Program-made: the position numbers and the translations under genes | The notes under the pieces: model-generated | The model's database searches: none | Told to the model about the DNA's origin: nothing | The model's input: only the letters and a program-made list of their open reading frames with translations | Shown here: positions 1 through 64,000 of the stretch, piece after piece | Position numbering within the stretch: position 1 is the first letter of the stretch | Layout: every line of letters starts with the position of its first letter | Origin: Escherichia phage vB_EcoM_G10400 | Strand: one strand, 5' to 3' | Sequence record: MK327937.1 | Length of the DNA stretch: 64,000 bases

Positions 1-2178
1 TTAAGCCGCAAGGGCCTTCATAGTTTTAGCGATTTGGGAAACTTCATCATCACTTAAAGAGTTGCGATAACCGATGAAGTCGGAAACAATACGGAATTTC
101 TTAGTAAACTCAGTAACCATTTTATCACTGTTTTTTGAAGCATTGTTTGATAATACATCAAAAAGATTAGTTACTGTCCAGATGTCATGACCGATGGTAT
201 CTTTTCCACCGTTGAAATATACACCCTGTAATGAACTAACCATATTAGCGAGTCGTGTATATTCTTCGGAAACTTCATCTACACTGAAGTACTTCATCAT
301 AAAATCTAACTCAGGATACTTGATAATTTTATCAATATATCGTTTAGCTGAACTTGAATAACCTACATACTTATCATAATCTACATCATCAAAAGCATCT
401 ACATATAAATCACGTAGAGTTTCAAAAATACATTGGCACTGACCAAGTTCTTTTACCTTTTTCTGCAAAAGTGGACGAATAACATAAAATTCATTAATGC
501 CAATAAGATTAGCCATACGAGTCAAAATACTCGTAGATGGATGACAAAGCGATGTAGTACCATCCATAGAGAAAATATCAGAACGATGCATATACGCTAC
601 ATAACCAGTAATTTCATCTGCTTCTGATGTGAGTGTAAACAGTTCCTCTTTTTCCCAGCGTCCGTCTTTAATTTCAAACTTAAATGCAGTAGCAGCTTTA
701 GGACGAGGAGCTTTACTTTTAACTACCTTCGGAATATAACTTTTAACTAAAGCTTCAATTTCTGACAAATAATGAATGTTAACTTCATCACTTTCAAACA
801 TTGCCATAATATCAGGGAGTAAATCAATCTGTGATTCTACTTCCGGATTAATAAACAGAAGACGCTCATTATGATGAATATTTAAAGTGTTGTTAAATTC
901 TTTATCATCTAACGCATGCGCCAATCCACGGACAATATTAACACGATTTTTAATATTATCAATAACGATATTGATTTTTGTTGTATTAATACCAAACAGA
1001 CGATAACTTGATGCAACGGCCGAAGTTTCATGGCTTTGCTTAATGCGTTTCAGTCGAGGGTCAATATTTACTTCATACACAACTCCTGCATTGCATAACT
1101 TACTGTCAGGTTCAAACATGCTCTGCATCTTTTTATATGACAGATTTTTAGTCGTGAATTTGACTGAATTACTAATCATATAATCTCGAGCAGAATACCC
1201 CATCTTCATCAATTCACGATATGTGTGACGAGGAGATGTAGATTCTTTAAATCGTTTTACATCTTCATTGAATGCCTTCTCACTAAGCTCTTTAACACGC
1301 TCAATAATATTTTTACGAGTACGATCATCTAGTGAAAGAGCTTCGCGTGATGGAGCAATATCAAGTGAACCCATTGGAAACTTAATGTAATTCACTTCAT
1401 TGCGGATGCTTAACCAGTTACGGTCTCTAATAACACCATCGATAGGATAAACAATACCACCATAGATAGCATACAATCCACCACGATCTGGCCAGTATCT
1501 TTCTGGATTTACGCCGTAATAGTCATCAAAATCCGGAAAATAATCAATTTCGCGGTCAAGACCATTAATGATAGCCAAATCTTTGAATGGTCGCATGATA
1601 TAAGAAACTTCATAAGCAAAGTTTCTAAAGTCTTTTTCTTCAACTGGAACTACGATTTCAATACCAGTTTTATCGTCTGGACCCATTTCTTTTACGAATG
1701 TAGGTTTAATCTGCGGACCGTCACCATCCATATAAGCTACATAACCGCGAATTTCACCTTTATGGTACGAAGTAATACTAAACGTATCAGTATAACTAAA
1801 CGGAGATTTAGAACCTAAACCAAATCCACCAATGAAATCGTTAGATTCAGCCTTAGATGAACTGAAGTATGAATTATACAACCCAGGAGAATTATCATCA
1901 CCTTGAATATCAAAATCGCTCATACCTGGACCAAAATCTCGACAAACAAATCGCGGATCTAATCGTCCTGGAACTTGAATGATAAATTTTTCAGGATTTC
2001 CATTGAGAGCATGGGCATCAATCATGTTGGTAATCAATTCACGAACTACTGCGCGAATCTTGTTTGTATACAAATCAGATGACAGAATTTTGAATACTTT
2101 AGGAGATGCTGTGATGCTAAATGCTTTTGATTTAGAACCATTACCAAGAATTGTTTCTTTTTCAGTGGTGATAATCAT
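1..2178 (-). CDS. rIIA: rIIA protein (membrane-associated rapid-lysis/Rex-exclusion protein)
   Basis: 725 aa, ATG start at 2176-2178; N-terminus [20 protein letters not shown] and length match T4 rIIA as recalled; window begins at its TAA stop. Confidence 0.93.
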
Positions 2179-2188
2179 AATTTCCTCA

Positions 2189-2392
2189 TTAATTCATATT
2201 GCGTTTAATAACTTCAGCAACTTCTAGTAGTTCATCTTTAGTTGCAGTGTCGGATTGAATTTTATCTCTAATATCCTTAAAGCGGTTTTTAAACTCTTCG
2301 GCTTCTCCCATATCGAAAAAGCGTTGAATGATTCTATATTCTCGATGAACTGCTTTATCAAAAAGTTCTAAATTTACTTTATATGATTTCAT
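2189..2392 (-). CDS. rIIA.1: hypothetical protein, rIIA.1-like
   Basis: 67 aa ORF immediately downstream of early promoter and upstream of rIIA; same size and position as T4 rIIA.1 (recalled). Confidence 0.65.
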
Positions 2393-2417
2393 TTCAATAT
2401 CCTCATTTGCCCAATTA

Positions 2418-2447
2418 ATTATACCACATCCTTGTGGTAAAGTAAAC
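2418..2447 (-). promoter_or_regulatory. T4-type early promoter (GTTTAC -35, 18-bp spacer, TATAAT -10)
   Basis: minus strand gtttactttaccacaaggatgtggtataat upstream of rIIA.1. Confidence 0.6.
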
Positions 2448-4264
2448 TACTGGCTCATCCATTCTTTACGAAGGTCAGCATTATCTCCCATGAGCATTTC
2501 AAAAAGCTCTTTCCAATTCTCAGGAAGTTTAACAACATCATATACTGGGTTTTGAATCATCTCACGATATTCAGATTTTTCCAAAGAACCAAGTCCTTTA
2601 ATATAACGGATGTTATGTTTAGGTAGAGCATCTTTGGCACTCTCATATTCAGCGACTGTATAAAACCATTCTTGTTTTTTACCGACCTGAGCGATGATTA
2701 CGGGAGTTTTGACAAAGCGAATTCGTCCTTGCTCAAACAGTTCTGGCCAATTACTAAAAAATCCGAGCAGAGAAGGATAAATGCTTCCTAGACCATCATG
2801 GTCAGCATCAGTCATAATAGCAATATTATGATAATTCAAGTTTTCAGCTTTTTCACCAAGAACTAATCCAGTGATTGCGCAAATATCAAATAGTTCTCTG
2901 TTTTTAAGCATATCTGCATAAGACATACCCCAGCTATTAAGAACTTTACCGCGCAATGGATAACCACCATGAAGTTCTTTATCACGAACATCAATAAGAT
3001 ATCCGATAGCCGAATCACCCTCAGTTAAGAATAATGTAGTATCAGCATCTTTACCGCAAAGATTCGCTTTGATATGTTTATGAACCTTAGCTTTAGAAGC
3101 CTTTTTAGCCGCTTTAGTTTCTGCTGCTTTTTCTGCCGCCAATTTACGAGCTAGTGCAGCTTCAATAATTGGCATCAGAATTGCTTCATTATTTAGAATA
3201 GCACGTGAAATCTTTTTAGCATCAAGTTGAATATGACTACGAATTTCGCCAAATGGAGAAGTCAAACGCTCTTTAGTTTGAGAATCAAATCGCATGTTTT
3301 TCATATCACGAACAAACATAACGATAGTCAAACATTCTTTGACACGCGCTTTAGTTACATCAATTTTGAACTTACGTTTGATTTGTGGAATAAGGTCTTC
3401 ACAAATATCATCCATAACACAGTCAATGTGATGGCCACCATTCTTAGTATGAATGTTATTGACGTATGTTAATTGACGAAAACCATCCGGTGAACGACCA
3501 ACCGCAATAGAACAATTTTCTTGTTCTTGAACAATAGCATGCTCATCATATTGGCGTGCATATTTCTTAAAATTGCCTTGAACCTTTTTACCATTAAAGG
3601 TAAATTGAATATCAGGATAAACTACTGCAAGTGTCTGGAGACGATCTAGTGTAATGTCAAGATAAACTTGGGACAGCTCATTAGTTTCAAATGACATAAA
3701 ATCTGGAATGAAAGTAACACGGGTTCCTTTCCATTTTCCAGGAATATCTTCCCATGATTTATTTTCCATGCCGTTTGAACAACGAACTACAATATTATTT
3801 TGACCATCACCAGTTTCACCGACAAACATCACAGAAAAAATGTTTGTCAAACTAGAACCAACACCATTCATACCGCCAGTGACGCGCTCTTTATCATCAC
3901 CGAAGTTACCACCTGCTTTTGGAATAGTCCATGCAGCAACAGGACCAGGAATTTCTTCACCGGTAGGTGTTTTAACCATTGCTTGTGGAATACCACGACC
4001 GTTATCTTCAACTGTTACTTGATTGTTTTTAATAGTAACATTAATTTTATTTGCGAATTTAAACTTAGTACGAATACCTTCATCTACTGAGTTATCGATA
4101 ATTTCATCAATAAGCTTAACAAGACCAGGTACATACTGAACACTTTCCCATTTACCAAACAGAAAGCGCTCATGCATTTCATTAGCAGAAGAGCCAATGT
4201 ACATGCCGCTACGCTTTTTGATATGTTCAATATCGCTCAGAATTTTAATTTCATTCTTAATCAT
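2447..4264 (-). CDS. 39: DNA topoisomerase II large subunit, fused gp39+gp60 form (GHKL ATPase + Toprim)
   Basis: 605 aa from ATG at 4264 (track start 4267 is GTG); ATPase motifs NGRGIP, GGMNGVG and Toprim LFLTEGDSA, MTDADHDG in one uninterrupted frame. Confidence 0.9.
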   Translation of the reverse strand: MIKNEIKILSDIEHIKKRSGMYIGSSANEMHERFLFGKWESVQYVPGLVKLIDEIIDNSVDEGIRTKFKFANKINVTIKNNQVTVEDNGRGIPQAMVKTPTGEEIPGPVAAWTIPKAGGNFGDDKERVTGGMNGVGSSLTNIFSVMFVGETGDGQNNIVVRCSNGMENKSWEDIPGKWKGTRVTFIPDFMSFETNELSQVYLDITLDRLQTLAVVYPDIQFTFNGKKVQGNFKKYARQYDEHAIVQEQENCSIAVGRSPDGFRQLTYVNNIHTKNGGHHIDCVMDDICEDLIPQIKRKFKIDVTKARVKECLTIVMFVRDMKNMRFDSQTKERLTSPFGEIRSHIQLDAKKISRAILNNEAILMPIIEAALARKLAAEKAAETKAAKKASKAKVHKHIKANLCGKDADTTLFLTEGDSAIGYLIDVRDKELHGGYPLRGKVLNSWGMSYADMLKNRELFDICAITGLVLGEKAENLNYHNIAIMTDADHDGLGSIYPSLLGFFSNWPELFEQGRIRFVKTPVIIAQVGKKQEWFYTVAEYESAKDALPKHNIRYIKGLGSLEKSEYREMIQNPVYDVVKLPENWKELFEMLMGDNADLRKEWMSQ

Positions 4265-4313
4265 CACTTATCCTCGTTTGGTTTCGGGAATATTATACTC
4301 CAATAATCATAAA

Positions 4314-4336
4314 GCTAAAGGCCCGAAGGCCTTTTA
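4314..4336 (-). terminator. intrinsic terminator, C(UUCG)G tetraloop hairpin
   Basis: aaaggcccgaaggccttt immediately after lipoprotein gene stop. Confidence 0.5.
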
Positions 4337-4594
4337 TTTAAAACGAATAGTTGAATCCTTAAAGAACAGCCCAGAACACACGGTTCCTTCTACTTTCTGC
4401 CCAGTAGGTCCAATAGCACGAAATCCAGTATGTTGGAAATCATTTTCAGAACAACCAAACCAATTATATCCAGTGATTTCAATATTAGTAAAACCACTTG
4501 AAGACAAAACTTTAGTTGCATTATCAGCATCAGTACATCCTACTAAAGACACTGCTAATACTAATGCTGCAATAGAACGATTAATATATTTCAT
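4334..4594 (-). CDS. putative lipoprotein
   Basis: 86 aa from ATG 4594 (track start 4606 is TTG); signal peptide with lipobox LVGC; followed by tetraloop terminator. Confidence 0.6.
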   Translation of the reverse strand: MKYINRSIAALVLAVSLVGCTDADNATKVLSSSGFTNIEITGYNWFGCSENDFQHTGFRAIGPTGQKVEGTVCSGLFFKDSTIRFK

Positions 4595-4598
4595 AATT

Positions 4599-4970
4599 TC
4601 ACTCAAATTTAATGGCTTGAAGAAGACTAATAATTCTCAAGCGACTTCTTTCATCTTTAACTGTAAAAGAAAGAGGGTCACCAGATTTCATAGTAATAGT
4701 ACATTCAAAATCAAAATCTTCGGAAACTTCTTTGAAGAAGTCAAATTCTTCATCATAAATTAGAACATTACTCTGACAACTATGAAGAATTTTTCCATCA
4801 TTTCCAGATGCTGTACTAATCATTGTAACATTATGACCTTTCATATCTTCAACGATAAATTCACTAGTCAATATTACAGCATTAATAGAACTATTCCTAT
4901 TGCTAGCAGAAAGTAGATATTTCTGTTCTTCACCTTCACGAATGCGATATTTCTTACCGATTTTAAACAT
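4599..4970 (-). CDS. hypothetical protein
   Basis: 123 aa ORF, ATG start, translationally coupled to neighbours. Confidence 0.55.
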   Translation of the reverse strand: MFKIGKKYRIREGEEQKYLLSASNRNSSINAVILTSEFIVEDMKGHNVTMISTASGNDGKILHSCQSNVLIYDEEFDFFKEVSEDFDFECTITMKSGDPLSFTVKDERSRLRIISLLQAIKFE

Positions 4971-4972
4971 AA

Positions 4973-5149
4973 TTACCCTTTAAGTAAGTCGTAAAAACCA
5001 CCATTCACATGCTTAGGAGCAGAAGGCCGACGAGTAGACAGACGATGACATTTAGGGCAAACATCATTTTCTCGTTCAGAAATCTTTTTAATTTTTTCAT
5101 ATTCATGCCCGCAATCTTCGGATTGGCATTTATAATCATACATTGGCAT
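4973..5149 (-). CDS. small zinc-ribbon protein (CxxC...CxxC)
   Basis: 58 aa ORF hand-translated (MPMYDYKCQSEDCGHEYEK...VCPKCHRLS...); AAGGAA RBS 6 nt upstream; not in 60-aa ORF track. Confidence 0.5.
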   Translation of the reverse strand: MPMYDYKCQSEDCGHEYEKIKKISERENDVCPKCHRLSTRRPSAPKHVNGGFYDLLKG

Positions 5150-5151
5150 AA

Positions 5152-5571
5152 TTATTCCTTAAAGTGTGCTTTCAACATCTGGTACAAGGACCATGCCTGT
5201 TCATTATTTTCAATAGTAACTTTCATGACAGGAAATTCTGTGAAATCTTCTATTTGTTCTTGCTCTTCCTGCTCTTGTTCTTCAGCAGCCTGATATGGAT
5301 TTTTCACTTCATCAAAGAATTCAGCTTCGCTAGTAGAAAGCCAAATAAAATCTTCATCCAAAATATCTTTACCGGAGGATAATGCCAATCTTCCAGTAGA
5401 TGTCACAATTTTAGTAGGACGACCAAGATAGTCAATATCTATAACTTTAAAAGGTTCCATACCTAAACGTCGTGCATAAATTCCGTTTTCAGTATGGTCT
5501 TTAATAAAAGCTTCTTGAGCTTGTTTATTTTTAAATTGATACCATTTATTGACTTCAAATTTAATAGCCAT
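5152..5571 (-). CDS. hypothetical acidic protein
   Basis: 139 aa, [10 protein letters not shown] low-complexity acidic tract. Confidence 0.55.
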
Positions 5572-5786
5572 TAATAAATTTCCTTCCAGTAAGTTGTACC
5601 GTCTTCAGTGATTTCACGGAATACACCATAAATCGGTTGTTTATCACCAACCTTTTCATACACATAAACCGAAGTCAAGTGAGTAAACTTAACGGTGTGT
5701 TCCTTTTGAACTACTACCAAATCTGGATCGAATAATACATCTTCAAATTCGTCATTAGTGCAATTCTGAACAATTTTACGTTTCAT
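5571..5786 (-). CDS. hypothetical protein
   Basis: 71 aa ORF, ATGA-type coupling. Confidence 0.5.
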
Positions 5787-5799
5787 TACAATTTCCTCA

Positions 5800-6081
5800 T
5801 TAATTGAACAGTGGAGCGATGCGTTTCAGAAGAGTAGCAGCACCTTTGGCAAATTTTACATCATGAAAAACAGTTTCTTCTTCCGTTACAACACGAGCTT
5901 TAATGTTTTCACAATCCCAATTTTTGCGAACAATCTTCAAAAGCTGCAGTAAATCTTTACATTCAGCAATATCGATAACACATCCACGAGAATCTTCCAT
6001 TATCGCACGATAACCGTAAGCCATACCATAATCGTTGAAAGATTGCTCGATGATAATTAAGTTTTCCATTTTATTCTCCAA
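5800..6081 (-). CDS. hypothetical protein
   Basis: 93 aa ORF. Confidence 0.5.
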   Translation of the reverse strand: MENKMENLIIIEQSFNDYGMAYGYRAIMEDSRGCVIDIAECKDLLQLLKIVRKNWDCENIKARVVTEEETVFHDVKFAKGAATLLKRIAPLFN

Positions 6082-6166
6082 GTTGTTTTCTGTATCAGTA
6101 GTTGATATTGATATAGTACCATAATCAACTACTGATGTATATAGTTTTATGAAAAAATTTTAAACT

Positions 6167-6664
6167 TTATGCATAGCGGGCTTTACTATAGTGTTTAATC
6201 CAACTTTCAGGAATGACTTTGTATGTTCCTAAAAATACTGCGTTGTACAACTTAACGCCATCTTCTACCCACTGATCGGTAATGTATGCACACATAGCGC
6301 GAGTATGGTGTTTTTGAACAACCCCTTCCTCATCTTCAGTAAATTCGAATTCATAAGGAGCAACGAACTTAATAGCTTGACCGAGTTTCCACTTAAAGTC
6401 TACGCCTACATGCGAAGTATCAATCGTTTCAATTCCTTTAGCAGGAACAGCTTTTAAAAACGCAGACTCAAGAAATTTCGCACGAACATAGCCAAACTGG
6501 GGTTTAGACTTTCCATCTTTAGGAATGATACGCACTTTTACTTCAGAATCTTCATCTTTAACACCGTGTTTAAGCTGAATGCTTACAATTTCAACCAATT
6601 TTCCTGCTGCTTTAGAACGAGATTTATCAGATACACGAGCAATTTCACCAATATTAATAATCAT
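6167..6664 (-). CDS. hypothetical protein, paralog of 6741..7283 (possibly MotB-like)
   Basis: 165 aa; C-terminal motif ITDQWVEDGVKLYNAVF shared with next ORF; size/position resemble T4 motB but sequence not verified. Confidence 0.55.
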   Translation of the reverse strand: MIINIGEIARVSDKSRSKAAGKLVEIVSIQLKHGVKDEDSEVKVRIIPKDGKSKPQFGYVRAKFLESAFLKAVPAKGIETIDTSHVGVDFKWKLGQAIKFVAPYEFEFTEDEEGVVQKHHTRAMCAYITDQWVEDGVKLYNAVFLGTYKVIPESWIKHYSKARYA

Positions 6665-6708
6665 AGTTATCTCTCACTTGTTAAAAAGATTTTATACTCC
6701 ACGGGACC

Positions 6709-6738
6709 ATTATACTCTGGTCCCAAGAGTTTGTAAAC
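6709..6738 (-). promoter_or_regulatory. early promoter
   Basis: minus strand gtttacaaactcttgggaccagagtataat. Confidence 0.55.
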
Positions 6739-6740
6739 TA

Positions 6741-7283
6741 TTAATTCAAAATAGCTACCACCGCACTACGGGGTACTACACTAAAATCACCTGCATGAAC
6801 AACGTTCAGAAGTTCAACACCATCTTCAATCCATTGGTCTGTTACCCAACCACAGACCGAAATAAATGGGGTCTTAATAGCTACTGCACGAGTCAAAAGG
6901 TCAGTAGGATCGCATTCTTGGAAGAGGATAAGCTCTGCTTCAAAGACTATAGTTTTAATTACTTCATCATTATCTAAGCGTTGTGCTCGAATCACATAAG
7001 CTTTATTCTTATCATGCCAATTACTTTTTGAAAAACTTTTAACCACAAACTCGCCTTCACCAAAAACACTGGTCAATGCTTTATAACCCAAATCTAGTTC
7101 AGTAGTTTTAATTTCAGTTTCAACCAGTTTGTAGGTTTTGCCAATTTCGATGGGCCGAGCAGTCATAAAGGTTTCCTTAATTTCTAATGGTTTAACGAGA
7201 GTGCCGTACATGCTTGCTATATCCATATCAAATATTTTATCTATAGGATTTGGGGTGTATTCAGGATTATAATTAAATTTCAT
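6741..7283 (-). CDS. hypothetical protein, paralog of 6167..6664
   Basis: 180 aa; C-terminal VTDQWIEDGVELLNVVHAG motif. Confidence 0.55.
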   Translation of the reverse strand: MKFNYNPEYTPNPIDKIFDMDIASMYGTLVKPLEIKETFMTARPIEIGKTYKLVETEIKTTELDLGYKALTSVFGEGEFVVKSFSKSNWHDKNKAYVIRAQRLDNDEVIKTIVFEAELILFQECDPTDLLTRAVAIKTPFISVCGWVTDQWIEDGVELLNVVHAGDFSVVPRSAVVAILN

Positions 7284-7285
7284 AA

Positions 7286-7798
7286 TTATCTCATTTCAAT
7301 AAAATCTACAAGTTCAGCATGGGATTTACGGAACATTACTTGGTGTCCGCCAATGATAACTTCATCTTCAGGAACTTCATAAATCGCAATGTACATTCCA
7401 CGATCTTTTAAGTCTTCACGCTCTTCTCGGGTGAACCATCTCATCATATCATATTCACTAGCGAAAGCAAAATGATATAATGAAATAAGCCACAATGGAA
7501 TATAATTTTCAAATTGTGAATAATCTTTATCCCATTTAGTTTTAATAGCATCATTAGCATTTTCAACTAATAACTTATCATCGTGTGGAATAGGAATACT
7601 TTCATGGCTTTCATAATCATTGCTATGATGATGAAATGACGATGAATTAATACCGCAAAATTTTAGCCAAGTTCGAGTTTTCATAGAATCAAATCCACGA
7701 TAAGGAGTTGATTGAACGCATAACTCTTGCCTAATTTTCACTATACCACTATCATCATTTAATGCGCTAAACGATGATTCAACACGATAAATTTTCAT
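7286..7798 (-). CDS. hypothetical protein
   Basis: 170 aa from ATG 7798 with GAGGA RBS (track start 7837 is TTG and lies upstream of the promoter). Confidence 0.55.
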   Translation of the reverse strand: MKIYRVESSFSALNDDSGIVKIRQELCVQSTPYRGFDSMKTRTWLKFCGINSSSFHHHSNDYESHESIPIPHDDKLLVENANDAIKTKWDKDYSQFENYIPLWLISLYHFAFASEYDMMRWFTREEREDLKDRGMYIAIYEVPEDEVIIGGHQVMFRKSHAELVDFIEMR

Positions 7799-7823
7799 TT
7801 TATTATCCTCAGTAGCTATGGTG

Positions 7824-7855
7824 TTATAATACCACAACTAACCGAGGAAGTAAAC
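7824..7855 (-). promoter_or_regulatory. early promoter
   Basis: minus strand gtttacttcctcggttagttgtggtattat. Confidence 0.5.
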
Positions 7856-7861
7856 AACTTT

Positions 7862-8545
7862 TTATCGTTTTGTTGGAAGAGAAAGAGGATCGCATTCTTC
7901 TACTGATGGGGCATCTTCAAGACCCATAGCATACCGCAAAGCATACTTCATCATCAGGATGTCTTTCGCACAGTCATGAATAGAATCATGTGCAACGAAC
8001 CCGTCTAAAGTTCCCTTTGGAAGAGGACATGTGGTCATATCACGAACAAGCAGAAGTGCTTCAATTCTAGTACGAATATCACGTTGATTCCAGAATTTAC
8101 AAGGTTCTAACTTAAATGTGTCAAGCTCATTCTCGGAAATGCCATTAAGACGTTGAATATCGCGAATGAGATCGACTAAAATTGGAAAATCAAACGACAT
8201 TCCACGGCACCAGCCTTGAGATTTCCAAGGATCGATGTTATGTGCATTGATGTAATCATTAAATTTTGCAATACCATCGATAGTGCTTACATCTTCATCT
8301 GATGGCGCAATATTTTTTCGAGCTTCAGGAGACTGATTTTTCCACCATTCAATAGTGCTTTTAGTAAAAAGACGATGTCCTTTTTGGCTTTTTAAATCAA
8401 ACTTGATTTTAATGCCGCGTGAAACTAATTCATCAAATGTTTCAACTACTTCTGGATTAGGGTCAAAGGCAATAACAGCCAAATCAATAACAGCTGCCTT
8501 TTCACCGTTTCCCATTGTTTCAAAATCTATAATAAAATCAAACAT
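7862..8545 (-). CDS. dexA: exonuclease A (DnaQ-like 3'-5' exonuclease)
   Basis: 227 aa; N-terminal FIIDFETMG exonuclease motif; length and position match T4 DexA. Confidence 0.85.
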   Translation of the reverse strand: MFDFIIDFETMGNGEKAAVIDLAVIAFDPNPEVVETFDELVSRGIKIKFDLKSQKGHRLFTKSTIEWWKNQSPEARKNIAPSDEDVSTIDGIAKFNDYINAHNIDPWKSQGWCRGMSFDFPILVDLIRDIQRLNGISENELDTFKLEPCKFWNQRDIRTRIEALLLVRDMTTCPLPKGTLDGFVAHDSIHDCAKDILMMKYALRYAMGLEDAPSVEECDPLSLPTKR

Positions 8546-8787
8546 TAAATTTTCCTCGCTAAATCGCGAATTTGACCTACAGTATAATCTTGGATATAAA
8601 CTTTATTAATGGGCTCATCAATAAATTTTGCCATAGATTCAATATCTTTTTGTATCTCTTCAAGACTGTATACTATCTTTAAAGCTTTTTCGCGAATAGT
8701 AACATTATCAGGTCCTGGATTTTCTTGAATGACAGCTTTAACGTTTGTCATAAGAGATTTAAATTGGTACCAACTTAATTCAATCAT
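8545..8787 (-). CDS. hypothetical protein
   Basis: ORF 8545..8820; probable ATG start 8787 giving 8-nt overlap with upstream gene. Confidence 0.45.
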   Translation of the reverse strand: MIELSWYQFKSLMTNVKAVIQENPGPDNVTIREKALKIVYSLEEIQKDIESMAKFIDEPINKVYIQDYTVGQIRDLARKI

Positions 8788-9040
8788 TAATAACCGCCTT
8801 ATAAAGATGGCTAATTTCACCTAAAACATAATCACTGATTGTAACAGTTTTCACTTCACCGCAAAAGAATTCTAACGCAATCAAATCTCGTTCAATTTCT
8901 TCCAATTGAAGCATTAACTTGCCTGATTCAATTTTCACGTTTTTGCGATTTTTACTATAAGCTATTTCATAAATTTCGCTCACTTTATCTTGAAGCAGAT
9001 AAAACTGGTCTTTAGTTATTTCCACGAATAGCTTCCTCAA
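8780..9040 (-). CDS. hypothetical protein
   Basis: 86 aa ORF. Confidence 0.45.
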   Translation of the reverse strand: MRKLFVEITKDQFYLLQDKVSEIYEIAYSKNRKNVKIESGKLMLQLEEIERDLIALEFFCGEVKTVTISDYVLGEISHLYKAVIND

Positions 9041-9272
9041 ATTTAATCAGCAGCTTACAGACACTTTCATCTAGCGTAATTACCGTATCTATATTACTGT
9101 GATATGATTGTTTTTCAATTCGTTTAATTGCTAGTATAGTATCACTTATAAGATTAAGCTTATAAAGGAGCTCAGCTCCTGTTACCATAACACTGAGGTT
9201 ATCTTGCTTATCAGTGTGCTTCTTTATACCATCTATTAGACGATTTAAATATTTTGAATTGATGTTAATCAT
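9012..9272 (-). CDS. hypothetical protein
   Basis: 86 aa ORF. Confidence 0.45.
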   Translation of the reverse strand: MININSKYLNRLIDGIKKHTDKQDNLSVMVTGAELLYKLNLISDTILAIKRIEKQSYHSNIDTVITLDESVCKLLIKFEEAIRGNN

Positions 9273-9278
9273 ATATCC

Positions 9279-10598
9279 TCACACATAAAACACATCATAA
9301 CGACCACGAGTGACACCAACATAAAGAAGCTGCTGAGCCAATTCAGCATCTGCATAATGAATACAAGGTGTATAGATGAAAGCACGGTCTACAGACATGC
9401 CCTGAGCTTTGTGGAATGTTGATGCAGGAAGTGCTTTCACTTTACTAAACTGTGATTTAGCATCCCAAAAATCACTCCATGGAGCTTTTCCACCTTTATT
9501 CCAATTTTTATAAGTTTCTGCCGTTTTACCTAAAAATAAGTTAAACTTATACAGCTCTTCATCAGATGAAATTATTTTAATCTTTTCACGATAATATTCA
9601 TCATCGCCGTAAGTTTCTACTGTTAAATCCCAATGACGAATTAGATATTCTCCAGGAACACCACGAGCTTTAACAAATGTTGATGTATACTCTGCTTCTA
9701 TAATACGAACTAATTGTCCATTATTAAAAATAATTTCTGACACAGGCTTTCCATCAATTTTATATGTTTTAATTAATGGTTCCTGCATTACGATAATTTC
9801 ACCAACGATAAAATCTTTATCAGTTTCAAAAATCTTTTTGCGAATAATGCTATTTAACTTATCAACAGATTTATTCGTAAATGCCATTACGCGATTTTCA
9901 AACAAATCATCTAATGATTTTACGATTGAAAAATAATTTACCATAAAATCGCGTAAAGCGGTATCACCCGTAAATCCACGTACTCCATGCCCGTCAACAA
10001 CTTTATCATAAATCCACTTACCGTTGCGAACATCAGTAGCTACATCAATAATAGGAGCATTACTGCGTTTAACTTCAGTAAGTTCACACTGATAAAAATC
10101 TTTGTGTGTAAAGAATGGACTGATATAAGCAGTATTTTCTCCTGGGTCAACAGGTCTAATTTGCTTATTATCACCTATTCCAATTATAGTACACCAAGGT
10201 GGAATAGTTGAAAGCAGAATTTTAAATAGCTTTCTATCATACATTGACACTTCGTCGCAGATTAATACCCTGCATTTAGCTAAATCTGGTACTTCCTTCT
10301 GTTCAAAAAGAACGTTTTCTTCATATGTTACTGGGTTAATTTTAAGAATACTGTGAATAGTACTCGCTTCTTTCCCCGACAGTTTTGAAAGAATCTTTTT
10401 AGCTGCATGTGTAGGAGCTGCCAAAATGATACCAGTTTCGCCCGTAGATATTAAAGCTTCAATGATGAACTTAGTAAGAGTAGTCTTACCAGTACCAGCA
10501 GGTCCATTAATAGTTACATGATGTTTCTTTTCTTTAATAGCCCTCATAACGATGTTAAAGGCATTTTTCTGACCTTCGGTCAAATCATCAAATGTCAT
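9279..10598 (-). CDS. dda: Dda DNA helicase (SF1B)
   Basis: 439 aa; Walker A GPAGTGKT; near-identical to T4 Dda sequence as recalled. Confidence 0.95.
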   Translation of the reverse strand: MTFDDLTEGQKNAFNIVMRAIKEKKHHVTINGPAGTGKTTLTKFIIEALISTGETGIILAAPTHAAKKILSKLSGKEASTIHSILKINPVTYEENVLFEQKEVPDLAKCRVLICDEVSMYDRKLFKILLSTIPPWCTIIGIGDNKQIRPVDPGENTAYISPFFTHKDFYQCELTEVKRSNAPIIDVATDVRNGKWIYDKVVDGHGVRGFTGDTALRDFMVNYFSIVKSLDDLFENRVMAFTNKSVDKLNSIIRKKIFETDKDFIVGEIIVMQEPLIKTYKIDGKPVSEIIFNNGQLVRIIEAEYTSTFVKARGVPGEYLIRHWDLTVETYGDDEYYREKIKIISSDEELYKFNLFLGKTAETYKNWNKGGKAPWSDFWDAKSQFSKVKALPASTFHKAQGMSVDRAFIYTPCIHYADAELAQQLLYVGVTRGRYDVFYV

Positions 10599-10906
10599 CG
10601 TAAATTCCCTGCAATTGGTATACTAACAATACGCCCAGTATCTAAAATTCGCCGATATAATCTTTGTGTGTCTACATCAGGCTTAACGTGTTTAACTTCT
10701 ATTTTATTAAACCAAAACTTGCGTGGAGTTTCAACTAATCTTGGAATTCCCATACCTAAAGCTAGTCGATACTGCTCTTTAAGAGTGGTAAATACTCTAT
10801 CAGCAATTTCCCTTTCAAAAAATACAGCAGGACGATGTTCATCAAGAGGAACAGGCACCGCAAATCCATCTTTATCTCTATACACTATCGCATATACATA
10901 AACCAT
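10595..10906 (-). CDS. hypothetical protein
   Basis: 103 aa ORF, ATGA overlap with dda. Confidence 0.55.
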   Translation of the reverse strand: MVYVYAIVYRDKDGFAVPVPLDEHRPAVFFEREIADRVFTTLKEQYRLALGMGIPRLVETPRKFWFNKIEVKHVKPDVDTQRLYRRILDTGRIVSIPIAGNLR

Positions 10907-10907
10907 A

Positions 10908-11654
10908 TTATCCTCGGATAAGTTTAAAAATTGAACAATTTAGCGGGTATCCTCTTTTCAGTTTAAGTTTATCAATAAAAGACAAGTTTTGATACCGCTC
11001 TACACCTTGAATAATTTTATCACACATATCATATTGCATTTCTGCTTCTGACAACTTTTTCACAGTTTTCCAATCCGAGCCTTTAAGAAGAACGTTCAAT
11101 TTAACAACTTCAGCGCCTTCTGCTATACGAGAACCATCAATACGAGCTTTGAGTGCTACAATCGTTAGCTTAATATCAGAGGTTTGTTTTGATTTAGAAA
11201 GCTGAGAAATGTGTTCAATTCGGTTTTCACGTTTTTTCTGTATAGCTTTAATTTGATTATAAGTCTTTTTGATTTTAGCCCATTTCTTTTCATCTAAATT
11301 TAGTTTATGAACTTTTTTCGCAGATGAACGACCAATTCGCAAAGCAAATAAATCACGCTTTTCAATCAACTCTTCTAAAGTATAATCAGAACGAAATGTA
11401 TTATACTTCTTCTTTACTGCAATAACATTCCCTTTAATGTATCCAACGTTATTATCAAAACGTTCTAATGATAATTTCTCTCCTTCAATACGATTATCAA
11501 AAGGTTCTCCCGAGTAAGCGCAAACTTTCTGATCTAAAATGTTCTTAATGTAATTGAAGTCTAAGTTAAAATCTTTAGAACGTCTTTTAGCAGATGCCTG
11601 GGTATGCTCTAGACGACGTGTAATTTTACGAATTTGATTTTTAGACAGTTTCAT
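10908..11654 (-). CDS. srd: Srd-like protein (putative sigma-like regulator)
   Basis: 248 aa basic protein downstream of early promoter; position between dda and modA as in T4; identity recalled not verified. Confidence 0.5.
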   Translation of the reverse strand: MKLSKNQIRKITRRLEHTQASAKRRSKDFNLDFNYIKNILDQKVCAYSGEPFDNRIEGEKLSLERFDNNVGYIKGNVIAVKKKYNTFRSDYTLEELIEKRDLFALRIGRSSAKKVHKLNLDEKKWAKIKKTYNQIKAIQKKRENRIEHISQLSKSKQTSDIKLTIVALKARIDGSRIAEGAEVVKLNVLLKGSDWKTVKKLSEAEMQYDMCDKIIQGVERYQNLSFIDKLKLKRGYPLNCSIFKLIRG

Positions 11655-11684
11655 ATTTTTCTCACGGACGGGTTAACTACTTAT

Positions 11685-11714
11685 ACTATAACATTTTTAC
11701 TTCAGCTTGTAAAC
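11685..11714 (-). promoter_or_regulatory. early promoter
   Basis: minus strand gtttacaagctgaagtaaaaatgttatagt upstream of srd-like gene. Confidence 0.5.
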
Positions 11715-11770
11715 AGCTTTATGAAAAATGCTTTAAAACTTTCATGGTATAATGAATCTAAGTCCTTCCA

Positions 11771-12373
11771 TTATAGATTAAATCCTTCAAAATCAAGAGT
11801 ATAGACAGTATATGTTGAATACTTTTTATACTCGTACCTATCCGCAATTCTAAATACGCTTCCAGCTGGTATCATTACTTCTTGTTCATCTGAAACTAAT
11901 TCCATATTACGATAGCGATGGCTATCTGGAAACTTAAAACTTGGACTATATTCTTTACAGCGTAGAGCTTTTATAGCATACTCCTGGAAATTAAACACCA
12001 TAGGAGCTTTGAATTCAAAAATAACTTGCGTGTTGTATTCTAATCCAGAAGCAAAATGTAGAGCTATATTTTTATCATATGAAGCTGATACTACTTTATC
12101 AAATGTAATAATATCAATTCCTTGATTTAATACCTGCTTAGTCTCAACTGGAACACCTCTCCAAAGAGGTTTATCGTTTGGAACCAAACGAGATTTGATT
12201 ATTTCATTTAACCAAGAATGATCGTCTGGCTTATTAGTAATACAATGAATTAAAAGTTCAATTTCGGATAAATTAAATCCTTCAGAAAGTAATTCTTCAC
12301 GAATAGAAGCACGCACCGATGCATCCATTGATTTGATTTTAAAATCTTTTAATTGCATTGCTGAATATTTCAT
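11771..12373 (-). CDS. modA: ADP-ribosyltransferase ModA
   Basis: 200 aa; R-S-ExE ART signature (LWRGV, SAS, EQEVMIP); matches T4 ModA length. Confidence 0.85.
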   Translation of the reverse strand: MKYSAMQLKDFKIKSMDASVRASIREELLSEGFNLSEIELLIHCITNKPDDHSWLNEIIKSRLVPNDKPLWRGVPVETKQVLNQGIDIITFDKVVSASYDKNIALHFASGLEYNTQVIFEFKAPMVFNFQEYAIKALRCKEYSPSFKFPDSHRYRNMELVSDEQEVMIPAGSVFRIADRYEYKKYSTYTVYTLDFEGFNL

Positions 12374-12993
12374 TCAACTACCTCAATATCATACACTTTA
12401 AATGTTCCAAATGAATCGTGTAATTTTTCTTTTGAAATAGAAGTTATTTTATACTTTCCAATTGGAATCATCCATTCTTGTTCACGCACAATCATCATTA
12501 AGTTATCAGTACGTTCTGAATCTAACCCATCAGTATCTTCATATGTATACTTAAACTCAGTATTAGGAGAAGAAAGTATAATATCGCTGATATGGTCAGA
12601 ATAATTAAAAGCTTTATCAGTTTTTAAGCGAAATATTATTTCAGTGGAATATTCAACATAAGAAAAACCACATGCTGTATACAAACTAGTAGTAAATGAA
12701 TCTACTCTGTTCGTTGAAAACACTTCTCCAACTTGTAAATCTTTAATGAGTTCTTTTGTCGATTTTGATATACCACGATATAGCTGATAAGGCGATTTAG
12801 TTAAATGCTTTTTAACGATTTTATTCAACTGCCGATGAAGAGCTTCATTCTTTTTGGCTTCCATACATTGCCAAAGAATTGACTGTTCAAAGTCAGTAAA
12901 TTTTTCACAGACCTTTTTATACATATCATATTGAAAATCGACACTTTCAGCTTTTATAGATAACTGTTCAACATCTGCGAGATTAATAATCAT
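12370..12993 (-). CDS. modB: ADP-ribosyltransferase ModB
   Basis: 207 aa from ATG 12993 with GGAGG RBS; ART motifs LYRGIS, STN, EQEWMIP; ATGA overlap with modA. Confidence 0.85.
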   Translation of the reverse strand: MIINLADVEQLSIKAESVDFQYDMYKKVCEKFTDFEQSILWQCMEAKKNEALHRQLNKIVKKHLTKSPYQLYRGISKSTKELIKDLQVGEVFSTNRVDSFTTSLYTACGFSYVEYSTEIIFRLKTDKAFNYSDHISDIILSSPNTEFKYTYEDTDGLDSERTDNLMMIVREQEWMIPIGKYKITSISKEKLHDSFGTFKVYDIEVVE

Positions 12994-13019
12994 GATAGCC
13001 TCCATATACTTCAGAAACT

Positions 13020-13049
13020 ATCATATCATTGTTAGGAAGGAAAGTAAAC
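13020..13049 (-). promoter_or_regulatory. early promoter
   Basis: minus strand gtttac + 18 nt + tatgat upstream of modB. Confidence 0.5.
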
Positions 13050-13060
13050 AACTTTTTGAA

Positions 13061-13243
13061 TTATTTTGCCCAGGGAGCCCAGGGCGGAGGGTCAAGATGG
13101 TATGAAGCTAGTTCTTCTAGAAGAGCATCTGGGGCTTCAATTCCATAATTCTGTAATACTATACGGTACTCTTTCTTATAATCACTAGAATCATTCTGGA
13201 TATTCGTAGAATGATTATCTTCTAACATCTCAAATAAATCCAT
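13061..13243 (-). CDS. hypothetical protein
   Basis: 60 aa ORF. Confidence 0.4.
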   Translation of the reverse strand: MDLFEMLEDNHSTNIQNDSSDYKKEYRIVLQNYGIEAPDALLEELASYHLDPPPWAPWAK

Positions 13244-13251
13244 ACTAATTC

Positions 13252-13734
13252 CTAGCGATAAAAACCAAATTGACGATTAGCTTCAATAATCTTTCTTTCT
13301 TCTTCGGACATTCTCCAGCGTAGTCCAACATCAAAATGAGCCCAGACCATCCTAACAAATGCATTTATATCTTTAATATCTTCAATAATGAATGTTTTAC
13401 TTTTAGAAGGTTGACCTGCTAAATTAAGTGCTAATTTAACGTTATCATCTTCAAACAGGTCAAAAAGACCATATTCATGAGCTCTTTTATAGCCTTTAAT
13501 AGTTAAAGCTTCAGAAGAAGAAAACGGTGAATCAGTATTCTGCAAAATATCTTCAGTATGCTTTATAATTAGAATAATATTTTCTGGATATTTTCTTTCT
13601 TTTATATCTTTAATTAAAAAATCCGGATTTTCTGCTAAAGGAATAATTAATGAGCATTTTTTATCAAGTGTATTTACTGATTTACCTTCTTTAGACATAA
13701 ATTCTATTGAATAATGTTTTGCTACTTCAATCAT
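13252..13734 (-). CDS. hypothetical protein
   Basis: 160 aa ORF. Confidence 0.55.
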
Positions 13735-13891
13735 GGGATTTCCTTTTGCCTACTAATGGACCATCGGGAATTTTGTTTTCCTGGATATATTTCTCATTTT
13801 CTTCCATCATTTTACTGCCAATTTTAAGAAGCAAATCCATTGCTTCATTTGCTTTTGCTTTAGCCTCTTCCAATGTCATATCTTTGTTCAT
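13727..13891 (-). CDS. hypothetical small protein
   Basis: 54 aa hand-translated ORF filling the gap; ATGA overlap upstream, ATGATTGA overlap downstream. Confidence 0.4.
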
Positions 13892-14091
13892 GATTTATCC
13901 CCATAGATGTCTCTCATCAATTTAAGCGCTGAGCGTTCTAATTTCTTTTCTTTCTCAGCACTAATCATTGATTTCATCCATTCTTCCGATTCGTTCTGCA
14001 TTTCTTTATTTGCTTGTTCAACCCAACCATCATCAATATACATTGAGTTTGGTCTATTGAACCATTCAAGTATTTTCTTCAGAACTTTCAT
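13888..14091 (-). CDS. hypothetical protein
   Basis: 67 aa ORF. Confidence 0.5.
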
Positions 14092-14563
14092 TTGTTTTAC
14101 CTAAAACGACAGTAGGAGCATCGTCAAATTCATGAATTTTTAGCAAATTTGGATTTAAATTATTCCATAAAGAAGTAATAAAATATGATAAAGCATCTTC
14201 GTCCACAATTATAAACTTATTTCCTTTATCTATTTCCCAACTATATGCTGAATCATATGAATAAAAAGATAAAGGTTCATCATTATATTTTTCTGTGTTA
14301 ACATTAATGTATTCTGATTTAGTAAATGCTTCAATTGCTCTAAATGGAATATTTTGTACAGTTTCAATAATACCAATCTTTTTAAGTTTTATTTCAGCAT
14401 CTTCTGGAACTGGCATTGAAACGAATTTTTTTACGAGATACATTGGGTCACAATAACCCTTATCAATCATTACTGCTACAGTAATTGGAACATCTTTAGC
14501 AAACGACATGCTATTACTGCTAATATACATTTCAAACAAAATCGCTTCCATAATTTTCCTCAA
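14066..14563 (-). CDS. hypothetical protein
   Basis: 165 aa ORF. Confidence 0.55.
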
Positions 14564-14901
14564 TCACAAGATGTAGATGAACAACTAGAATCACAAGAAC
14601 TTCCACATGAATCGCCCGTCCATACATGAACAGGAACATTAGTATCATATGAATCAGAACTAGACTGTGTATTCTGTACGTTAGATGATGTAGTAGGTAC
14701 TGACCAGCGCCAAGGATTTTTATAATATTCTTGGGCTTCTTCATAAGTCATAGTAACTGCTTCTACTGTTCCATCTCCCATATAAACATACTCAACTACA
14801 GTTAAAGGAAGGTAGTCATTTGAAATAGGAACTACACCTTCCCCAGGAGTCGTAGAGAAAAAATCCGTAAAGAAACTTTTAAACCAATTAAAGATAAACA
14901 T
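14560..14901 (-). CDS. hypothetical protein with Cys/Ser-rich C-terminal tail
   Basis: 113 aa; C-terminus [19 protein letters not shown]. Confidence 0.55.
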
Positions 14902-15107
14902 TACAAAAAGCCTCTTTTGAATTCAACTTGCTTCTCACCATAATCATATCGAATCTCTGCATTAAATTCGACAGAGCCATCTGCGTACATCATAAATGAA
15001 TGAACAACAACTTCTGTAGACCATGGTTGCAATTCATATTTCTTCATTACATGCCGTGAAATGATAATATCTAAATCTTCATTTGGTTTAATCCAACGAT
15101 TTAACAT
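14901..15107 (-). CDS. hypothetical protein
   Basis: 68 aa ORF downstream of early promoter. Confidence 0.5.
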   Translation of the reverse strand: MLNRWIKPNEDLDIIISRHVMKKYELQPWSTEVVVHSFMMYADGSVEFNAEIRYDYGEKQVEFKRGFL

Positions 15108-15133
15108 AGTGCTCTCCTCTATAAGATAATTCT

Positions 15134-15163
15134 ATTATACCATACTCATTTTGGAAAGTAAAC
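15134..15163 (-). promoter_or_regulatory. early promoter
   Basis: minus strand gtttactttccaaaatgagtatggtataat. Confidence 0.6.
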
Positions 15164-15171
15164 CGTTTAAA

Positions 15172-15198
15172 TGAAAAAGGACTCCCGAAGGAGTCCTT
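15172..15198 (-). terminator. intrinsic terminator, UUCG tetraloop + U-run
   Basis: minus strand aaggacuccUUCGggaguccuuuuu just downstream of soc. Confidence 0.7.
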
Positions 15199-15204
15199 GA
15201 ATTA

Positions 15205-15441
15205 TTAACCACCTATTTCTGTAGGCGTAAACATTGCAGCATTCTTAGTTTTCCAGTCAGCTGCATCAGAAACTACAGTAGAATATGCCGCCTTTTCAGA
15301 AGGAAAGGTCTGATAATGAGAATCTGCAATACGATGCTCGTTAGAATAGATTTCAAACGGAACAGAAACTTCCATACCTTTAACTTCTTTACCTTCACCC
15401 GCTGGATGAGTAAAGGTCTTTATATTAACGAAACCACCCAT
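15205..15441 (-). CDS. soc: small outer capsid protein Soc
   Basis: 78 aa; HYQTFPSEKAAYSTV matches T4 Soc; late promoter TATAAATA upstream, tetraloop terminator downstream. Confidence 0.9.
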   Translation of the reverse strand: MGGFVNIKTFTHPAGEGKEVKGMEVSVPFEIYSNEHRIADSHYQTFPSEKAAYSTVVSDAADWKTKNAAMFTPTEIGG

Positions 15442-15472
15442 AATAAACTCCTTTATTGTTTAATTACAGGTG

Positions 15473-15480
15473 TATTTATA
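15473..15480 (-). promoter_or_regulatory. late promoter core TATAAATA
   Basis: exact TATAAATA on minus strand ~32 nt upstream of soc ATG. Confidence 0.6.
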
Positions 15481-15654
15481 TCAATCTTCAATGAAAACTT
15501 GTGCCAGGAATTCATGCTCATCTTGAATTTGTTTATATAAAGCCATTACAGCATTTATGTTAGAGCTATCTACTTTAAGTTGATAAGCATACCACTCATG
15601 TAAATTAATTAAAGCTTTTTGACGTCTAATAAATTCTTCTTTGGATATTTTCAT
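15481..15654 (-). CDS. hypothetical small protein
   Basis: 57 aa hand-translated ORF; ATGA overlap with upstream ORF. Confidence 0.4.
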   Translation of the reverse strand: MKISKEEFIRRQKALINLHEWYAYQLKVDSSNINAVMALYKQIQDEHEFLAQVFIED

Positions 15655-15851
15655 TTTGAATGCTCTATAATTAATTTTAAGGCCTCTTCACTGACAAAAA
15701 TTTCGTCAGGACCTTCTTCTACAACCCAATCAACCATACGAAGCTGATTAGATAAGAGCTCACATACGAGCTCCTTGTCATAGTCTTTAAATAGCTGGTC
15801 AATACGTTTCTTGCGGGCTTTCTTGAGCTGGCGTTTATTTAAACGAGCCAT
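15651..15851 (-). CDS. hypothetical protein
   Basis: 66 aa ORF. Confidence 0.5.
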   Translation of the reverse strand: MARLNKRQLKKARKKRIDQLFKDYDKELVCELLSNQLRMVDWVVEEGPDEIFVSEEALKLIIEHSK

Positions 15852-16369
15852 TAATAGCCTCGGTCTTGACGAGCGAAATTTTCAGCATTTTTCAGATAAT
15901 AAAGTTTAAAGATTTCTTCTGCTGTAAGACCAAGACCTTGGAACATATTCAGAACGAAATGAAGAATATCAATCATTTCGAATTTGATTTCTAACTGATC
16001 CTGTGGAGACAAATCAGTAATCAGAGTTTCACGACGTTCACCATGTTGAGCTTTCCAAGGCTTCCATACAGCAGATGCATCTTTTTCGCCATTACTCATA
16101 CCGCCAAGAGAAGTCAGAAGTTCGCGGAATTCATCATCAATATAGTCTTTCTGATTGCGCAGCCAATCAACAACTTCACCTGCGGTAGCCAAATCATCAG
16201 GATGACGGTTATATTCAGGTTTATCTTTAGCTAAACGAACCTGTAGAGATTTCTGCATATCAAGCATAACCTGTAGTGGGTCTTTTTCATCACCAAGAAT
16301 ATCCCAGTATTCATTTTGAGCTTTATCAGCGCCTTCGATCAGTTGTGAACATTCATTAAAGTAAGCCAT
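15851..16369 (-). CDS. 56: dCTP pyrophosphatase (dCTPase/dUTPase)
   Basis: 172 aa from ATG 16369 with AGGA RBS (track start 16462 is GTG); MazG-like motifs; matches T4 gp56 size. Confidence 0.85.
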   Translation of the reverse strand: MAYFNECSQLIEGADKAQNEYWDILGDEKDPLQVMLDMQKSLQVRLAKDKPEYNRHPDDLATAGEVVDWLRNQKDYIDDEFRELLTSLGGMSNGEKDASAVWKPWKAQHGERRETLITDLSPQDQLEIKFEMIDILHFVLNMFQGLGLTAEEIFKLYYLKNAENFARQDRGY

Positions 16370-16403
16370 TATTTTTCCTTTCAATTCATGGGTTAGTAGA
16401 TTA

Positions 16404-16429
16404 ATTATACAATAAATATATAAAGCAAT
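16404..16429 (-). promoter_or_regulatory. middle (MotA-box) promoter candidate
   Basis: minus strand ATTGCTTTA + 12 nt + TATAAT upstream of gene 56. Confidence 0.45.
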
Positions 16430-16440
16430 AAGGAGGACAT

Positions 16441-16641
16441 ATGGTACAAAAATTAATGGCACTTGTTAATGCCATAAAAGGTAATAAGAAACGTATAGCT
16501 TTTACTATTTCTGCTATGGTAGGAATTTTACTCTGGAACTTTATTTTATCACCTGTTGCAATTGCACATGGTATTAATATTCCAGTAGTTACTCTTGATA
16601 CATTCGTAGATTTAGCATTTGCTTTAGTTGGGTTAATTTAA
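16441..16641 (+). CDS. hypothetical small membrane protein (only credible plus-strand gene)
   Basis: 66 aa, AAGGAGG SD 4 nt before ATG; two hydrophobic segments; lies in intergenic gap between genes 56 and 61. Confidence 0.45.
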   Translation: MVQKLMALVNAIKGNKKRIAFTISAMVGILLWNFILSPVAIAHGINIPVVTLDTFVDLAFALVGLI

Positions 16642-17666
16642 ATCTTAGCATATTTAGATAGCCGCATTTTAGCCATCAACCCCTGGGCAATATTATTTTT
16701 CATATATTCCATAATTTGTTCAGGGGTTGCACCTTCCTTTCTAATCATATCATTAACATCTTTTGATTTCCAGGGAGATTTATCCCAAAACATAACCCTT
16801 TCTCCTGCATCAACTAATTTAGTCATTCGTTTAATAGTGTCAGGGTGACGAGGTTCATTATCTAAAACCCACACACGTCTATCTTTAAATGGAACAACTT
16901 CTAGGTCTAATTGACCACCTGTAATAGCTATACCATTTTCAATAAAAAGTGAATCTATAGGTCCTTCTAGAACATATACATCACCATCTTTAACTCGTTC
17001 GACTCCATAGATTTTTGTTGCTTCAGGATAAGCTTTGATAGTGATATATTTTTGGGGAGCATCTTTCTTTAATGCACGTCCTTGAAAAGACTCAGCTTTT
17101 CCATTAGCATTATAAATTGGAATAACAAGACGAGGCTCAGGTATTTCCTTTTTATATGTTCCCGGTGCTATGCTATTAACTAATTTAGGCCATTCGGTTG
17201 TAAACCAAAGATATTTCCATTTATCCTTTGGAATACAACGAGCTTTTACATATTTTATAATTGGATGGTCTTCCGCCAGTTTATCTAATCTAACACATGA
17301 CGGAAGAGATTTAATTATTTTCTTCTCAGGTTGTTTAGGAAGTTCTTTAGGTTTTTCTACTGGACGACTTTTACCTTTTTCTTTTCTTATTTCAAAGATA
17401 TACTCACGATATAAATCAGGTTCAAACTCCTTTAAATATATTCCGATTGGTGCATGATAGTTACAGTTATAACAATGAATATTTCCTTCATTATTATCAC
17501 CATAATACCATCCACGAGCTTTATTCTGGTCGGTTTTTGAATCTCCGCAAACAGGGCATCTAAACCGTAATTTAAAAGTTGAACTATTATTTACTTGTGT
17601 GAATTTAGGTAAATGAGCCAATGCACGATACGCAAACTCATTATCAATCCAAGGTATTGATGACAT
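16638..17666 (-). CDS. 61: DNA primase
   Basis: 342 aa; zinc ribbon CPVCGDS...CYNC and Toprim; matches T4 gp61 length. Confidence 0.93.
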   Translation of the reverse strand: MSSIPWIDNEFAYRALAHLPKFTQVNNSSTFKLRFRCPVCGDSKTDQNKARGWYYGDNNEGNIHCYNCNYHAPIGIYLKEFEPDLYREYIFEIRKEKGKSRPVEKPKELPKQPEKKIIKSLPSCVRLDKLAEDHPIIKYVKARCIPKDKWKYLWFTTEWPKLVNSIAPGTYKKEIPEPRLVIPIYNANGKAESFQGRALKKDAPQKYITIKAYPEATKIYGVERVKDGDVYVLEGPIDSLFIENGIAITGGQLDLEVVPFKDRRVWVLDNEPRHPDTIKRMTKLVDAGERVMFWDKSPWKSKDVNDMIRKEGATPEQIMEYMKNNIAQGLMAKMRLSKYAKI

Positions 17667-17668
17667 TT

Positions 17669-17833
17669 TTACTCTTCTTTTTCTTTAGATTCCTCTTTTT
17701 TCTTTTTAGGAATCTGTTCAGGACCTTTATTTACTACAGCACCTGATGTTGTTCCAGTAGAGATATTTTCAGGATTACCACCTGAATCTCCAGCAACCAT
17801 ATCTTCTTTAATAAATTCTTTATATGTTTTCAT
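17669..17833 (-). CDS. hypothetical small protein (61.1-like)
   Basis: 54 aa hand-translated ORF, Lys/Glu-rich C-terminus. Confidence 0.45.
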   Translation of the reverse strand: MKTYKEFIKEDMVAGDSGGNPENISTGTTSGAVVNKGPEQIPKKKKEESKEKEE

Positions 17834-17879
17834 ATTAACCTCTATTCATAAAAGCATTAAAAATTTGGTCATCAATAGA
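17831..17879. repeat. 49-bp direct repeat, copy A
   Basis: catattaacctctattcataaaagcattaaaaatttggtcatcaataga; 48/49 identical to copy B. Confidence 0.85.
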
Positions 17880-18191
17880 TGGCGCAGTAATATTTTCTGC
17901 ATCATTTAGCAAATCATTAATTTCATCGGATAGCATAACACATGTACCTTTATTTCCTGTAATTGTTACTGCGCAATTACGAACGTTTTCTTTATTAAAT
18001 TTTAGGTTAATATTTTCGTAATGAAAATCCTTTAATGCTGAATATATTTTTAAAATAAAATTGTCTTTTACTACAATAAACCCAACCTCACTATTAAAAC
18101 GTGGTTCATGGAAACTGTAATAAACCTTTTCATCTATGAAATCGTATGAAATTTTTTCCATTTTTAAATATGAAAATTCAGAACTATACAT
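17835..18191 (-). CDS. hypothetical protein flanked by 49-bp direct repeats
   Basis: 118 aa; last 14 codons and stop are inside a repeat copy shared with the next ORF. Confidence 0.55.
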   Translation of the reverse strand: MYSSEFSYLKMEKISYDFIDEKVYYSFHEPRFNSEVGFIVVKDNFILKIYSALKDFHYENINLKFNKENVRNCAVTITGNKGTCVMLSDEINDLLNDAENITAPSIDDQIFNAFMNRG

Positions 18192-18237
18192 ATTAATCTC
18201 TATTCATAAAAGCATTAAAAATTTGGTCATCAATAGA
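18189..18237. repeat. 49-bp direct repeat, copy B
   Basis: catattaatctctattcataaaagcattaaaaatttggtcatcaataga. Confidence 0.85.
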
Positions 18238-18819
18238 AACATTTACTTTAGACTGTTTTTCAGATGGCAATTCATATCCACATATTACAATTTTATGATC
18301 AATATCAAAATACACAGAAGCAATATGATTAATGATATTTTCAGTGAAGTCTAAATCGACATCAATATCTTTTTGACCAAAGCCAAAAGGATAAATAATG
18401 CGAGTAATTCGATTATCTTTAACAAAGATTCCACCGACATACTCTGTACTGCGTTTAAAGTCTACACGCCGACGAAATGAAAAATATTCAGGCTCTTTAT
18501 GAGCTCGGCTCATAGGACACAACGAATAACTAGAATAAGAGATGTCAAATCCTACGCCTTCGATATGAGCCAAAGTGTCATGATTAAACCAATTATAATC
18601 GTACGCCAAATCCATTAGATTATAATATGTAAAAGGCACCGGATTAACATCATTAGTCACAAGCATATAATTAGCAACTGCTATAATTTCATTGTTTTTA
18701 ACGAATACAAACCGTGATTGATGCGAATGGCCTGAACCCGCGTTTTCACGATTAATGATATAACACTGGGCACCTTTATATTTGTATGTATCTTTGCACT
18801 TGTGCATTTGATAGAGCAT
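18193..18819 (-). CDS. hypothetical protein (61.2-like)
   Basis: 208 aa ORF; C-terminus SIDDQIFNAFMNRD. Confidence 0.6.
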   Translation of the reverse strand: MLYQMHKCKDTYKYKGAQCYIINRENAGSGHSHQSRFVFVKNNEIIAVANYMLVTNDVNPVPFTYYNLMDLAYDYNWFNHDTLAHIEGVGFDISYSSYSLCPMSRAHKEPEYFSFRRRVDFKRSTEYVGGIFVKDNRITRIIYPFGFGQKDIDVDLDFTENIINHIASVYFDIDHKIVICGYELPSEKQSKVNVSIDDQIFNAFMNRD

Positions 18820-19112
18820 TATTCACCTACCACTTCAGCGATGATATTTTTGTTATTAAAGTTTTTATCGCAATACAGAACATAATTATACTGCATTACA
18901 CCACCAGACTTAAGTTGTTTTTGCACTTCAGCTTTCATTTCAGGACGATCGCGCTCAACGATATTCATAATATCCGCTTCAATTTGAGTTTCAACTTCAG
19001 TCTGATCCGCAGTCATAGACCATTCGCACAAATCTTTATCATAACCTGCCATAGCAGGCTGAGCAGCACAAGAAGCTAAAGCAAAAATTGCGGCAAAGAT
19101 AAATTTTTTCAT
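18819..19112 (-). CDS. sp: spackle periplasmic protein (superinfection exclusion, gp5-lysozyme inhibitor)
   Basis: 97 aa with signal peptide MKKFIFAAIFALASCAAQPAMA; size and position match T4 Sp. Confidence 0.8.
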   Translation of the reverse strand: MKKFIFAAIFALASCAAQPAMAGYDKDLCEWSMTADQTEVETQIEADIMNIVERDRPEMKAEVQKQLKSGGVMQYNYVLYCDKNFNNKNIIAEVVGE

Positions 19113-19140
19113 GATAATCTCCTCAGTAGTTTATGTTTAT

Positions 19141-19170
19141 ATAGTATCTCAATTTCCAACAAAAGTAAAC
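19141..19170 (-). promoter_or_regulatory. early promoter
   Basis: minus strand gtttac + 18 nt + tactat upstream of sp. Confidence 0.5.
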
Positions 19171-19172
19171 AG

Positions 19173-19472
19173 TTATTTTAAAACTTCTGCGTAATCACAT
19201 GTTACAAACTGTTTCTCTAGCTTGACGATTTTACGAAAGTATCTTTTACATTGACGAATCTGTCGCTTAGTAGGGCGCACAGCAAACTTAATAAATTCCA
19301 CTCGACCAAATGGAGGGCTTTCTTCTGATGGAATATCTAACACCAATTCCCACGTATCTGCAATAAGTGCTTTGAATTGAGTATTTTTCCTAACGTTATA
19401 CGGAGTAGGTTTAAATAAAACAATATGCATATTATCCTCGGCAATCCACTTCACATACTTTCTTGTCATCAA
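19173..19472 (-). CDS. hypothetical protein
   Basis: 99 aa ORF. Confidence 0.5.
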   Translation of the reverse strand: MMTRKYVKWIAEDNMHIVLFKPTPYNVRKNTQFKALIADTWELVLDIPSEESPPFGRVEFIKFAVRPTKRQIRQCKRYFRKIVKLEKQFVTCDYAEVLK

Positions 19473-19614
19473 TGAAAGCTTTAACTAATGCTTTATTAAC
19501 TTCAGCATACTGAGTAGTAGCCCATTGAACGTCATCTTTCATCATTGTGGTTTCTTTAGTAAACATGCTTTCATTCTTAAACCACCCCATAAAAACTACC
19601 TTTACCAATTCCAT
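19432..19614 (-). CDS. dmd: Dmd-like antitoxin (inhibitor of host RnlA/LsoA toxins)
   Basis: 60 aa, position just upstream of gene 61 cluster and below gene 41; matches recalled T4 Dmd. Confidence 0.6.
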   Translation of the reverse strand: MELVKVVFMGWFKNESMFTKETTMMKDDVQWATTQYAEVNKALVKAFIDDKKVCEVDCRG

Positions 19615-19643
19615 AACAATCTCCTCATTTAACCAACAAGACT

Positions 19644-19673
19644 ACTATACCATAGTCTCGTCAGCTTGTAAAC
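19644..19673 (-). promoter_or_regulatory. early promoter
   Basis: minus strand gtttacaagctgacgagactatggtatagt upstream of dmd, overlapping gene 41 stop. Confidence 0.55.
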
Positions 19674-21100
19674 TAAAATTTTAATTCATTCGCCAAAGCA
19701 TCTAACTGAGCTCGAGTGGATTCATTTCTTTGATAGCGATTCTGCTCAGCCTGAATCTGTTGTGAACCTGCTACTTCGTTCACTTCAGTTGGAGTAGAAT
19801 CTTGTTCAATTTCTACCCATTTCTGATTTCCCTTTTGAACACCCATCAAAAACTTATTCCACTTATTCTTATCGCCATATCGTGATTTGATTTGCTTAAT
19901 GAGTTGTTGTTCAGCAGCTGCTAGCTCCTCGGTTTCAATGACCGCAAGCATAAAATCAGCTGTTGCTGGAAGACCGGCAGATTCTGCGATATCACTCATG
20001 TTAACATCAGAAGAATCCCAAGCTTGTTTACCAACCTGTGCTGCAGTCCAAAGAACAGTTTCGGTTTCAACAGCCAGAGCACGCAATTCCTCTGCAATAG
20101 CTTTAACAGTTGTGTAACTATTTTCTGAATAAACTCTAATGCGGCAAGATTTACAAATACCTAGATAGTCGACAATAATGATTGTTGGAACAAAATTCTT
20201 CTTGAGCTTCAATTCGTTTAAAAGTGATCGAAATGTATTAGCATCTGCTCCACCGGTAGGATACTGTTTAACGATTAAACGACCGAGAGTAGATTTCTCA
20301 CGCCATTTTTCCATTTTTCCTTTATACTCAGCGTAAGAAATATGCCCATCATCAATGTCATCAAGAGAAACATCAAGCATATTAGCATCAATACGCTTAG
20401 CACAGACTTCTTCTGCCATTTCCATGGAAATGTAAAGAACGTTATGACCAAGCTGCAAATAATCTGCTGCCAATGAACACAATCCTAATGACTTACCAAC
20501 GTTAACGCCAGCCATTAAAACGTTCAGTGTTCCAGTCTCAGCTCCGCCTTTAGTAATTTTGTTTAGAATTCTGAGTTTAAATGGAACCTTACGAGCTTTA
20601 TTCATATAAGATAGCCAACGTGCTTCGTAGTCATCCATCCAGTCATGACCAACGTAGCTATCAAATGAAATTGATAATGCTTGCCGCATGATGTCAGGAA
20701 TAGCACCAACATCCGGCATTTTCTTATTTCGTTTTTCCGGAGGAAGCTCAGCATTAGTTTGAATTTCGATTATTTTAGACGTAGCATTAAACATCGCCCT
20801 TTGCTGAACATATTTTTCTGTTTCTTTTACTAACCAGCTGTGGTCTTCCGGAGAATCAGCCAGTTTTGAAATAAGTGTTTTTACACCAGAATATTCTGTT
20901 TCAGTAAATGAACTATTTTCTAATGCAACATTTAACGCATTAATAGATGGAACGCTATGATACTCATTAACATGAGATTTAATTAATTTGAATGTATTTT
21001 TAGCTGGACCACTTTCAAAATATTCTGAATCCATATATGGCCAAACTTTTGAAAAATAAGCTTGATCAAATATGAGATGAGAAAGAATAATTTCTACCAC
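19673..21100 (-). CDS. 41: replicative DNA helicase (DnaB-like)
   Basis: 475 aa; Walker A GVNVGKS; matches T4 gp41. Confidence 0.95.
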   Translation of the reverse strand: MVEIILSHLIFDQAYFSKVWPYMDSEYFESGPAKNTFKLIKSHVNEYHSVPSINALNVALENSSFTETEYSGVKTLISKLADSPEDHSWLVKETEKYVQQRAMFNATSKIIEIQTNAELPPEKRNKKMPDVGAIPDIMRQALSISFDSYVGHDWMDDYEARWLSYMNKARKVPFKLRILNKITKGGAETGTLNVLMAGVNVGKSLGLCSLAADYLQLGHNVLYISMEMAEEVCAKRIDANMLDVSLDDIDDGHISYAEYKGKMEKWREKSTLGRLIVKQYPTGGADANTFRSLLNELKLKKNFVPTIIIVDYLGICKSCRIRVYSENSYTTVKAIAEELRALAVETETVLWTAAQVGKQAWDSSDVNMSDIAESAGLPATADFMLAVIETEELAAAEQQLIKQIKSRYGDKNKWNKFLMGVQKGNQKWVEIEQDSTPTEVNEVAGSQQIQAEQNRYQRNESTRAQLDALANELKF

Positions 21101-21109
21101 ACTTACTCC

Positions 21110-21460
21110 TTAAAAGAATTTAAATTTTTTCTTTGACCTTTTATTAAATGCATCTTGTAGTTGCATTGTAATACATTTTTCTACATGAGGAGCTAACTCA
21201 GCTTTTCTTTCTTGGTCAAGAACAGCAAAGTCCATTACAACCTTTCCATCAACCCAATCCAGTTTAGTTACATACACTATATGTGTAGAACCATCTTCTA
21301 GTTTAATGACAATCTCCTGGATAACATTTTCCATAGCGGATTTAATTATCTTAAGAGACTCATTAAAAAGACGTTCTTTTCTTTCTTCTTCCCCCTCCGA
21401 AGAGGGGGATTCATCGATAATTTCTAGATCTAAATCTAAATCTAAATCATCTTTATTCAT
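21110..21460 (-). CDS. 40: gp40-like protein (head vertex assembly chaperone)
   Basis: 116 aa from ATG 21460 (track start GTG); acidic DLDLDLDL repeat; position between uvsX and 41. Confidence 0.5.
   Translation of the reverse strand: MNKDDLDLDLDLEIIDESPSSEGEEERKERLFNESLKIIKSAMENVIQEIVIKLEDGSTHIVYVTKLDWVDGKVVMDFAVLDQERKAELAPHVEKCITMQLQDAFNKRSKKKFKFF
21424..21450. repeat. short tandem repeat (atctaa)n within gene 40
   Basis: ctagatctaaatctaaatctaaatc encoding DLDLDLDL. Confidence 0.6.
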
Positions 21461-22634
21461 TAAATTCTTCCATATCACTTAACTGTTCGAGGTCAGTTTC
21501 TAAATCAGCAGCTGATTTACTTTTACTTTCTGGAGATTTAAATTTTTCAACCTTTGAGTTAATCAATTCATCAACTTCAGCTTCAACAATTTCATTGCTA
21601 TCAATAGCACCTAACTGATAAGCACGTTTAATAGCATCTCGGAATGGTTGATGCTTAAATAAAGGACCCCAGAATGTAGTGCAGTTGGTATCTTTTGCAC
21701 GCCAAGATTTTTCTTCGCGAATCATCTCACCGGTTTCTTCATCAAGAAATTCACGAGCATACCAACCGTTCTTAGGTTTTACCACGAATCCTAATTCTAG
21801 AGCCATATCTAACAATCCAGAATAAGGATCGATACCACCATCAAATTTAACATCAATAAAGAATTTACTTTTTTCTTTAACGGTACGAGATTTTTCTACA
21901 TTTAGAACAAATTGATACCCCTGAAGATCAGAACCATCTTTAATCTGGCGTTTACCGATAATGAATACGGTATCAGCCGAATACATTACGCCTGTACCAC
22001 CTGTCATCACGGTTTTACTAAACATTTCAATTGTTTCAATTGTATGGTTAACCGCAACACATGGAATATTTTTAATGCTAAAATAAGGAGTAACAATACG
22101 GAATAATGACTTCAGTGATTTAGCACGAGTCATATCTGCCACAGATTTTTCATTCAAGGCATCTTCCGTTTCTTTCTTAGAAGCCATATTACCGATTGAG
22201 TCGATGAATACAATAACCTTTTCACCGCGCTCAATAGCTTCAAGCTGGTTCACCATATCAATTTTCAGCTGTTCAACTGACTGGATTGGCGTATGAATTA
22301 CTCGTTCCGGGTCAACTCCCATGGATCGCAAATAAGCTGGAGTAATACCAAATTCGCTATCATAGAATAGACAAACCGCGTCAGGATATTTGTTCAAATA
22401 TGCCGCAACCATAGTCAAAGACATATTTGATTTAAAGTGTTTAGAAGGCCCTGCGAAAATAGTTAAACCAGACTGCATACCGCCATCAATCGCACCAGAA
22501 ATAGCAATATTAAGCATTGGGATTTTTGTACGAATTACATCCTTTTCATTAAAGAATTTAGATGTAGTCAGTTCAGCAGTCATTTTAGAAGTGGAAGCTT
22601 TAATCAAACGGGATTTTAAATCTGCAATAGACAT
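21453..22634 (-). CDS. uvsX: UvsX recombinase (RecA-like)
   Basis: 393 aa; RecA fold motifs; C-terminus matches T4 UvsX, N-terminal third diverged. Confidence 0.95.
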   Translation of the reverse strand: MSIADLKSRLIKASTSKMTAELTTSKFFNEKDVIRTKIPMLNIAISGAIDGGMQSGLTIFAGPSKHFKSNMSLTMVAAYLNKYPDAVCLFYDSEFGITPAYLRSMGVDPERVIHTPIQSVEQLKIDMVNQLEAIERGEKVIVFIDSIGNMASKKETEDALNEKSVADMTRAKSLKSLFRIVTPYFSIKNIPCVAVNHTIETIEMFSKTVMTGGTGVMYSADTVFIIGKRQIKDGSDLQGYQFVLNVEKSRTVKEKSKFFIDVKFDGGIDPYSGLLDMALELGFVVKPKNGWYAREFLDEETGEMIREEKSWRAKDTNCTTFWGPLFKHQPFRDAIKRAYQLGAIDSNEIVEAEVDELINSKVEKFKSPESKSKSAADLETDLEQLSDMEEFNE

Positions 22635-22711
22635 TCATTTTTTCCATAGGCATCATTATATTTTCCTCACTGGTTAAAGATAGAGTAATTATAACACAAT
22701 AAATTTAGGCA

Positions 22712-23560
22712 TTAATCAACTGCTATCGGATGAATAGCATTAAACTTATGAAATGCTTCTGATTTTTCTTTACGAGAAACACACATGCGAAGAACCTTTA
22801 ATGGCTCGTCTTCTTCACCCAACGATTTTCGTTTTTCAATATTAGAAGTTTTCCAACGAGCTTGCTCTGGAAACTCTCTATTGATTTGCTCAAGCGCTCT
22901 ATTATGTTTAGAATTACTACGAATTGAACTGCACCCGCCAGGAGCTTGTGCTTTTCCAGATACAACCAGATATTTGAACAAGGCCAAATGCGGATAACCT
23001 TGATTAATTAAATTGAGAAATGCATACATATCTTCACATAAATCAATTTTTCCATACCCAATTTGTTCTGTCGTAAGTTTTCCGAGGTCATACCATGTAT
23101 TCGTGAATCCATATGAATTTTCACGATAATTACCCCAAGATGAAGTAATTTTAAAAATAGGTAGACGAGCATGGCCATGATAATACCCACAATCCATGGC
23201 ATCCTCAACATATTGAATCAATTCATAGAACTGTTCACGAGTCAATTGATTGACTTTATCCACACAACGACGATCATCTCTTTTTCGCATTGAACTCATA
23301 CGAATAGTAGTATCATCGTCAATCATCCAGATTCGTTGACCTGCATACATGTCAGTAATTGCTTTACGAGTACCGGCAATTCCGTTTACATCATCAGGAA
23401 TAGTTATAATTTTAGCTCTAGACCCATAGGCATCATAATAAGCTTTTTCTTCGTGTTCACGCACTACAATATGTGGTTCATAATCAGTCGGAAACATATC
23501 AAGGGCAGAAACTGCCCCTACACGTTGATAGCTTGGAATTACGAATTGAATCATTTCCAC
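22712..23560 (-). CDS. putative GT-A glycosyltransferase at the beta-gt locus (possibly beta-glucosyl-HMC-alpha-glucosyltransferase type)
   Basis: 282 aa; DxD motif WMIDDDTT; occupies position of T4 beta-gt (351 aa) but is a different size. Confidence 0.5.
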   Translation of the reverse strand: MEMIQFVIPSYQRVGAVSALDMFPTDYEPHIVVREHEEKAYYDAYGSRAKIITIPDDVNGIAGTRKAITDMYAGQRIWMIDDDTTIRMSSMRKRDDRRCVDKVNQLTREQFYELIQYVEDAMDCGYYHGHARLPIFKITSSWGNYRENSYGFTNTWYDLGKLTTEQIGYGKIDLCEDMYAFLNLINQGYPHLALFKYLVVSGKAQAPGGCSSIRSNSKHNRALEQINREFPEQARWKTSNIEKRKSLGEEDEPLKVLRMCVSRKEKSEAFHKFNAIHPIAVD

Positions 23561-24291
23561 TCACCGTTATAATCTTTTTTCACAATATGAGTTTCGCCAG
23601 TATTCCACCAATGATCAACCAAGTAAAAATGACGAGAATATACATGAAGACTTCCAACATTCCATATAATAGAACCTGCTTTATACTGACGAGTTGAATC
23701 GCCTGCATTCAAATCAGATACTAATTTATCTAATACGTATTTTTGCCATGCATAATCATTACGGAATCCGAAGACCACGTCATTTGAACGCATGTTAACC
23801 ACTGCATTGACTTTCTTATCACGAATCAGGTACTGTACTGTATTAGTACACATGAAATCTGACATGCCATCTTTATTGTAGTCAAACTGCATGGATGGAC
23901 GAGTATAAATCATGATACCGCGGCGAGAATCAGGATTTTGACCAAGTTCAGCTAAACACATATCATATTGGGCATAGTTATCTTCTGACCAGATGGCCCA
24001 ACCATAATTCGAGTTAATTTCGCCTTTAGAAGATGCTACCTGCTGCCAAATCTTTGGTGTTTCACCTGGAATATCTTTAACAAACAAACTTTGAGACTTA
24101 TACCATTCAAGTTCACGCTGAATGTATTCATCATTAAGAGCGCCAAAAATAAAAGGTTCATCTGCTACAAATGATGCACCAATAATTTCAATAGTTTTAA
24201 CACCGGTTTTATCAATTACGAAATCTTTTTCCTTTAATGCAAGACCCAAATCAAGACGGATTTCTTCAACTGTCATATAATCGTTAATCAT
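23551..24291 (-). CDS. 42: dCMP hydroxymethylase
   Basis: 246 aa; thymidylate-synthase-like; near-identical to T4 gp42 as recalled. Confidence 0.95.
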   Translation of the reverse strand: MINDYMTVEEIRLDLGLALKEKDFVIDKTGVKTIEIIGASFVADEPFIFGALNDEYIQRELEWYKSQSLFVKDIPGETPKIWQQVASSKGEINSNYGWAIWSEDNYAQYDMCLAELGQNPDSRRGIMIYTRPSMQFDYNKDGMSDFMCTNTVQYLIRDKKVNAVVNMRSNDVVFGFRNDYAWQKYVLDKLVSDLNAGDSTRQYKAGSIIWNVGSLHVYSRHFYLVDHWWNTGETHIVKKDYNGEWK

Positions 24292-24298
24292 TTAAACC

Positions 24299-24448
24299 TC
24301 AATTGATGCATTCATATTTAACTTGTAACAGTAATAAACTCCACCCTATAATAAGCGTTGGAATCATACAAGGAACTGCTACGCTATAGTATATACTTAT
24401 TATAACCATCAAGATTAAAAGCAATGCTGCTATAATTTTGCTTTTCAT
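24299..24448 (-). CDS. hypothetical small membrane protein (imm.1-like)
   Basis: 49 aa hydrophobic hand-translated ORF, ATGA overlap with imm. Confidence 0.4.
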   Translation of the reverse strand: MKSKIIAALLLILMVIISIYYSVAVPCMIPTLIIGWSLLLLQVKYECIN

Positions 24449-24696
24449 TCCTTCTCTCTGATGATAATTACTTGATTTGGCTGTGCAGACTTTTTAGTTT
24501 CACCCGCAATTGACCAAATAAATGTAATAAACCAACCAATAATTGACCAGTTAAACAGTAAAGACGTGAAAAAGATTCCTACTGTAGATTTTGACCCACG
24601 CATCAAGGCGATAAACCACGGAAGCATGTATATAATAATAGCCAACACGCCTGAAACTAAAACCATAAAAATTGAACCTGCTACTAAAGTTTCCAT
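24445..24696 (-). CDS. imm: immunity (superinfection exclusion) membrane protein
   Basis: 83 aa, two TM segments; matches T4 Imm length. Confidence 0.85.
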   Translation of the reverse strand: METLVAGSIFMVLVSGVLAIIIYMLPWFIALMRGSKSTVGIFFTSLLFNWSIIGWFITFIWSIAGETKKSAQPNQVIIIREKE

Positions 24697-24703
24697 CTTT
24701 TCC

Positions 24704-25084
24704 TCACTTAGTCAAATTTTTTACGCATGAATTATAAGAATTCACTACATACTCCATCGGAGCATTTTTACCAGTACGCCATTGGTAATTATTAGCCCAA
24801 TTAGCCCAAAGCTCGGCGCAGTAGTTTTCAATTTTTTCTTCGCGTGTAATTACATCTGAATTACGATATGCTTGAGCAGATTCATCTGGACGAATAGCTT
24901 CGTCAAAATTCGCCTGCATTTGTTCTACTGTTTGCTTTGGAGCTTCTTTATAACACTTGACATTAGGATTATAAAATTTGCTTGAACAGTTTACAATTTT
25001 TCCTGCATCAGACTGATTTACTACCGGTCCTTGAGCTACACAACCAGTAAGACCTAATGCAATAACCAAAATAGCGATTTTCAT
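24704..25084 (-). CDS. putative lipoprotein
   Basis: 126 aa; signal peptide with lipobox LTGC. Confidence 0.6.
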   Translation of the reverse strand: MKIAILVIALGLTGCVAQGPVVNQSDAGKIVNCSSKFYNPNVKCYKEAPKQTVEQMQANFDEAIRPDESAQAYRNSDVITREEKIENYCAELWANWANNYQWRTGKNAPMEYVVNSYNSCVKNLTK

Positions 25085-25094
25085 AATAATTTCC

Positions 25095-25331
25095 TCAAAT
25101 GCAAGTAGTAATTACTCCAGTAGTGCTTATACAGGTATTACCCATTTGCACACCTAAAGATCCATTTGTATTCACATGAAGATTATCATCAATTTTAACT
25201 GATATTTTACCATTAGTGTGAATAACGGTGCTAGATTCAATCACAGGTTGAGTATCATTTTCAACACTAACAAATGGAACTGCTGCTAATGCAACTAAAC
25301 AAACTGCTAAGCATCCCATAACAATTTTCAT
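25095..25331 (-). CDS. putative secreted small protein
   Basis: 78 aa from ATG 25331 (track start is TTG upstream of promoter); signal peptide. Confidence 0.55.
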   Translation of the reverse strand: MKIVMGCLAVCLVALAAVPFVSVENDTQPVIESSTVIHTNGKISVKIDDNLHVNTNGSLGVQMGNTCISTTGVITTCI

Positions 25332-25365
25332 TTTATTCTCCAAATCCGTATTAGTTGATAGTTGT

Positions 25366-25395
25366 ATAGTACCATGGAAGAACAGTCTTGTAAAC
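25366..25395 (-). promoter_or_regulatory. early promoter
   Basis: minus strand gtttacaagactgttcttccatggtactat. Confidence 0.55.
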
Positions 25396-25475
25396 AGTTT
25401 TGTGAAAATTTTTTAGGGAATTCTAAAGGTCCAGAACCATCTGTTTTTCATAAGTATAGATTTATATTACTTGTA

Positions 25476-25499
25476 TGAAAAAGGGACCCGGAGGTCCCT
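25476..25499 (-). terminator. intrinsic terminator + U-run
   Basis: agggacc-cgga-ggtccct followed by U5 on minus strand, downstream of gene 43. Confidence 0.7.
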
Positions 25500-25511
25500 A
25501 GATTTATTCTA

Positions 25512-28208
25512 TCAGCCAAACAGGAAGTCTAACGAAGCTTTTTCTTCATAGTCCATACCAGCCGATTCACACATACCCGCAAGCGGTTTAACAAACGATT
25601 TTTGGAACAAAGTTGAGTAGTCAATCCAAGACAGTACGTCAGAACGAATTTCTTTTGGAAGTTCTGTTCCCGACGGCCAAGCAATGCACTTGTCACCAAA
25701 TGGATTTCCTTCACGCAATGGAAGGACCATTACTTTATTTCCATCCAAAATTGGAGCTACACCTAAACCGCTAACAGCTCGACGATAAGTTAGCACACCA
25801 CGAATATGGAACGGACATTTAAATCCTGGCCAACCTTTATCATCATATTTCGCTATATCGTTCGCAGTTTTTACTTCAGCAATAACTTTATAGTCAAGTT
25901 GACGATATTCTTTCTCGAAGTTCTTGTAATATTCTTGGACAGACTCTTCACCTTCCTGAAGAATACGACGAATACTTTCTTCGAGAGCTTCTTGGACCGC
26001 TTTAGGCGTTGAACTCTGCTGAGTTTCCATACCCATGATTTTTAGATGTGGTTCAGCAAAACGCTTATCTTCCATATCATAAACGTTCAGAGCATAACGC
26101 TTTTTCGCTTTCCAAAATCCACCAACGCCCTTTGAACCAAGTGGAGGGCAAGAAATAGCTTCACGGTCCATATGCATCAGATGCTCGCGGTTATTCATAT
26201 AATCACATAACTCACGATATGCAACATCAATCATAGGTTCCATCTTTTTCTTACCGAACTGATTCATGAATTCAACTAAATCGTTCTGCTCTTTGAATCG
26301 GTCAAGACCAACTTTTTCAATAACTTTATCTACACAAACATATACCGAATCAGTATCACCTGCTGCAATGAAATCTTCGCCATTAGTTCCGCATACTTTA
26401 TTCAGATATTCATTAATTTTACGAGCAATCCACTGAATACCAACTTGGCCGAAAATTGTGATAGCAGTAGCATTTCGCAAATCATAGTAACGGAAATGAA
26501 TATTACCAAGAGCACCATAAAGACTGTTAATAAGAATTTTACGGTTCAGCTGATTTGTGTTAGCAAGTGTAGCCGCTTTTTCACATTCTTCAATCAAACT
26601 ATTGAGAACAGATTCAGTATAATTCGATAGTTCATTTAAGAAATCATCACTGAACTTAACATATCGTTCAACTTCTGGTTTAGTTGAACAAGACCCTGCG
26701 CCTTTCATAATAATCTTTTTAATAGCTTCGGCATTCATTTCTTCAGCGAACATTTTCTTTTTCCAATCTTTACGCTGGAAAAATACTTTAGCGATTTCCT
26801 TTGGAATGATACCTTCTTGATGCTTATCGTACATCCATCCATTCGGAGAACAAGAATATTCATCACTCGGTTTAGGAGCTGTTCCTGCGATATATTCATG
26901 AATTGGATGAACTTTAAACTGACCACGAATAGTCTCAGGACTAATGTTAACCTGACGAATAATGCTCGGATACAGAGACGTCAAGTCAAAACTCATAATA
27001 TATCGACGAGCAATTGGTTTAGGTTCAAATACGAATGCACCCGGAAAACTCTGTTTAACGTGCGAACCTTGTTGAGGAATAACCTTATGTTCACCTTTCA
27101 ATGAGTTAAAAATAATGGCATCCCAAGTTTTAATAGGACTCATTACACCAGAAAAAGGCATTTTAGCGTAATAAGACATACTTAAAACTAGATCGATAAA
27201 CCCGCGAATTTTATCAATTGCTTGAACTGATTCTACGTCAATGATGTTATAACTAATGTATCGTTGATGATTAGTCTCACGGAGTTTATTAATAGGACCG
27301 TCGTATGGTAATTTACCTTTTTTGGTTTCATGTTGAGCAACTGATTCCAAAGAGAATGACGGCAAATTAGTAAAAGCGAATTTCTTGTACAAATCTAAAT
27401 AATCAAGAATAGATACGCCATCAATAGAATAAATTTCTTTGCTACCGTACATATTTTGAATTAGTTTAGATTTTACCCGACCGATTGGAGAGAAACGTTT
27501 CATACTGCGTTCACCTAGAATCATTTTAACGCGATTCATGATATACGGAACGTCAAATCCCTCAATATTCCAACCAGTAAAAATAGCAGGTCGTTTCTGT
27601 TCCCAGAGATTGATATATTCCATGAGCATATCACGCTCATTATCAAATGGCATATAAATTACTCGGTCAAGAATTTCTTGAGGAACTTCATCGCCACCTT
27701 CACAGTCAAGCTTAGCAGCTAACTTTGCATCCCATTTTGATACTGAACCGTACATTGAATTCAAAAGGTCGAAAACATAAAAACGGTCATCAATTGAATC
27801 GTAATGAGTGATAGCATCAATTTCATATTCAGCTTTCATTGGGTCAGGAAATTTATCACCAGTAACCTCAATGTCACAGTTAGCTACACGAACAAATTTT
27901 CGGTCATAAACAATTTCTGAACCATACGTATCACTGATATAAGCGAGTTTAAAATCGTTCATACCGAGAGCTTCGAGACCGATGTCTTCCATTCGCTTCA
28001 TCCAATCTCGAGCATCTTTCATTGATGGAAATTTTTGAGGAGCGCAATTTTTACCATAAATGTCTTTGTATTTTGACTCTTCCTTACAATGCCTAAACAT
28101 AGTCGGAAGATATTCTACTTCACGAGTACGTTCCTTTCCGTTTTCATCAATATAACGTTCAACAATGTTATTTCCGACTGTTTCAATAGAGATATAAAAT
28201 TCTTTCAT
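25512..28208 (-). CDS. 43: DNA polymerase (family B) with 3'-5' exonuclease
   Basis: 898 aa; DTDS and exonuclease motifs; matches T4 gp43 length. Confidence 0.97.
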   Translation of the reverse strand: MKEFYISIETVGNNIVERYIDENGKERTREVEYLPTMFRHCKEESKYKDIYGKNCAPQKFPSMKDARDWMKRMEDIGLEALGMNDFKLAYISDTYGSEIVYDRKFVRVANCDIEVTGDKFPDPMKAEYEIDAITHYDSIDDRFYVFDLLNSMYGSVSKWDAKLAAKLDCEGGDEVPQEILDRVIYMPFDNERDMLMEYINLWEQKRPAIFTGWNIEGFDVPYIMNRVKMILGERSMKRFSPIGRVKSKLIQNMYGSKEIYSIDGVSILDYLDLYKKFAFTNLPSFSLESVAQHETKKGKLPYDGPINKLRETNHQRYISYNIIDVESVQAIDKIRGFIDLVLSMSYYAKMPFSGVMSPIKTWDAIIFNSLKGEHKVIPQQGSHVKQSFPGAFVFEPKPIARRYIMSFDLTSLYPSIIRQVNISPETIRGQFKVHPIHEYIAGTAPKPSDEYSCSPNGWMYDKHQEGIIPKEIAKVFFQRKDWKKKMFAEEMNAEAIKKIIMKGAGSCSTKPEVERYVKFSDDFLNELSNYTESVLNSLIEECEKAATLANTNQLNRKILINSLYGALGNIHFRYYDLRNATAITIFGQVGIQWIARKINEYLNKVCGTNGEDFIAAGDTDSVYVCVDKVIEKVGLDRFKEQNDLVEFMNQFGKKKMEPMIDVAYRELCDYMNNREHLMHMDREAISCPPLGSKGVGGFWKAKKRYALNVYDMEDKRFAEPHLKIMGMETQQSSTPKAVQEALEESIRRILQEGEESVQEYYKNFEKEYRQLDYKVIAEVKTANDIAKYDDKGWPGFKCPFHIRGVLTYRRAVSGLGVAPILDGNKVMVLPLREGNPFGDKCIAWPSGTELPKEIRSDVLSWIDYSTLFQKSFVKPLAGMCESAGMDYEEKASLDFLFG

Positions 28209-28265
28209 AGATATTCCTTAGTTTATAGCCCGAGTTATTAGGCTCTTGATATATTATACTCCAAT

Positions 28266-28285
28266 TAAGGGGCCGAAGCCCCTTG
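28266..28285 (-). terminator. tetraloop hairpin terminator
   Basis: aaggggccgaagcccctt downstream of regA. Confidence 0.55.
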
Positions 28286-28286
28286 C

Positions 28287-28655
28287 TTAATTACCAATCG
28301 TATATTTAGGAACGAGTTTCCATTCATGTTTTTGTTTAAAAGAAATAACTCGGAAGTTATTAGTTAAATCTTTCATAAAAGTTCTTTGACCAGGAACGAT
28401 TTCAATCAGTCCCCAATCTTCTAATAGCCATGCAATCGAATCACGACGAACTTCATCTTCTTCTGTCATTTCAACTTGGCGACCATCCATACGAAGCATT
28501 TCTTTAAAATGAACGATATAGTATAGTCCTTTTTTCTGAAGAATATGACAGGACTGATACAGAACTTTATCTTTATTATTAGCAATTCCCATACGAGTCA
28601 AAGTTTCTTTTACTTTCAGAAAATCTTCAGGTTTTTTAAGAGTAATTTCAATCAT
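28287..28655 (-). CDS. regA: translational repressor RegA
   Basis: 122 aa; matches T4 RegA. Confidence 0.9.
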   Translation of the reverse strand: MIEITLKKPEDFLKVKETLTRMGIANNKDKVLYQSCHILQKKGLYYIVHFKEMLRMDGRQVEMTEEDEVRRDSIAWLLEDWGLIEIVPGQRTFMKDLTNNFRVISFKQKHEWKLVPKYTIGN

Positions 28656-28656
28656 T

Positions 28657-29220
28657 TTACCATTCCAATGCTAGTTTTTTGAGTTGTTTCTGTTCTTTTA
28701 CGTTCTTAGTCACTTCTTTCAAAAAATCATCCGTGACTAATCCTTTAAGTTCTTTTAATACTAAAGGTAGTTTTCCATTTTTAGTAAGAATTGATTTATA
28801 GTTAATTGCATCATTTGTATTAACTTGATACCGCTTAGCAAGTAACTTAATAATCAATACTTCGGTGGAATCTTCAACCAGTTTTGCCCATTTACCATAT
28901 CTTTTACCACGAGGAACTGCAGCCATTAGATAATTAAAATGAGCTTCATCACTTAAGCCTGATCCAATTAAATTCATAGCATATACAGCTGGCATGCATT
29001 CTGGAAATTGTGATAATGCATTTTCAACCATGAATTTTGAATAATCTTTTTGAGCAATAGAGCATTTAGTTTTATTATTGATAGCTCCAATTATTTCAAA
29101 AAATTCATTTTCGGCTTTTTCTTTAAAAGAATCAGCAGCGGATTGGACAGCTGTCCAATCTTTTGAATACCAAGCAATCTGATGCTCGTTTAATTGAATA
29201 TCATCTTCAAATAAGCTCAT
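28657..29220 (-). CDS. 62: clamp loader small subunit
   Basis: 187 aa; matches T4 gp62. Confidence 0.9.
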
Positions 29221-29221
29221 A

Positions 29222-30181
29222 TCACTTCCACTGCATTTCGCACGCTAATTGAATGAAAAGATATGCTAAATGTAATTCCGTATTAGCCGCAATTCCATGA
29301 TACTGATTATTTTCGCCAACAATTTCGTACATGCGAATAATACTCTGTGGAGTTACACGTGAATAGATTTCTTCGGCAAGTTTACCCACGAACCACGAAT
29401 AATCAGCTGCATATTTTGGTGCTAAAGCTCTGAGTTGTTTAACATCTTTATTTTTGAGAGACTCAAGAACATCATCAATAGCACCACGATCGTTAGTAAC
29501 CAGTGATAAAATACCAGCATCCAAAACACCTTTAGATGAATAACTATCGAGCTCGCCAATAGTTTTACGAAAATCAGGAAAATTCTTTTTAACCAAAGCT
29601 GCTACAACTTTCATATCAGCTATAGCAATTCCTTCATGCTTACAGATTTCAGTCAATCGACGAATCATCTGCTTCATCATTTCAATTTTATCTTCATCGG
29701 TCGGTTGACCGAACGTAATAACTCGGCAGCGTGACTGAAGTGGTTTAATAATACCATCAATATTATTAGCAGTAATAATAATACTACAGTTTGAACTATA
29801 AGCTTCCATAAAGGAACGAAGATGTCGCTGAGACTCTGCTAATCCTGAGCGGTCAAATTCATCAATAACGATTACTTTTTGACGACCATCAAATGAAGCG
29901 GCGCTGGCAAAATTAGTCAAAGGACCGCGAACGAAATCAATTTTACAATCTGATCCATTCACAAACATCATATCAGCATTTACATCATGACACAATGCTT
30001 TTGCTACAGTTGTTTTACCTGTTCCTGGAGAAGGAGAATGAAGAATAATATGTGGAATCTTACCTTTACTTGTAATAGATTTAAAGGTTTCTTTATCAAA
30101 GGCGGGAAGAATACATTCATCGATAGTAGATGGACGATATTTCTGTTCAAGAATGTGTTCTTTTTCATTTACGGTAATCAT
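29222..30181 (-). CDS. 44: clamp loader ATPase subunit
   Basis: 319 aa from ATG 30181 with GAGGA RBS (track start TTG); Walker A SPGTGKTT. Confidence 0.93.
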
Positions 30182-30211
30182 AATTTCCTCATTCAAGTTT
30201 TAGTGTAAATT

Positions 30212-30231
30212 ATAAAGGGCCGAAGCCCTCT
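30212..30231 (-). terminator. tetraloop hairpin terminator
   Basis: agggccgaagccct downstream of gene 45. Confidence 0.55.
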
Positions 30232-30232
30232 A

Positions 30233-30919
30233 TTAAAAATCGTGGGTAGAATCAGCTTCAAGAGCTACTACATAATTCGCATGTTCACCTTCAAATTTAG
30301 CAGCACCTTGTTTACCTTTTGCCCAGAGCAGAAGTTTATAATTTCCTGGTTGCATTTTCATATTTGCCATATTGATAATGAAATTAAATGTATTTTCACC
30401 ATCATAATCACCAAGAGTCAAAGAATATTTAACACGGGTAAGAGCAGAATCTTCTACTTTATTAAAACCGTTAATTACGATTTTACCTTCTTTTACCGTG
30501 ATAGCAATTGTATCAATTTGCAGACCACGAGATACACGCAACAGTTGTTGAAGGTCTTCAGCTTTAATTTCAGTAACAACAGATGCTACCGGGAATGGAA
30601 TTGGTTTATTAGGAGCAACTACTGTACTCGGATCGGCTGCTGGCCAAAAAATTGTTGAACGGGCATCAGCAATTTTAATATTTCCATCTTCTGACTGGGA
30701 AATTTCTGCATCATCATTAACTAGAGACAGAATACCGAGAAAACCATTCAAATCGTAAATTGCTACATCAAAATCAATAACGTCAGAAATATTTGCTTCC
30801 GCATAAGTTGTACCATTAACTGCGCGAGTCATAATAAATTGACCGGATTTAAGCATAATGCCAGAGTTAATAGTAGCGAAATTTTTCAAAATATTCAGTG
30901 TGTCTTTAGATAATTTCAT
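30233..30919 (-). CDS. 45: sliding clamp
   Basis: 228 aa; matches T4 gp45. Confidence 0.9.
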   Translation of the reverse strand: MKLSKDTLNILKNFATINSGIMLKSGQFIMTRAVNGTTYAEANISDVIDFDVAIYDLNGFLGILSLVNDDAEISQSEDGNIKIADARSTIFWPAADPSTVVAPNKPIPFPVASVVTEIKAEDLQQLLRVSRGLQIDTIAITVKEGKIVINGFNKVEDSALTRVKYSLTLGDYDGENTFNFIINMANMKMQPGNYKLLLWAKGKQGAAKFEGEHANYVVALEADSTHDF

Positions 30920-31803
30920 TTCAATTTCCTATTTACATAATAGTTAGACCAGGACCGTACAGCACCCTGATAAGATTCGTCGTTAAACCCATTAGCTACT
31001 GCAATTTTACGAAATTTATTATAACTCGGTTTTCCGTAAGCATGCCATAAAGATTTTAATTCATCTTCATGTTCAATCCAAGTTCCTCTAGCTTTAGATT
31101 TTCTAAATTTTGATTTGAATTCCGGTGAATTATTTCTAACAGTTGCTTGAATTGAAGCTCTCTGTCTTCTTTCAGCATTATTCCATAACTCTTTTTGAGA
31201 TTTAGAAATTTTTGATTTTACACTTTCTGAATTCATTATATCACTAAACTTTTTAGCATAACTGCAATCAAGATATTTCAATTTCATCTTATTTGAAAGT
31301 TTAAGCTTTTTCTCATCGGTCCAGTGATTCTTCATTGAATTAGATATTTTGTATTTTACGTCAGAACTATGTTTGTAACCTTTACGAATACCAACATAAT
31401 CGGGCGTAATTTCAGATTGCGAAAGCTTTACAATTTTTCCAGTTAAAACATTTTTATATGTTCCATATCCTTTAGCGCCAATTAAAGTATTTTCATCTGC
31501 GTATGCTTTATTAAAATATTTTATATTACTTTTTGCTTTAACTTTTAATTGAAAAAATCTTTCCAATTTTCTTGGATCTAATACAGTTTCAGCTAAAATT
31601 TTGACGGTATATTTAGTGGTTTTAATAAGCTCAAAATATTCATCGCTATAACTCGATGACACGCTTCCAGTATAAATCTTTCCAGCTGAATCAATTATAT
31701 TTGTTCCATCGAAAATTGCGTCAATTTTCGAACCTATATAATAACATGGAAAAATATTTTTAGCTTCCCGCTCTGGAAAGCTAATAAGATATACTAAATT
31801 CAT
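30916..31803 (-). CDS. homing-endonuclease-like protein (GIY-YIG/Seg-like N-terminus, NUMOD-like repeats), paralog of 43284..44105
   Basis: 295 aa; N-terminal VYLISF...YYIGSK...FDGTNIID; basic C-terminus with repeated KISxSxK motifs; ATGA overlaps on both sides. Confidence 0.55.
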
Positions 31804-32189
31804 TTATTAAAATCAGCTGCGATTGTTTCGGCAACAATTTGAGCAGCAACAATCAGACGTTCATCTGCATTGCCGCAATATTCATCTTCAAGGCGTTCAC
31901 CACATGAAGTCATAATAAATTTAGCACCGGCGTTTAGAGATTCTGTAGTATGTTTGCGCATTAGTTCAATCCATTTATTACTTACTTCACGATCGATAGC
32001 TTCATAATACGCATGACGAGCAGGTGCAGATTTAATTTTGTTCTGAATAACTTCCATTGCGTTATCAGAAAGAGACAAAACCCATGCTCGACGAATTTTA
32101 TTTTGGTTTTGTGGATTTGATTCAGAACGCACGTGTTTTGGCTGAATATCTTTTACATCAACAGTATAATTCACAGTAATTTTAGTCAT
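31800..32189 (-). CDS. rpbA: RNA polymerase binding protein RpbA
   Basis: 129 aa; position after gene 45; matches T4 RpbA length. Confidence 0.75.
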
Positions 32190-32198
32190 AATACACCT

Positions 32199-32387
32199 TT
32201 AGTCATAATAATCAGTAACAGTCCAAGCTTCATTTCTATTGGACATTATTTTTGTATATTCTGCTTTAAATGCATTCCTAAGCATAGATTCAGTAACTAT
32301 ATGCTCTTCATTAGAAAAATTATTTCTCAGAATATATCGTTTTATTTCAGGAAAAGTTAATAAATGCTGTCCAGTTGAATATTCCAT
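32199..32387 (-). CDS. hypothetical protein (45.2-like)
   Basis: 62 aa ORF. Confidence 0.5.
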   Translation of the reverse strand: MEYSTGQHLLTFPEIKRYILRNNFSNEEHIVTESMLRNAFKAEYTKIMSNRNEAWTVTDYYD

Positions 32388-32442
32388 GTTTTTCCTCCAT
32401 AGAGATTATACTCTAATAAATTAAAGCATAATCTCTTATAAA

Positions 32443-34125
32443 TTAAACCATTACAGTAAATCGACCAACTTTCTTCATTTGAAGATGCTGACCATATTCT
32501 TGCGGGTCATGGTCTTTATGCGAAATTATAAAAACATTAGTGTTTTTCATTGAATTTATAATATTAGCTACACCTTTAATACCTTCGGCATCAAATGACC
32601 CATCAAACACTTCATCAAGAATTAATGTACTAATACTAACACCAGATACGATAGAAGCAATATCACGCCAAGTAAATAAAAGAGCAATATCAATTCGTGC
32701 CTTTTCACCTTCACTAAATGAAGCATAACTAAAATCTTCACGACCACGGGATTTAATTGTCTCATTAAATTCTTCATCTAATGTAAACACATAATCCGCT
32801 TCCATTATTTTAAGATAATGGTTAATCTGCTTATTAAATAATGGAATGTACTTTTTAATAATAGCACCTTTAATACCAGAATCTTTGAGCATATCAGTCA
32901 AAATTCCTCGGTGGTATTTTTCCATTACTAAATTAGTTTTTGTCTTAACAATTTTATCAAGTTCTTCTTGAAGCAATGCTATTTCATCAGCATGGTCAAT
33001 AAACTCGGATGATGCTTTTTCTATAGCTGCTTTAACTTTTTTAGCTTTATCTACTGTCGTGATTAGAGATTGCTTTTTATTGCGAATATCATTTGCCAAC
33101 GACTGCTGGGTTTTAATATTATCTCGGTATTCATCAACAAGAACTTTTAAATTATCACGGTGTGTTGAAAGCTGTTCAAACGAATGCGTACATTCAGAAA
33201 CTTTATCTTTAATTTTAGAAACAACTTTATCACCGGAACTTAATTGTGACAAACAGGTTGGACATAATCCACCTTCGTGATACATATTAATGACTTTATT
33301 ATACGAGTCAATTTTTGATTTAATTAAAACTGCTTCTTGACCGATTTTATTAAATGCATCAGTCGGGTCTTCATCTAAAACAATATTAACTAATCTTTCA
33401 TTAGCTTCTTCTATTTCCGATTTTAGCGTTCTAGCTTCTTTTGCCAAATCATCATACATATTTTGAAGACGAGTAAGGTTGTCACCCGTTAATTTTTTCT
33501 GGCGTTCAACGTTATCATTATATATTTTAATTTGTTGGATAATACTATCTTTTTTAACATCAAGCACTTGGTTCTGTGAGTTTAATTCACGTATTAGTGC
33601 TTTATTAAGCTTATCCATTTCAGCTAATGTTCCTACCTCAAGCAGGTCTTCCACAAGCTTTCTTCGCGCAGGGGTCGACAAACCCATGAAAGGGGTATAC
33701 CCTGCTGTACCAAGGACAACAATCTGCTTGAAACTGGCATATGACATTCCGATAAGCTGTTCAAATTCTGCTTGGAAATCTTTACTGCTGGCAGATTCAT
33801 TAAGACGTGTACCGTTAACGGTGATTTCAAAAACGTTCGGTTTTTGTCCTCTTTTGATATAGTACTTTTTCTCATCATATTCCATCCACAGTTCAACTAA
33901 AAGTTCTTTCTTATTTGTGCTGTTTATTAATTGACCTTTCTTTACATCACGAAATGGCTTGCCAAAAAGCCCAAATGTGATGGCTTCTAGCATAGTAGAC
34001 TTACCACCGCCATTTCGTCCAGTAATAAGAGTTTTTTGAACCTTATCTAATTGAATGTCAATAGGATTTCCACCTACTGACATTATATTTTGATACCTAA
34101 CTCGGTTTAGTTTAAAATTCTTCAC
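32443..34125 (-). CDS. 46: recombination endonuclease subunit (Rad50/SbcC-like ATPase)
   Basis: 560 aa; Walker A GRNGGGKST, coiled coil, signature and Walker B at C-terminus. Confidence 0.95.
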   Translation of the reverse strand: MKNFKLNRVRYQNIMSVGGNPIDIQLDKVQKTLITGRNGGGKSTMLEAITFGLFGKPFRDVKKGQLINSTNKKELLVELWMEYDEKKYYIKRGQKPNVFEITVNGTRLNESASSKDFQAEFEQLIGMSYASFKQIVVLGTAGYTPFMGLSTPARRKLVEDLLEVGTLAEMDKLNKALIRELNSQNQVLDVKKDSIIQQIKIYNDNVERQKKLTGDNLTRLQNMYDDLAKEARTLKSEIEEANERLVNIVLDEDPTDAFNKIGQEAVLIKSKIDSYNKVINMYHEGGLCPTCLSQLSSGDKVVSKIKDKVSECTHSFEQLSTHRDNLKVLVDEYRDNIKTQQSLANDIRNKKQSLITTVDKAKKVKAAIEKASSEFIDHADEIALLQEELDKIVKTKTNLVMEKYHRGILTDMLKDSGIKGAIIKKYIPLFNKQINHYLKIMEADYVFTLDEEFNETIKSRGREDFSYASFSEGEKARIDIALLFTWRDIASIVSGVSISTLILDEVFDGSFDAEGIKGVANIINSMKNTNVFIISHKDHDPQEYGQHLQMKKVGRFTVMV

Positions 34126-34385
34126 AAAAGATTCCTTTTAATGTATCTTTTAGACCATTCTATCATATCATCATAATCTAAAAAGTATTCATCAAATTCA
34201 GCCATGCAAACAACGCCTTGTGCTGTTTTTGATGTAATATAAATTATTCCAACATATCTAGAATCTTCTTCGGTGTAATCAATATTTGCTATGAATTCAT
34301 CATTAATGTCAAATGTCGAAAACTTCACAGTATGCATCCTTAATACAAGATACAGCCATATCTCGTAATGATTTAGGTGTGTCAT
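34122..34385 (-). CDS. hypothetical protein
   Basis: 87 aa ORF; overlaps next ORF by 77 nt in another frame; start uncertain. Confidence 0.4.
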   Translation of the reverse strand: MTHLNHYEIWLYLVLRMHTVKFSTFDINDEFIANIDYTEEDSRYVGIIYITSKTAQGVVCMAEFDEYFLDYDDMIEWSKRYIKRNLL

Positions 34386-34572
34386 TATCTAAAATGTTGA
34401 AGTTAAAAGATACAGCCCAGTCAGTGCAGACCGTGACCTTTTTAATACAATTATCTTCAACCTCTAGCGGTTCAAACCAATATTCAATAATTTCTTTATG
34501 ACCAATATCATCTTTTACTTCGCATTCAAAATGCTGACTCATCATAACATTTTTAAATTCATCAAAAGTCAT
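34309..34572 (-). CDS. hypothetical protein
   Basis: 87 aa ORF, ATGA overlap with gene 47. Confidence 0.45.
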   Translation of the reverse strand: MTFDEFKNVMMSQHFECEVKDDIGHKEIIEYWFEPLEVEDNCIKKVTVCTDWAVSFNFNILDNDTPKSLRDMAVSCIKDAYCEVFDI

Positions 34573-35588
34573 TGTGTTGCCTCTACATATAGCTGATTCG
34601 CATATTGAATAAGTGCTTCACGGTCAGAATCAGTGATGTCTGGAATTGCATTAATGTATTCTTCCATCAACGTCTGAAGAGATTGAACTTCAACTTCTTC
34701 ACTGTCATCTGACTCGACAGAGTTATCAATCTTTGACACAACTCGTAATGAATGCACAACTTTTTCTAGTTCAGATTCGAACTTCGTTAGATTTTTGTCT
34801 ACTTCAGTTACTATAACACGTACTGATAGATTTGTAAAATCTTTATAGTCAATTTTTCCTTTAAATGGATAATGAATTCTACGATGCCAAGTAGTGTTGT
34901 TTGGAATAAATTCCATTCGTTCTGTTTCTGTATCAAACATCCAGAACCCACGAGGGTCATTCTCGTCACCTGCAGTTAGTGTCCATGGTGTCCCAATATA
35001 TCTGACGTTTGCAGCCTCAGAAATAGTATGGAAGTGACCAGACCACACTTCTTTATAAGTCTTAAGGAAATCAGGTTCAAGACCGTGAGATTTCATTCCT
35101 TTATAAAAATAAAATCCATTCAGTTCCCAGTGACCAACGCAAAAAGAAGCAGATGAAGTTTTGATGTGCTCAAGAATTTCACCAGTATTTTCTTCACACA
35201 TCCAAGGAATTAAATCAATTAAACATCCGTCAAAATCTACTGTAGTAGGCTTATCATATACTTTAACATTAGGATATTTAGCCAAAAGCTCAGTAGAAGC
35301 ATTTGGATGCATTACATTTTTGTAGTGGAGATCGTGATTTCCTACAATAGTATGTAATGTGATTCCAGCACCATCAAGCATTTGAACTATTTCACGGGCA
35401 AACTCCATAGTTTTATGCGTGATCGCTTTTCGCACATCAAAAATATCACCGTATTGAATCCATACCGTAATTCCATTTTTCTTAGAATATTCTATCGCTT
35501 GCTTAATTCCATCAATTTGAATACCGCGAATCCACTCATCATCGGCTTTAACGCCTAAATGCCAATCACCTAAATTTAAAATTTTCAT
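34569..35588 (-). CDS. 47: recombination nuclease subunit (Mre11/SbcD-like)
   Basis: 339 aa; phosphoesterase motifs GDWH, GNHD; matches T4 gp47. Confidence 0.95.
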   Translation of the reverse strand: MKILNLGDWHLGVKADDEWIRGIQIDGIKQAIEYSKKNGITVWIQYGDIFDVRKAITHKTMEFAREIVQMLDGAGITLHTIVGNHDLHYKNVMHPNASTELLAKYPNVKVYDKPTTVDFDGCLIDLIPWMCEENTGEILEHIKTSSASFCVGHWELNGFYFYKGMKSHGLEPDFLKTYKEVWSGHFHTISEAANVRYIGTPWTLTAGDENDPRGFWMFDTETERMEFIPNNTTWHRRIHYPFKGKIDYKDFTNLSVRVIVTEVDKNLTKFESELEKVVHSLRVVSKIDNSVESDDSEEVEVQSLQTLMEEYINAIPDITDSDREALIQYANQLYVEATQ

Positions 35589-35725
35589 ATATCAAGAACC
35601 GTCATTGAAATGCAAAATAAAATTAATGAAATAAATCCATCTGGAGTGCTAAAGAACCCAATCCAACATGCTCTGGTGAACAAATAAAACGCTAGAAAAA
35701 GTATCACATATCCAAGAAATATCAT
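35585..35725 (-). CDS. hypothetical small membrane protein
   Basis: 46 aa hydrophobic hand-translated ORF; ATGA overlap with gene 47. Confidence 0.35.
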   Translation of the reverse strand: MIFLGYVILFLAFYLFTRACWIGFFSTPDGFISLILFCISMTVLDI

Positions 35726-35744
35726 TATATCAAACTCCGTATAA

Positions 35745-35767
35745 AGCTAAAGGGCCGAAGCCCTTTA
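35745..35767 (-). terminator. tetraloop hairpin terminator
   Basis: aaagggccgaagcccttt overlapping alpha-gt stop codon. Confidence 0.55.
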
Positions 35768-36967
35768 TTTTGTAATAATGTCAAATTGCTCTTTAAAGCA
35801 GAAGCTTGAATCTTGATGCTGATACAAAAATTCATAAGCTTTTTCACGTTCACGGTCATAAAGAGTTCGATCAGATGACAGTTCTTTAATACGTTCAAAT
35901 GTTGATTTCATATCATTTTCATCAAACCAAATGATACCGCTATCATGCGAGGTCAAAGGAGTATTATCAACACGGAATTTTAAATTTTCGCCAATAGATT
36001 TCCAAAATACCGGAATTGTTCCACATGCACCAAGCTCGAGATGAGTATATTCTAAAGAGCGCTGTAGATATTTTTTATCCAACTTACTCAACTGATAACC
36101 AAAACCGGATTTGCTCATGCGTTCAAGCATTTCGCTATTTACATAACGGTCAAGAATTTGCGTTGGCAAATTAGGAGCAATTTTAATTTGGTCTACTTGA
36201 TGAAGACGATAATACTCGTATGGAATTCCTTTTTCTTTAATAGGAATGAACGCTGGAGAACGTTCCAGACCTTCCATAATAGTACTTAGTCCTGCAGGTT
36301 TAAGATGTTTTTCGTGAAAATCAAACATCTGATAAAAGCCTTTCCATGTAGTAGTACGACCAATCCAACGGTTGATATTCATGTTAATTTCAGAAACATC
36401 TTTCCAGTAGGTTGATCGAACCTTCGCAATATCCATAGGAGGCTGAAAGTTATATACTGTCGGCGCTTCTTCAATATCATCAAACAAAGAAACTGTTTCA
36501 GGATACCATTCTTTCATCAGAACTTTATTAAAATCACCATTATCAGAATGGCTAAAAATAACATCAGCTCGACGAACAGTTTCTTCTAATCCCAAATTTC
36601 GGCGCAAAGAAAGAGAAGAATGGTCATGTTGATAAACTACAACACGAACAGAAGGTTTAATGTTATCAATAATTTTTTTATAGTTATTAATAGTGTCTTC
36701 TTCAACCGAAGTAGCAGGAACTGAATTGATAATTAGAATATCACAATCATTTACCAGCTTAAGTGTTTTATCATATTCTTTTGCCAATAAAACCGGAATT
36801 GAAAATGATTTATAATCATGCGCGCAATTACGAGTAAATGATTTATCTTTAGCATAAACCAAAGTTACTTCATGACCATTCTTAATAAACCAATCACGTT
36901 GCTCAAGAGAAAATTTAGTTACACCACAACCTTCAAGACCTCGAGCCATAAAAATACATACTTTCAT
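35765..36967 (-). CDS. agt: DNA alpha-glucosyltransferase
   Basis: 400 aa; near-identical to T4 alpha-gt as recalled. Confidence 0.95.
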   Translation of the reverse strand: MKVCIFMARGLEGCGVTKFSLEQRDWFIKNGHEVTLVYAKDKSFTRNCAHDYKSFSIPVLLAKEYDKTLKLVNDCDILIINSVPATSVEEDTINNYKKIIDNIKPSVRVVVYQHDHSSLSLRRNLGLEETVRRADVIFSHSDNGDFNKVLMKEWYPETVSLFDDIEEAPTVYNFQPPMDIAKVRSTYWKDVSEINMNINRWIGRTTTWKGFYQMFDFHEKHLKPAGLSTIMEGLERSPAFIPIKEKGIPYEYYRLHQVDQIKIAPNLPTQILDRYVNSEMLERMSKSGFGYQLSKLDKKYLQRSLEYTHLELGACGTIPVFWKSIGENLKFRVDNTPLTSHDSGIIWFDENDMKSTFERIKELSSDRTLYDREREKAYEFLYQHQDSSFCFKEQFDIITK

Positions 36968-37016
36968 TTAATATCCTCTTTGTTTTGGTTTATTTTACCA
37001 AAAATTTATAAAGCAA

Positions 37017-37037
37017 TATAGGAGCCGAAGCTCCTAT
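37017..37037 (-). terminator. tetraloop hairpin
   Basis: taggagccgaagctccta. Confidence 0.45.
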
Positions 37038-37207
37038 CCACATAATACGCCATACAGAGGCTCGTTAGAACTTTTAAATTTTATGCGCTTATATTTTATA
37101 GTTCCTTCTGCTTTAGCTTTATCATGAGACGCTTTAAAGAGTCTCATCATTTCCTCTTTAGAGGAACGAATTTTATTATAATCTATTTCAGAAGTCTGGG
37201 TGTTCAT
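37034..37207 (-). CDS. hypothetical small protein
   Basis: 57 aa hand-translated ORF; weak RBS; stop codon overlaps terminator hairpin. Confidence 0.3.
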   Translation of the reverse strand: MNTQTSEIDYNKIRSSKEEMMRLFKASHDKAKAEGTIKYKRIKFKSSNEPLYGVLCG

Positions 37208-37210
37208 CTT

Positions 37211-37414
37211 TCACAGTTGCCACCATTTTTTGACTTGGTAAGAATCAACCCACACTTTCATATTAGGGTCTGCTCTTACAATAGGAGGATTAACTTCTTT
37301 AATTGAACTATCATGGTATTCTTTTTCAGAAATTTTCACACAAAGATGACCATTCAAAGATTCAGTAAATCCTGCATTAATTTTAAGACGCTTGAATTTT
37401 ACGTGTGTAAGCAT
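37211..37414 (-). CDS. hypothetical protein
   Basis: 67 aa from ATG 37414 with GAGGA RBS (track start TTG). Confidence 0.5.
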   Translation of the reverse strand: MLTHVKFKRLKINAGFTESLNGHLCVKISEKEYHDSSIKEVNPPIVRADPNMKVWVDSYQVKKWWQL

Positions 37415-37700
37415 CAATCATATCCTCAATCTGCGATCTAGTAGTCTTCCAAAGAATACTGATGAGTTCATCGTTATATGGCTGTTTCAGAATATCCCGA
37501 CTTTTCTTGATAGCATATTCGTATTGAGCAAAATTATTATTTTCAGCTGCAATCTGAGCGTGCTTATAAAGACGATTCAGTTCGCGTTTGTTTTTAGACA
37601 ATAACTTATTTGCTTTTCTTTCTGCTTCAAGACGGTTCTTTTCTTCAATAGAAGAAATAAGCTTTTCCACTTCATCATTAATTTCGGGTTTATCAGTCAT
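37383..37700 (-). CDS. hypothetical protein
   Basis: 105 aa ORF. Confidence 0.55.
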   Translation of the reverse strand: MTDKPEINDEVEKLISSIEEKNRLEAERKANKLLSKNKRELNRLYKHAQIAAENNNFAQYEYAIKKSRDILKQPYNDELISILWKTTRSQIEDMIDAYTRKIQAS

Positions 37701-37701
37701 A

Positions 37702-37920
37702 TTATTTCTCTAATATAAAATAAAAATCATCATCTGTTAAATGATACCGATAGTTTAATTCTACACCATTAGATTTAAAAGCGGTATCATACGGATTTTC
37801 TGGATCAATATCAATGTCAAGAGCTAAAACTTCCCTGAGATACATTTTAAGTAAATAGGGAATAGCTTCAACTTCAGGTATTTCTTCCAAGAATCCGGAG
37901 AGGTTAATCGTTAGCCTCAT
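37702..37920 (-). CDS. hypothetical protein
   Basis: 72 aa ORF. Confidence 0.5.
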
Positions 37921-38461
37921 ATAAAAAATCCAAACTAGGAGAATCGTCTACAACACTTTTCTTTTCAGCCCCCGGTGTTCTATAGGTTGATTCTTCGTAA
38001 TGCGTCATTTTATCGTAGATGTCTTGAATAAAAGTTTCATCTACTAACGCAACCATATCGTCGTCACGACTGTCATAGACATTGTGAACGAAGTAACTAT
38101 ATTTCTTTGCAACTTCCTTACGTTCTTTTTTAATACGTTGGACGAATGCATTAAAACAAGCTTGAGTTATATACGCATGTGGGTTTTTATATTTCGTTTC
38201 ATCAAAATTATGAAGCCCCTTAATAGAAGCTTCTATACCATCTGCAATCATTTCTTGTTTCCAAGACTGGGTGTATCCTGAAAAGTTGAAACGTTTAGAT
38301 AAGCCTTCTGCAATAAGCATAATGGCTAATCCGATAGTATCATTTTGACGAACTACTTTATTTGGGTCTTTATTATTTGCTAATTCTGTTTTCCAATCAA
38401 TAATAGCTTGTAAAAGCTCTTTATTGTTTACGTAATTATATTTAGGCTTAGTTTCTGGCAT
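37904..38461 (-). CDS. 55: late-transcription sigma factor gp55
   Basis: 185 aa from ATG 38461 (track start GTG); matches T4 gp55. Confidence 0.9.
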
Positions 38462-38539
38462 TTTCACCTCTTAGCTCAATTCATAGATCTATTATATCAT
38501 AATATTTGAAGATCTATCTTAAAGCATAGAGGATATCAG

Positions 38540-38809
38540 TTATCTAAGTAAGCAGTATGCTTGGAACACTTTCTCCATCATCTTTTTAAATTCATGAATA
38601 TCTATGTAATGATCATTAATATCAGCGCGATATAAAAAGTCTAAAAACTTTTTATGGGTATTAGAATATTTACTTCCAGTTAATTCAGAAACATGGCTTT
38701 CCCAATATCCAACACCAGTTTTATTTGGGAAAAATGAAATTTTCATGTATTGGTCAACATAGAAAATACCAAAATTTTCAATAGCAATAGAAATATTAAT
38801 TAATTTCAT
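38540..38809 (-). CDS. hypothetical protein
   Basis: 89 aa ORF. Confidence 0.5.
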   Translation of the reverse strand: MKLINISIAIENFGIFYVDQYMKISFFPNKTGVGYWESHVSELTGSKYSNTHKKFLDFLYRADINDHYIDIHEFKKMMEKVFQAYCLLR

Positions 38810-39027
38810 ACATTCATCAACTTAGCCGCTTCAAAAGCTGCATCTAGTGAATCAAACTGGTCAACGTATTCAATCAATTCGCCGTAATTGGCATATAACC
38901 ACCATTGGCTAAATTCATACTCAAGGATGAATCCGTTTCCTTCAATTTGAGTTAAACCAATGCCATTTGTATTTACTTCATATCCGGCAAGACGTAAATC
39001 GTTAATAAGAGCTTCGTTCATATTCAT
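38806..39027 (-). CDS. hypothetical protein
   Basis: 73 aa ORF, ATGA overlap. Confidence 0.5.
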   Translation of the reverse strand: MNMNEALINDLRLAGYEVNTNGIGLTQIEGNGFILEYEFSQWWLYANYGELIEYVDQFDSLDAAFEAAKLMNV

Positions 39028-39350
39028 ACCTTAGCAATTTTCAGGTCTGCAAATTTTTTCTTGCGTTGATTTTTCATGCGACGAATAGTTTTATCGGAAA
39101 TTTCATGCTTTTGATAAGCTTTAGATTCTACACCAAAAGCTTTAACATCAAATTCTGACAAGATATATTGAACCAACAATTCACGGACAGTATTGCGTCC
39201 AATCTTCTGATCATTCTGTTTCATCGTCTGATGAAGCTCTTTTTCCCATTTATCCAAAATTTGAGGAGTTACAATATCGCCTTTTTCTAGCAAAGAAACT
39301 ACTTTATCATATGCGTAAGAATTAATGACGTTTTTAATTTGAATAGTCAT
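39024..39350 (-). CDS. hypothetical protein
   Basis: 108 aa ORF. Confidence 0.55.
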   Translation of the reverse strand: MTIQIKNVINSYAYDKVVSLLEKGDIVTPQILDKWEKELHQTMKQNDQKIGRNTVRELLVQYILSEFDVKAFGVESKAYQKHEISDKTIRRMKNQRKKKFADLKIAKV

Positions 39351-39384
39351 ACATTATCCTCAATTACGTTAAAATTTTATTATC

Positions 39385-39405
39385 CAAAAAGGGCCGAAGC
39401 CCTTA
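39385..39405 (-). terminator. tetraloop hairpin terminator + U-run
   Basis: aagggccgaagccctt then uuuuugg on minus strand. Confidence 0.6.
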
Positions 39406-39603
39406 GCTAAACTTTTTGGCACCCTTCCAGCCTTCATACATCATTGCGGCTGATATTAATATTGCTCCTGAGCAACTTGAATATTTGTGATTCCAAAACC
39501 AGTTTAGAAAAACTTCATCATCAATACCTTGGGCTATCATATTTTCAAAGAACTGACGACGAGATTCGGCAATTCGTTGTGATAATTTAGATTCAGGATT
39601 CAT
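39403..39603 (-). CDS. hypothetical protein
   Basis: 66 aa ORF; stop overlaps terminator hairpin. Confidence 0.5.
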   Translation of the reverse strand: MNPESKLSQRIAESRRQFFENMIAQGIDDEVFLNWFWNHKYSSCSGAILISAAMMYEGWKGAKKFS

Positions 39604-39735
39604 TTAAATTTTCCAGTTACCGTTTTCATCAATAAATTTAATCCAGTCATTTACTGACCACTTAGTTGTATCACCTTTTGGAGTAACATTTAAAGTGTAT
39701 AACCCCTGCTTAAAAAGCATTCGTTTGATATTCAT
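39604..39735 (-). CDS. hypothetical small protein
   Basis: 43 aa from ATG 39735 with GAGGA RBS (track ORF 39604..39819 begins with TTG). Confidence 0.35.
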   Translation of the reverse strand: MNIKRMLFKQGLYTLNVTPKGDTTKWSVNDWIKFIDENGNWKI

Positions 39736-39742
39736 AATTTCC

Positions 39743-40036
39743 TCAGCTGTAACGATAACACTCGTTTGATTTACGTTTAGCAACTCGTTGAGAAGTATTA
39801 TAATCAAAATCATCGTCAATGTAAACTGATTTTTTCAACTTTCTTACTTCACCGCGTAATTGACGATTTAGCTCATCTTTAACTTCTGAATCAATACCTT
39901 TCATTCTACGCCATTTATCTGAGCGAAAAATGTTTTCAACCATATCTTTATGACTTACACCATCAGGAGCTTTACGCTTTCCGAAATAGTCATAATCACG
40001 CACTTTTAAGTCTTTACGACGATACGTTTTACCCAT
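39743..40036 (-). CDS. hypothetical basic protein
   Basis: 97 aa from ATG 40036 with AGGA RBS; Lys/Arg-rich. Confidence 0.5.
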   Translation of the reverse strand: MGKTYRRKDLKVRDYDYFGKRKAPDGVSHKDMVENIFRSDKWRRMKGIDSEVKDELNRQLRGEVRKLKKSVYIDDDFDYNTSQRVAKRKSNECYRYS

Positions 40037-40211
40037 GGAGTTTAATTTCCTTAGCAATTGAACTAAATGCAGCACGATCGCAAATCATGTGTTTATGTAA
40101 CTTAAGTATAAGATAATAAACATCATAACCATTTACGTAAGTAACGCGAACAGCATTACCATTAATAAGATAATACTGTCCCTTTTTAATTTCTTTATCA
40201 ATCATAACCAT
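40029..40211 (-). CDS. hypothetical protein
   Basis: 60 aa ORF downstream of early promoter. Confidence 0.45.
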   Translation of the reverse strand: MVMIDKEIKKGQYYLINGNAVRVTYVNGYDVYYLILKLHKHMICDRAAFSSIAKEIKLHG

Positions 40212-40241
40212 ATCAATTCCTCAAAGGCAATTCATGTGTTA

Positions 40242-40271
40242 ATAATACCATAGTTTGAGCTCGTTGTAAAC
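40242..40271 (-). promoter_or_regulatory. early promoter
   Basis: minus strand gtttacaacgagctcaaactatggtattat. Confidence 0.5.
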
Positions 40272-40344
40272 AACTTTGTGAAAATTATTTTAGGGAATGA
40301 TAAGAAAGGAACGATAGCTTAGAATGGTAATATACAGAATGTGA

Positions 40345-40366
40345 GAAAGAAAGGCCCAGAGGGCCC
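40345..40366 (-). terminator. hairpin terminator
   Basis: ggccc-aga-gggcc followed by U-rich tract on minus strand, downstream of nrdH. Confidence 0.55.
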
Positions 40367-40369
40367 GTC

Positions 40370-40678
40370 TTAGTCTTCTATGATATCTTTATCATATCCA
40401 AGTGAAATGAGAGTTTCTTTGAAGTGTTTAATGTTCTTTTGTCTAGAATCATTAATGAAAATGACCGGATAACGAATGTTAAGAGATGTGAATCCAGCGC
40501 GTTTAGCAAGAGATACAATCAGCGGACGATCATACTCAATCTTACCATTATTTGTAAGAACTTTATAGAAAGTAAAAGGAGCATTGAGCTCCTTTAGAAG
40601 TTTTGTAACTGATTGACATCCAGGACAACGACCTACTTCATCTGGAATTCCATAGACTTCAATCTTATTTTGTTTCAC
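40370..40678 (-). CDS. nrdH: glutaredoxin-like protein NrdH
   Basis: 102 aa; CPGC redox motif; GTG start with AGGA RBS (no in-frame ATG). Confidence 0.7.
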   Translation of the reverse strand: MKQNKIEVYGIPDEVGRCPGCQSVTKLLKELNAPFTFYKVLTNNGKIEYDRPLIVSLAKRAGFTSLNIRYPVIFINDSRQKNIKHFKETLISLGYDKDIIED

Positions 40679-40680
40679 AA

Positions 40681-40893
40681 TTATTCCTTATTAAGAGCAG
40701 CATTCAGCTTGTTAGTAATTTTATCCAGACGCTCATTAAACTCACTAGAAGATAAGCCCTTTTCTGGAGAAATCAAACTAATCACGAAAAATATAGCAAT
40801 AAAAGGAATAAGGAAAATAGCTCCAACTGCCATAAACAGAAAGAATGTTACAGTTGTAAGAAAATCAGCTAAACCTTTACGAAATTTATACAT
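40681..40893 (-). CDS. hypothetical membrane protein
   Basis: 70 aa, one TM segment. Confidence 0.5.
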   Translation of the reverse strand: MYKFRKGLADFLTTVTFFLFMAVGAIFLIPFIAIFFVISLISPEKGLSSSEFNERLDKITNKLNAALNKE

Positions 40894-41008
40894 ATTTTAC
40901 CCTTAATTGATTAACCAAGCATTGATAAGCACTAAACTATACTGTGAATAAAATTCTGGACCAAAATGAAAAATCATATCATTTATAGTATCCATAATGT
41001 AATTCAAT

Positions 41009-41479
41009 TTAATCATGTTTCCACACCCCATCGGTATTTGACCAAAGTCGCTGATTATCTGATCCTCGCCACAGCTTTTTAGTCGGAAGATTTTTCTCAT
41101 ACTTCCCATCAATAATAACATCAACATATTTAAGCATTTCTAGTTGTTTAATATCTTCAAACTTATATCCTGTCCACAACCAAATGCTTTTATTGGGATA
41201 AAGATTTTTTACTGTTTGAACAATGCAATGAATAACATCTCGGTTATCAGGATAGAGAGGGTCACCTCCAGTTATAGTCAATCCTTCTATATAATCATTA
41301 TTCAAACATTCAATTAATTGTTCTAGTGTTTCACCAGTGAATGGAACGCCATTTCTAGCGTTCCATGTTGATTTATTATAACACCCTTCACATTTATGCA
41401 AACAACCTGTAACGAAAAGAACGACCCTGCATCCAGGGCCATTCACAAAATCGCAAGGATAAAATCTATCATAATTCAT
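41009..41479 (-). CDS. nrdG: anaerobic ribonucleotide reductase activating protein (radical SAM)
   Basis: 156 aa; CxxxCxxC cluster CLHKCEGCYN. Confidence 0.9.
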   Translation of the reverse strand: MNYDRFYPCDFVNGPGCRVVLFVTGCLHKCEGCYNKSTWNARNGVPFTGETLEQLIECLNNDYIEGLTITGGDPLYPDNRDVIHCIVQTVKNLYPNKSIWLWTGYKFEDIKQLEMLKYVDVIIDGKYEKNLPTKKLWRGSDNQRLWSNTDGVWKHD

Positions 41480-43293
41480 TGGTGTTTAACCCTATGCATG
41501 ATTTCTTTATTTTTGCCGAGATTAAATCCACGTTCGTTCGGATTTCCCAAATAACCACAAGTTCTTCTTATTGTGTTCATCTTTTTAGGATCAGTTTCTC
41601 CACAAATAGAACAAACAAACCCGTTTTCAGTAGGAGTCATTTCATGGGTACTTCCACACGTAAAACATTTATCTACTGGCATGTTAACACCAAAATAATC
41701 TAAATGTTGTGCAGCATAATCCCAGACAGCCTCAAGACCTTTTAGGTTATTTTTCATATCAGGAAGTTCAACATAAGAAATGTGACCACCTGTCGCAATG
41801 AAATGATATGGCGCTTCACGAGAAATTTTTTCAAACGGAGTAATATTTTCTTCTACTGAAACGTGGAAACTATTAGTGTACCAGCCTTTATCGGTAACAT
41901 CTTTTACACTTCCATATTTTTCTGTATCAAGTTTACAGAAGCGATAACAAAGGTTTTCAGCAGGAGTCGAATATAAACTAAAAGCAAATCCAGTTCTTTC
42001 AGTCCACTGTTTAAGATGAGCATTCATTTTAGTTAAAATTTCTTGTCCAATATCACGACCGACAAGAATATTCAATTCGTGAATACCAATGTATCCTAGG
42101 GACACTGAACTTCTACCATTTTTAAATAACTCAATTATATCGTCATCAGGTTTAAGACGAACCCCGAATGCACCTTCTTGGTAAAGAATAGGAGCAACAG
42201 TCGCTTTAACTCCTTTTAAGGAACTAATTCTACACATCAAGGCTTCAAAGCACAGATCCATTCGTTCATTAAATAGCTCAACAAATTTCTGTTCATTGAA
42301 CTGTGTTCCAATATAAGAATCTAATGCGATACGAGGAAGATTCAGTGTTACAACACCGAGATTATTACGTCCATCAAGAATTTCATTACCAGTCGAATCT
42401 TTCCATACGCTCAAGAAACTACGGCAGCCCATCGGAGAAACAGGAATAGATGAACCAGTGATAGCTTTATTGTTCTTAGCTGAAATAATATCAGGATACA
42501 TCCTTTTGCTTGCACACTCTAGAGCAAGCTGCTTAATATCATAGTTCGGATCGTCTTTATAAAGATTAACACCTTCTTCAACGAACATAACAAGCTTAGG
42601 GAAAATAGGAGTTATCCCATCACGACCGAGACCTTTAATACGATTTTTCAGAATTGCTTTCTGAATCATTCGTTCAGTCCAGTCAGTTCCCGTACCAAAT
42701 GTAATTGTTACAAAAGGTGTTTGCCCGTTTGAACTAAAGAGAGTATTTACTTCATATTCATAAGCTTGAAATGCATCGTATACATCTTTTTCTGTTTTAG
42801 ATTGAGCATAATTCAACGCATCAGCGATTTGCCATTTTTCTGCATCCTCAATATGTTTTGCATAGGTGCGTTTAACATAAGGAGAAAGTACTTTATCTAC
42901 ATTAGCAAAAGTCGTTCCGCCGTATTGGTGAGAAGCAACCTGTGCAGTAATTTGTGCCATAATTGCAGTAGCAACTCCAATTGATTTAGGAGTTTCAATC
43001 TGTGCATTACCAAGCTTAAATCCGTTCTCAAGCATTCCTTTTAAATCTACTAAACAGCAATTAGTAAAAGGCAATGATATACTGTAATCTAAATCATGAA
43101 AATGAATTAATCCAACATTATGGGCATTTACAATATGACTTGGAAGAATACGACAAGCGATATGTTTAGAAACAATACCGGCCATTAAATCTCTTTTTGT
43201 TGGAAAGACGCGAGAATCTTTGTTGGCGTTTTCCGTATTTAATTCTTTATCTTTATTTGAAATAAAATTTAAAACATCTTTTTCTAAAGACAT
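41476..43293 (-). CDS. nrdD: anaerobic ribonucleoside-triphosphate reductase (glycyl radical enzyme), uninterrupted
   Basis: 605 aa continuous ORF; C-terminal Zn ribbon CFTCGS...CSICG and glycyl radical motif RTCGYLG. Confidence 0.95.
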   Translation of the reverse strand: MSLEKDVLNFISNKDKELNTENANKDSRVFPTKRDLMAGIVSKHIACRILPSHIVNAHNVGLIHFHDLDYSISLPFTNCCLVDLKGMLENGFKLGNAQIETPKSIGVATAIMAQITAQVASHQYGGTTFANVDKVLSPYVKRTYAKHIEDAEKWQIADALNYAQSKTEKDVYDAFQAYEYEVNTLFSSNGQTPFVTITFGTGTDWTERMIQKAILKNRIKGLGRDGITPIFPKLVMFVEEGVNLYKDDPNYDIKQLALECASKRMYPDIISAKNNKAITGSSIPVSPMGCRSFLSVWKDSTGNEILDGRNNLGVVTLNLPRIALDSYIGTQFNEQKFVELFNERMDLCFEALMCRISSLKGVKATVAPILYQEGAFGVRLKPDDDIIELFKNGRSSVSLGYIGIHELNILVGRDIGQEILTKMNAHLKQWTERTGFAFSLYSTPAENLCYRFCKLDTEKYGSVKDVTDKGWYTNSFHVSVEENITPFEKISREAPYHFIATGGHISYVELPDMKNNLKGLEAVWDYAAQHLDYFGVNMPVDKCFTCGSTHEMTPTENGFVCSICGETDPKKMNTIRRTCGYLGNPNERGFNLGKNKEIMHRVKHQ

Positions 43294-44105
43294 AATTCTA
43301 ATTTATCCTTTTGAAATTCTTCGTCTAAATATGGGTTCCAACCCATTTTAAACCTTTTGATGAAATTATCAATTCTAAATTTCGGTAAGTTTAAATCCGC
43401 AAAAATAGATGATTTACTTTTAAAATCTGGACTTAAATAATCATATAAAATTTCTGCGTATTTTAACCATAATATACAAGTACCAGATTTAATTGCTCTT
43501 GGAGTTTTCCAAGGTTTTACACCATACATCGGATTTCCGCTTCCTTTATGCCTGATAGAAGATGAAATTCCAATTTTAATTTTAGCTTCCTTTGTATGCG
43601 AAAATCCACGATGTGGATTTTCTTTCCAGTATTTTTTAGAAGCTTCTGATATTTTCTTTCTAGCTAAATTAGTATGATGCTTTCCATAAAATCCATGATT
43701 TTTGCCTTTATTACGATTTCTTTTAATCATGGTTATTGATTGCTTTTCTCTAGTTTCTTTAGAAGGAGAAATACCATATGTCGTAAATCGGCCATCAGCA
43801 TATGCTAAATTAAAATACTCTTTATTCCATACATCTTTTTCTATATTCTTTTGAAATTCAGCTTCAATGCTAGTTATTTGTTCATCTCCGACTAATTGAA
43901 AATATAATATTTCAACTTTCGGCGTTTCTTTCAATAAGGCTTTTTGAAATTCGGAAGATGACGAAGACGAATAATAAAATTTACCATTTTTATCAATAAT
44001 ATTCGTTCCATCAAAAGTGCAATTGGTTTTACTTCCAATGTAATAATATGGTGGGGTTTTAGCATTAATTCTATTAATAAATGATAGTTTATATACTACA
44101 TTCAT
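43284..44105 (-). CDS. homing-endonuclease-like protein (GIY-YIG/Seg-like), paralog of 30916..31803
   Basis: 273 aa; N-terminal VYKLSF...YYIGSK...FDGTNIID; inserted between gene 49 and nrdD with overlaps. Confidence 0.55.
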   Translation of the reverse strand: MNVVYKLSFINRINAKTPPYYYIGSKTNCTFDGTNIIDKNGKFYYSSSSSSEFQKALLKETPKVEILYFQLVGDEQITSIEAEFQKNIEKDVWNKEYFNLAYADGRFTTYGISPSKETREKQSITMIKRNRNKGKNHGFYGKHHTNLARKKISEASKKYWKENPHRGFSHTKEAKIKIGISSSIRHKGSGNPMYGVKPWKTPRAIKSGTCILWLKYAEILYDYLSPDFKSKSSIFADLNLPKFRIDNFIKRFKMGWNPYLDEEFQKDKLELCL

Positions 44106-44575
44106 TTTAAACTCTTTCTAAGCTGCTTCTTGAATGAAGCTATTAATTGTGTTTTGGTGTCAGATTCATTATATTCAAATCCTCTTTGAAGCATCTCAGC
44201 CATCATTTCCTCTTTTCCTAAACGAGAAAATTCCTTTGATTTATCTCCAACAAAGTTAGGGTGAATATTATTTTGGGTGTAATCGGATTTTAAATAAGTA
44301 AGTAAATTTTCTAACCATTCAAGATAATCAACCCCTTGTCCCTTTAAGCCAGAACGATTAAATTTATGTTTCATTTGACCTTCTGCGGCATTACAGAGAT
44401 TACAAAGCAATCCACGTACCTTTCCTGCTTTTGGTCCATTTAATTCATGGTCATGGTCGAGGTGATTAGCTTGAACGTCAGGATTTAGTTCTCGTTGGCA
44501 AATTAAACATTTACCATTTTGTGCATCATAAAATTTCTGTTTTTCTTCTTTGTATAATTTGCCAGTCAATAACAT
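44102..44575 (-). CDS. 49: endonuclease VII (Holliday junction resolvase)
   Basis: 157 aa; near-identical to T4 gp49 as recalled. Confidence 0.92.
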   Translation of the reverse strand: MLLTGKLYKEEKQKFYDAQNGKCLICQRELNPDVQANHLDHDHELNGPKAGKVRGLLCNLCNAAEGQMKHKFNRSGLKGQGVDYLEWLENLLTYLKSDYTQNNIHPNFVGDKSKEFSRLGKEEMMAEMLQRGFEYNESDTKTQLIASFKKQLRKSLK

Positions 44576-44616
44576 AATAAACCCTTACCTTAAATAGATA
44601 AGGGTATTTATTATTT

Positions 44617-45102
44617 TCAAGTATTGTAAAACATTTGATTCAATCGCTTATATTGCCGAATCTTTTGGTCAGAAAAAGAAATTTGAGTTTCAAGCCATTC
44701 AATGTATTCTGCGGCAGCTTGCATCAGGTTACCTTCATAACCATCGTTATTTTCTTGCGCAGCTAATTTAGCTAATGCGTATGAAATACGTTCACCTTGA
44801 AAATCGGCTTTAGGCTTCTGAACAACTTGATTAGTTCGCTCTACAACTTCTTCAATTTCGCCATTTTCAACGGATTCAGTATTCCATAAGCACCAATACG
44901 TAATTGGCTTATCATAGATATTAATAATCTTTCCGTCGGAAAGTTCAATTTCAATAATTCCAGTATCAGGCTCTATATCATCTTCACATTCTTTTGCAAG
45001 TTCACGAACTTTAAAGACAGTACCTGCGCTAAGTTCCGGCCAGTAATTACACAGCCCTGTATCAGTACGATTAATTCTAAACCACTTATCTACTGTAATC
45101 AT
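44617..45102 (-). CDS. Pin-like protein (inhibitor of host Lon protease)
   Basis: 161 aa from ATG 45102 (track start TTG); size and position match T4 pin, sequence not verified. Confidence 0.45.
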   Translation of the reverse strand: MITVDKWFRINRTDTGLCNYWPELSAGTVFKVRELAKECEDDIEPDTGIIEIELSDGKIINIYDKPITYWCLWNTESVENGEIEEVVERTNQVVQKPKADFQGERISYALAKLAAQENNDGYEGNLMQAAAEYIEWLETQISFSDQKIRQYKRLNQMFYNT

Positions 45103-45241
45103 GTCCCATCTCCATATCAATTAAGTCATTTATCGTTGGTTCATTATATACTGTTTCTTCATCAGTGTAAACCGGTTCTTCCGGCTCTGGCTCTACAGTT
45201 TCCCATCTAGCCGCCCACCAAGGTTTTATAGCGTAATCCAT
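45086..45241 (-). CDS. possible small ORF
   Basis: 51 aa hand-translated ORF in 105-nt gap, weak RBS. Confidence 0.25.
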   Translation of the reverse strand: MDYAIKPWWAARWETVEPEPEEPVYTDEETVYNEPTINDLIDMEMGHDYSR

Positions 45242-45546
45242 TCTCGTACTGTCTGAGTTACTACACGTTCATGGGGCTCTACTAGTTCAACAGTCGGAAC
45301 TGCATAATACCAGTCAGAATGATAAGAACCTGACCGAGATTCATTTACGGAAACATGTACGTTATGTTTTGGACTAAAATAAACACACTGACGATATTGG
45401 CATTTACCATCTTGCACCCAGTCTTCTATTTCGACAGGTTTAAGATAATCGGAAAAATCGAAATCATAGTTTTCCGAAAATGCATCGTGGTCTTCAATGA
45501 TTTCGCTCAGAACTGCATCAACATCTAATTTATTTTCAGTATTCAT
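45226..45546 (-). CDS. hypothetical protein
   Basis: 106 aa ORF. Confidence 0.55.
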   Translation of the reverse strand: MNTENKLDVDAVLSEIIEDHDAFSENYDFDFSDYLKPVEIEDWVQDGKCQYRQCVYFSPKHNVHVSVNESRSGSYHSDWYYAVPTVELVEPHERVVTQTVREWITL

Positions 45547-45557
45547 TTTTTCACCAA

Positions 45558-45728
45558 TTAATTTCGCAATTTATTAAGTTCTTCATCATCAATCCAGGAT
45601 TCTAGTCCTGTTGGCAGGTCACATTCAATTTCCCAAAGAAGTTCTTCAATTTTATGAAGACGATCTAATTCTTCAACAGGAATAGTAACCATTGACGGAG
45701 CTCGTGATACATTAATATCGTAAATCAT
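45558..45728 (-). CDS. hypothetical protein
   Basis: 56 aa from ATG 45728 with GGGG RBS (track ORF 45558..45767). Confidence 0.45.
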   Translation of the reverse strand: MIYDINVSRAPSMVTIPVEELDRLHKIEELLWEIECDLPTGLESWIDDEELNKLRN

Positions 45729-45730
45729 AT

Positions 45731-45946
45731 TTACCCCAGTTTGACCATGCAATCGCCGTATTTCCACTTAGAAATAGACTTTTCACCATTAGAATAATAA
45801 ACTTCGAGTTTAGCACGATTATTTTTAATTTGAATAACCTTGGCTGTCATCAAAGTTCCATACCCATAATAAACTGCAACTTCATCACCTACATACACCG
45901 CGCTTCCACGGTAATCATGGATATAATCAGTTCCTTCGAGCATCAT
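45731..45946 (-). CDS. hypothetical protein
   Basis: 71 aa ORF, overlap with nrdC stop. Confidence 0.5.
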   Translation of the reverse strand: MMLEGTDYIHDYRGSAVYVGDEVAVYYGYGTLMTAKVIQIKNNRAKLEVYYSNGEKSISKWKYGDCMVKLG

Positions 45947-46206
45947 TTAAAATATTCTCGCAGTTGGTCAAATCCACCAATATGACTTCCATCAGGAGCA
46001 AATACCTGAGGCATTGTCAAGCCGATTTGAGTATCACGACCTAGTTTAGTCAGAAGCTCAGCGATTTTCTCATCATCAAAAACACCTTTTTCCGGCATAA
46101 TGTTGACAAATTCAAATGGCTGTTTCTTCACGGTCAAAAGACGTTTTGCATTATCACAATACACGCATTTGTGGATGTTGCTATCATAACCATATACTTT
46201 AAACAT
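45943..46206 (-). CDS. nrdC: thioredoxin/glutaredoxin NrdC
   Basis: 87 aa; CVYC motif; near-identical to T4 NrdC as recalled. Confidence 0.92.
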   Translation of the reverse strand: MFKVYGYDSNIHKCVYCDNAKRLLTVKKQPFEFVNIMPEKGVFDDEKIAELLTKLGRDTQIGLTMPQVFAPDGSHIGGFDQLREYFK

Positions 46207-46207
46207 A

Positions 46208-46450
46208 TTATTCCTTAATTCCTAGTACTTGTTTAAAAGTCTCGTCGTAATCAAGACTTTGACCCGTTTGTTCTTTATGTTTGTATATAATATCACTTAC
46301 TTCTGATAGCATATTTTTATATGAACGAGTTAAAGCAGATTTAAGCACGCTGTATCTATCAGGAAATTTACCATGTTCATTATAATAAGCTATTGCTAAT
46401 TCACGGACTGCCTTTTCAGCAGCCTCCATATATTCTTTACGCTTGGTCAT
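46208..46450 (-). CDS. hypothetical protein
   Basis: 80 aa ORF. Confidence 0.55.
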
Positions 46451-46452
46451 TT

Positions 46453-46842
46453 TTAATCCAAAATATTATTAGGCATTGGTTGAACACTCACAAGTTCTTT
46501 AAAGAACTCAGTAGAGTCAGGCAATTTAACCATTTCCGGAGCATGCTTACTGAATTTATGTTTACATTGACGGCATTTATATTCAAGCTCTGGTTTACGC
46601 CAGTTAATCAATTGAACTTGTTCAGTACCGCATTCAGGGCAATTAGGAACGTTTTTAGAAGCTCTTTCACGTCGTTCAACCATAGCCATAATAGCATCCC
46701 ATGCTGGAGGTTTAAAATCTAAATCGTCGCAGCCGTGAATCTTTCCACGCATTTCCATATCATCTTCCTCACCAGCCATAATAATTTTAATTAAACTGGA
46801 ATTACTTGAAGCTGCAATGTCTTCTAATAAACGCTTTTTCAT
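46453..46842 (-). CDS. hypothetical zinc-ribbon protein
   Basis: 129 aa; CPECG...CRQC motif. Confidence 0.55.
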
Positions 46843-47765
46843 TTCAATACCTCAATAGCATTACGTAAACCATTTGCTTTTGCATTAAGAGCTTTTAACA
46901 ATTTGGTGTGTTCTGCAATTTGGGCTTCAACTTCAATCAAACGGGCATTGAGATATTCACGTTCTTCACTCAGATTATCAACCTTTTCTACTTTAGGCTC
47001 TTTTACAACTGTCTTATATGTATTAGGGTTCTTCAGTTTAATTAGAATGCGTGAACTGTATAACATTGAACCATTATCTTCGGTTTCATCATACATTTCT
47101 ACTACGTCCATGATTTTTAACATCATGCGGAGTTTATAAGACAATGAACGAATAGTTTTGTTGTGCTTATTAATTTCTCTAGAGTTCATGGTGCCGAGAT
47201 TACGTGAGTAATAATAAGGAACCTGGATATTAATTAACACTGATGAACCACCTGGCTTGTGTGTTACTTCATCAGCAATAACCCAATCCTTAACATGAAC
47301 TGTATTTGTACGGTCATCGCCTGCGGTAAATAGTTTGCAAGCATGCTTAAAAAGCATATTCACTTGGGTATTGAATTGACAAGCAAATTTATCAGCAAAT
47401 TTAGTTTCAGGAATGGTAGATAACCAATCAGCTAAATGGGTCTTTTTAACATCGTTAACAATAGTAAATTCAACCAAATCGGTTATAGATGTCGCAGTTT
47501 TAATGAATCTCGGCTTCATAAAGTTTTTAATGTTATCGCGAGCTACAGTAGAAGATAACATACGAGAACGTTTAAACCATTCAAGCAAATTGCCTAACGA
47601 ATGAGAATAAGCGTTTTGAGTATCTTTACAGATATGATTTTCCTGGCCAACATATTGAAGGAAATCACGAAGAATATTATTAATTACTGCTCTGTGTCCG
47701 ATCTGATAATTGTGGTGTTTAGTAATAAGACTGTCAAAATAATCAATATAATGTTTACGAGTCAT
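46839..47765 (-). CDS. hypothetical protein with C-terminal coiled coil (tandem family member 1)
   Basis: 308 aa from ATG 47765 with GAGGAG RBS; C-terminal heptad-like region [42 protein letters not shown]. Confidence 0.6.
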   Translation of the reverse strand: MTRKHYIDYFDSLITKHHNYQIGHRAVINNILRDFLQYVGQENHICKDTQNAYSHSLGNLLEWFKRSRMLSSTVARDNIKNFMKPRFIKTATSITDLVEFTIVNDVKKTHLADWLSTIPETKFADKFACQFNTQVNMLFKHACKLFTAGDDRTNTVHVKDWVIADEVTHKPGGSSVLINIQVPYYYSRNLGTMNSREINKHNKTIRSLSYKLRMMLKIMDVVEMYDETEDNGSMLYSSRILIKLKNPNTYKTVVKEPKVEKVDNLSEEREYLNARLIEVEAQIAEHTKLLKALNAKANGLRNAIEVLK

Positions 47766-47793
47766 ATTAATCTCCTCAGTAGAAAGTAAGAAC

Positions 47794-47823
47794 ATTATAC
47801 CACATCCTTGTGGCAAAGTAAAC
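47794..47823 (-). promoter_or_regulatory. early promoter
   Basis: minus strand gtttactttgccacaaggatgtggtataat, 1 mismatch from the promoter at 2418..2447. Confidence 0.6.
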
Positions 47824-48845
47824 TAGTTCAGTGCATTTAGTGCGTTGTTCAGTTTAGAACGTTGCTTTGTCAGATTTTGAACCCTTGACTGAGCTTGTTC
47901 TAACGCCTTTTCAGCTTCTAGCACTTCATTGGTCGCTTTAACGAGTTCATCATCTACTGCCTTAAGAGACTTCTCAATCGCGTCAGCGTGCCATTTTTCT
48001 ACAGGTTTAAAATTTGAATTTTCAGTAGGAAGAAAACTCACTTTATTAAGTTTACATGCATCTATATTGCTTGAGCTATACATCCAAAATTTAGGATCGT
48101 TTGATAAGTAATTGGATAAATTTAAGTTATCTTGCACTTCCTGCTTTTTCTCTTGCGGGACTTCGTCCTTTCTCAAAAAATCGTATTTAAATGAAACGAT
48201 CATATCAAGTTCATATGTTGTTGTATGTTCCCAATTTCGCTCAAAACGAGGTAAAATCTTAGATTGAACAGCAGCAACAACATCCATATACTTAAATGCT
48301 TCTGTCAACTGTGATTTAAGGCATTCACAAATTGAAAGAGAATTTTTAGTATTAGGCTTAAAGCTAATTCGTGCAGTTCTATTATTTTCTTTAGATGGTC
48401 TTACTTCCATTTGAAGAGTATAACCATCAAATTTCAGATTCTTTAAGTTAATATCAGAACCTTTTAATCGACTAGCCGTCGACAAAATTTGCTTTAATTG
48501 TCTACGGAACAGAGCAATAAATCTCCATTCAAGACGATAATGATTTGGATTGAAAAATCCAGATGATAAATCGACCTTACTTTGACCAACGCCTCGAACA
48601 AATAGAGGATTTTTATAATCAATAGTTTTACAGAAATCGGTGAGCTGCTCACGAGCAGTCATTTGTGTAATATACCCCGCTTCATTAAAATTACGCACCC
48701 ATTCACTGCTGTTTAGATGTTTAAAGGCGTGAATGGAACAATTAACTTTATCAGGGTCTAAATTATTTTCACACAAAAATGTCATAACATCACAAGTATA
48801 ACTGGCATTACGAACCATATCTTCAATTTGAGAACGAGTTTTCAT
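47823..48845 (-). CDS. hypothetical protein with C-terminal coiled coil (family member 2)
   Basis: 340 aa; shares KxMDVV motif with member 1; C-terminal coiled coil. Confidence 0.6.
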   Translation of the reverse strand: MKTRSQIEDMVRNASYTCDVMTFLCENNLDPDKVNCSIHAFKHLNSSEWVRNFNEAGYITQMTAREQLTDFCKTIDYKNPLFVRGVGQSKVDLSSGFFNPNHYRLEWRFIALFRRQLKQILSTASRLKGSDINLKNLKFDGYTLQMEVRPSKENNRTARISFKPNTKNSLSICECLKSQLTEAFKYMDVVAAVQSKILPRFERNWEHTTTYELDMIVSFKYDFLRKDEVPQEKKQEVQDNLNLSNYLSNDPKFWMYSSSNIDACKLNKVSFLPTENSNFKPVEKWHADAIEKSLKAVDDELVKATNEVLEAEKALEQAQSRVQNLTKQRSKLNNALNALN

Positions 48846-48853
48846 GGTGTTCC

Positions 48854-49741
48854 TTAAGATTTAAGTAAATCAACAATTTTAATTAATTTTTCACGCTCAG
48901 ATTTAGCTTTACTACTCAATCCAGATAGTCTGAAAATTTCATCATCATATTGCTGAATAGAAATATTTAGCTCTTCAATCTGCTTATTAAAATAAGCAAT
49001 TTGTTCAGAATGTTTTTCATTACTGCGAACTGGTACAGGTTTTGTAGGTAATTTAGATGAACTGGATTCATCCGGGCGATAAATTAAAATACAACTTGAA
49101 CCAATCGGACATTTAGCACCAGACACATATTCTAATGTTCCAGCTTCTTTTAAAACTTCAAAAGCTAAACAGAGATGATGACCCATATTGACATAATCTG
49201 TAGAGCGAGCTCTGATGTAATAATCATCTCCACGAATACTAAATTTAAAGCATTTAAGGTCTTCTGTATTATTGGTCTTAAAAATCATTTGTTTATCTAG
49301 ACCTTTAGCTAATCGAGCGCCTAATGCTAATAATCGTCGTTGATTTTCCCACAAATCCGCGATCATTTGGTCAAATGATAATTTCGGCATTAGTCGACCA
49401 TAAAGGTCGTATCCTTTATTATAATTGCGAAGGATTTCACTCGCGTTAATGCGAGACAACGCTCCAATTTTATTAAGGGCTTTCATGATGCGATTAGATA
49501 AAAGCATTCCAGACCCGTTTGTTCGTTGTAAATGTTTTTCTAATCCAAATCCAATATCAACTTTAAACTTATCTAAAATTTCGGCGTGAACATCTTTATC
49601 AATAACATTTAAATTTAGTACTGGGTTAAATTTATGAAAAAATTTATCTGACTCGTCGTGTTGAAGTACAGTCCATTCATTTGATTTTTTATTAACTAAA
49701 GATTTAATTACTGCATTGACATTATTAATTACTACTGACAT
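48854..49741 (-). CDS. hypothetical protein with C-terminal coiled coil (family member 3)
   Basis: 295 aa from ATG 49741 with GAGGA RBS (track start TTG). Confidence 0.6.
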   Translation of the reverse strand: MSVVINNVNAVIKSLVNKKSNEWTVLQHDESDKFFHKFNPVLNLNVIDKDVHAEILDKFKVDIGFGLEKHLQRTNGSGMLLSNRIMKALNKIGALSRINASEILRNYNKGYDLYGRLMPKLSFDQMIADLWENQRRLLALGARLAKGLDKQMIFKTNNTEDLKCFKFSIRGDDYYIRARSTDYVNMGHHLCLAFEVLKEAGTLEYVSGAKCPIGSSCILIYRPDESSSSKLPTKPVPVRSNEKHSEQIAYFNKQIEELNISIQQYDDEIFRLSGLSSKAKSEREKLIKIVDLLKS

Positions 49742-49748
49742 ATTTTCC

Positions 49749-50150
49749 TCACTCAATTTTACCAATTACGCGGAATAAGATTGAACAGACTATATAAGCA
49801 CCGCATATAGATTGAACTAATGCCATTCCAAAGAACCAAACAATATTATCAAACCATGTCTGTTTTACGTCGAAAGGACGTAAACTTACAGTAATATTAT
49901 CGCCTTTTTCTATTGAAGAATACATCTCCGGTGAAATATATTCACTAAATCTATAACCGTCATTTAGTTCATATACGGCAATAAACGATAAACTAGACCC
50001 CTTTCCTTGAGTTCCTGCAAGGGTATTAACTACAGTAACATCATAATCTTTATAATGCATATAATCATTAATAGCATAATAACCATATGCAATTACTATA
50101 CATAAACAACATATCAATAAATTCAATCTTTTAATTATCAACTGTTTCAT
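49749..50150 (-). CDS. hypothetical membrane protein
   Basis: 133 aa; N- and C-terminal TM segments; middle-type promoter upstream. Confidence 0.55.
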   Translation of the reverse strand: MKQLIIKRLNLLICCLCIVIAYGYYAINDYMHYKDYDVTVVNTLAGTQGKGSSLSFIAVYELNDGYRFSEYISPEMYSSIEKGDNITVSLRPFDVKQTWFDNIVWFFGMALVQSICGAYIVCSILFRVIGKIE

Positions 50151-50179
50151 AATAATCTCAATTAAAAGGGCTTAAAACC

Positions 50180-50206
50180 ATTATACCATCCTTGGTATAA
50201 AGCAGT
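50180..50206 (-). promoter_or_regulatory. middle (MotA-box) promoter candidate
   Basis: minus strand CTGCTTTA + 12 nt + TATAAT upstream of 49749..50150. Confidence 0.45.
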
Positions 50207-50733
50207 TATGCGAGTACCGTCTTTAACCGTTCTTCAAACTTCCGAAGAGTATTTTGGCGTTCAGCTCTTTGCTTTTTGTAAGTTTCAATACGCTCTGAAA
50301 TGAGAGTGTATCGTTCATTTACTGATTCTTTCATAAAATCAGGAATTTCACGAGAAGCTTTAATCTCATCAAATTTATCAATAACAGCTTGCTCTTCAGC
50401 AATTAAGTTATCATACATCAAAATATCTTTCTTGATGAACTCAATATCTTCTTGAGTTACACGAGATAATTTAGATGCTTTATCCTTTTTGTACTGTTCG
50501 TTAGTATCACGAGACCAGTGTAATATACGATTTTTATTCATATTTTTGTAAATTTCTACAATACCAATCTCATCGATAATAACGATCCAATTCCAACGAG
50601 ATTTGTAAATTTGTCCTCCATCAACAGTGATTTCACCTCCGATTGAGATGTCATTAAAGAACTTGCTTTGTGCTTCAGATTTAAATTTACCATCATTGTA
50701 GTTTACCAAGTTGAAAATATCTTTAGCATTCAT
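50206..50733 (-). CDS. hypothetical protein
   Basis: 175 aa; GGAGG RBS; early promoter upstream. Confidence 0.55.
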   Translation of the reverse strand: MNAKDIFNLVNYNDGKFKSEAQSKFFNDISIGGEITVDGGQIYKSRWNWIVIIDEIGIVEIYKNMNKNRILHWSRDTNEQYKKDKASKLSRVTQEDIEFIKKDILMYDNLIAEEQAVIDKFDEIKASREIPDFMKESVNERYTLISERIETYKKQRAERQNTLRKFEERLKTVLA

Positions 50734-50761
50734 TTTCTGTTCCTCCGTAGTTGATAGTTAT

Positions 50762-50791
50762 ATAGTACCACAGAGGAACAGTCTTGTAAAC
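50762..50791 (-). promoter_or_regulatory. early promoter
   Basis: minus strand gtttacaagactgttcctctgtggtactat. Confidence 0.55.
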
Positions 50792-50793
50792 AA

Positions 50794-51096
50794 CTAAAAG
50801 AAACTTCTTTCACAATTTTTTCCACTGAACCACGCGCTCACTGCTTTCTTAGTCTCAGGAGCGGTGTTATCCATAAACCATTCAAAGGCAGCCTTTTTAT
50901 GATTCTGGAGGGCTTCTCGGGCTTTAATCTGCTCACGGTCTATTAACACTAACATATGAGCCTTTCTTGTCACCAGGGGCTTCTTATGATTTTTTGAATA
51001 TTCCCAATCATTTGTCCAACGCATTGTCGTTGCGAACTGATGAACTGCGTCTTTAATTTTAGTTTCATAAATTTCACGAGCCTTTGAGTATAACAT
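50794..51096 (-). CDS. hypothetical protein
   Basis: 100 aa from ATG 51096 with GGAGG RBS (track start 51108). Confidence 0.5.
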   Translation of the reverse strand: MLYSKAREIYETKIKDAVHQFATTMRWTNDWEYSKNHKKPLVTRKAHMLVLIDREQIKAREALQNHKKAAFEWFMDNTAPETKKAVSAWFSGKNCERSFF

Positions 51097-51198
51097 CACT
51101 ACCTCCATTTACCAGTTTAATTCTAGTCATCTTTTTGATGGCAGTCCATATAATCTATTTCTGAACTGCCTTTTTGTCTTAGAAGTCCTCTTATGAAT

Positions 51199-52167
51199 TT
51201 ATTTCAGAAGAGTAACCTCAGCGATTTCTTCCCAACCGTTTTTGTCGGTCATAATAAAGTCAGCAAGATAAAGAGCAGTACGCAGTGAAACATTACGTAA
51301 ACGGTTAACATTGACTTTCATCCATGATAATGCTTTATAAGTTTCTTCATCAGAAAGACCGCGCTTTTGCATCATGTCGGTTGAAAGAATAACATCTTCA
51401 ACCCTGACCATAATTTCTTCATTAGTGTGAACACCCAAATCTAAATAAACTGAGCGGGACACTAATGCTTGTAAATGTGGAGCAAGTTTAGTACCACGGT
51501 CTAATTCGCGGTCAATATCAACGTTTGTGATAAAAACAATCGTTCCTTTAAATTCAAACTCACGCTCAATGCCTTTTTCTTCTAAGTAAGAAGATGCAGT
51601 GCTCCAGCAGACTTTACGGGTCTCTCCAGTGTCCAGAGCGGCTTTTAGAAGATTAAGAATGTCCATATCAGAGAAAACATCCACATCATCAATCAAAAGG
51701 ACAGAATTCTCTTCACGATTATTCCAAAGCTGCTCATAAAGACCAATGCCAGAGATTTTACCGTTAATGCTTTTATATTCAATGTATCCATTATCATTTG
51801 CTTTATTCAAAGCTTTATCTAAAGAATACGTTTTACCAATACCTGCTGCACCAGAGATAATTAATGAACGAATGTTTCCGTTAATAATACCATTCGTCAT
51901 CATTCCCATAACATTAAATCTTTTATTAATGCGGGTTTTCATATCTTCATATGATTCTTTAACTTCTTCAACTTTTACACCATCATATGAAATGTCTGAT
52001 TTGTAAACCCAAACACCGCGACGTTTACCGTCAATTTCAACAAAAACTTTACCATCTCCTTGTGCATCTACCGGAGCATTATCTGGGAACCATTCGCCTA
52101 AGAGCTCAAAAGTTCCAGAGATTTCTTTACCAAAGTAGATACCCTTATTGATAGTTACAGTTTTCAT
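51199..52167 (-). CDS. AAA+/P-loop ATPase
   Basis: 322 aa from ATG 52167 (track extension to 52284 contains terminator and promoter); Walker A GAAGIGKT, Walker B VLLIDDVD. Confidence 0.65.
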   Translation of the reverse strand: MKTVTINKGIYFGKEISGTFELLGEWFPDNAPVDAQGDGKVFVEIDGKRRGVWVYKSDISYDGVKVEEVKESYEDMKTRINKRFNVMGMMTNGIINGNIRSLIISGAAGIGKTYSLDKALNKANDNGYIEYKSINGKISGIGLYEQLWNNREENSVLLIDDVDVFSDMDILNLLKAALDTGETRKVCWSTASSYLEEKGIEREFEFKGTIVFITNVDIDRELDRGTKLAPHLQALVSRSVYLDLGVHTNEEIMVRVEDVILSTDMMQKRGLSDEETYKALSWMKVNVNRLRNVSLRTALYLADFIMTDKNGWEEIAEVTLLK

Positions 52168-52201
52168 TTTATTCTCCAAATCCGTATCAGTTGATAGTTG
52201 T

Positions 52202-52231
52202 ATAGTACCATAAAGCTTTATGCTTGTAAAC
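52202..52231 (-). promoter_or_regulatory. early promoter
   Basis: minus strand gtttacaagcataaagctttatggtactat upstream of ATPase gene. Confidence 0.55.
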
Positions 52232-52254
52232 CGTTTTGTGAAAAATTTTTGAAA

Positions 52255-52279
52255 TAAAAAGGGAGCCCGAAGGCTCCCT
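52255..52279 (-). terminator. tetraloop hairpin terminator + U-run
   Basis: gggagcccgaaggctccc with U5 on minus strand, downstream of NTase-fold gene. Confidence 0.7.
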
Positions 52280-52280
52280 A

Positions 52281-53294
52281 TCATTTATAATAACTTCGAT
52301 GGTTTTCAAGATAGACCTTCTCAAGGAAGTCATCCCAAAAACCCATGTCCACTTTTTGCTGCATACCGTTCTTAGAAGCTTCAGTAGATGCTGCTTCTAC
52401 TTGATCGACCACATCTTCCAAAAACTCTTGAACGGTTTTAAATGGATGTTTACCCAACTTCACGTCAAGAATAAATGGAGCGTCTTGAAGTGGATAAACC
52501 AAGTCGCCAGTTTTGTAAATTTCCAATAGTTGAAGTCCACCACGACAGGCATGGCTCAGAGCTTTCCAGTCAATACCTTCATTGGCTTCGGCCTTACGAG
52601 CACGTTCACCGTATTCAGCATCTAATTTGTTCAGTGACTGCTTAAGCTCAATAAGAGAAAGCGTTGTCTGATATTTACGACCCAACACTGTGTAAAACGT
52701 TTGTGGGCCTGTTTTCTCATGATTATGGAACACCCATTCACAGAATTCGTTTTCTGGAAGACGATGCTTAATATCTTCAACTTTAGTACGACGCTGCTTA
52801 ATAGAACCATCTTCTTGGTAATCAACCCATTGCTCAGGGATTTGATTAACTACTTTCAATACATCACGTAATGCAGCCAAACGAGAACCCTTGACACCGT
52901 ATTTAGAAGCTTGCTTGCGGACATATCCTAAATATGATTTCATGTTAGTCGTATAAAAACGAAAACGGTTGTCTTGAATAAACTTCCACACATCAGGCAA
53001 ATCAGATTTAACCACTAGTTCAGGTGGAGTGTGAAGCATATCCAACGCTACAGTTTCACCGTCTGCTGCTAATTTAAAGAAATATTTAAGACTGTATAGT
53101 TCATGGTCAATATCATCTTTAGTGTTTTTAGATGATGTATTGTTAGTGTTTTTACTCATATGCTCTTTGACATTTCCGATAAGAATATCGCGAGCAGGAG
53201 GAACAAAGATTTCTTTAAAATCTACATCAGATTCTGGGGTAGAAGTTCCATAAAGATGGCTACCAAAATAACTTTTCATTACTGTTTTCATCAT
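52281..53294 (-). CDS. nucleotidyltransferase-fold protein (Pol-beta-like NTase superfamily)
   Basis: 337 aa; N-terminal GS-x11-DVD motif (FGSHLYGTSTPESDVDF) plus downstream acidic DDIDHE; helical C-terminal region. Confidence 0.6.
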   Translation of the reverse strand: MMKTVMKSYFGSHLYGTSTPESDVDFKEIFVPPARDILIGNVKEHMSKNTNNTSSKNTKDDIDHELYSLKYFFKLAADGETVALDMLHTPPELVVKSDLPDVWKFIQDNRFRFYTTNMKSYLGYVRKQASKYGVKGSRLAALRDVLKVVNQIPEQWVDYQEDGSIKQRRTKVEDIKHRLPENEFCEWVFHNHEKTGPQTFYTVLGRKYQTTLSLIELKQSLNKLDAEYGERARKAEANEGIDWKALSHACRGGLQLLEIYKTGDLVYPLQDAPFILDVKLGKHPFKTVQEFLEDVVDQVEAASTEASKNGMQQKVDMGFWDDFLEKVYLENHRSYYK

Positions 53295-53752
53295 TCAGCC
53301 TCATATTCAATAACAGGACATACTTTAGCTTTACGAGCTTTTAAAAATTCAACGATAATCGATTTCTTGGGTTGAATAGGAGGTAAACCTTTATACGCTC
53401 TATCAATATTTTCTACGTGTAAAGCATAATCCTTCTTCCATTTATAATCTTTATATTTTTCACGCAAATGTGCAGGAATAACAAATGAACCGATAATAAG
53501 TAAAACAACCAAAAGCGCAAGTATAAATGCTGATGGAAGCAAAGTCCATAAACTACCGAAAATAAGCCAACGTTGTAGACTTTCTGCACAAATAATTGTT
53601 AGCCCTACGAGTATAGCACACCCAAAAATAGAAACGAAAAATGTAGGAATGGCAATAGACCAAAAATATGCGCATAGTGTCTTAGGTCGTTGCCATTCAT
53701 CGTTAAACAGTTTGAATAATTTATAGTGCCAAGAGTTTTCATTAATAATCAT
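53291..53752 (-). CDS. hypothetical membrane protein
   Basis: 153 aa; three hydrophobic segments. Confidence 0.55.
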   Translation of the reverse strand: MIINENSWHYKLFKLFNDEWQRPKTLCAYFWSIAIPTFFVSIFGCAILVGLTIICAESLQRWLIFGSLWTLLPSAFILALLVVLLIIGSFVIPAHLREKYKDYKWKKDYALHVENIDRAYKGLPPIQPKKSIIVEFLKARKAKVCPVIEYEAE

Positions 53753-53754
53753 AA

Positions 53755-54276
53755 TTATCCTTTCATTGAAGGCGTAACGGTTGTTAAATACTTAATCATA
53801 GCTTCAGCTTCTGATTTTGATAATGAAATTTCTCCATTGTTTTGACGAATAGAAATAAAATCCGGATGACGGTCACCACCAGCTTTTAAAACACACATAT
53901 AAGTATCAGCTTCGCCTTCAATATTTGAAATGATTGAAGCAGTTCCACATGAATGTGGTTTTTGATAAATCAATACAGCTTTTCTTCCACCGTTTGATTG
54001 TTCATAGGCTTTTAATACATCAAGCAAATCAGTTCTTTTATCAATAGCTAAGATGTTATTTTCATCTTCAATGTTAAATCCTTCGGATACTTCATAAAGC
54101 GTTACCCATAAATCACCAATGTCAATAACAGCATTTACTTTTCCACGGCTTTCAAGAGTATGACAAATTTTCTTGATTTCGTCATAACTCATTTTAATAA
54201 TATCATCTCCTTGAATAAGGAAGATGTCATTTTTAAATTCAACACGAATTAAACCGCTTCCACTTGAAATAAACAT
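53755..54276 (-). CDS. hypothetical protein, tandem paralog of 54283..54840
   Basis: 173 aa; C-terminus SKSEAEAMIKYLTTVTP similar to next ORF. Confidence 0.55.
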   Translation of the reverse strand: MFISSGSGLIRVEFKNDIFLIQGDDIIKMSYDEIKKICHTLESRGKVNAVIDIGDLWVTLYEVSEGFNIEDENNILAIDKRTDLLDVLKAYEQSNGGRKAVLIYQKPHSCGTASIISNIEGEADTYMCVLKAGGDRHPDFISIRQNNGEISLSKSEAEAMIKYLTTVTPSMKG

Positions 54277-54282
54277 ATTTCC

Positions 54283-54840
54283 TCACTTTGAAATCATAGT
54301 TGGAATAACAGAATCAAGATAAGTCTTTAGTGCAATAGCTTCGTCTTTGGTAAATGTGACAATATGTGCTCGAGAATCATCAATTTGGCGAATAGTTAAG
54401 ACATCTCCATCTTCATAACATTTTGATACGTTTAAAACAGTTTCATCATTCTGGTTGCAAGCGTTAGTAATAATAGCATTGCAATTTTTGAGCCATTTTA
54501 AACTGTGTTTTCTTTCATTAGAATAATAAAAATATTTAATCTTAGTTATAAAGCTATCCCAATGGATAACTGATAAACACATTGACTCACTTTTAATATT
54601 AAATCCTGGGCATGAAGAATAAAAATGAATTTTGTGCTCATCATTGATGCTTACTATTTTATCAGTATAAGGATATTCAATTTGGGTTAAATGAATGATT
54701 TCACTAGGCGTAAAATATAGCATATCGTCTTCTTGCGTCAAACGATACATGTTATTTACTTTTTCTATAGCCAATTCACCAAAAAGCGGACTAACTTCTA
54801 ATACTAATCGTTTCATATTGATTCTCTTCGACTCACTCAC
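54283..54840 (-). CDS. hypothetical protein, tandem paralog of 53755..54276
   Basis: 185 aa; GTG start with AGGAG RBS (or ATG at 54816); C-terminus TKDEAIALKTYLDSVIP. Confidence 0.55.
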   Translation of the reverse strand: MSESKRINMKRLVLEVSPLFGELAIEKVNNMYRLTQEDDMLYFTPSEIIHLTQIEYPYTDKIVSINDEHKIHFYSSCPGFNIKSESMCLSVIHWDSFITKIKYFYYSNERKHSLKWLKNCNAIITNACNQNDETVLNVSKCYEDGDVLTIRQIDDSRAHIVTFTKDEAIALKTYLDSVIPTMISK

Positions 54841-54975
54841 AATTACATACTCCTTTGAATAATATCAATAATGTTGTTCACCAGATTATAAGTAAACATT
54901 GGGTAATTATATTGAATCATTACATACACAACAAACAAAACTTTCATTCTCTTCTCCTTGGCAGTTGACAAGATT

Positions 54976-55005
54976 ACTATATCATAACCTTGCCAACTTG
55001 TAAAC
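54976..55005 (-). promoter_or_regulatory. early promoter
   Basis: minus strand gtttacaagttggcaaggttatgatatagt. Confidence 0.5.
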
Positions 55006-55007
55006 CA

Positions 55008-55181
55008 TTAAATAACGTTTTCAATAAAATTCTGAAGCTTTGTATGAGCATCAACCATGATTTTCATTTCTTCTTTAGCGAAAGCTGTGCCTCTTTCCCG
55101 AGAAGAACACTCATAGTCAGAAACTGCATTAGCATATTCTTCAATTAGCTTCATTAAAAACATCTGCTTTTCAGTTTTCAT
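55008..55181 (-). CDS. hypothetical small protein
   Basis: 57 aa hand-translated ORF with GGTGG RBS in 330-nt gap. Confidence 0.4.
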   Translation of the reverse strand: MKTEKQMFLMKLIEEYANAVSDYECSSRERGTAFAKEEMKIMVDAHTKLQNFIENVI

Positions 55182-55365
55182 TATTCCACCTAATCATTTC
55201 AAGATATTGAACTAACTTAGCTTTGGATTTATCCAAATCTCTTTTAGCTGCTTCTATACCGTCGTATGAATATCCTTCACAATGCTCAACTGCCAATTGA
55301 TATGAATCTATTTCAATATCACGTGCTAATTTAATGATTTTTTCAAACTGTTCGCGTGTTAGCAT
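55171..55365 (-). CDS. hypothetical protein
   Basis: 64 aa ORF. Confidence 0.5.
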   Translation of the reverse strand: MLTREQFEKIIKLARDIEIDSYQLAVEHCEGYSYDGIEAAKRDLDKSKAKLVQYLEMIRWNNEN

Positions 55366-55367
55366 AC

Positions 55368-55571
55368 TTAAACTCTCGTATTATGATCGATAATTTCATC
55401 AAGAAACATATCTAACGCTTCTACAGCATTGTTAACTTTATCTTCAAATTCTTCAATACTTTTATTTGCAATGCCTGACGAAAACCAAGCAAAGTCACTA
55501 AGTTCCTCATCTGCTTTACGAATTAAAGCTACCAATTCCTTAATTTTATCAGCTTGTTCGATACTAATCAT
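55368..55571 (-). CDS. hypothetical protein
   Basis: 67 aa from internal ATG (track start GTG at 55607); start coordinate +/-1. Confidence 0.45.
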   Translation of the reverse strand: MISIEQADKIKELVALIRKADEELSDFAWFSSGIANKSIEEFEDKVNNAVEALDMFLDEIIDHNTRV

Positions 55572-55759
55572 TATTCCACCACATATGAAAGAGAGAATAT
55601 TGCACACGCCATGTGAGTTGCAACTTCATCACACATATTATAACGTTTCTTAAGAAGTTCTACAAGTTCTTCACTAGTAACTTCATCCATGTCGACGAAA
55701 AAATCACCATTAATGATGACGTAGATATTTCCTTCTTGATTGAGTGCTTCAATTTTCAT
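55571..55759 (-). CDS. hypothetical protein
   Basis: 62 aa from ATG 55759 (track start 55804 is TTG and lies upstream of the early promoter). Confidence 0.5.
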
Positions 55760-55787
55760 GATGTTCTCCTCTTTATCCGATAGTTGT

Positions 55788-55817
55788 ATAGTACCACAGC
55801 TCAAACGGAAAGTAAAC
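55788..55817 (-). promoter_or_regulatory. early promoter
   Basis: minus strand gtttactttccgtttgagctgtggtactat. Confidence 0.55.
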
Positions 55818-55826
55818 CGGTAAAAT

Positions 55827-55850
55827 GAAAAAAGTCTCCCGAAGGAGACT
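55827..55850 (-). terminator. tetraloop hairpin terminator + U-run
   Basis: agtctcccgaaggagact with U6 on minus strand. Confidence 0.7.
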
Positions 55851-55854
55851 AATG

Positions 55855-56241
55855 TTATTCGAGGGAAAGAAGATACTTACTCTGGTAAAACATTCCAGTA
55901 ATATCATCTATCGTGCTTTGGATGGCTGGAGGCATTTCTTTATAAATGCTGTTAGATTGGTCTAGTATGCGATCAATCATTTTAATTGTGTCGGTAGGAA
56001 GTTTACTGGCATCTGGAATTGAAGGTGTGTATTTTCTACCAGAATACCCCAAATACTGCTCACCAAATTTATCAATCAAATCTGGTAACTCGGAGAAAAT
56101 AAAATCGTATGCTTTGTGTCTAGCATAATTTTTAGTTTCAAAATGTGCAGAATGAAAATAAGCTTGTGCAGCCATTAATAAACCTAAGTATTCATCTGCC
56201 TTTGAAGGTTTTCCACTTTGTGAAAAGTCGCTGAATTTCAT
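55855..56241 (-). CDS. hypothetical protein (rI.-1-like)
   Basis: 128 aa ORF downstream of rI; terminator follows. Confidence 0.55.
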
Positions 56242-56531
56242 TCAGTCTCCAATTTAATGTTCATAATTCTAGCGTATGATTGTGCCATCTCCGCGCCTCG
56301 TTCTATACATTCAAAATCAGAAGAGCACGGGTCATTTTTATAGGTCGTTCTCATAAAACTATAGAATTGTTCAGACGATTCTACGCTTTTATTTTCAAAA
56401 AGCATATAAACGTGCCTAATACCAGATTCCATAAATTTATCAAAATGAGGATCGACATTCGCTTCAATCGATGGAGATAAAACAAACGCTAATCCTAGCA
56501 TGGCAAATAGTGCCGTTGCTTTTAAGGCCAT
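56238..56531 (-). CDS. rI: lysis inhibition regulator RI (periplasmic antiholin)
   Basis: 97 aa; signal-anchor MALKATALFAMLGLAFVLSPSIEA; near-identical to T4 RI as recalled. Confidence 0.88.
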   Translation of the reverse strand: MALKATALFAMLGLAFVLSPSIEANVDPHFDKFMESGIRHVYMLFENKSVESSEQFYSFMRTTYKNDPCSSDFECIERGAEMAQSYARIMNIKLETE

Positions 56532-56543
56532 AAAGGCCTCCTA

Positions 56544-56756
56544 TCATTTTTGTCCTGTATTTACTTTATGCCGGTGCACGGCCTTAACTTTATCAAGGTA
56601 TTTTTCAAAATTTCGCAATCTAGTATAGTCTGCCGGAGATTGGTTGAGCAATACTTCTCGACGCAAAGCTGAAATGATATTTCCAACTTCCCTACGAATT
56701 TCATCTAATTGAAGCACAGTAAGATTGCGAAGTTGCTTTTCAGTTAATTGTAGCAT
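56544..56756 (-). CDS. hypothetical protein (rI.1-like)
   Basis: 70 aa ORF. Confidence 0.5.
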
Positions 56757-56798
56757 ATATACCCCTTTAGTTAGATAAACCTATTTATAACTTTTGCA

Positions 56799-57380
56799 CT
56801 AACCAAGCTTTTTAGTTAATTCATTCCAATGTTTTCTGCACAAAGAAACATAAATTTCATCACCAATACAGATTTGATTACCTTCTTTAACTGGTGTTCC
56901 ATCTTCCATTAATCGAGCTGTCATAATCGCTTTTTTGCCGCAATGACAAACTGCCTTTAGTTCAATAAGTTTATCTGCAATCGCTAAAAGTTCTTTAGAA
57001 CCTTCAAACAATTTTCCAGCGAAATCAGTCCTTAATCCATAAGCCATAACAGGAACATTATATGTATCAACAATTCGGCTTAATTGGTGCACCTGTTCAG
57101 TTTTTAAAAATTGGGCTTCATCTACAAATACGCAATGAATATCTTTTTGTGCTTCAGCCCATTTATAGAACTCGAAAATATCCATATCATCTGTAATAAT
57201 ATTCGCTTCCTGCTTAATTCCAATGCGAGAAACGACTTCACAGACAGAATCGCGAGTATCAATAGCAGGCTTAAGAACTAATACACTCATTCCACGTTCT
57301 TTATAATTATGCGCAGCAGTCAAAAGAGAAGCAGATTTTCCAGCATTCATTGCTGCATAAGTAAAAATTAAACTCGCCAT
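56799..57380 (-). CDS. tk: thymidine kinase
   Basis: 193 aa; Walker A AAMNAGKS; C-terminal Zn ribbon CHCGKK...CRKH. Confidence 0.95.
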   Translation of the reverse strand: MASLIFTYAAMNAGKSASLLTAAHNYKERGMSVLVLKPAIDTRDSVCEVVSRIGIKQEANIITDDMDIFEFYKWAEAQKDIHCVFVDEAQFLKTEQVHQLSRIVDTYNVPVMAYGLRTDFAGKLFEGSKELLAIADKLIELKAVCHCGKKAIMTARLMEDGTPVKEGNQICIGDEIYVSLCRKHWNELTKKLG

Positions 57381-57567
57381 CTTAGTCCTTAGTTAAATTT
57401 TCTAAATATGTTTCTAAATCATTTTCAGCTTTATCGATAGATTTTACTAATTCATAATATGTTTCGGCATCTCCATAATCAGAAGATAATTCAAAAGACA
57501 AATCCTTTTCTAAACTAATAATTTCACCAACTAAAAATAATATTTCGTTCTTTTTGTTCGCGAGTAA

Positions 57568-57753
57568 TCATAAGGAATTTATATAATTAATAAGTTCTTG
57601 TTCTTTATTATCGAATTCTTTAGAAAGTTCTTCGTACTCGTTTGCACTAAAAGGACCGCATTCATTACAAACTTTTTCCAATTCACTATTTTTATCCATA
57701 ACTTCATGGATAAGAGAAAAGAGTTTGTCTTTTTGTTCTTTGCTTAGGCTCAT
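57568..57753 (-). CDS. hypothetical protein
   Basis: 61 aa ORF. Confidence 0.45.
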   Translation of the reverse strand: MSLSKEQKDKLFSLIHEVMDKNSELEKVCNECGPFSANEYEELSKEFDNKEQELINYINSL

Positions 57754-57919
57754 ATATTAATTTCCAGAAGTTTTAAAATAATTCGCTTTTGCTTAAATAT
57801 TTCCATAGTTAAATGATCAGTATCTTTTTGACCAATTCCAATAGCAAAACCTTTATTAGCAGCGAGTTCAATTAAATTATCAAGTTCACGTGACACTTCA
57901 TATTGTAACTCAAAACTAT

Positions 57920-58147
57920 TCATTTCGGTTTACCTTCTTTAACGAAATCTGGATAAGGATAAAACCCCGAATAAAATCCTTCACCTTTATGATTGATGCA
58001 TCCTTTATTAGAACAATAGCACCAATAATCGAAATCACAAACCATTTCATCGTTGCATAAAGCAAAAACAACCGGCCATTTACACTTTTCACAGTGGGCA
58101 TTTTTAAGAATGCTAGTTTGGCTCATAACCATGTAACCTTTAAGCAA
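57920..58147 (-). CDS. hypothetical Cys-rich small protein
   Basis: 75 aa with 9 Cys (CEKCKW...CDFDYWCYC...GC). Confidence 0.45.
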   Translation of the reverse strand: MLKGYMVMSQTSILKNAHCEKCKWPVVFALCNDEMVCDFDYWCYCSNKGCINHKGEGFYSGFYPYPDFVKEGKPK

Positions 58148-58350
58148 TATTCTTCTACATGCTGTTTACGACCTTTCTTATCAATAAAGGTATATTCAAC
58201 GAATGTTCCAATATAGTCTTTATCTACATCATGTGGACTATTAATTGGGCATTTAGTACGGCAAATGCGTTCCCATTGACGAATAATTACTGCCTTATTC
58301 TTTGGGTCATATGGATGTGGATAATGTATATTCATAATAACGGTTCCCAA
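58123..58350 (-). CDS. hypothetical protein
   Basis: 75 aa ORF. Confidence 0.45.
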   Translation of the reverse strand: MGTVIMNIHYPHPYDPKNKAVIIRQWERICRTKCPINSPHDVDKDYIGTFVEYTFIDKKGRKQHVEEYCLKVTWL

Positions 58351-58799
58351 TCAACAATCACAATTTCTAATTTAGAGGAATATGTATCTAAAATCCCCTC
58401 AATAATATCCCAGTTCCCTTTACCTATGCCTGCACCAATCCTAGGCATATAGATTGTAGGTTTAATCAGTTTATTTTCACCAAACTCATTTAATTCTAAC
58501 ATACAATTCATTAAAGCGGAATACTCAAAATTTGGCCCTGGTTGAAATTGAGTATAAAGGTTGAAGCAATACGCTTTATGAGTCCTAAAGTATTTTTCAT
58601 AGACTGAGTAAGAACCGAGTTTAGTTACATCACCCCATTCAGTCTGTAATTTATCAGCTTCCAAAATTTTAGGGAAAGCTTTGGTTAATTGACCCGCTAC
58701 GCCTGAACCCATAGTATGAAAACAATTGCATCCATGCGCAATATTTTTACCTTCAGCGAAAAGGGCGACAATATCGCCCTTGATATATTTTACAATCAT
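58332..58799 (-). CDS. macro-domain-like protein (putative ADP-ribose binding/hydrolase fold)
   Basis: 155 aa; N-terminal GDIVA...HGCNCFHTMGSGVAGQL and later PRIGAGIGKGNW resemble macro-domain diphosphate-binding loops. Confidence 0.5.
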   Translation of the reverse strand: MIVKYIKGDIVALFAEGKNIAHGCNCFHTMGSGVAGQLTKAFPKILEADKLQTEWGDVTKLGSYSVYEKYFRTHKAYCFNLYTQFQPGPNFEYSALMNCMLELNEFGENKLIKPTIYMPRIGAGIGKGNWDIIEGILDTYSSKLEIVIVDWEPLL

Positions 58800-59137
58800 C
58801 TAGTACTCAATCCTCGATTATAAGAATCTACCAAACGGTCAACCATTGAATGACAAGCGGCTTTATCTTTCTCCTCCGCAACTGAACATTCTAAGGTATT
58901 CCACTTTTTAGCATATCGTTTTAATAATGTATCGTTTTTGTATCTGCTTGATTTATCTCTTTCTCCGTCTTTATATGCATATATTAATTTCTGTGCAAAT
59001 TCAGCTTGGCATGCTTTATTTTTCCCACAATAATCCGCTGCAGTACGGTTTACATACTCTCTAATTTCAGTATATGATGTATCTGCTAACGCAGAAAATG
59101 AAATTAATCCTATACATAAAACCAAAATTTTAGTCAT
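58796..59137 (-). CDS. putative secreted protein
   Basis: 113 aa; signal peptide MTKILVLCIGLISFSALA; 4 Cys. Confidence 0.55.
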   Translation of the reverse strand: MTKILVLCIGLISFSALADTSYTEIREYVNRTAADYCGKNKACQAEFAQKLIYAYKDGERDKSSRYKNDTLLKRYAKKWNTLECSVAEEKDKAACHSMVDRLVDSYNRGLSTR

Positions 59138-59675
59138 TTACTATTTCCAAAAGTTTATTATTTTTAAGGTAATTAGCCTTTTCTAGGACTTCAGAAGCAT
59201 ATTTAGAACCTGCTTTAACATTCCATCCCGAATTATAAGAGGATATTGCTTTTCTTATATCGCCCTTATGTATATTTAACCAATAAGAAAGTTCAATGTA
59301 CGCCCAGGAAGCTGAATTGGACCGTTTATTCAACATTCTTTTTATTTCAGCATCGGTCATATTATAACCAAGTTCCTTAACTCTTGCTCGCATAGTAGGC
59401 AAATAATTTTGGAACATTCCGTAGGCGTGATGCTTTGCTTTAGATTTTAAATTAACTCCGCCAGAGCTTTCTTGCCATAAAATAGCAGCCATTATATGAC
59501 CCAATCCGCTCTTGTGGATATTTTTGTGTGTTTTATATTTTCCATCCTTAGAAAATTGTTCCCCGAATTGATACGCGTAACGCATGTTATCGAGTTGGAC
59601 ATTACTGAAAGTATGCTCGGAGCTATGTGCCATCATTGAAATGGCCAATAGACCAGCGAGTAGTGCTTTTCTCAT
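59130..59675 (-). CDS. secreted lytic transglycosylase (SLT domain)
   Basis: 181 aa; signal peptide; SLT motifs LWQESSGG, YGMFQ, SYNSGWN; GAGG RBS. Confidence 0.65.
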   Translation of the reverse strand: MRKALLAGLLAISMMAHSSEHTFSNVQLDNMRYAYQFGEQFSKDGKYKTHKNIHKSGLGHIMAAILWQESSGGVNLKSKAKHHAYGMFQNYLPTMRARVKELGYNMTDAEIKRMLNKRSNSASWAYIELSYWLNIHKGDIRKAISSYNSGWNVKAGSKYASEVLEKANYLKNNKLLEIVND

Positions 59676-59682
59676 GCTTACC

Positions 59683-60144
59683 TCATTGAGTTTTAATTAC
59701 TGCTTTAGAAGCCTTTCCTGGTAAACGACGACTGTTGATAATTGCCATCCTGCATTGAAGTGACGGGTCTTTGAACTTCTCATTAGGCTTACAAACAGTA
59801 AATCCAAGCCAAAGATTTCCATCTGTGATTTCTAAACGTCCAGGACGATATTCAACCCCATCAATAAAATCCTCGTCAATGTCAGGACGCGGAGGCATAC
59901 TCAGGAATTCATTAACTTCTAAAACATGGTCTTTTATTTTATGGAATAATTCAAAAACATATGTCTCATCAATCTCCCGTTGAATTGCACGATCAAGAAG
60001 ATGTTGAGAATATTTTAGATGAAACGATGAGACTCCTGCTGCTTTTGATGCCTCACGAATCTCATTGTTAATTTGACGAAACTCCGACTCAAAGTGACGA
60101 CGAAGCTTATTTCGACGGATAAAAACTTCTGTATTGATAGTCAT
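59683..60144 (-). CDS. regB: endoribonuclease RegB
   Basis: 153 aa; early promoter upstream; matches T4 RegB length. Confidence 0.85.
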   Translation of the reverse strand: MTINTEVFIRRNKLRRHFESEFRQINNEIREASKAAGVSSFHLKYSQHLLDRAIQREIDETYVFELFHKIKDHVLEVNEFLSMPPRPDIDEDFIDGVEYRPGRLEITDGNLWLGFTVCKPNEKFKDPSLQCRMAIINSRRLPGKASKAVIKTQ

Positions 60145-60171
60145 GTTGTTCTCCTCTTAACTGATAGAAAA

Positions 60172-60201
60172 ATTATACCACAGTCAAGAGGAAAAGTAAA
60201 C
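60172..60201 (-). promoter_or_regulatory. early promoter
   Basis: minus strand gtttacttttcctcttgactgtggtataat upstream of regB. Confidence 0.6.
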
Positions 60202-60203
60202 AG

Positions 60204-60524
60204 TTATTCTTTAAATCTAATCAATTTATTCATAGACTTTGAAACTTCTGCACGAACCTCATGTAAGTTTTTAAGCTGTTCAAGACGCTGCTCATAGTAA
60301 GCAATTTCATCTTCTTCGAGACAGTCCTGTGAATCTTCTTTAAGATAACGTGCATAGTCCTGAAAAGCTTTACGGACTACTTCCTGGAAGTCATCAAGAC
60401 TTTGAATTTTCTTAGGAGCGGCAGATACACGACGAGGTGCAGTATAATACTCATAACCAAACCCTGCACTTAATTGAGCCATTAGTATTTTTCCTCTGGT
60501 TGGAACACTGCACGACAAGCCCAC
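60204..60524 (-). CDS. hypothetical protein
   Basis: 106 aa ORF. Confidence 0.5.
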
Positions 60525-60748
60525 ATACTGGCTTCTTTGAGTTTCGTTTTAGCAATAGTTAACTGATCGAGGCTTTCAGCATAATTCTTCGCGAGTTCAT
60601 CGTCTTCACAGCTATCAAATGCTTCCCAAAATTCATCGTATAAAGCATCAAAGATAAGTCCTAAACGAACTTCAGCGTCTTTAATAGCATTTACTTTACC
60701 GATTTTTTCGTCGGTATGTGGCTTATAACCTTTAATATCTTCAATCAT
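60482..60748 (-). CDS. hypothetical protein
   Basis: 88 aa from ATG 60748 with GAGGAAG RBS (track start 60784 is TTG). Confidence 0.5.
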
Positions 60749-60962
60749 ATTTGACTTCCTCACCAGTGCATAAATCATATTCAACTAAACGAATAGGTTC
60801 ATGAATGCCATATCCTTGAACAGAAATTTCTGTCGTAGGATAAATTCCATCAATATCACCCATATTCCAGGCTTCATTAAATTGCTGTTCGCCTGAATTA
60901 CTAAACCACTCGGCGAAAGCATTTAGCACATCTTTAGAACCTTCAATAATTATCTTTGCCAT
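60741..60962 (-). CDS. hypothetical protein
   Basis: 73 aa ORF. Confidence 0.5.
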   Translation of the reverse strand: MAKIIIEGSKDVLNAFAEWFSNSGEQQFNEAWNMGDIDGIYPTTEISVQGYGIHEPIRLVEYDLCTGEEVKYD

Positions 60963-61324
60963 TACAAACTCTCGGTGAAGGTACGAGCAATAACGTCGCG
61001 CTGCTGTTCCGGAGTCAGAGAGTTAAAGCGAACTGCATAACCAGATACACGGATGGTCAGCTGCGGATATTTTTCCGGATGCTTAACTGCATCTTCCAGA
61101 GTTTCACGACGCAGAACGTTAACGTTCAGGTGTTGACCACCTTCAATTTTAACTGTAGGCTGTTGCTCAATTTCAATTTCACGGGCATGCAAACCGTAGA
61201 AAATTTCTGGGTCTACAAAAGAGTCCTCTTTAAAGGTTTTAGAGACAATAATTCGTGCTTGAATACCATCTTCAAAATAAATAGTACCTTTATGTGTGCC
61301 TTCAAGAATTTGATATGCTTTCAT
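60962..61324 (-). CDS. autonomous glycyl radical cofactor (GrcA/YfiD-like spare-part protein)
   Basis: 120 aa; C-terminal ~70 aa [61 protein letters not shown] matches E. coli GrcA/PflB C-terminus as recalled. Confidence 0.85.
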
Positions 61325-61331
61325 ATAAACC

Positions 61332-61658
61332 TCAATTAGAAAATAAATTTATCCAAGATTGTTCTTTAATTAAAAATGGCTCAGAATCATATGCCATTAA
61401 ACTTTGGGTGATTAGTCCTTTAAAAGGTCCATCAATAAATTCCATGGTAAAATATGGAATTTTATTCATTAACTGTGCGTTAGGAGCAGTGCACAAAACT
61501 CTGCATCCTTTGAATACACCTTTTTGTAATTTGTATTGCTTGGGATAAAATTCGCTTAAAATGTTGTTATTTGCCAAAATTTCAAAATGATTTACCAATT
61601 TATTTTTAATAGTTTTTGGCGAAAAATAGAGATATTCGAAAAGCTGTGTGTCTGTCAT
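61332..61658 (-). CDS. hypothetical protein
   Basis: 108 aa from ATG 61658 (TAATG overlap with upstream ORF). Confidence 0.5.
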
Positions 61659-62254
61659 TATTGCATTCCGATTACGAAAAACTGTGGACGAGTAATACCA
61701 CCAATGCAACATTTACTATTACAGCAGTAGTGTACAGTGTCAATATGGACGCTATAAATCTTATCCATATCAGGAGATTTGACAGGCTCATCAATTATAT
61801 ACAAAATTCGCGAAAGCGATAAACCTCTGAACTTGCTTCCTTTATTACCAATAAAACTGCGTACAGAATCAGTAAATAAACGAAAACGTATATCATCATT
61901 AGAATAACGCGAAAATTCCTTTTTAATGTTATTTGCAGAAATTTTAGCGTAAGCTGAAGTATTAGAAAGAACAATAACTGTTCCGCCATCATACAGCCAA
62001 TTAGCAGCAAAGTTAGTCACAGCAATTGATTTACCAGATTGACGTCCACCATCTATACGAAGTGTGCAGTACTGTTTAAGTAATTCTTCAAATGGCGGGA
62101 TATATTCGTTTTTACAAATTTCTTCTACTCTAGCATCAGAATGGTGTGTAAAAGCATTCATCAGGGATAGATACGGGCCAGTTAAAAATGTTCTCATATT
62201 TTCTCTCTTAATTTTTGGGCCATTCCATGGCACATGAGTTGTCCATTCCTGCAT
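61658..62254 (-). CDS. putative P-loop NTPase
   Basis: 198 aa; Walker A GGRQSGKS and Walker B-like ILYIIDEP; start uncertain. Confidence 0.5.
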   Translation of the reverse strand: MQEWTTHVPWNGPKIKRENMRTFLTGPYLSLMNAFTHHSDARVEEICKNEYIPPFEELLKQYCTLRIDGGRQSGKSIAVTNFAANWLYDGGTVIVLSNTSAYAKISANNIKKEFSRYSNDDIRFRLFTDSVRSFIGNKGSKFRGLSLSRILYIIDEPVKSPDMDKIYSVHIDTVHYCCNSKCCIGGITRPQFFVIGMQ

Positions 62255-62332
62255 TACCCATTACCGCGCTTTGGCTCGACCTTATCACAGGTTGGCGGGA
62301 ATACCTCAAATGAGGTCCAGGCTGTTCCCATA

Positions 62333-62806
62333 TTATTTGAACGATTTAACGTACTGAATAGAACCTTTACTATTTACAAAGGCAATTTTACCATTTTTAT
62401 TATACATGGTAGCAGTACGTTGATAACCATAAGTTTGTTTACCAGATTGATAACCAACTAATGCGAAATTATCTTCACCCATTTTATTCTGTTTAGCGCG
62501 AATGCGTTCATGACCATGTGCCATAAGAACCTTAGCATCACCAGTTGCAATGGATCTACGAGTTTTTTCATCTTCAACTGTATTAACAAAGTCGTCAAAT
62601 GAATCAAATTTAGCATGAGATTTATTATACAGTTTTCCATCTACTGTATAATTATATCCCTGTACATCCATCTCAACTTCTGTACCATCATCCAATACAG
62701 CAGTGATTTTTTGACCTTTTTTAAATTTCAAAAGATCAGTAAAAGATTCAGCAATAATTTGAGAATTAATAGCTGCTTCAGTGATAAATTCTTGATATGT
62801 TTTCAT
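62333..62806 (-). CDS. hypothetical protein
   Basis: 157 aa ORF. Confidence 0.55.
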   Translation of the reverse strand: MKTYQEFITEAAINSQIIAESFTDLLKFKKGQKITAVLDDGTEVEMDVQGYNYTVDGKLYNKSHAKFDSFDDFVNTVEDEKTRRSIATGDAKVLMAHGHERIRAKQNKMGEDNFALVGYQSGKQTYGYQRTATMYNKNGKIAFVNSKGSIQYVKSFK

Positions 62807-62815
62807 ATGTTTCCT

Positions 62816-63232
62816 TTAAATGTAAATATTTTTACCGTAATACTTATACCAATGTGGTTTCATTAAAATTTTTTCATCAAGTCGTTGTTGACTCAATTTA
62901 ATAGCTGATTTGCATGGATTATAATCATTTTTCCATTCTACTGGAATATCGCTGATGTCAGGAACTTCAGTATCTTTTATACTGAACCCTCGTTTTAAGC
63001 ATTCCGTTATAATGTCCGATTGACGCTTTCGCAAAAATTCTAACTTATCGTAAAAGAACGTAACATGACCAGAACCTAAAATAAACTCGGAAGATATTTT
63101 AAAATCTTTAACGCGCTTACCGTTTGCCACATGCTTACGAACTATACCAAAAACACGTGGCAATTCACGGTATTCTGCGATTAAATGTTGATCAGCAAGT
63201 TCAGATACTAAAGTCAAATTAATACGAGTCAT
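62816..63232 (-). CDS. denV: endonuclease V (pyrimidine dimer DNA glycosylase)
   Basis: 138 aa; N-terminal [17 protein letters not shown] and overall match to T4 DenV as recalled. Confidence 0.92.
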
Positions 63233-63257
63233 TTTATCCCTCCAAGTAACTGTGAAT

Positions 63258-63287
63258 ATACTATCACAATTCTAGGAGAAAGTAAAC
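63258..63287 (-). promoter_or_regulatory. early promoter
   Basis: minus strand gtttac + 18 nt + tagtat upstream of denV. Confidence 0.5.
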
Positions 63288-63291
63288 AACT

Positions 63292-63822
<531 letters not shown>

Positions 63823-64000
63823 TTAAAAGAGGTTGTTCATTATTCGGTAAAGTGAAGGACCCATCACATATTGCCACTGAGTACGAGGAATAAGAGCAAA
63901 AGCGTCCATCTCTGGAATCATAACGCCATCTTTATTTTCAAAATAAGACTCGCAGCGGCAATTTCTAAACATCTCATGCTCTACTGGAATCATATAATAA
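63823..64000 (-). CDS. hypothetical protein, C-terminal fragment (CDS runs off window end)
   Basis: 58 C-terminal codons ending ...GPSLYRIMNNLF with stop at 63823-63825. Confidence 0.45.
   Translation of the reverse strand, partial: YYMIPVEHEMFRNCRCESYFENKDGVMIPEMDAFALIPRTQWQYVMGPSLYRIMNNLF

Follow-up and report, generated by a model that had tools for sequence, protein, structure and literature searches.

The textbook example of a phage that reverses the damage of a host suicide nuclease is T4, whose polynucleotide kinase and RNA ligase 1 repair cleaved tRNA, and RloC is thought to beat this repair by removing the wobble nucleotide too. Restoration of the lost nucleotide has already been suggested (Burroughs and Aravind 2016, as cited in PMC7824862), and the same idea is found in a 2025 preprint on the RlaP nucleotidyltransferases (NTases), where Pseudomonas RlaP added one or two NMPs to the 3'-OH of RNA, acted on neither DNA nor protein, preferred Mn2+ and partly rescued the aminoacylation of a tRNA from which one nucleotide was missing (bioRxiv 10.64898/2025.12.29.696909). 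In the sequence network of that work the assayed enzymes belong to cluster 1a, and the T4 protein NrdC.11 is named as a member of cluster 5. In jumbo phages, moreover, the distribution of RlaP mirrors that of RNA ligases (PMC7824862). Among solved structures, the nearest to the NTase described here is HalB (PDB 9dbh, 9dbj) of the Hailong system, which makes DNA oligomers and is not an RNA-end enzyme.

We analysed 64 kb of Escherichia phage vB_EcoM_G10400, a T4/T2-like phage (this whole stretch is the window below), and concentrated on positions 51199-53294, which have 97% DNA identity to many Tequatrovirus genomes. The NTase and ATPase genes of this region agree with the T4 early genes nrdC.11 and nrdC.10 in order, in strand and in the layout of the gap between them, and their products are 98% identical to NrdC.11 (NP_049709) and 99% identical to NrdC.10 (NP_049708), respectively. 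The features of the region are:

51199..52167, minus strand: nrdC.10-type gene, 322-aa AAA+ ATPase, phrog_1250
52202..52230, minus strand: T4-early-type promoter-like site for nrdC.10 (TTTACA, 17-nt spacer, TACTAT, extended -10 TG)
52260..52279, minus strand: intrinsic-terminator-like hairpin with an 8-bp G+C-rich stem, UUCG loop and T-run
52281..53294, minus strand: nrdC.11-type gene, 337-aa long-form RlaP-family (PF10127) Pol-beta nucleotidyltransferase
53291..53752, minus strand: 153-aa membrane protein gene (phrog_944), stop overlapping the NTase start by 4 nt

The reading that we prefer, at a probability of roughly 60%, is that the NTase is a long-form RlaP which carries out untemplated addition to RNA 3' ends for tRNA repair, and that the ATPase is an independent AAA+ protein of DNA metabolism.

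The nrdC.11-type nucleotidyltransferase

An earlier note on this DNA had described a 337-aa ORF at 53294..52281 (minus strand) as a Pol-beta-type NTase, and this was borne out. The protein matches Pfam PF10127 with 45 bits (E 1.4e-11; gathering cut-off 23 bits) over profile positions 23-142 of 249, its AlphaFold2 model has a pLDDT of 91.7, the N-terminal domain adopts the NTase fold, and the closest structural neighbours in the fold search were all NTases. The motif was also found as G11-S12, D23-V24-D25 and a downstream D61-I62-D63, only with the spacing G-S-x10-D-V-D in place of the x11 given earlier. All 127 homologues (23-88% identity) retain G11, S12, D23 and D25, and conservation at D61 and D63 is 90% or higher. 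Position 61 is N in the T4 reference and D in vB_EcoM_G10400; we therefore took D63 as the third carboxylate, which gives G11-S12, D23, D25 and D63 as the catalytic residues by motif. The 337-aa ORF encodes a nucleotidyltransferase of the Pol-beta fold whose acidic triad is intact.

The remainder of the model consists of a beta-rich insert at about residues 155-209 and a C-terminal helical half, which ends in a long final helix and carries the conserved basic residues R231, K244, H248 and R251. The view of this part as an otherwise unassigned helical body had to be given up, since the protein was already assigned in Pfam, PHROGs and RefSeq: precomputed annotation places PF10127 on nearly all of the NTase homologues, and in PHROGs the protein falls into phrog_388, named 'nucleotidyltransferase'. 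Nor does 'uncharacterised' fit a named family with bacterial members assayed in vitro and with T4 NrdC.11 cited by name. A literature search on name variants of nrdC.10 and nrdC.11 found no functional study of either T4 protein, and thus no T4 homologue with an unrelated function, a possibility that had been raised. The nrdC.11-mobD.3 segment is dispensable in a laboratory host (CRISPR genome-reduction study, PMC9825161), which fits an accessory role and is uninformative on function.

In profile-profile comparison (hhalign), the long NTase aligned with canonical short RlaP at 96.6% probability (E 6.6e-10), and D63 was placed on the invariant D88 of the short form. This alignment stops near residue 130, and the C-terminal ~200 residues are specific to the long form. 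As only the first ~130 residues are shared with the assayed short RlaP, the substrate and the product of the long form could differ. NrdC.11 is a distinct long form, a separate branch of RlaP, and this distinction is new here. Judged from its sequence, the NTase is orthologous to T4 NrdC.11 and a long-form member of the RlaP family, with a catalytic role predicted from that family. Searches of the PDB copy used here with single sequences and with profiles (long NTase, short RlaP and ATPase) returned nothing meaningful and no RlaP structure, the PfRlaP crystal structure included.

RNA-repair neighbours and the proposed reaction

The genomic context was examined around the 80 closest cellular homologues of the NTase (33-53% identity, full length). 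In 24 of these loci the next gene downstream of the long NTase encodes a full-length short RlaP (PF10127), and in 17 RtcB, RtcA, Pnkp or Hen1 is encoded within 6 kb; 46 of the 80, many of them on short contigs, have no recognised RNA-repair neighbour. On a Nitrosospira contig the order is RtcB-RtcA-long NTase-short RlaP-Hen1, and in Asticcacaulis it is Hen1-Pnkp-long NTase-short RlaP. The adjacency of the long and short forms in bacteria suggests that they are not redundant.

In phages, Pnkp, Rnl1 or RtcB lies within 10 kb of the NTase in six divergent loci. Across 50,697 phage records, the NTase and T4 Rnl1 were counted almost equally often by host genus (Escherichia 640/638, Klebsiella 286/287, Shigella 83/83, Acinetobacter 69/69 and Enterobacter 56/56), which may simply reflect that both are nearly universal in one virus family. 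In T4-like genomes nrdC.11 does not adjoin pseT or rnlA; no RNA-repair gene besides the NTase was found within the window, and no RNA elements turned up when the whole window was scanned with Rfam models and for tRNAs. A search for conserved neighbours of the NTase in phages found none, the nearby genes being as different as UvrD helicase, primase-helicase, DNA polymerase A, NAD-salvage genes and Band 7.

Both genes are real and the NTase family is already known; the function of the NTase in T4 is a prediction from the family. In the proposed reaction, D23, D25 and D63 would hold two metal ions that activate the 3'-OH of a broken RNA, and one or two nucleotides would be added free of a template, with R231, K244, H248 and R251 of the C-terminal helical half probably binding the NTP or the RNA end. 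The likely substrate would be the 5' half of a tRNA that has been cut and then trimmed by a host anticodon nuclease in the manner of RloC, after which PseT (the polynucleotide kinase/phosphatase) and RNA ligase 1 of the phage could rebuild an anticodon loop of full length. The NTase gene would be co-transcribed with its upstream genes, and the transcript would end at the hairpin at 52279..52260. If NrdC.11 does restore the lost nucleotide, it would be a putative third component of the repair in nearly every T4-like phage.

The gap between the genes and the AAA+ ATPase

The hairpin (AGGGAGCC-UUCG-GGCUCCCU, then the T-run, at 52279..52260) begins one base past the NTase stop codon. Its free energy is -18.4 kcal/mol, with z = -4.1 against shuffles, none of 200 of which folded as well. 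Thus the terminator that the earlier note had placed between the genes was recovered, and so was its fresh early promoter, as a promoter-like site at 52230..52202 that is a consensus match only, of a kind no more frequent in this AT-rich stretch than in shuffled sequence. Upstream of nrdC.8, at 50790..50762, the identical pair of hexamers is seen again. Downstream of the promoter-like site at 52230..52202 come a ribosome-binding site, GGAG, and then the start codon (ATG at 52167). A 361-aa variant of the ATPase ORF starting at 52284 was rejected as spurious, as its extension crosses both the terminator and the promoter. The gap between nrdC.11 and nrdC.10 is 113 nt in vB_EcoM_G10400 and 114 nt in T4. 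With a terminator and a separate promoter-like site between the NTase and ATPase genes, the heading 'one early transcription unit' contradicts the description that was given beneath it, and it was not retained.

For the 322-aa protein, the two Walker motifs described earlier were confirmed: Walker A (G106-AAGIG-K112-T) and Walker B (LLID160-D161-VD) are invariant in 57 homologues. Residues 1-62 of the protein form an N-terminal beta domain, followed by the AAA+ core and a lid of helices, and further motifs are sensor 1 N215, the arginine R238 in 'SRS', and the lid arginines R291 and R296. It thus carries what defines an AAA+ protein, namely Walker A/B, sensor 1, an arginine finger and an alpha-beta-alpha core with a helical lid. 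The signals for its clade diverge. The motifs point to the clamp-loader SRC, which the R238 'SRS' motif resembles, and to sensor 2, whereas the fold ranking points to MoxR and NtrC types; the nearest solved folds are those of MoxR-type NorQ and CbbQ, sigma-54 activators, MCM, DnaA/ORC and RFC. Between helix 168-178 and strand 209-214 there is an insert, at the position where a pre-sensor-1 hairpin would lie. That NrdC.10 might be the MoxR-type ATPase seen in bacterial RNA-repair operons was also considered and rejected, since the profile match is generic and such a gene was present in only 2 of the 80 loci.

In distant phages, 21 of 60 loci have a UvsW-like SF2 DNA helicase ~0.5 kb downstream of the ATPase. 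UvsY-like and UvsX-like genes are found nearby, and in Roseobacter phage RDJL6 the ATPase belongs to the replication module. The NrdC.10 orthologue is predicted to be an independent AAA+ ATPase with the full set of catalytic motifs and a putative promoter of its own. Its gene neighbourhood makes a remodeller or loader in DNA metabolism the most likely role. The ATPase gene should not be read as a partner of the NTase, and the company of a UvsW-like helicase, UvsY and UvsX points to DNA recombination.

Alternative readings and comparison with known systems

The NTase and the ATPase had been proposed as a pair, and they could in principle form one two-component enzymatic system, with the ATPase in substrate loading or remodelling, or with both in a nucleotide-signal or anti-defence module. 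The gene-neighbourhood survey did not sustain this: the ATPase was found within 10 kb in 37 of 84 NTase-centred loci and was absent from the other 47, and the NTase was found within 10 kb in 9 of 69 ATPase-centred loci and was absent from 60. Both genes are present in 44RR2.8t and VH7D at a distance of 50-100 kb, and no relative of NrdC.10 was found in the 80 cellular NTase loci. Besides the terminator and the separate promoter-like site, the gap varies between 112 and 2290 bp and contains other genes, for example a ModA-like ADP-ribosyltransferase in T2, so that the combination of co-transcription and conserved co-occurrence that would mark a two-gene operon was not found. Elsewhere the two genes keep different conserved neighbours, and the likeness of NrdC.10 to the AAA_5 protein of the repair operons is generic (56% probability over the P-loop core). 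Because gene order is broadly conserved among T4-like genomes, adjacency alone is weak evidence, and because the ATPase stands beside DNA-recombination genes in other phages, the two would be neighbours through gene order only. Functional coupling is not supported, the adjacency being inherited gene order. PADLOC defence-system models gave no matches, and neither CD-NTase/CBASS models or folds with an adjoining effector or Cap gene nor any CD-NTase among the fold matches was seen, which also argues against the nucleotide-signal idea advanced earlier. We regard a two-component system as very improbable, and a CBASS-like or Thoeris-like interpretation of the nrdC.11/nrdC.10 locus is not worth pursuing. 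The nearness of HalB in the fold search leads to another reading, in which the NTase makes free or protein-primed oligonucleotides, either paired with the upstream membrane protein or as a phage decoy that holds a host HalA channel shut. The membrane gene reported upstream is indeed there, as a 153-aa gene with a 4-nt overlap and two predicted transmembrane segments. It is a lineage-specific neighbour of the NTase and not a conserved partner: confined to close relatives, it is accompanied in vB_EcoM_G10400 by two y05I-like genes, whereas the homing endonuclease mobD takes this place in T4 and unrelated soluble proteins do so in other genera (upstream-gene survey). The membrane protein and NTase as a Hailong-like pair were rejected, since the upstream gene switches between lineages. 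A priming tyrosine of HalB was reportedly described by Tan et al. in 2025; in the NTase, Y335 and Y336 occur only in the T4 group, and Y328, which is conserved in part, belongs to the hydrophobic side of the final helix. Furthermore, neither the long nor the short RlaP profile reaches HalB in the PDB, and the cellular homologues lie in RNA-repair operons and not beside channel genes. We thus give a HalB-like activity very little credence, and find it slightly harder still to believe that the NTase is a functional relative of HalB whose oligonucleotide decoy replaces the inhibitory DNA signal lost to phage exonucleases, so that HalA stays closed.

Other readings keep the NTase chemistry and change its target. 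The long form could act on other RNA 3' ends, either rebuilding the CCA of the tRNA acceptor or tailing host or phage RNAs and thereby altering their stability. Such breadth is suggested by the assayed short RlaP, which labels rRNA-sized as well as tRNA-sized species with little NTP specificity, and by the C-terminal domain that the long form has of its own; the tandem of long and short forms likewise suggests a division of labour. However, the operon partners are a ligase and end-healing enzymes for internal breaks, nothing that we found points to tailing, and E. coli has its own CCA-adding enzyme, which counts against the CCA end. We consider this reading unlikely. That the NTase modifies a protein, as do DrrA, GlnE and the MNT antitoxins, or a small molecule, as do aminoglycoside NTases, is decidedly improbable: such matches were obtained, but they are weaker than those to HalB and 3c18 and are explained by the shared Pol-beta core. 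NCBIfam returned only sub-threshold matches, to MntA and Hda, that to MntA scoring 13 bits against a cut-off of 60 bits, and MntA-type models with an adjacent HEPN toxin, as in MNT/type VII toxin-antitoxin systems, were not found. Moreover, the biochemistry of the family indicates RNA as the substrate, not protein or DNA, and the operon context is one of RNA repair. Addition to broken tRNA remains the reading that we prefer.

Comparison with the known systems places the NTase as follows. Kanamycin nucleotidyltransferase ANT(4') and related antibiotic NTases (1kny, 6nmk) share its two-domain layout, with a helical bundle placed after the Pol-beta domain. HalB has 217 residues, against 337 here, makes oligodeoxyadenylate (oligo-dA) and works with the HalA channel, whereas the NTase has no detectable sequence relationship to it, no conserved HalA-type channel partner and no conserved C-terminal priming tyrosine. 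PfRlaP and PaRlaP of Pseudomonas share with it the Pol-beta domain hG[GS]...DxD...D and apparently the overall arrangement of an N-terminal NTase and a C-terminal helical domain, and the RlaP family (PF10127), whose network includes NrdC.11, has ties to RNA ligase and end-healing genes; the long form exceeds the short RlaP by 60-80 residues and contains a beta-rich insert. Our addition to this picture is a modest one, namely that in bacterial operons with RtcB or with Pnkp/Hen1 the T4-type long branch is found as a pair with short RlaP. Long RlaP may be a distinct enzyme that acts beside the short form in these operons, and would in that case be the third component that lets T4 Pnkp-Rnl1 reverse excision of the RloC type.

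Layout of the nrdC.11–nrdC.10 region

The two reading frames examined are real, because they are 98% and 99% identical to T4 NrdC.11 (the nucleotidyltransferase, NTase) and NrdC.10 (the ATPase), respectively. All genes of the region lie on the minus strand, the G+C content of the window is 32-37%, and the DNA at 50000-54500 is 97% identical to hundreds of Tequatrovirus (T4/T2-like) genomes.

Features of the region
53752..53291, minus: membrane protein gene, 153 aa
53294..52281, minus: NTase ORF, 337 aa
52279..52260, minus: predicted terminator, a G+C-rich hairpin with UUCG loop and T-run (-18.4 kcal/mol, z -4.1)
52230..52202, minus: promoter-like site, TTTACA-17-TACTAT with extended -10 TG
52167..51199, minus: ATPase ORF, 322 aa, preceded by a GGAG ribosome-binding site

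The ATG of the NTase overlaps the stop codon of the preceding membrane protein gene by 4 nt. The earlier note had placed NTase and ATPase in one transcription unit; due to the terminator and promoter that separate the two genes, they are not one unit. Its sequence features were confirmed with three corrections and its fold calls, NTase and AAA+, were right; the NTase motif is present, with the spacing G-S-x10-D-V-D instead of x11. The longest ATPase ORF (361 aa, ATG at 52284; 51199-52284, minus) crosses both terminator and promoter and is a spurious extension. An over-extended start is repeated in public gene calls, in which one cluster representative (P0121) has 377 aa.

The spacer between nrdC.11 and nrdC.10 is only 113 nt and holds terminator and promoter without inserted genes, whereas T2 (PV958097, locus L001:6290-6906) has a small ORF there and a ModA-like gene of 161 aa, labelled ‘RNA polymerase ADP-ribosylase’. 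Upstream of the membrane gene, two neighbouring paralogues of 173 and 185 aa (53755-54276 and 54283-54840, minus) each gave Pfam matches to the N- and C-terminal domains of the y05I-like ‘putative transcription factor’ (PF24449, PF24448); T4 has mobD and mobD.1 at this place. The promoter-like pattern preceding nrdC.10 (TTTACA, 17-nt spacer, TACTAT and TG) has a second copy at 50762-50790 (minus), preceding nrdC.8, and another UUCG-loop terminator-like hairpin lies at 55850..55833. No RNA family (Rfam, gathering thresholds) and no tRNA (ARAGORN) was found across 1-64000, nor was a group I intron detected in the window; in the T4 reference, nrdD contains such an intron, with I-TevII. Public annotation is noisy: many GenBank records label NrdC.10, NrdC.11 and their neighbours ‘thioredoxin’, inherited from the gene name nrdC.x, RefSeq labels a mobD.x gene ‘molybdopterin-guanine dinucleotide biosynthesis protein MobD’, and one record labels NrdC.11 ‘HNH homing endonuclease’.

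NrdC.11 as a long form of RlaP

As T4 NrdC.11, the NTase had been catalogued in the RlaP family before. It scored 45 bits (cut-off 23 bits) against PF10127 (RlaP, ‘RNA repair pathway DNA polymerase beta family’) and matched phrog_388 ‘nucleotidyltransferase’ with E 6e-136, and RefSeq already labels the T4 and T2 genes ‘nucleotidyltransferase’. The family proved large in an exhaustive phmmer search: 3356 cluster representatives reached E ≤1e-3, 822 of them E ≤1e-30. Among 127 aligned homologues (23-88% identity), G11, S12, G16, S22, D23, D25, Q128, G136, G229, R231, K244, H248, R251 and P268 were invariant, and D61 and D63 were at least 90% conserved. Position 61 is N in the T4 reference, thus D63 is the third carboxylate; it aligned with D88, which is invariant in canonical RlaP. 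The AlphaFold2 model (pLDDT 91.7) has three parts, i.e. an N-terminal alpha/beta NTase domain, a beta-rich insert at ∼155-209 and a C-terminal helical half ending in a long helix, and its structural matches include kanamycin, streptomycin and lincosamide NTases as well as DrrA and GlnE.

Both the Pfam match and the profile-profile alignment to the canonical short RlaP (96.6% probability, E 6.6e-10) end near residue 130; judged by sequence, NrdC.11 is a long RlaP form in its own right. When prokaryotes were scanned, each species being represented by one genome, 219 relatives were found and the best 80 examined; these are full length, 33-53% identical, and belong to Desulfobacterales, Nitrospirota, Alphaproteobacteria and some archaea. 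In 24 of the 80 loci (6-kb flanks), the next gene 3′ of the long form, on the same strand, encodes a full-length short RlaP of PF10127 (250-280 aa; E 1e-51 to 1e-67), frequently with a 4-nt overlap. The long member of such pairs has ∼320 aa, and RtcB/RtcA or Hen1/Pnkp genes flank them (e.g. cellular loci L122:3712-13336, L138:2088-7802, L153 and L163). Moreover, RtcB, RtcA, Pnkp or Hen1 lay within 6 kb in 17/80 loci, and some RNA-repair gene was present in 22 of the 41 loci whose flanks reach 5 kb or more on each side. The gene order is RtcB-RtcA-long NTase-short RlaP-Hen1-AAA_5-(601 aa)-Pnkp in Nitrosospira and Hen1-Pnkp-long NTase-short RlaP in Asticcacaulis. Oversized long-form NTase ORFs at cellular loci L150, L163, L129 and L159 (761, 501, 448 and 404 aa) suggest fusions or extensions.

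Neighbours of NTase and ATPase

The two genes are not coupled, and the proposal of an uncharacterised two-enzyme system found no support. The ATPase was found within 10 kb in 37 of 84 NTase-centred loci, always 3′ on the same strand, at a variable spacing of 112-2290 bp with other ORFs between, and in no phage locus where NTase identity was <50%. Conversely, the NTase occurred in 9 of 69 ATPase-centred loci, all nine being the closest relatives. No ATPase lay within 8 kb of the NTase in Slopekvirus KP15, Aeromonas 44RR2.8t or Vibrio VH7D; the latter two carry both genes 50-100 kb apart. Counts per host genus also differ (ATPase versus NTase: Klebsiella 149 versus 286, Vibrio 121 versus 59, Aeromonas 48 versus 75), and an NrdC.10 relative was absent from all cellular NTase loci. 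We rejected NrdC.10 as the MoxR-like AAA_5 of bacterial RNA-repair operons (2/80 loci only; generic profile match, 56% probability).

NrdC.10 is an independent AAA+ protein which, by its neighbourhood alone, is probably tied to DNA metabolism (replication, recombination or repair). Its model (pLDDT 89.6) comprises a beta domain (1-62), a long helix, an AAA+ core and a helical lid. Walker A (G106-AAGIG-K112-T) and the Walker B pair D160-D161 are invariant, as are N215, which ends strand 4 at the sensor 1 position, the lid arginines R291 and R296, and R238 within ‘ALVSRS’, a motif similar to the clamp-loader SRC motif. An insert, flanked by helix 168-178 and strand 209-214, occupies the place expected for a pre-sensor-1 hairpin. 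In 21 of 60 distant viral loci (L182-L241; e.g. L197:10001-12591), an SF2 DNA helicase (ResIII/DEAD/Helicase_C, phrog_16) lay ∼0.5 kb 3′ of the ATPase, and UvsY-like, UvsX-like and ribonucleotide reductase genes were also near; this gene context suggests a link of phrog_1250, the ATPase family, to recombination. The ATPase is flanked by exonuclease and DNA polymerase A in Roseobacter siphophage RDJL6, by ribonucleotide reductase and topoisomerase genes in Vibrio V05, and lies near denV in phiA8-29 and 121Q.

For the NTase, no constant neighbour was found among T4-like genomes. The translationally coupled 5′ gene varies: close relatives have the membrane protein gene and T4 has mobD, whereas elsewhere the products are unrelated soluble proteins. 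Genes in the vicinity include those for UvrD helicase, primase-helicase, DNA polymerase A and NAD-salvage enzymes. In T4-like phages of Aeromonas, Klebsiella (KP15) and Vibrio, a few kb separate the NTase from genes for NAD salvage (NMN adenylyltransferase/Nudix, nicotinamide phosphoribosyltransferase, PRPP-synthetase-like; phage loci L004:6013-7071 and 11769-13223, L006:5099-6160, L003:13943-14968, L071:11238-14015), which may be mere shared gene order. Pnkp, Rnl1 or RtcB lay within 10 kb in six divergent phage loci. Over 50,697 phage records, NTase and T4 RNA ligase 1 (Rnl1) counts per host genus were almost equal, and Pnkp was more widely distributed than both; the match fits functional cooperation but is confounded by common ancestry in one virus family.

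NTase and Rnl1 counts per host genus (NTase; Rnl1)
Escherichia: 640; 638
Klebsiella: 286; 287
Shigella: 83; 83
Aeromonas: 75; 77
Acinetobacter: 69; 69
Enterobacter: 56; 56
Vibrio: 59; 54

Proposed role of NrdC.11

The most likely job of NrdC.11 would be to mend trimmed tRNA ends, without a template, before they are ligated; we assign this a probability of about 0.6. The fold would also permit nucleotidylation of a protein or small molecule, which family biochemistry and operon context contradict. Since the C-terminal half is peculiar to the long form, NrdC.11 might instead act on another RNA 3′ end, e.g. the acceptor end, or at another step than the short form. That the model resembles HalB, the NTase of the Hailong anti-phage system, and that the membrane gene overlaps the NTase start could indicate a Hailong-like pair or an anti-Hailong decoy; we consider this very improbable, as the membrane gene is confined to one lineage, a sequence relationship to HalB is undetectable and the terminal tyrosines are not conserved. 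CD-NTase-type signalling, also raised before, found no support in PADLOC or fold matches.

Untemplated end repair agrees with the preprint of Carruthers, Fatma and Huang (December 2025; bioRxiv 10.64898/2025.12.29.696909), in which RlaP from two Pseudomonas species, preferring Mn2+, added 1-2 NMP (or dNMP) to RNA 3′-OH, with DNA and protein not being substrates and the 5′ half of a cleaved-tRNA mimic preferred. It partly recovered aminoacylation of a tRNA lacking one anticodon-loop nucleotide, and the authors proposed RlaP as an antidote to nucleases (e.g. RloC) that cut and then trim tRNA. In their similarity network, ‘T4NrdC.11’ falls in cluster 5, where they label it an RlaP of unknown function. 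Iyer et al. (2021; PMC7824862) described RlaP as the commonest such NTase in jumbo phages, with a distribution mirroring RNA ligases. Thus, family assignment and proposed role had already been published. The nrdC.11-mobD.3 segment is dispensable in the laboratory, according to a genome-reduction study (PMC9825161). The long-short tandem is not mentioned in the RlaP preprint, to which our comparison on this point was confined. Two side observations are added here: such tandems occur in repair operons of bacteria, and phrog_1250 is associated with UvsW-like helicases.

What the first reader, a model, noticed from the sequence alone, without database searches (positions are those of the whole stretch)
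58332..59675. Macro-domain-like protein adjacent to two secreted proteins including a lytic transglycosylase
The 155-aa ORF has Gly-rich loops (GCNCFHTMGSGVAGQ and PRIGAGIGKGNW) spaced like the diphosphate-binding loops of macro domains. The phage also encodes the ADP-ribosyltransferases ModA/ModB in this window, so a macro-type reader or eraser would be a natural partner. It is translationally coupled to a signal-peptide protein and a periplasmic SLT-family enzyme with the ES...GMFQ...SYNSG catalytic motifs, suggesting an early envelope-remodelling or exclusion module.
Basis: inference. Interest (0 to 1): 0.5.

Follow-up and report, generated by a model that had tools for sequence, protein, structure and literature searches.

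The report
Phage T4 anti-DarT macrodomain gene tk.4
This stretch is the well-known tk.4-vs-vs.1 gene trio of a T4-type phage: the 155-residue protein really is a macrodomain, but it is identical to T4 Tk.4, recently named AdfM and shown to protect the phage from the bacterial DarTG2 DNA-ADP-ribosylating defence, so the finding is correct but already known.

Summary
On the minus strand, 58332-58799 encodes a 155-aa macrodomain, 58796-59137 a small signal-peptide protein, and 59130-59675 a signal-peptide SLT/GH23 enzyme.

The window is a Tequatrovirus. The three genes are tk.4, vs and vs.1, and Tk.4 is 100% identical to T4 Tk.4.

The macro fold is confirmed by Pfam (above its threshold), by AlphaFold (pLDDT 95) and by Foldseek hits to TARG1, Poa1p, BT1257 and DarG.

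The A1pp/macro and SLT similarities were published in 2003-2006. A 2025 preprint showed that a tk.4 knock-out sensitises T4 to DarTG2 and named the gene adfM.

What I add: Tk.4 has an invariant Gln84 where DarG and TARG1 have the catalytic Lys. This is the Gln-type centre of SCO6735/BT1257, and SCO6735 cleaves thymidine-linked ADP-ribose from DNA.

The proposed partnership with ModA/ModB is not supported. Those enzymes modify arginine, lie 46 kb away, and occur in far fewer phages than the macrodomain.

The three genes have separate knock-out phenotypes, and overlapping start/stop codons are the norm in T4, so a functional module is not supported.

One oddity remains: Vs, annotated as a cytoplasmic valyl-tRNA-synthetase modifier, looks like an exported, disulfide-bonded protein.

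Verdict: real and correctly read at fold level, but already known. Low interest.

The parts
58332..58799 (-). tk.4 / adfM: 155-aa stand-alone macrodomain of the ALC1/TARG1-like class with a Gln-type centre
   Evidence: The ORF is. It is 100% identical to T4 Tk.4 NP_049723. Pfam Macro is above threshold. The AF2 model and Foldseek hits confirm the fold. The family profile matches PDB macrodomains. The tk.4 knock-out phenotype in T4 is.
58689..58733 (-). Residues 23-37 (GCNCFHTMGSGVAGQ): macrodomain loop 1, containing invariant N25 and G31-S-G33
   Evidence: Alignment A1 shows the conservation. The loop aligns with TARG1 CRMGAGIA and SCO6735 CNDLGGWGKG. N25 corresponds to PhiKZ AdfM N23 and SCO6735 N27, both tested by mutagenesis in the literature.
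58548..58550 (-). Codon CAA for Gln84, at the position of the catalytic Lys of DarG (K80) and TARG1 (K84) and of Gln85 in SCO6735
   Evidence: The codon is read directly from the sequence. Q84 is invariant in 73 homologs and in 80 bacterial relatives. The SCO6735 Q85A/E mutants are inactive.
58410..58445 (-). Residues 119-130 (PRIGAGIGKGNW): diphosphate-binding loop 2
   Evidence: P119, I121, G122 and G124 are invariant. The loop aligns with PRIGCGL of TARG1, SCO6735 and BT1257.
58796..59137 (-). vs: 113-aa protein annotated as valyl-tRNA synthetase modifier; predicted exported, with four invariant Cys
   Evidence: It is 97% identical to T4 Vs and matches phrog_1256. Alignment A3 shows the invariant Cys. 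The family has only 8 representatives among 1.84 billion proteins, and the three full-length ones inspected (of four fetched) have signal-like N-termini and four Cys.
59084..59137 (-). Vs predicted Sec signal peptide: residues 1-18, with K3, a hydrophobic core at 4-14, and an ALA|DT cleavage site
   Evidence: The hydropathy and cleavage-site anatomy are. The feature is conserved in homologs. This is an inference; no dedicated predictor was run.
59130..59675 (-). vs.1: 181-aa exported SLT/GH23-fold lytic transglycosylase-like protein
59469..59471 (-). Codon GAA for Glu69 of Vs.1, the E-S motif catalytic glutamate expected of family-1 lytic transglycosylases
   Evidence: The codon is read from the sequence. 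E69 is invariant in 46 homologs.
59622..59675 (-). Vs.1 predicted signal peptide: residues 1-18, with R2K3, a hydrophobic core at 5-15, and an AHS|S cleavage site
   Evidence: The anatomy is. An N-terminal hydrophobic segment is present in all 46 homologs. The AF2 pLDDT of this segment is only about 57, and it is predicted as a detached helix.
59683..60144 (-). regB endoribonuclease gene, immediately upstream in the same transcription direction (context)
   Evidence: Pfam REGB_T4 scores 8e-69. The T4 annotation agrees.
60172..60200 (-). Sigma-70-type promoter-like site (TTTACT-17-TATAAT with extended TG) upstream of regB; the likely early promoter feeding regB-vs.1-vs-tk.4
   Evidence: This is a consensus scan only. 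No terminator-like site was found on the minus strand between it and tk.4.

Best explanation
The 155-aa ORF is the T4 gene tk.4 (adfM). It encodes a free-standing macrodomain made early in infection, probably from the promoter upstream of regB.

Its job is counter-defence. The bacterial DarT2 toxin ADP-ribosylates thymidines in single-stranded phage DNA and so blocks replication. Tk.4 most likely binds the ADP-ribose through its two Gly-rich loops and hydrolyses the thymidine-ribose bond, restoring the DNA.

It does this with a Gln-type active site (H22, N25, Q84) like that of Streptomyces SCO6735, not with the catalytic lysine of DarG or TARG1.

Shown: the macro fold; 100% identity to T4 Tk.4; the Gln84 mapping; and, from the literature, that a T4 tk.4 knock-out becomes DarTG2-sensitive.

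Inferred: that Tk.4 itself is a hydrolase acting on ADP-ribosyl-thymidine DNA.

The two neighbours are separate functions. Vs.1 is a Sec-exported GH23/SLT-fold murein-cleaving enzyme of unknown role. Vs is a small, probably exported protein needed on minimal medium.
For: - Tk.4 is 100% identical to T4 Tk.4, and the window is 98.7% identical to T4-like phages.
- Macro fold: Pfam, the AF2 model with pLDDT 95, and Foldseek hits to TARG1, Poa1p, BT1257 and DarG.
- The family profile hits BT1257 at 6e-18, TARG1 at 4e-15, DarG at 3e-14 and SCO6735 at 6e-14.
- The DarG models of PADLOC and NCBIfam match the macro half only.
- Genetics: tk.4 was the single hit in a DarTG2 transposon screen of T4, and a clean knock-out was sensitised (bioRxiv 10.1101/2025.11.20.689424).
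- T4 lacking adfA and adfN stays DarTG2-resistant, which predicted a further factor (PMC11825919).
- Q84 aligns with SCO6735 Q85 and BT1257 Gln. It is invariant in 73 + 80 relatives.
- SCO6735 cleaves thymidine-linked ADP-ribose from DNA, rescues DarT toxicity, and its Q85A/E mutants are inactive (PMC9411070; PMC9967889).
- A different phage macrodomain, PhiKZ gp104, removes DarT2 marks in vitro, and mutating the Asn equivalent to Tk.4 N25 reduces activity (PMC13309987; alignment).
- A promoter-like site lies upstream of regB, and there is no minus-strand terminator before tk.4.
Against: - No biochemical assay of T4 Tk.4 itself was found. The preprint says only that enzymatic removal 'seems likely', and it is a preprint.
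- Tk.4 lacks the DarG/TARG1 catalytic Lys.
- Tk.4 also lacks the 5-6-residue longer 'mobile loop' that the SCO6735 authors link to high DNA activity.
- Catalytically dead SCO6735, DarG and TARG1 still inhibit DarT by interaction. Protection could therefore be partly or wholly non-catalytic.
- None of 80 sampled bacterial relatives has a DarT2-like neighbour. The family's ancestral substrate may not be DarT2-modified DNA.
Confidence: 0.72

Rival explanations
1. Tk.4 protects against DarTG2 mainly without catalysis, by binding DarT2 or its ADP-ribosylated DNA product and blocking the toxin.
For: Catalytically inactive SCO6735 (Q85A), DarG (K80A) and TARG1 (K84A) all inhibit DarT activity on DNA, and SCO6735 does so most strongly (PMC9411070). 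T. aquaticus DarG with K80 mutated still counteracts DarT. Tk.4 has no acid-base residue at position 84.
Against: H22, N25 and Q84, the residues needed for SCO6735 catalysis, are invariant across phage and bacterial relatives. That argues for a conserved enzymatic site. The bacterial relatives have no DarT2 neighbour to bind. PhiKZ AdfM acts catalytically in vitro.
Confidence: 0.12
2. Tk.4 is the reader or eraser partner of the phage's own ADP-ribosyltransferases Alt, ModA and ModB, tuning or reversing modification of host proteins.
For: Two Mod-type transferase genes are in the same window at 11771-13005. TARG1 and SCO6735 also de-modify proteins at Asp/Glu. No experiment seen here tests Tk.4 on Mod or Alt substrates.
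Against: - Alt and ModA target arginine (RNA polymerase alpha R265, MazF R84). Arg-ADP-ribose is cleaved by DraG/ARH enzymes, while TARG1-like macrodomains cleave acidic-residue esters (PMC8120803).
- tk.4 is dispensable on K-12, and the only phenotype reported for it in the preprint passages I read is on DarTG2.
- The Tk.4 family occurs in 2750 phage records, including 85-150 kb phages that are not T4-type, and in at least 521 bacterial loci. Mod-like enzymes occur in 1010 records.
- The genes are 46 kb apart.
Confidence: 0.05
3. Tk.4 acts on small soluble ADP-ribose derivatives. Candidates are ADP-ribose-1''-phosphate, as for yeast Poa1p (the source of the legacy 'phosphatase' annotation), or ADP-ribose-based immune signals.
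For: - Poa1p is among the best sequence and fold matches (3e-6; TM 0.8).
- Tk.4 keeps H22 and has T29 at the positions of Poa1p H23 and S30, two residues mutated in deposited Poa1p structures (entry titles; alignment).
- T4 RefSeq annotates Tk.4 as 'phosphatase, A1pp motif'.
- A comparative survey argued that most phage macrodomains target low-molecular-weight ADP-ribose derivatives (PMC9503650).
- Bacterial relatives are stand-alone genes with no DarT2 nearby.
Against: The only genetic phenotype is specific to the DNA-modifying DarTG2 system. The closest solved relatives carrying the same Gln (SCO6735/BT1257) are DNA and protein de-ADP-ribosylases. This activity could also coexist with the main one.
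Confidence: 0.08

Closest known systems
T4 Tk.4 = AdfM (anti-DarT factor macrodomain; HIDEN-SEQ preprint 10.1101/2025.11.20.689424)
   Same: The protein is identical, 155/155 residues. The neighbours are the same: tk.3-like, vs, vs.1 and regB.
   Different: The protein does not differ. The host phage is not T4 itself: tk.1 is frameshifted, there are extra small ORFs between tk.2 and tk.4, and the Vs signal peptide has a 2-aa deletion.
SCO6735 (S. coelicolor, PDB 5E3B) and BT1257 (B. thetaiotaomicron, 2FG1): Gln-type ALC1-like macrodomains
   Same: BT1257 is the best solved sequence relative (1e-9 with the single sequence, 6e-18 with the profile). Both are stand-alone proteins of about 150 aa. 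H, N and Gln sit at the SCO6735 H24/N27/Q85 positions. SCO6735 cleaves thymidine-linked ADP-ribose from DNA and counters DarT.
   Different: Identity is only about 25%. Tk.4 lacks their 5-6-residue longer mobile loop. Tk.4 has Y82-T83 before the Gln where they have I-G, G23 where SCO6735 has V25, and G88 where SCO6735 has K89.
DarG antitoxin macrodomain (T. aquaticus 5M31, M. tuberculosis 5M3I)
   Same: The fold is the same (TM about 0.77). The profile match is 3e-14, and the PADLOC and NCBIfam DarG models match. Both counteract DarT2.
   Different: Tk.4 has Gln where DarG has the catalytic K80. It lacks the FPTKxHW motif with the thymine-stacking Trp. It has no C-terminal DarT-binding domain (155 aa against about 340). 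It has no adjacent darT gene.
PhiKZ gp104, also named AdfM (Cell Rep 2026, PMC13309987)
   Same: It is a phage-encoded orphan macrodomain that neutralises DarT2. It shares the conserved Asn of loop 1 (N23 in gp104, N25 in Tk.4).
   Different: It belongs to a different subfamily. gp104 is a true DarG-type protein (FPTK motif; 9e-25 to M. tuberculosis DarG). It matches Tk.4 only over 23 residues at E = 0.005. Two unrelated lineages therefore carry the same name.
AdfN of T4 (orphan NADAR antitoxin-like enzyme against DarTG1; PMC11825919)
   Same: The strategy is the same, in the same phage: an orphan copy of an antitoxin-type ADP-ribosyl-DNA hydrolase used as counter-defence.
   Different: The fold is unrelated (NADAR). 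AdfN is specific for guanosine, not thymidine, and does not counter DarTG2.
Family-1 lytic transglycosylases / GH23 (Slt70, MltE, MltF, g-type lysozyme), for Vs.1
   Different: Vs.1 is very divergent: it has no significant PDB sequence match, even with a profile. It is a single small domain, is phage-early-expressed, and has no known role. It is non-essential in T4.

Membership tests
Macro domain (Pfam PF01661) | Sequence match to the family model above the curated threshold | tested here: met
   The score is 27.7 bits against a gathering score of 22, covering residues 22-132 and model positions 2-113 of 118.
Macro domain (Pfam PF01661) | Three-layer alpha/beta/alpha fold with a central mixed sheet, superposable on solved macrodomains | tested here: met
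   The AF2 model has pLDDT 95 and pTM 0.90. Foldseek gives TM 0.7-0.8 and probability 1.0 to TARG1, Poa1p, BT1257 and DarG, and 138 PDB hits at E <= 1e-3 (the 50 listed are macrodomains or designs built on a macrodomain scaffold).
Macro domain (Pfam PF01661) | Two Gly-rich loops that hold the diphosphate and distal ribose | tested here: met
   G31-S-G33 and P119-R-I-G-A-G124 align with the corresponding loops of TARG1, SCO6735 and DarG. G33, G122 and G124 are invariant.
Macro domain (Pfam PF01661) | Binds ADP-ribose | not testable with these tools
   This needs ITC, a thermal-shift assay or a co-crystal.
SCO6735/BT1257 subclass of ALC1-like macrodomains | Gln at the position of the DarG K80 / TARG1 K84 catalytic lysine | tested here: met
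   Q84 aligns with SCO6735 Q85 and the BT1257 Gln. It is invariant in 73 + 80 relatives.
SCO6735/BT1257 subclass of ALC1-like macrodomains | Mobile loop five residues longer than in DarG/TARG1 (PMC9411070) | tested here: not met
   BT1257 and SCO6735 show a 5-6-residue insertion relative to the Tk.4-family profile after position 90.
DarG antitoxin (NCBIfam NF048014) | Full-length match: macrodomain plus C-terminal DarT-binding domain | tested here: not met
   The score is 30.3 bits against a cutoff of 250. Only profile positions 2-146 of 338 are matched, and the protein is 155 aa. PADLOC DarG matches positions 2-145 of 329.
DarG antitoxin (NCBIfam NF048014) | Catalytic lysine (K80) in an FPTK motif | tested here: not met
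   Tk.4 has LYTQ84.
DarG antitoxin (NCBIfam NF048014) | Encoded next to a darT toxin gene | tested here: not met
   The neighbours are a tk.3-like gene and vs. tblastn with a DarT2 protein finds nothing in 80 bacterial loci carrying relatives.
T4 AdfM (Tk.4) | Orthology to T4 Tk.4, whose knock-out loses DarTG2 resistance | tested here: met
   Identity is 155/155 and the synteny is the same. The phenotype is taken from the literature and was not tested here.
Poa1p-type ADP-ribose-1''-phosphate phosphatase | Equivalents of H23 and S30, two residues mutated in deposited Poa1p structures (6LFS, 6LFT) | tested here: inconclusive
   H22 is present, and T29 replaces the Ser (alignments). Only the N-terminal 98 residues align well with Poa1p. 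Enzyme activity is not testable here.
SLT / GH23 lytic transglycosylase (Pfam PF01464), for Vs.1 | Family model above threshold, an invariant catalytic Glu in an E-S motif, and the lysozyme-like fold | tested here: met
Vs, valyl-tRNA synthetase modifier (PHROG 1256 / Pfam PF26829) | Orthology to T4 Vs | tested here: met
   It is 97% identical to T4 Vs and matches phrog_1256 at 5e-40.
Vs, valyl-tRNA synthetase modifier (PHROG 1256 / Pfam PF26829) | Cytoplasmic protein able to meet the host valyl-tRNA synthetase | tested here: inconclusive
   A Sec-type N-terminus and four Cys are present in all seven aligned relatives (four Cys invariant there) and in the three further full-length representatives read (anatomy). 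These point to export. No predictor or experiment was available.

The most novel reading that the evidence does not exclude
Vs is not a cytoplasmic valyl-tRNA-synthetase modifier. It is a Sec-exported, disulfide-bonded periplasmic protein of about 11 kDa. It works with the translationally overlapping, co-conserved periplasmic SLT enzyme Vs.1 on the host envelope, and this is why vs mutants fail on minimal medium.
Probability: 0.2. Interest if true: 0.45.

Novelty: already known. Interest (0 to 1): 0.12.

Why it matters
The window adds nothing new to phage biology. The gene is T4 tk.4, its macro/A1pp similarity has been annotated since 2003-2006, and its anti-DarTG2 role was reported in 2025.

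Three small refinements may be useful to specialists:
1. T4 AdfM is a Gln-type (SCO6735/BT1257-like) macrodomain, not a Lys-type DarG copy. The PhiKZ protein that shares the name AdfM belongs to a different subfamily. So phages recruited two separate macrodomain lineages against DarT2.
2. The same Gln-type stand-alone family is widespread in bacterial chromosomes without DarT2 neighbours. This raises the question of what it does there.
3. The 'valyl-tRNA synthetase modifier' Vs looks exported, which is at odds with its textbook role.

Tried and rejected
1. 'Missing catalytic lysine means a new mechanism.' I saw that Q84 replaces DarG K80 and TARG1 K84 and considered this a possible novelty. 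I rejected it after finding that SCO6735 and BT1257 have the same Gln and that the mechanism is published.

3. A C-terminal fragment query meant to bring out a DarG alignment failed. The DarG and SCO6735 sequences were recovered instead through PhiKZ gp104 and BT1257 queries.

4. Pfam found no family for the two Mod-type proteins. PHROGs identified them.

5. I looked for DarT2-like genes next to 80 bacterial Tk.4 relatives by tblastn with a P. aeruginosa DarT2 and found none. The query was a single DarT2 and the flanks were only 3 kb, so distant DarT types could have been missed.

7. Miller et al. 2003 (PMC150520) is not held in the library. The original literature on vs and the tau factor could not be read, so what I say about it rests on annotation and on the preprint's summary.

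8. Two early scripts failed because the T4 locus file was not yet available.
Full report
**What is there**

The interval 58332-59675 holds three minus-strand ORFs:
- 58332-58799, 155 aa;
- 58796-59137, 113 aa;
- 59130-59675, 181 aa.

The first two overlap by 4 nt (ATGA) and the last two by 8 nt. RegB (Pfam REGB_T4, 8e-69) lies just upstream at 59683-60144. Thymidine kinase and rI lie downstream.

The 2.4 kb around the finding is 98.7% identical to many Tequatrovirus genomes. In the T4 reference the same genes are tk.4, vs and vs.1. The window's proteins are 100%, 97% and 99% identical to T4 Tk.4, Vs and Vs.1.

**The macrodomain**

- Pfam Macro matches above its gathering score, 27.7 against 22 bits.
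- The single sequence finds solved macrodomains: BT1257 at 1e-9, yeast Poa1p at 3e-6, and SCO6735, DarG and TARG1 at about 5e-4.
- A profile of 73 homologs (A1) raises these to between 6e-18 and 4e-12.
- An AlphaFold model built on A1 is confident, with pLDDT 95 and pTM 0.90. By Foldseek it matches TARG1, Poa1p, BT1257 and DarG macrodomains with TM 0.7-0.8 and probability 1.0.

**It is already known**

- T4 RefSeq annotates tk.4 as 'phosphatase; contains A1pp phosphatase motif'. Other records say 'macro domain protein'.
- A 2006 comparative paper reports the A1pp match of tk.4 orthologs and the SLT match of vs.1, and credits earlier PSI-BLAST matches reported for T4 vs.1 and vs.6 (PMC1524935).
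- In November 2025 the HIDEN-SEQ preprint reported that tk.4 was the single significant hit when a T4 transposon library was grown on a DarTG2 host. A clean knock-out became DarTG2-sensitive. The authors named the gene adfM, anti-DarT factor macrodomain.
- This filled a gap left by earlier work, which showed that T4 lacking adfA and adfN is still DarTG2-resistant (PMC11825919).
- The window's protein is residue-for-residue the one tested.

**Mechanism, and a refinement**

DarT2 ADP-ribosylates thymidine in single-stranded DNA. DarG and TARG1 reverse this with a catalytic lysine, K80 and K84 respectively (PMC9967889).

In Tk.4 that position is Gln84. This follows from MAFFT, from the HMMER profile alignment to TARG1 and BT1257, and from hmmalign. 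Q84 is invariant in 73 phage and metagenome homologs. It is also invariant in 80 bacterial relatives that were retrieved with patterns not including that site.

I first took this for a possible novelty, but it has a published precedent. S. coelicolor SCO6735 is 54% identical to BT1257, which is Tk.4's best solved relative. SCO6735 has Gln85 at this position, cleaves thymidine-linked ADP-ribose from DNA faster than DarG or TARG1, and rescues DarT toxicity. It is inactive as Q85A or Q85E. Its authors propose a water-mediated, substrate-assisted mechanism (PMC9411070).

I recovered the SCO6735 sequence from the PDB alignment and confirmed the mapping: Tk.4 H22, N25 and Q84 correspond to SCO6735 H24, N27 and Q85. 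Tk.4 lacks the longer 'mobile loop' of SCO6735 and BT1257.

Tk.4 therefore works like DarG but is not a DarG:
- it has no catalytic Lys;
- it has no C-terminal DarT-binding domain (30 bits against a cutoff of 250);
- it has no darT neighbour.

The PhiKZ protein gp104, independently named AdfM, is a true DarG-type macrodomain. It has the FPTK motif and matches M. tuberculosis DarG at 9e-25. It is barely alignable with Tk.4. It removes DarT2 marks in vitro, and its N23A mutant (equivalent to Tk.4 N25) is impaired (PMC13309987).

What remains inferred is the hydrolase activity of Tk.4 itself. Catalytically dead SCO6735, DarG and TARG1 still inhibit DarT, so a binding contribution cannot be excluded.

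**The ModA/ModB idea**

Two Mod-type transferases are indeed in the window, at 11771-12373 and 12370-13005 (phrog_832). They are 46 kb away from tk.4.

- Alt and ModA modify arginine. Arg-ADP-ribose is reversed by DraG/ARH enzymes, whereas TARG1-like macrodomains cleave Asp/Glu esters (PMC8120803).
- tk.4 is non-essential on K-12, and the only phenotype the preprint reports for it (in the passages I read) is against DarTG2.
- Tk.4-type proteins occur in 2750 phage records, including 85-150 kb phages of E. coli, Salmonella and Pseudomonas and a Bacillus phage. They also occur in at least 521 bacterial genome loci of many phyla.
- Mod-like proteins occur in 1010 records, the listed ones nearly all ~165-170 kb phages of enterobacteria.

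The pairing is not excluded by any experiment, but nothing supports it.

**The neighbours**

*Vs.* It has K3, a hydrophobic core at residues 4-14, and an ALA|DT cleavage site. The mature part of about 11.0 kDa has four Cys that are invariant across homologs. The family is tiny, with 8 representatives among 1.84 billion proteins. The three full-length representatives I read all have signal-like N-termini and four Cys in the mature part. This looks like an exported, disulfide-bonded protein, which is hard to square with its annotation as a modifier of the cytoplasmic valyl-tRNA synthetase. The preprint found vs to be the most depleted gene on minimal medium. I could not read the original vs literature.

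**Is it a module?**

- In the T4 table, 9 of 18 junctions in this 6 kb overlap. Overlap is therefore not evidence of functional linkage.
- tk.4 and vs have distinct phenotypes; for vs.1 I saw only its non-essential call and one unidentified comparison row.
- A 45%-identical relative keeps the order SLT-Vs-ORF-macro, with an extra gene inserted.
- An Acinetobacter phage and another T4-like contig carry the macro gene in other neighbourhoods, with no gene carrying an SLT or ValRS_modifier Pfam hit within about 4 kb.
- A promoter-like site upstream of regB, with no minus-strand terminator after it, suggests simple early co-transcription.

**Verdict**

The feature is already known, so interest is low. 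The Vs export puzzle and the Gln-type classification of T4 AdfM are the only points that go slightly beyond the literature I could read.

Noticed in passing
window 58796-59137 (-): Vs is annotated as a modifier of the cytoplasmic valyl-tRNA synthetase. It nevertheless has a Sec-type signal peptide (ALA|DT) and four invariant Cys in an 11.0 kDa mature part. The family has only 8 representatives among 1.84 billion proteins, and the three full-length ones inspected show the same signal-plus-four-Cys layout. Relative to T4, the window's Vs lacks two residues (S-A) in the signal-peptide c-region.
   Followed up: partly
window 57382-57570 (-): tk.1 carries one extra A in a poly-A run compared with T4 (CGAACAAAAAG against CGAAC-AAAAG). 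This cuts the ORF to 39 aa. It is either a frameshifted pseudogene or a sequencing error.
   Followed up: partly
window 57750-58147 (-): Two small ORFs lie between tk.2 and the tk.3-like gene and are not in the T4 reference map. One is 57 aa with no family. The other is a 68-75 aa protein matching Pfam Phage_zn_bind (3e-29). The tk.3-like ORF matches DUF7202.
   Followed up: no
loci L008-L087 (bacterial genome contigs): Stand-alone proteins of about 150 aa, 35-43% identical to Tk.4, occur in at least 521 bacterial loci. They span Rhodobacteraceae, Desulfobacter, cyanobacteria, Bacteroidota, Vibrio and others. H22, N25, D49, N80, Y82 and Q84 are invariant in them. None of the 80 sampled loci has a DarT2-like gene within 3 kb. 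At least one 'bacterial' MAG contig (L005/L008) is really a T4-like phage fragment.
   Followed up: partly
literature: Two papers independently gave the name AdfM to macrodomains of different subfamilies. T4 Tk.4 is Gln-type and BT1257/SCO6735-like. PhiKZ gp104 is Lys-type and DarG-like. The two match each other only over 23 residues at E = 0.005.
   Followed up: yes
window 10908-11654 (-): A 248-aa ORF lies next to the two Mod-type genes. It matches the PHROG named 'Srd anti-sigma factor' (9e-108) and, more weakly, HNH endonuclease families.
   Followed up: no
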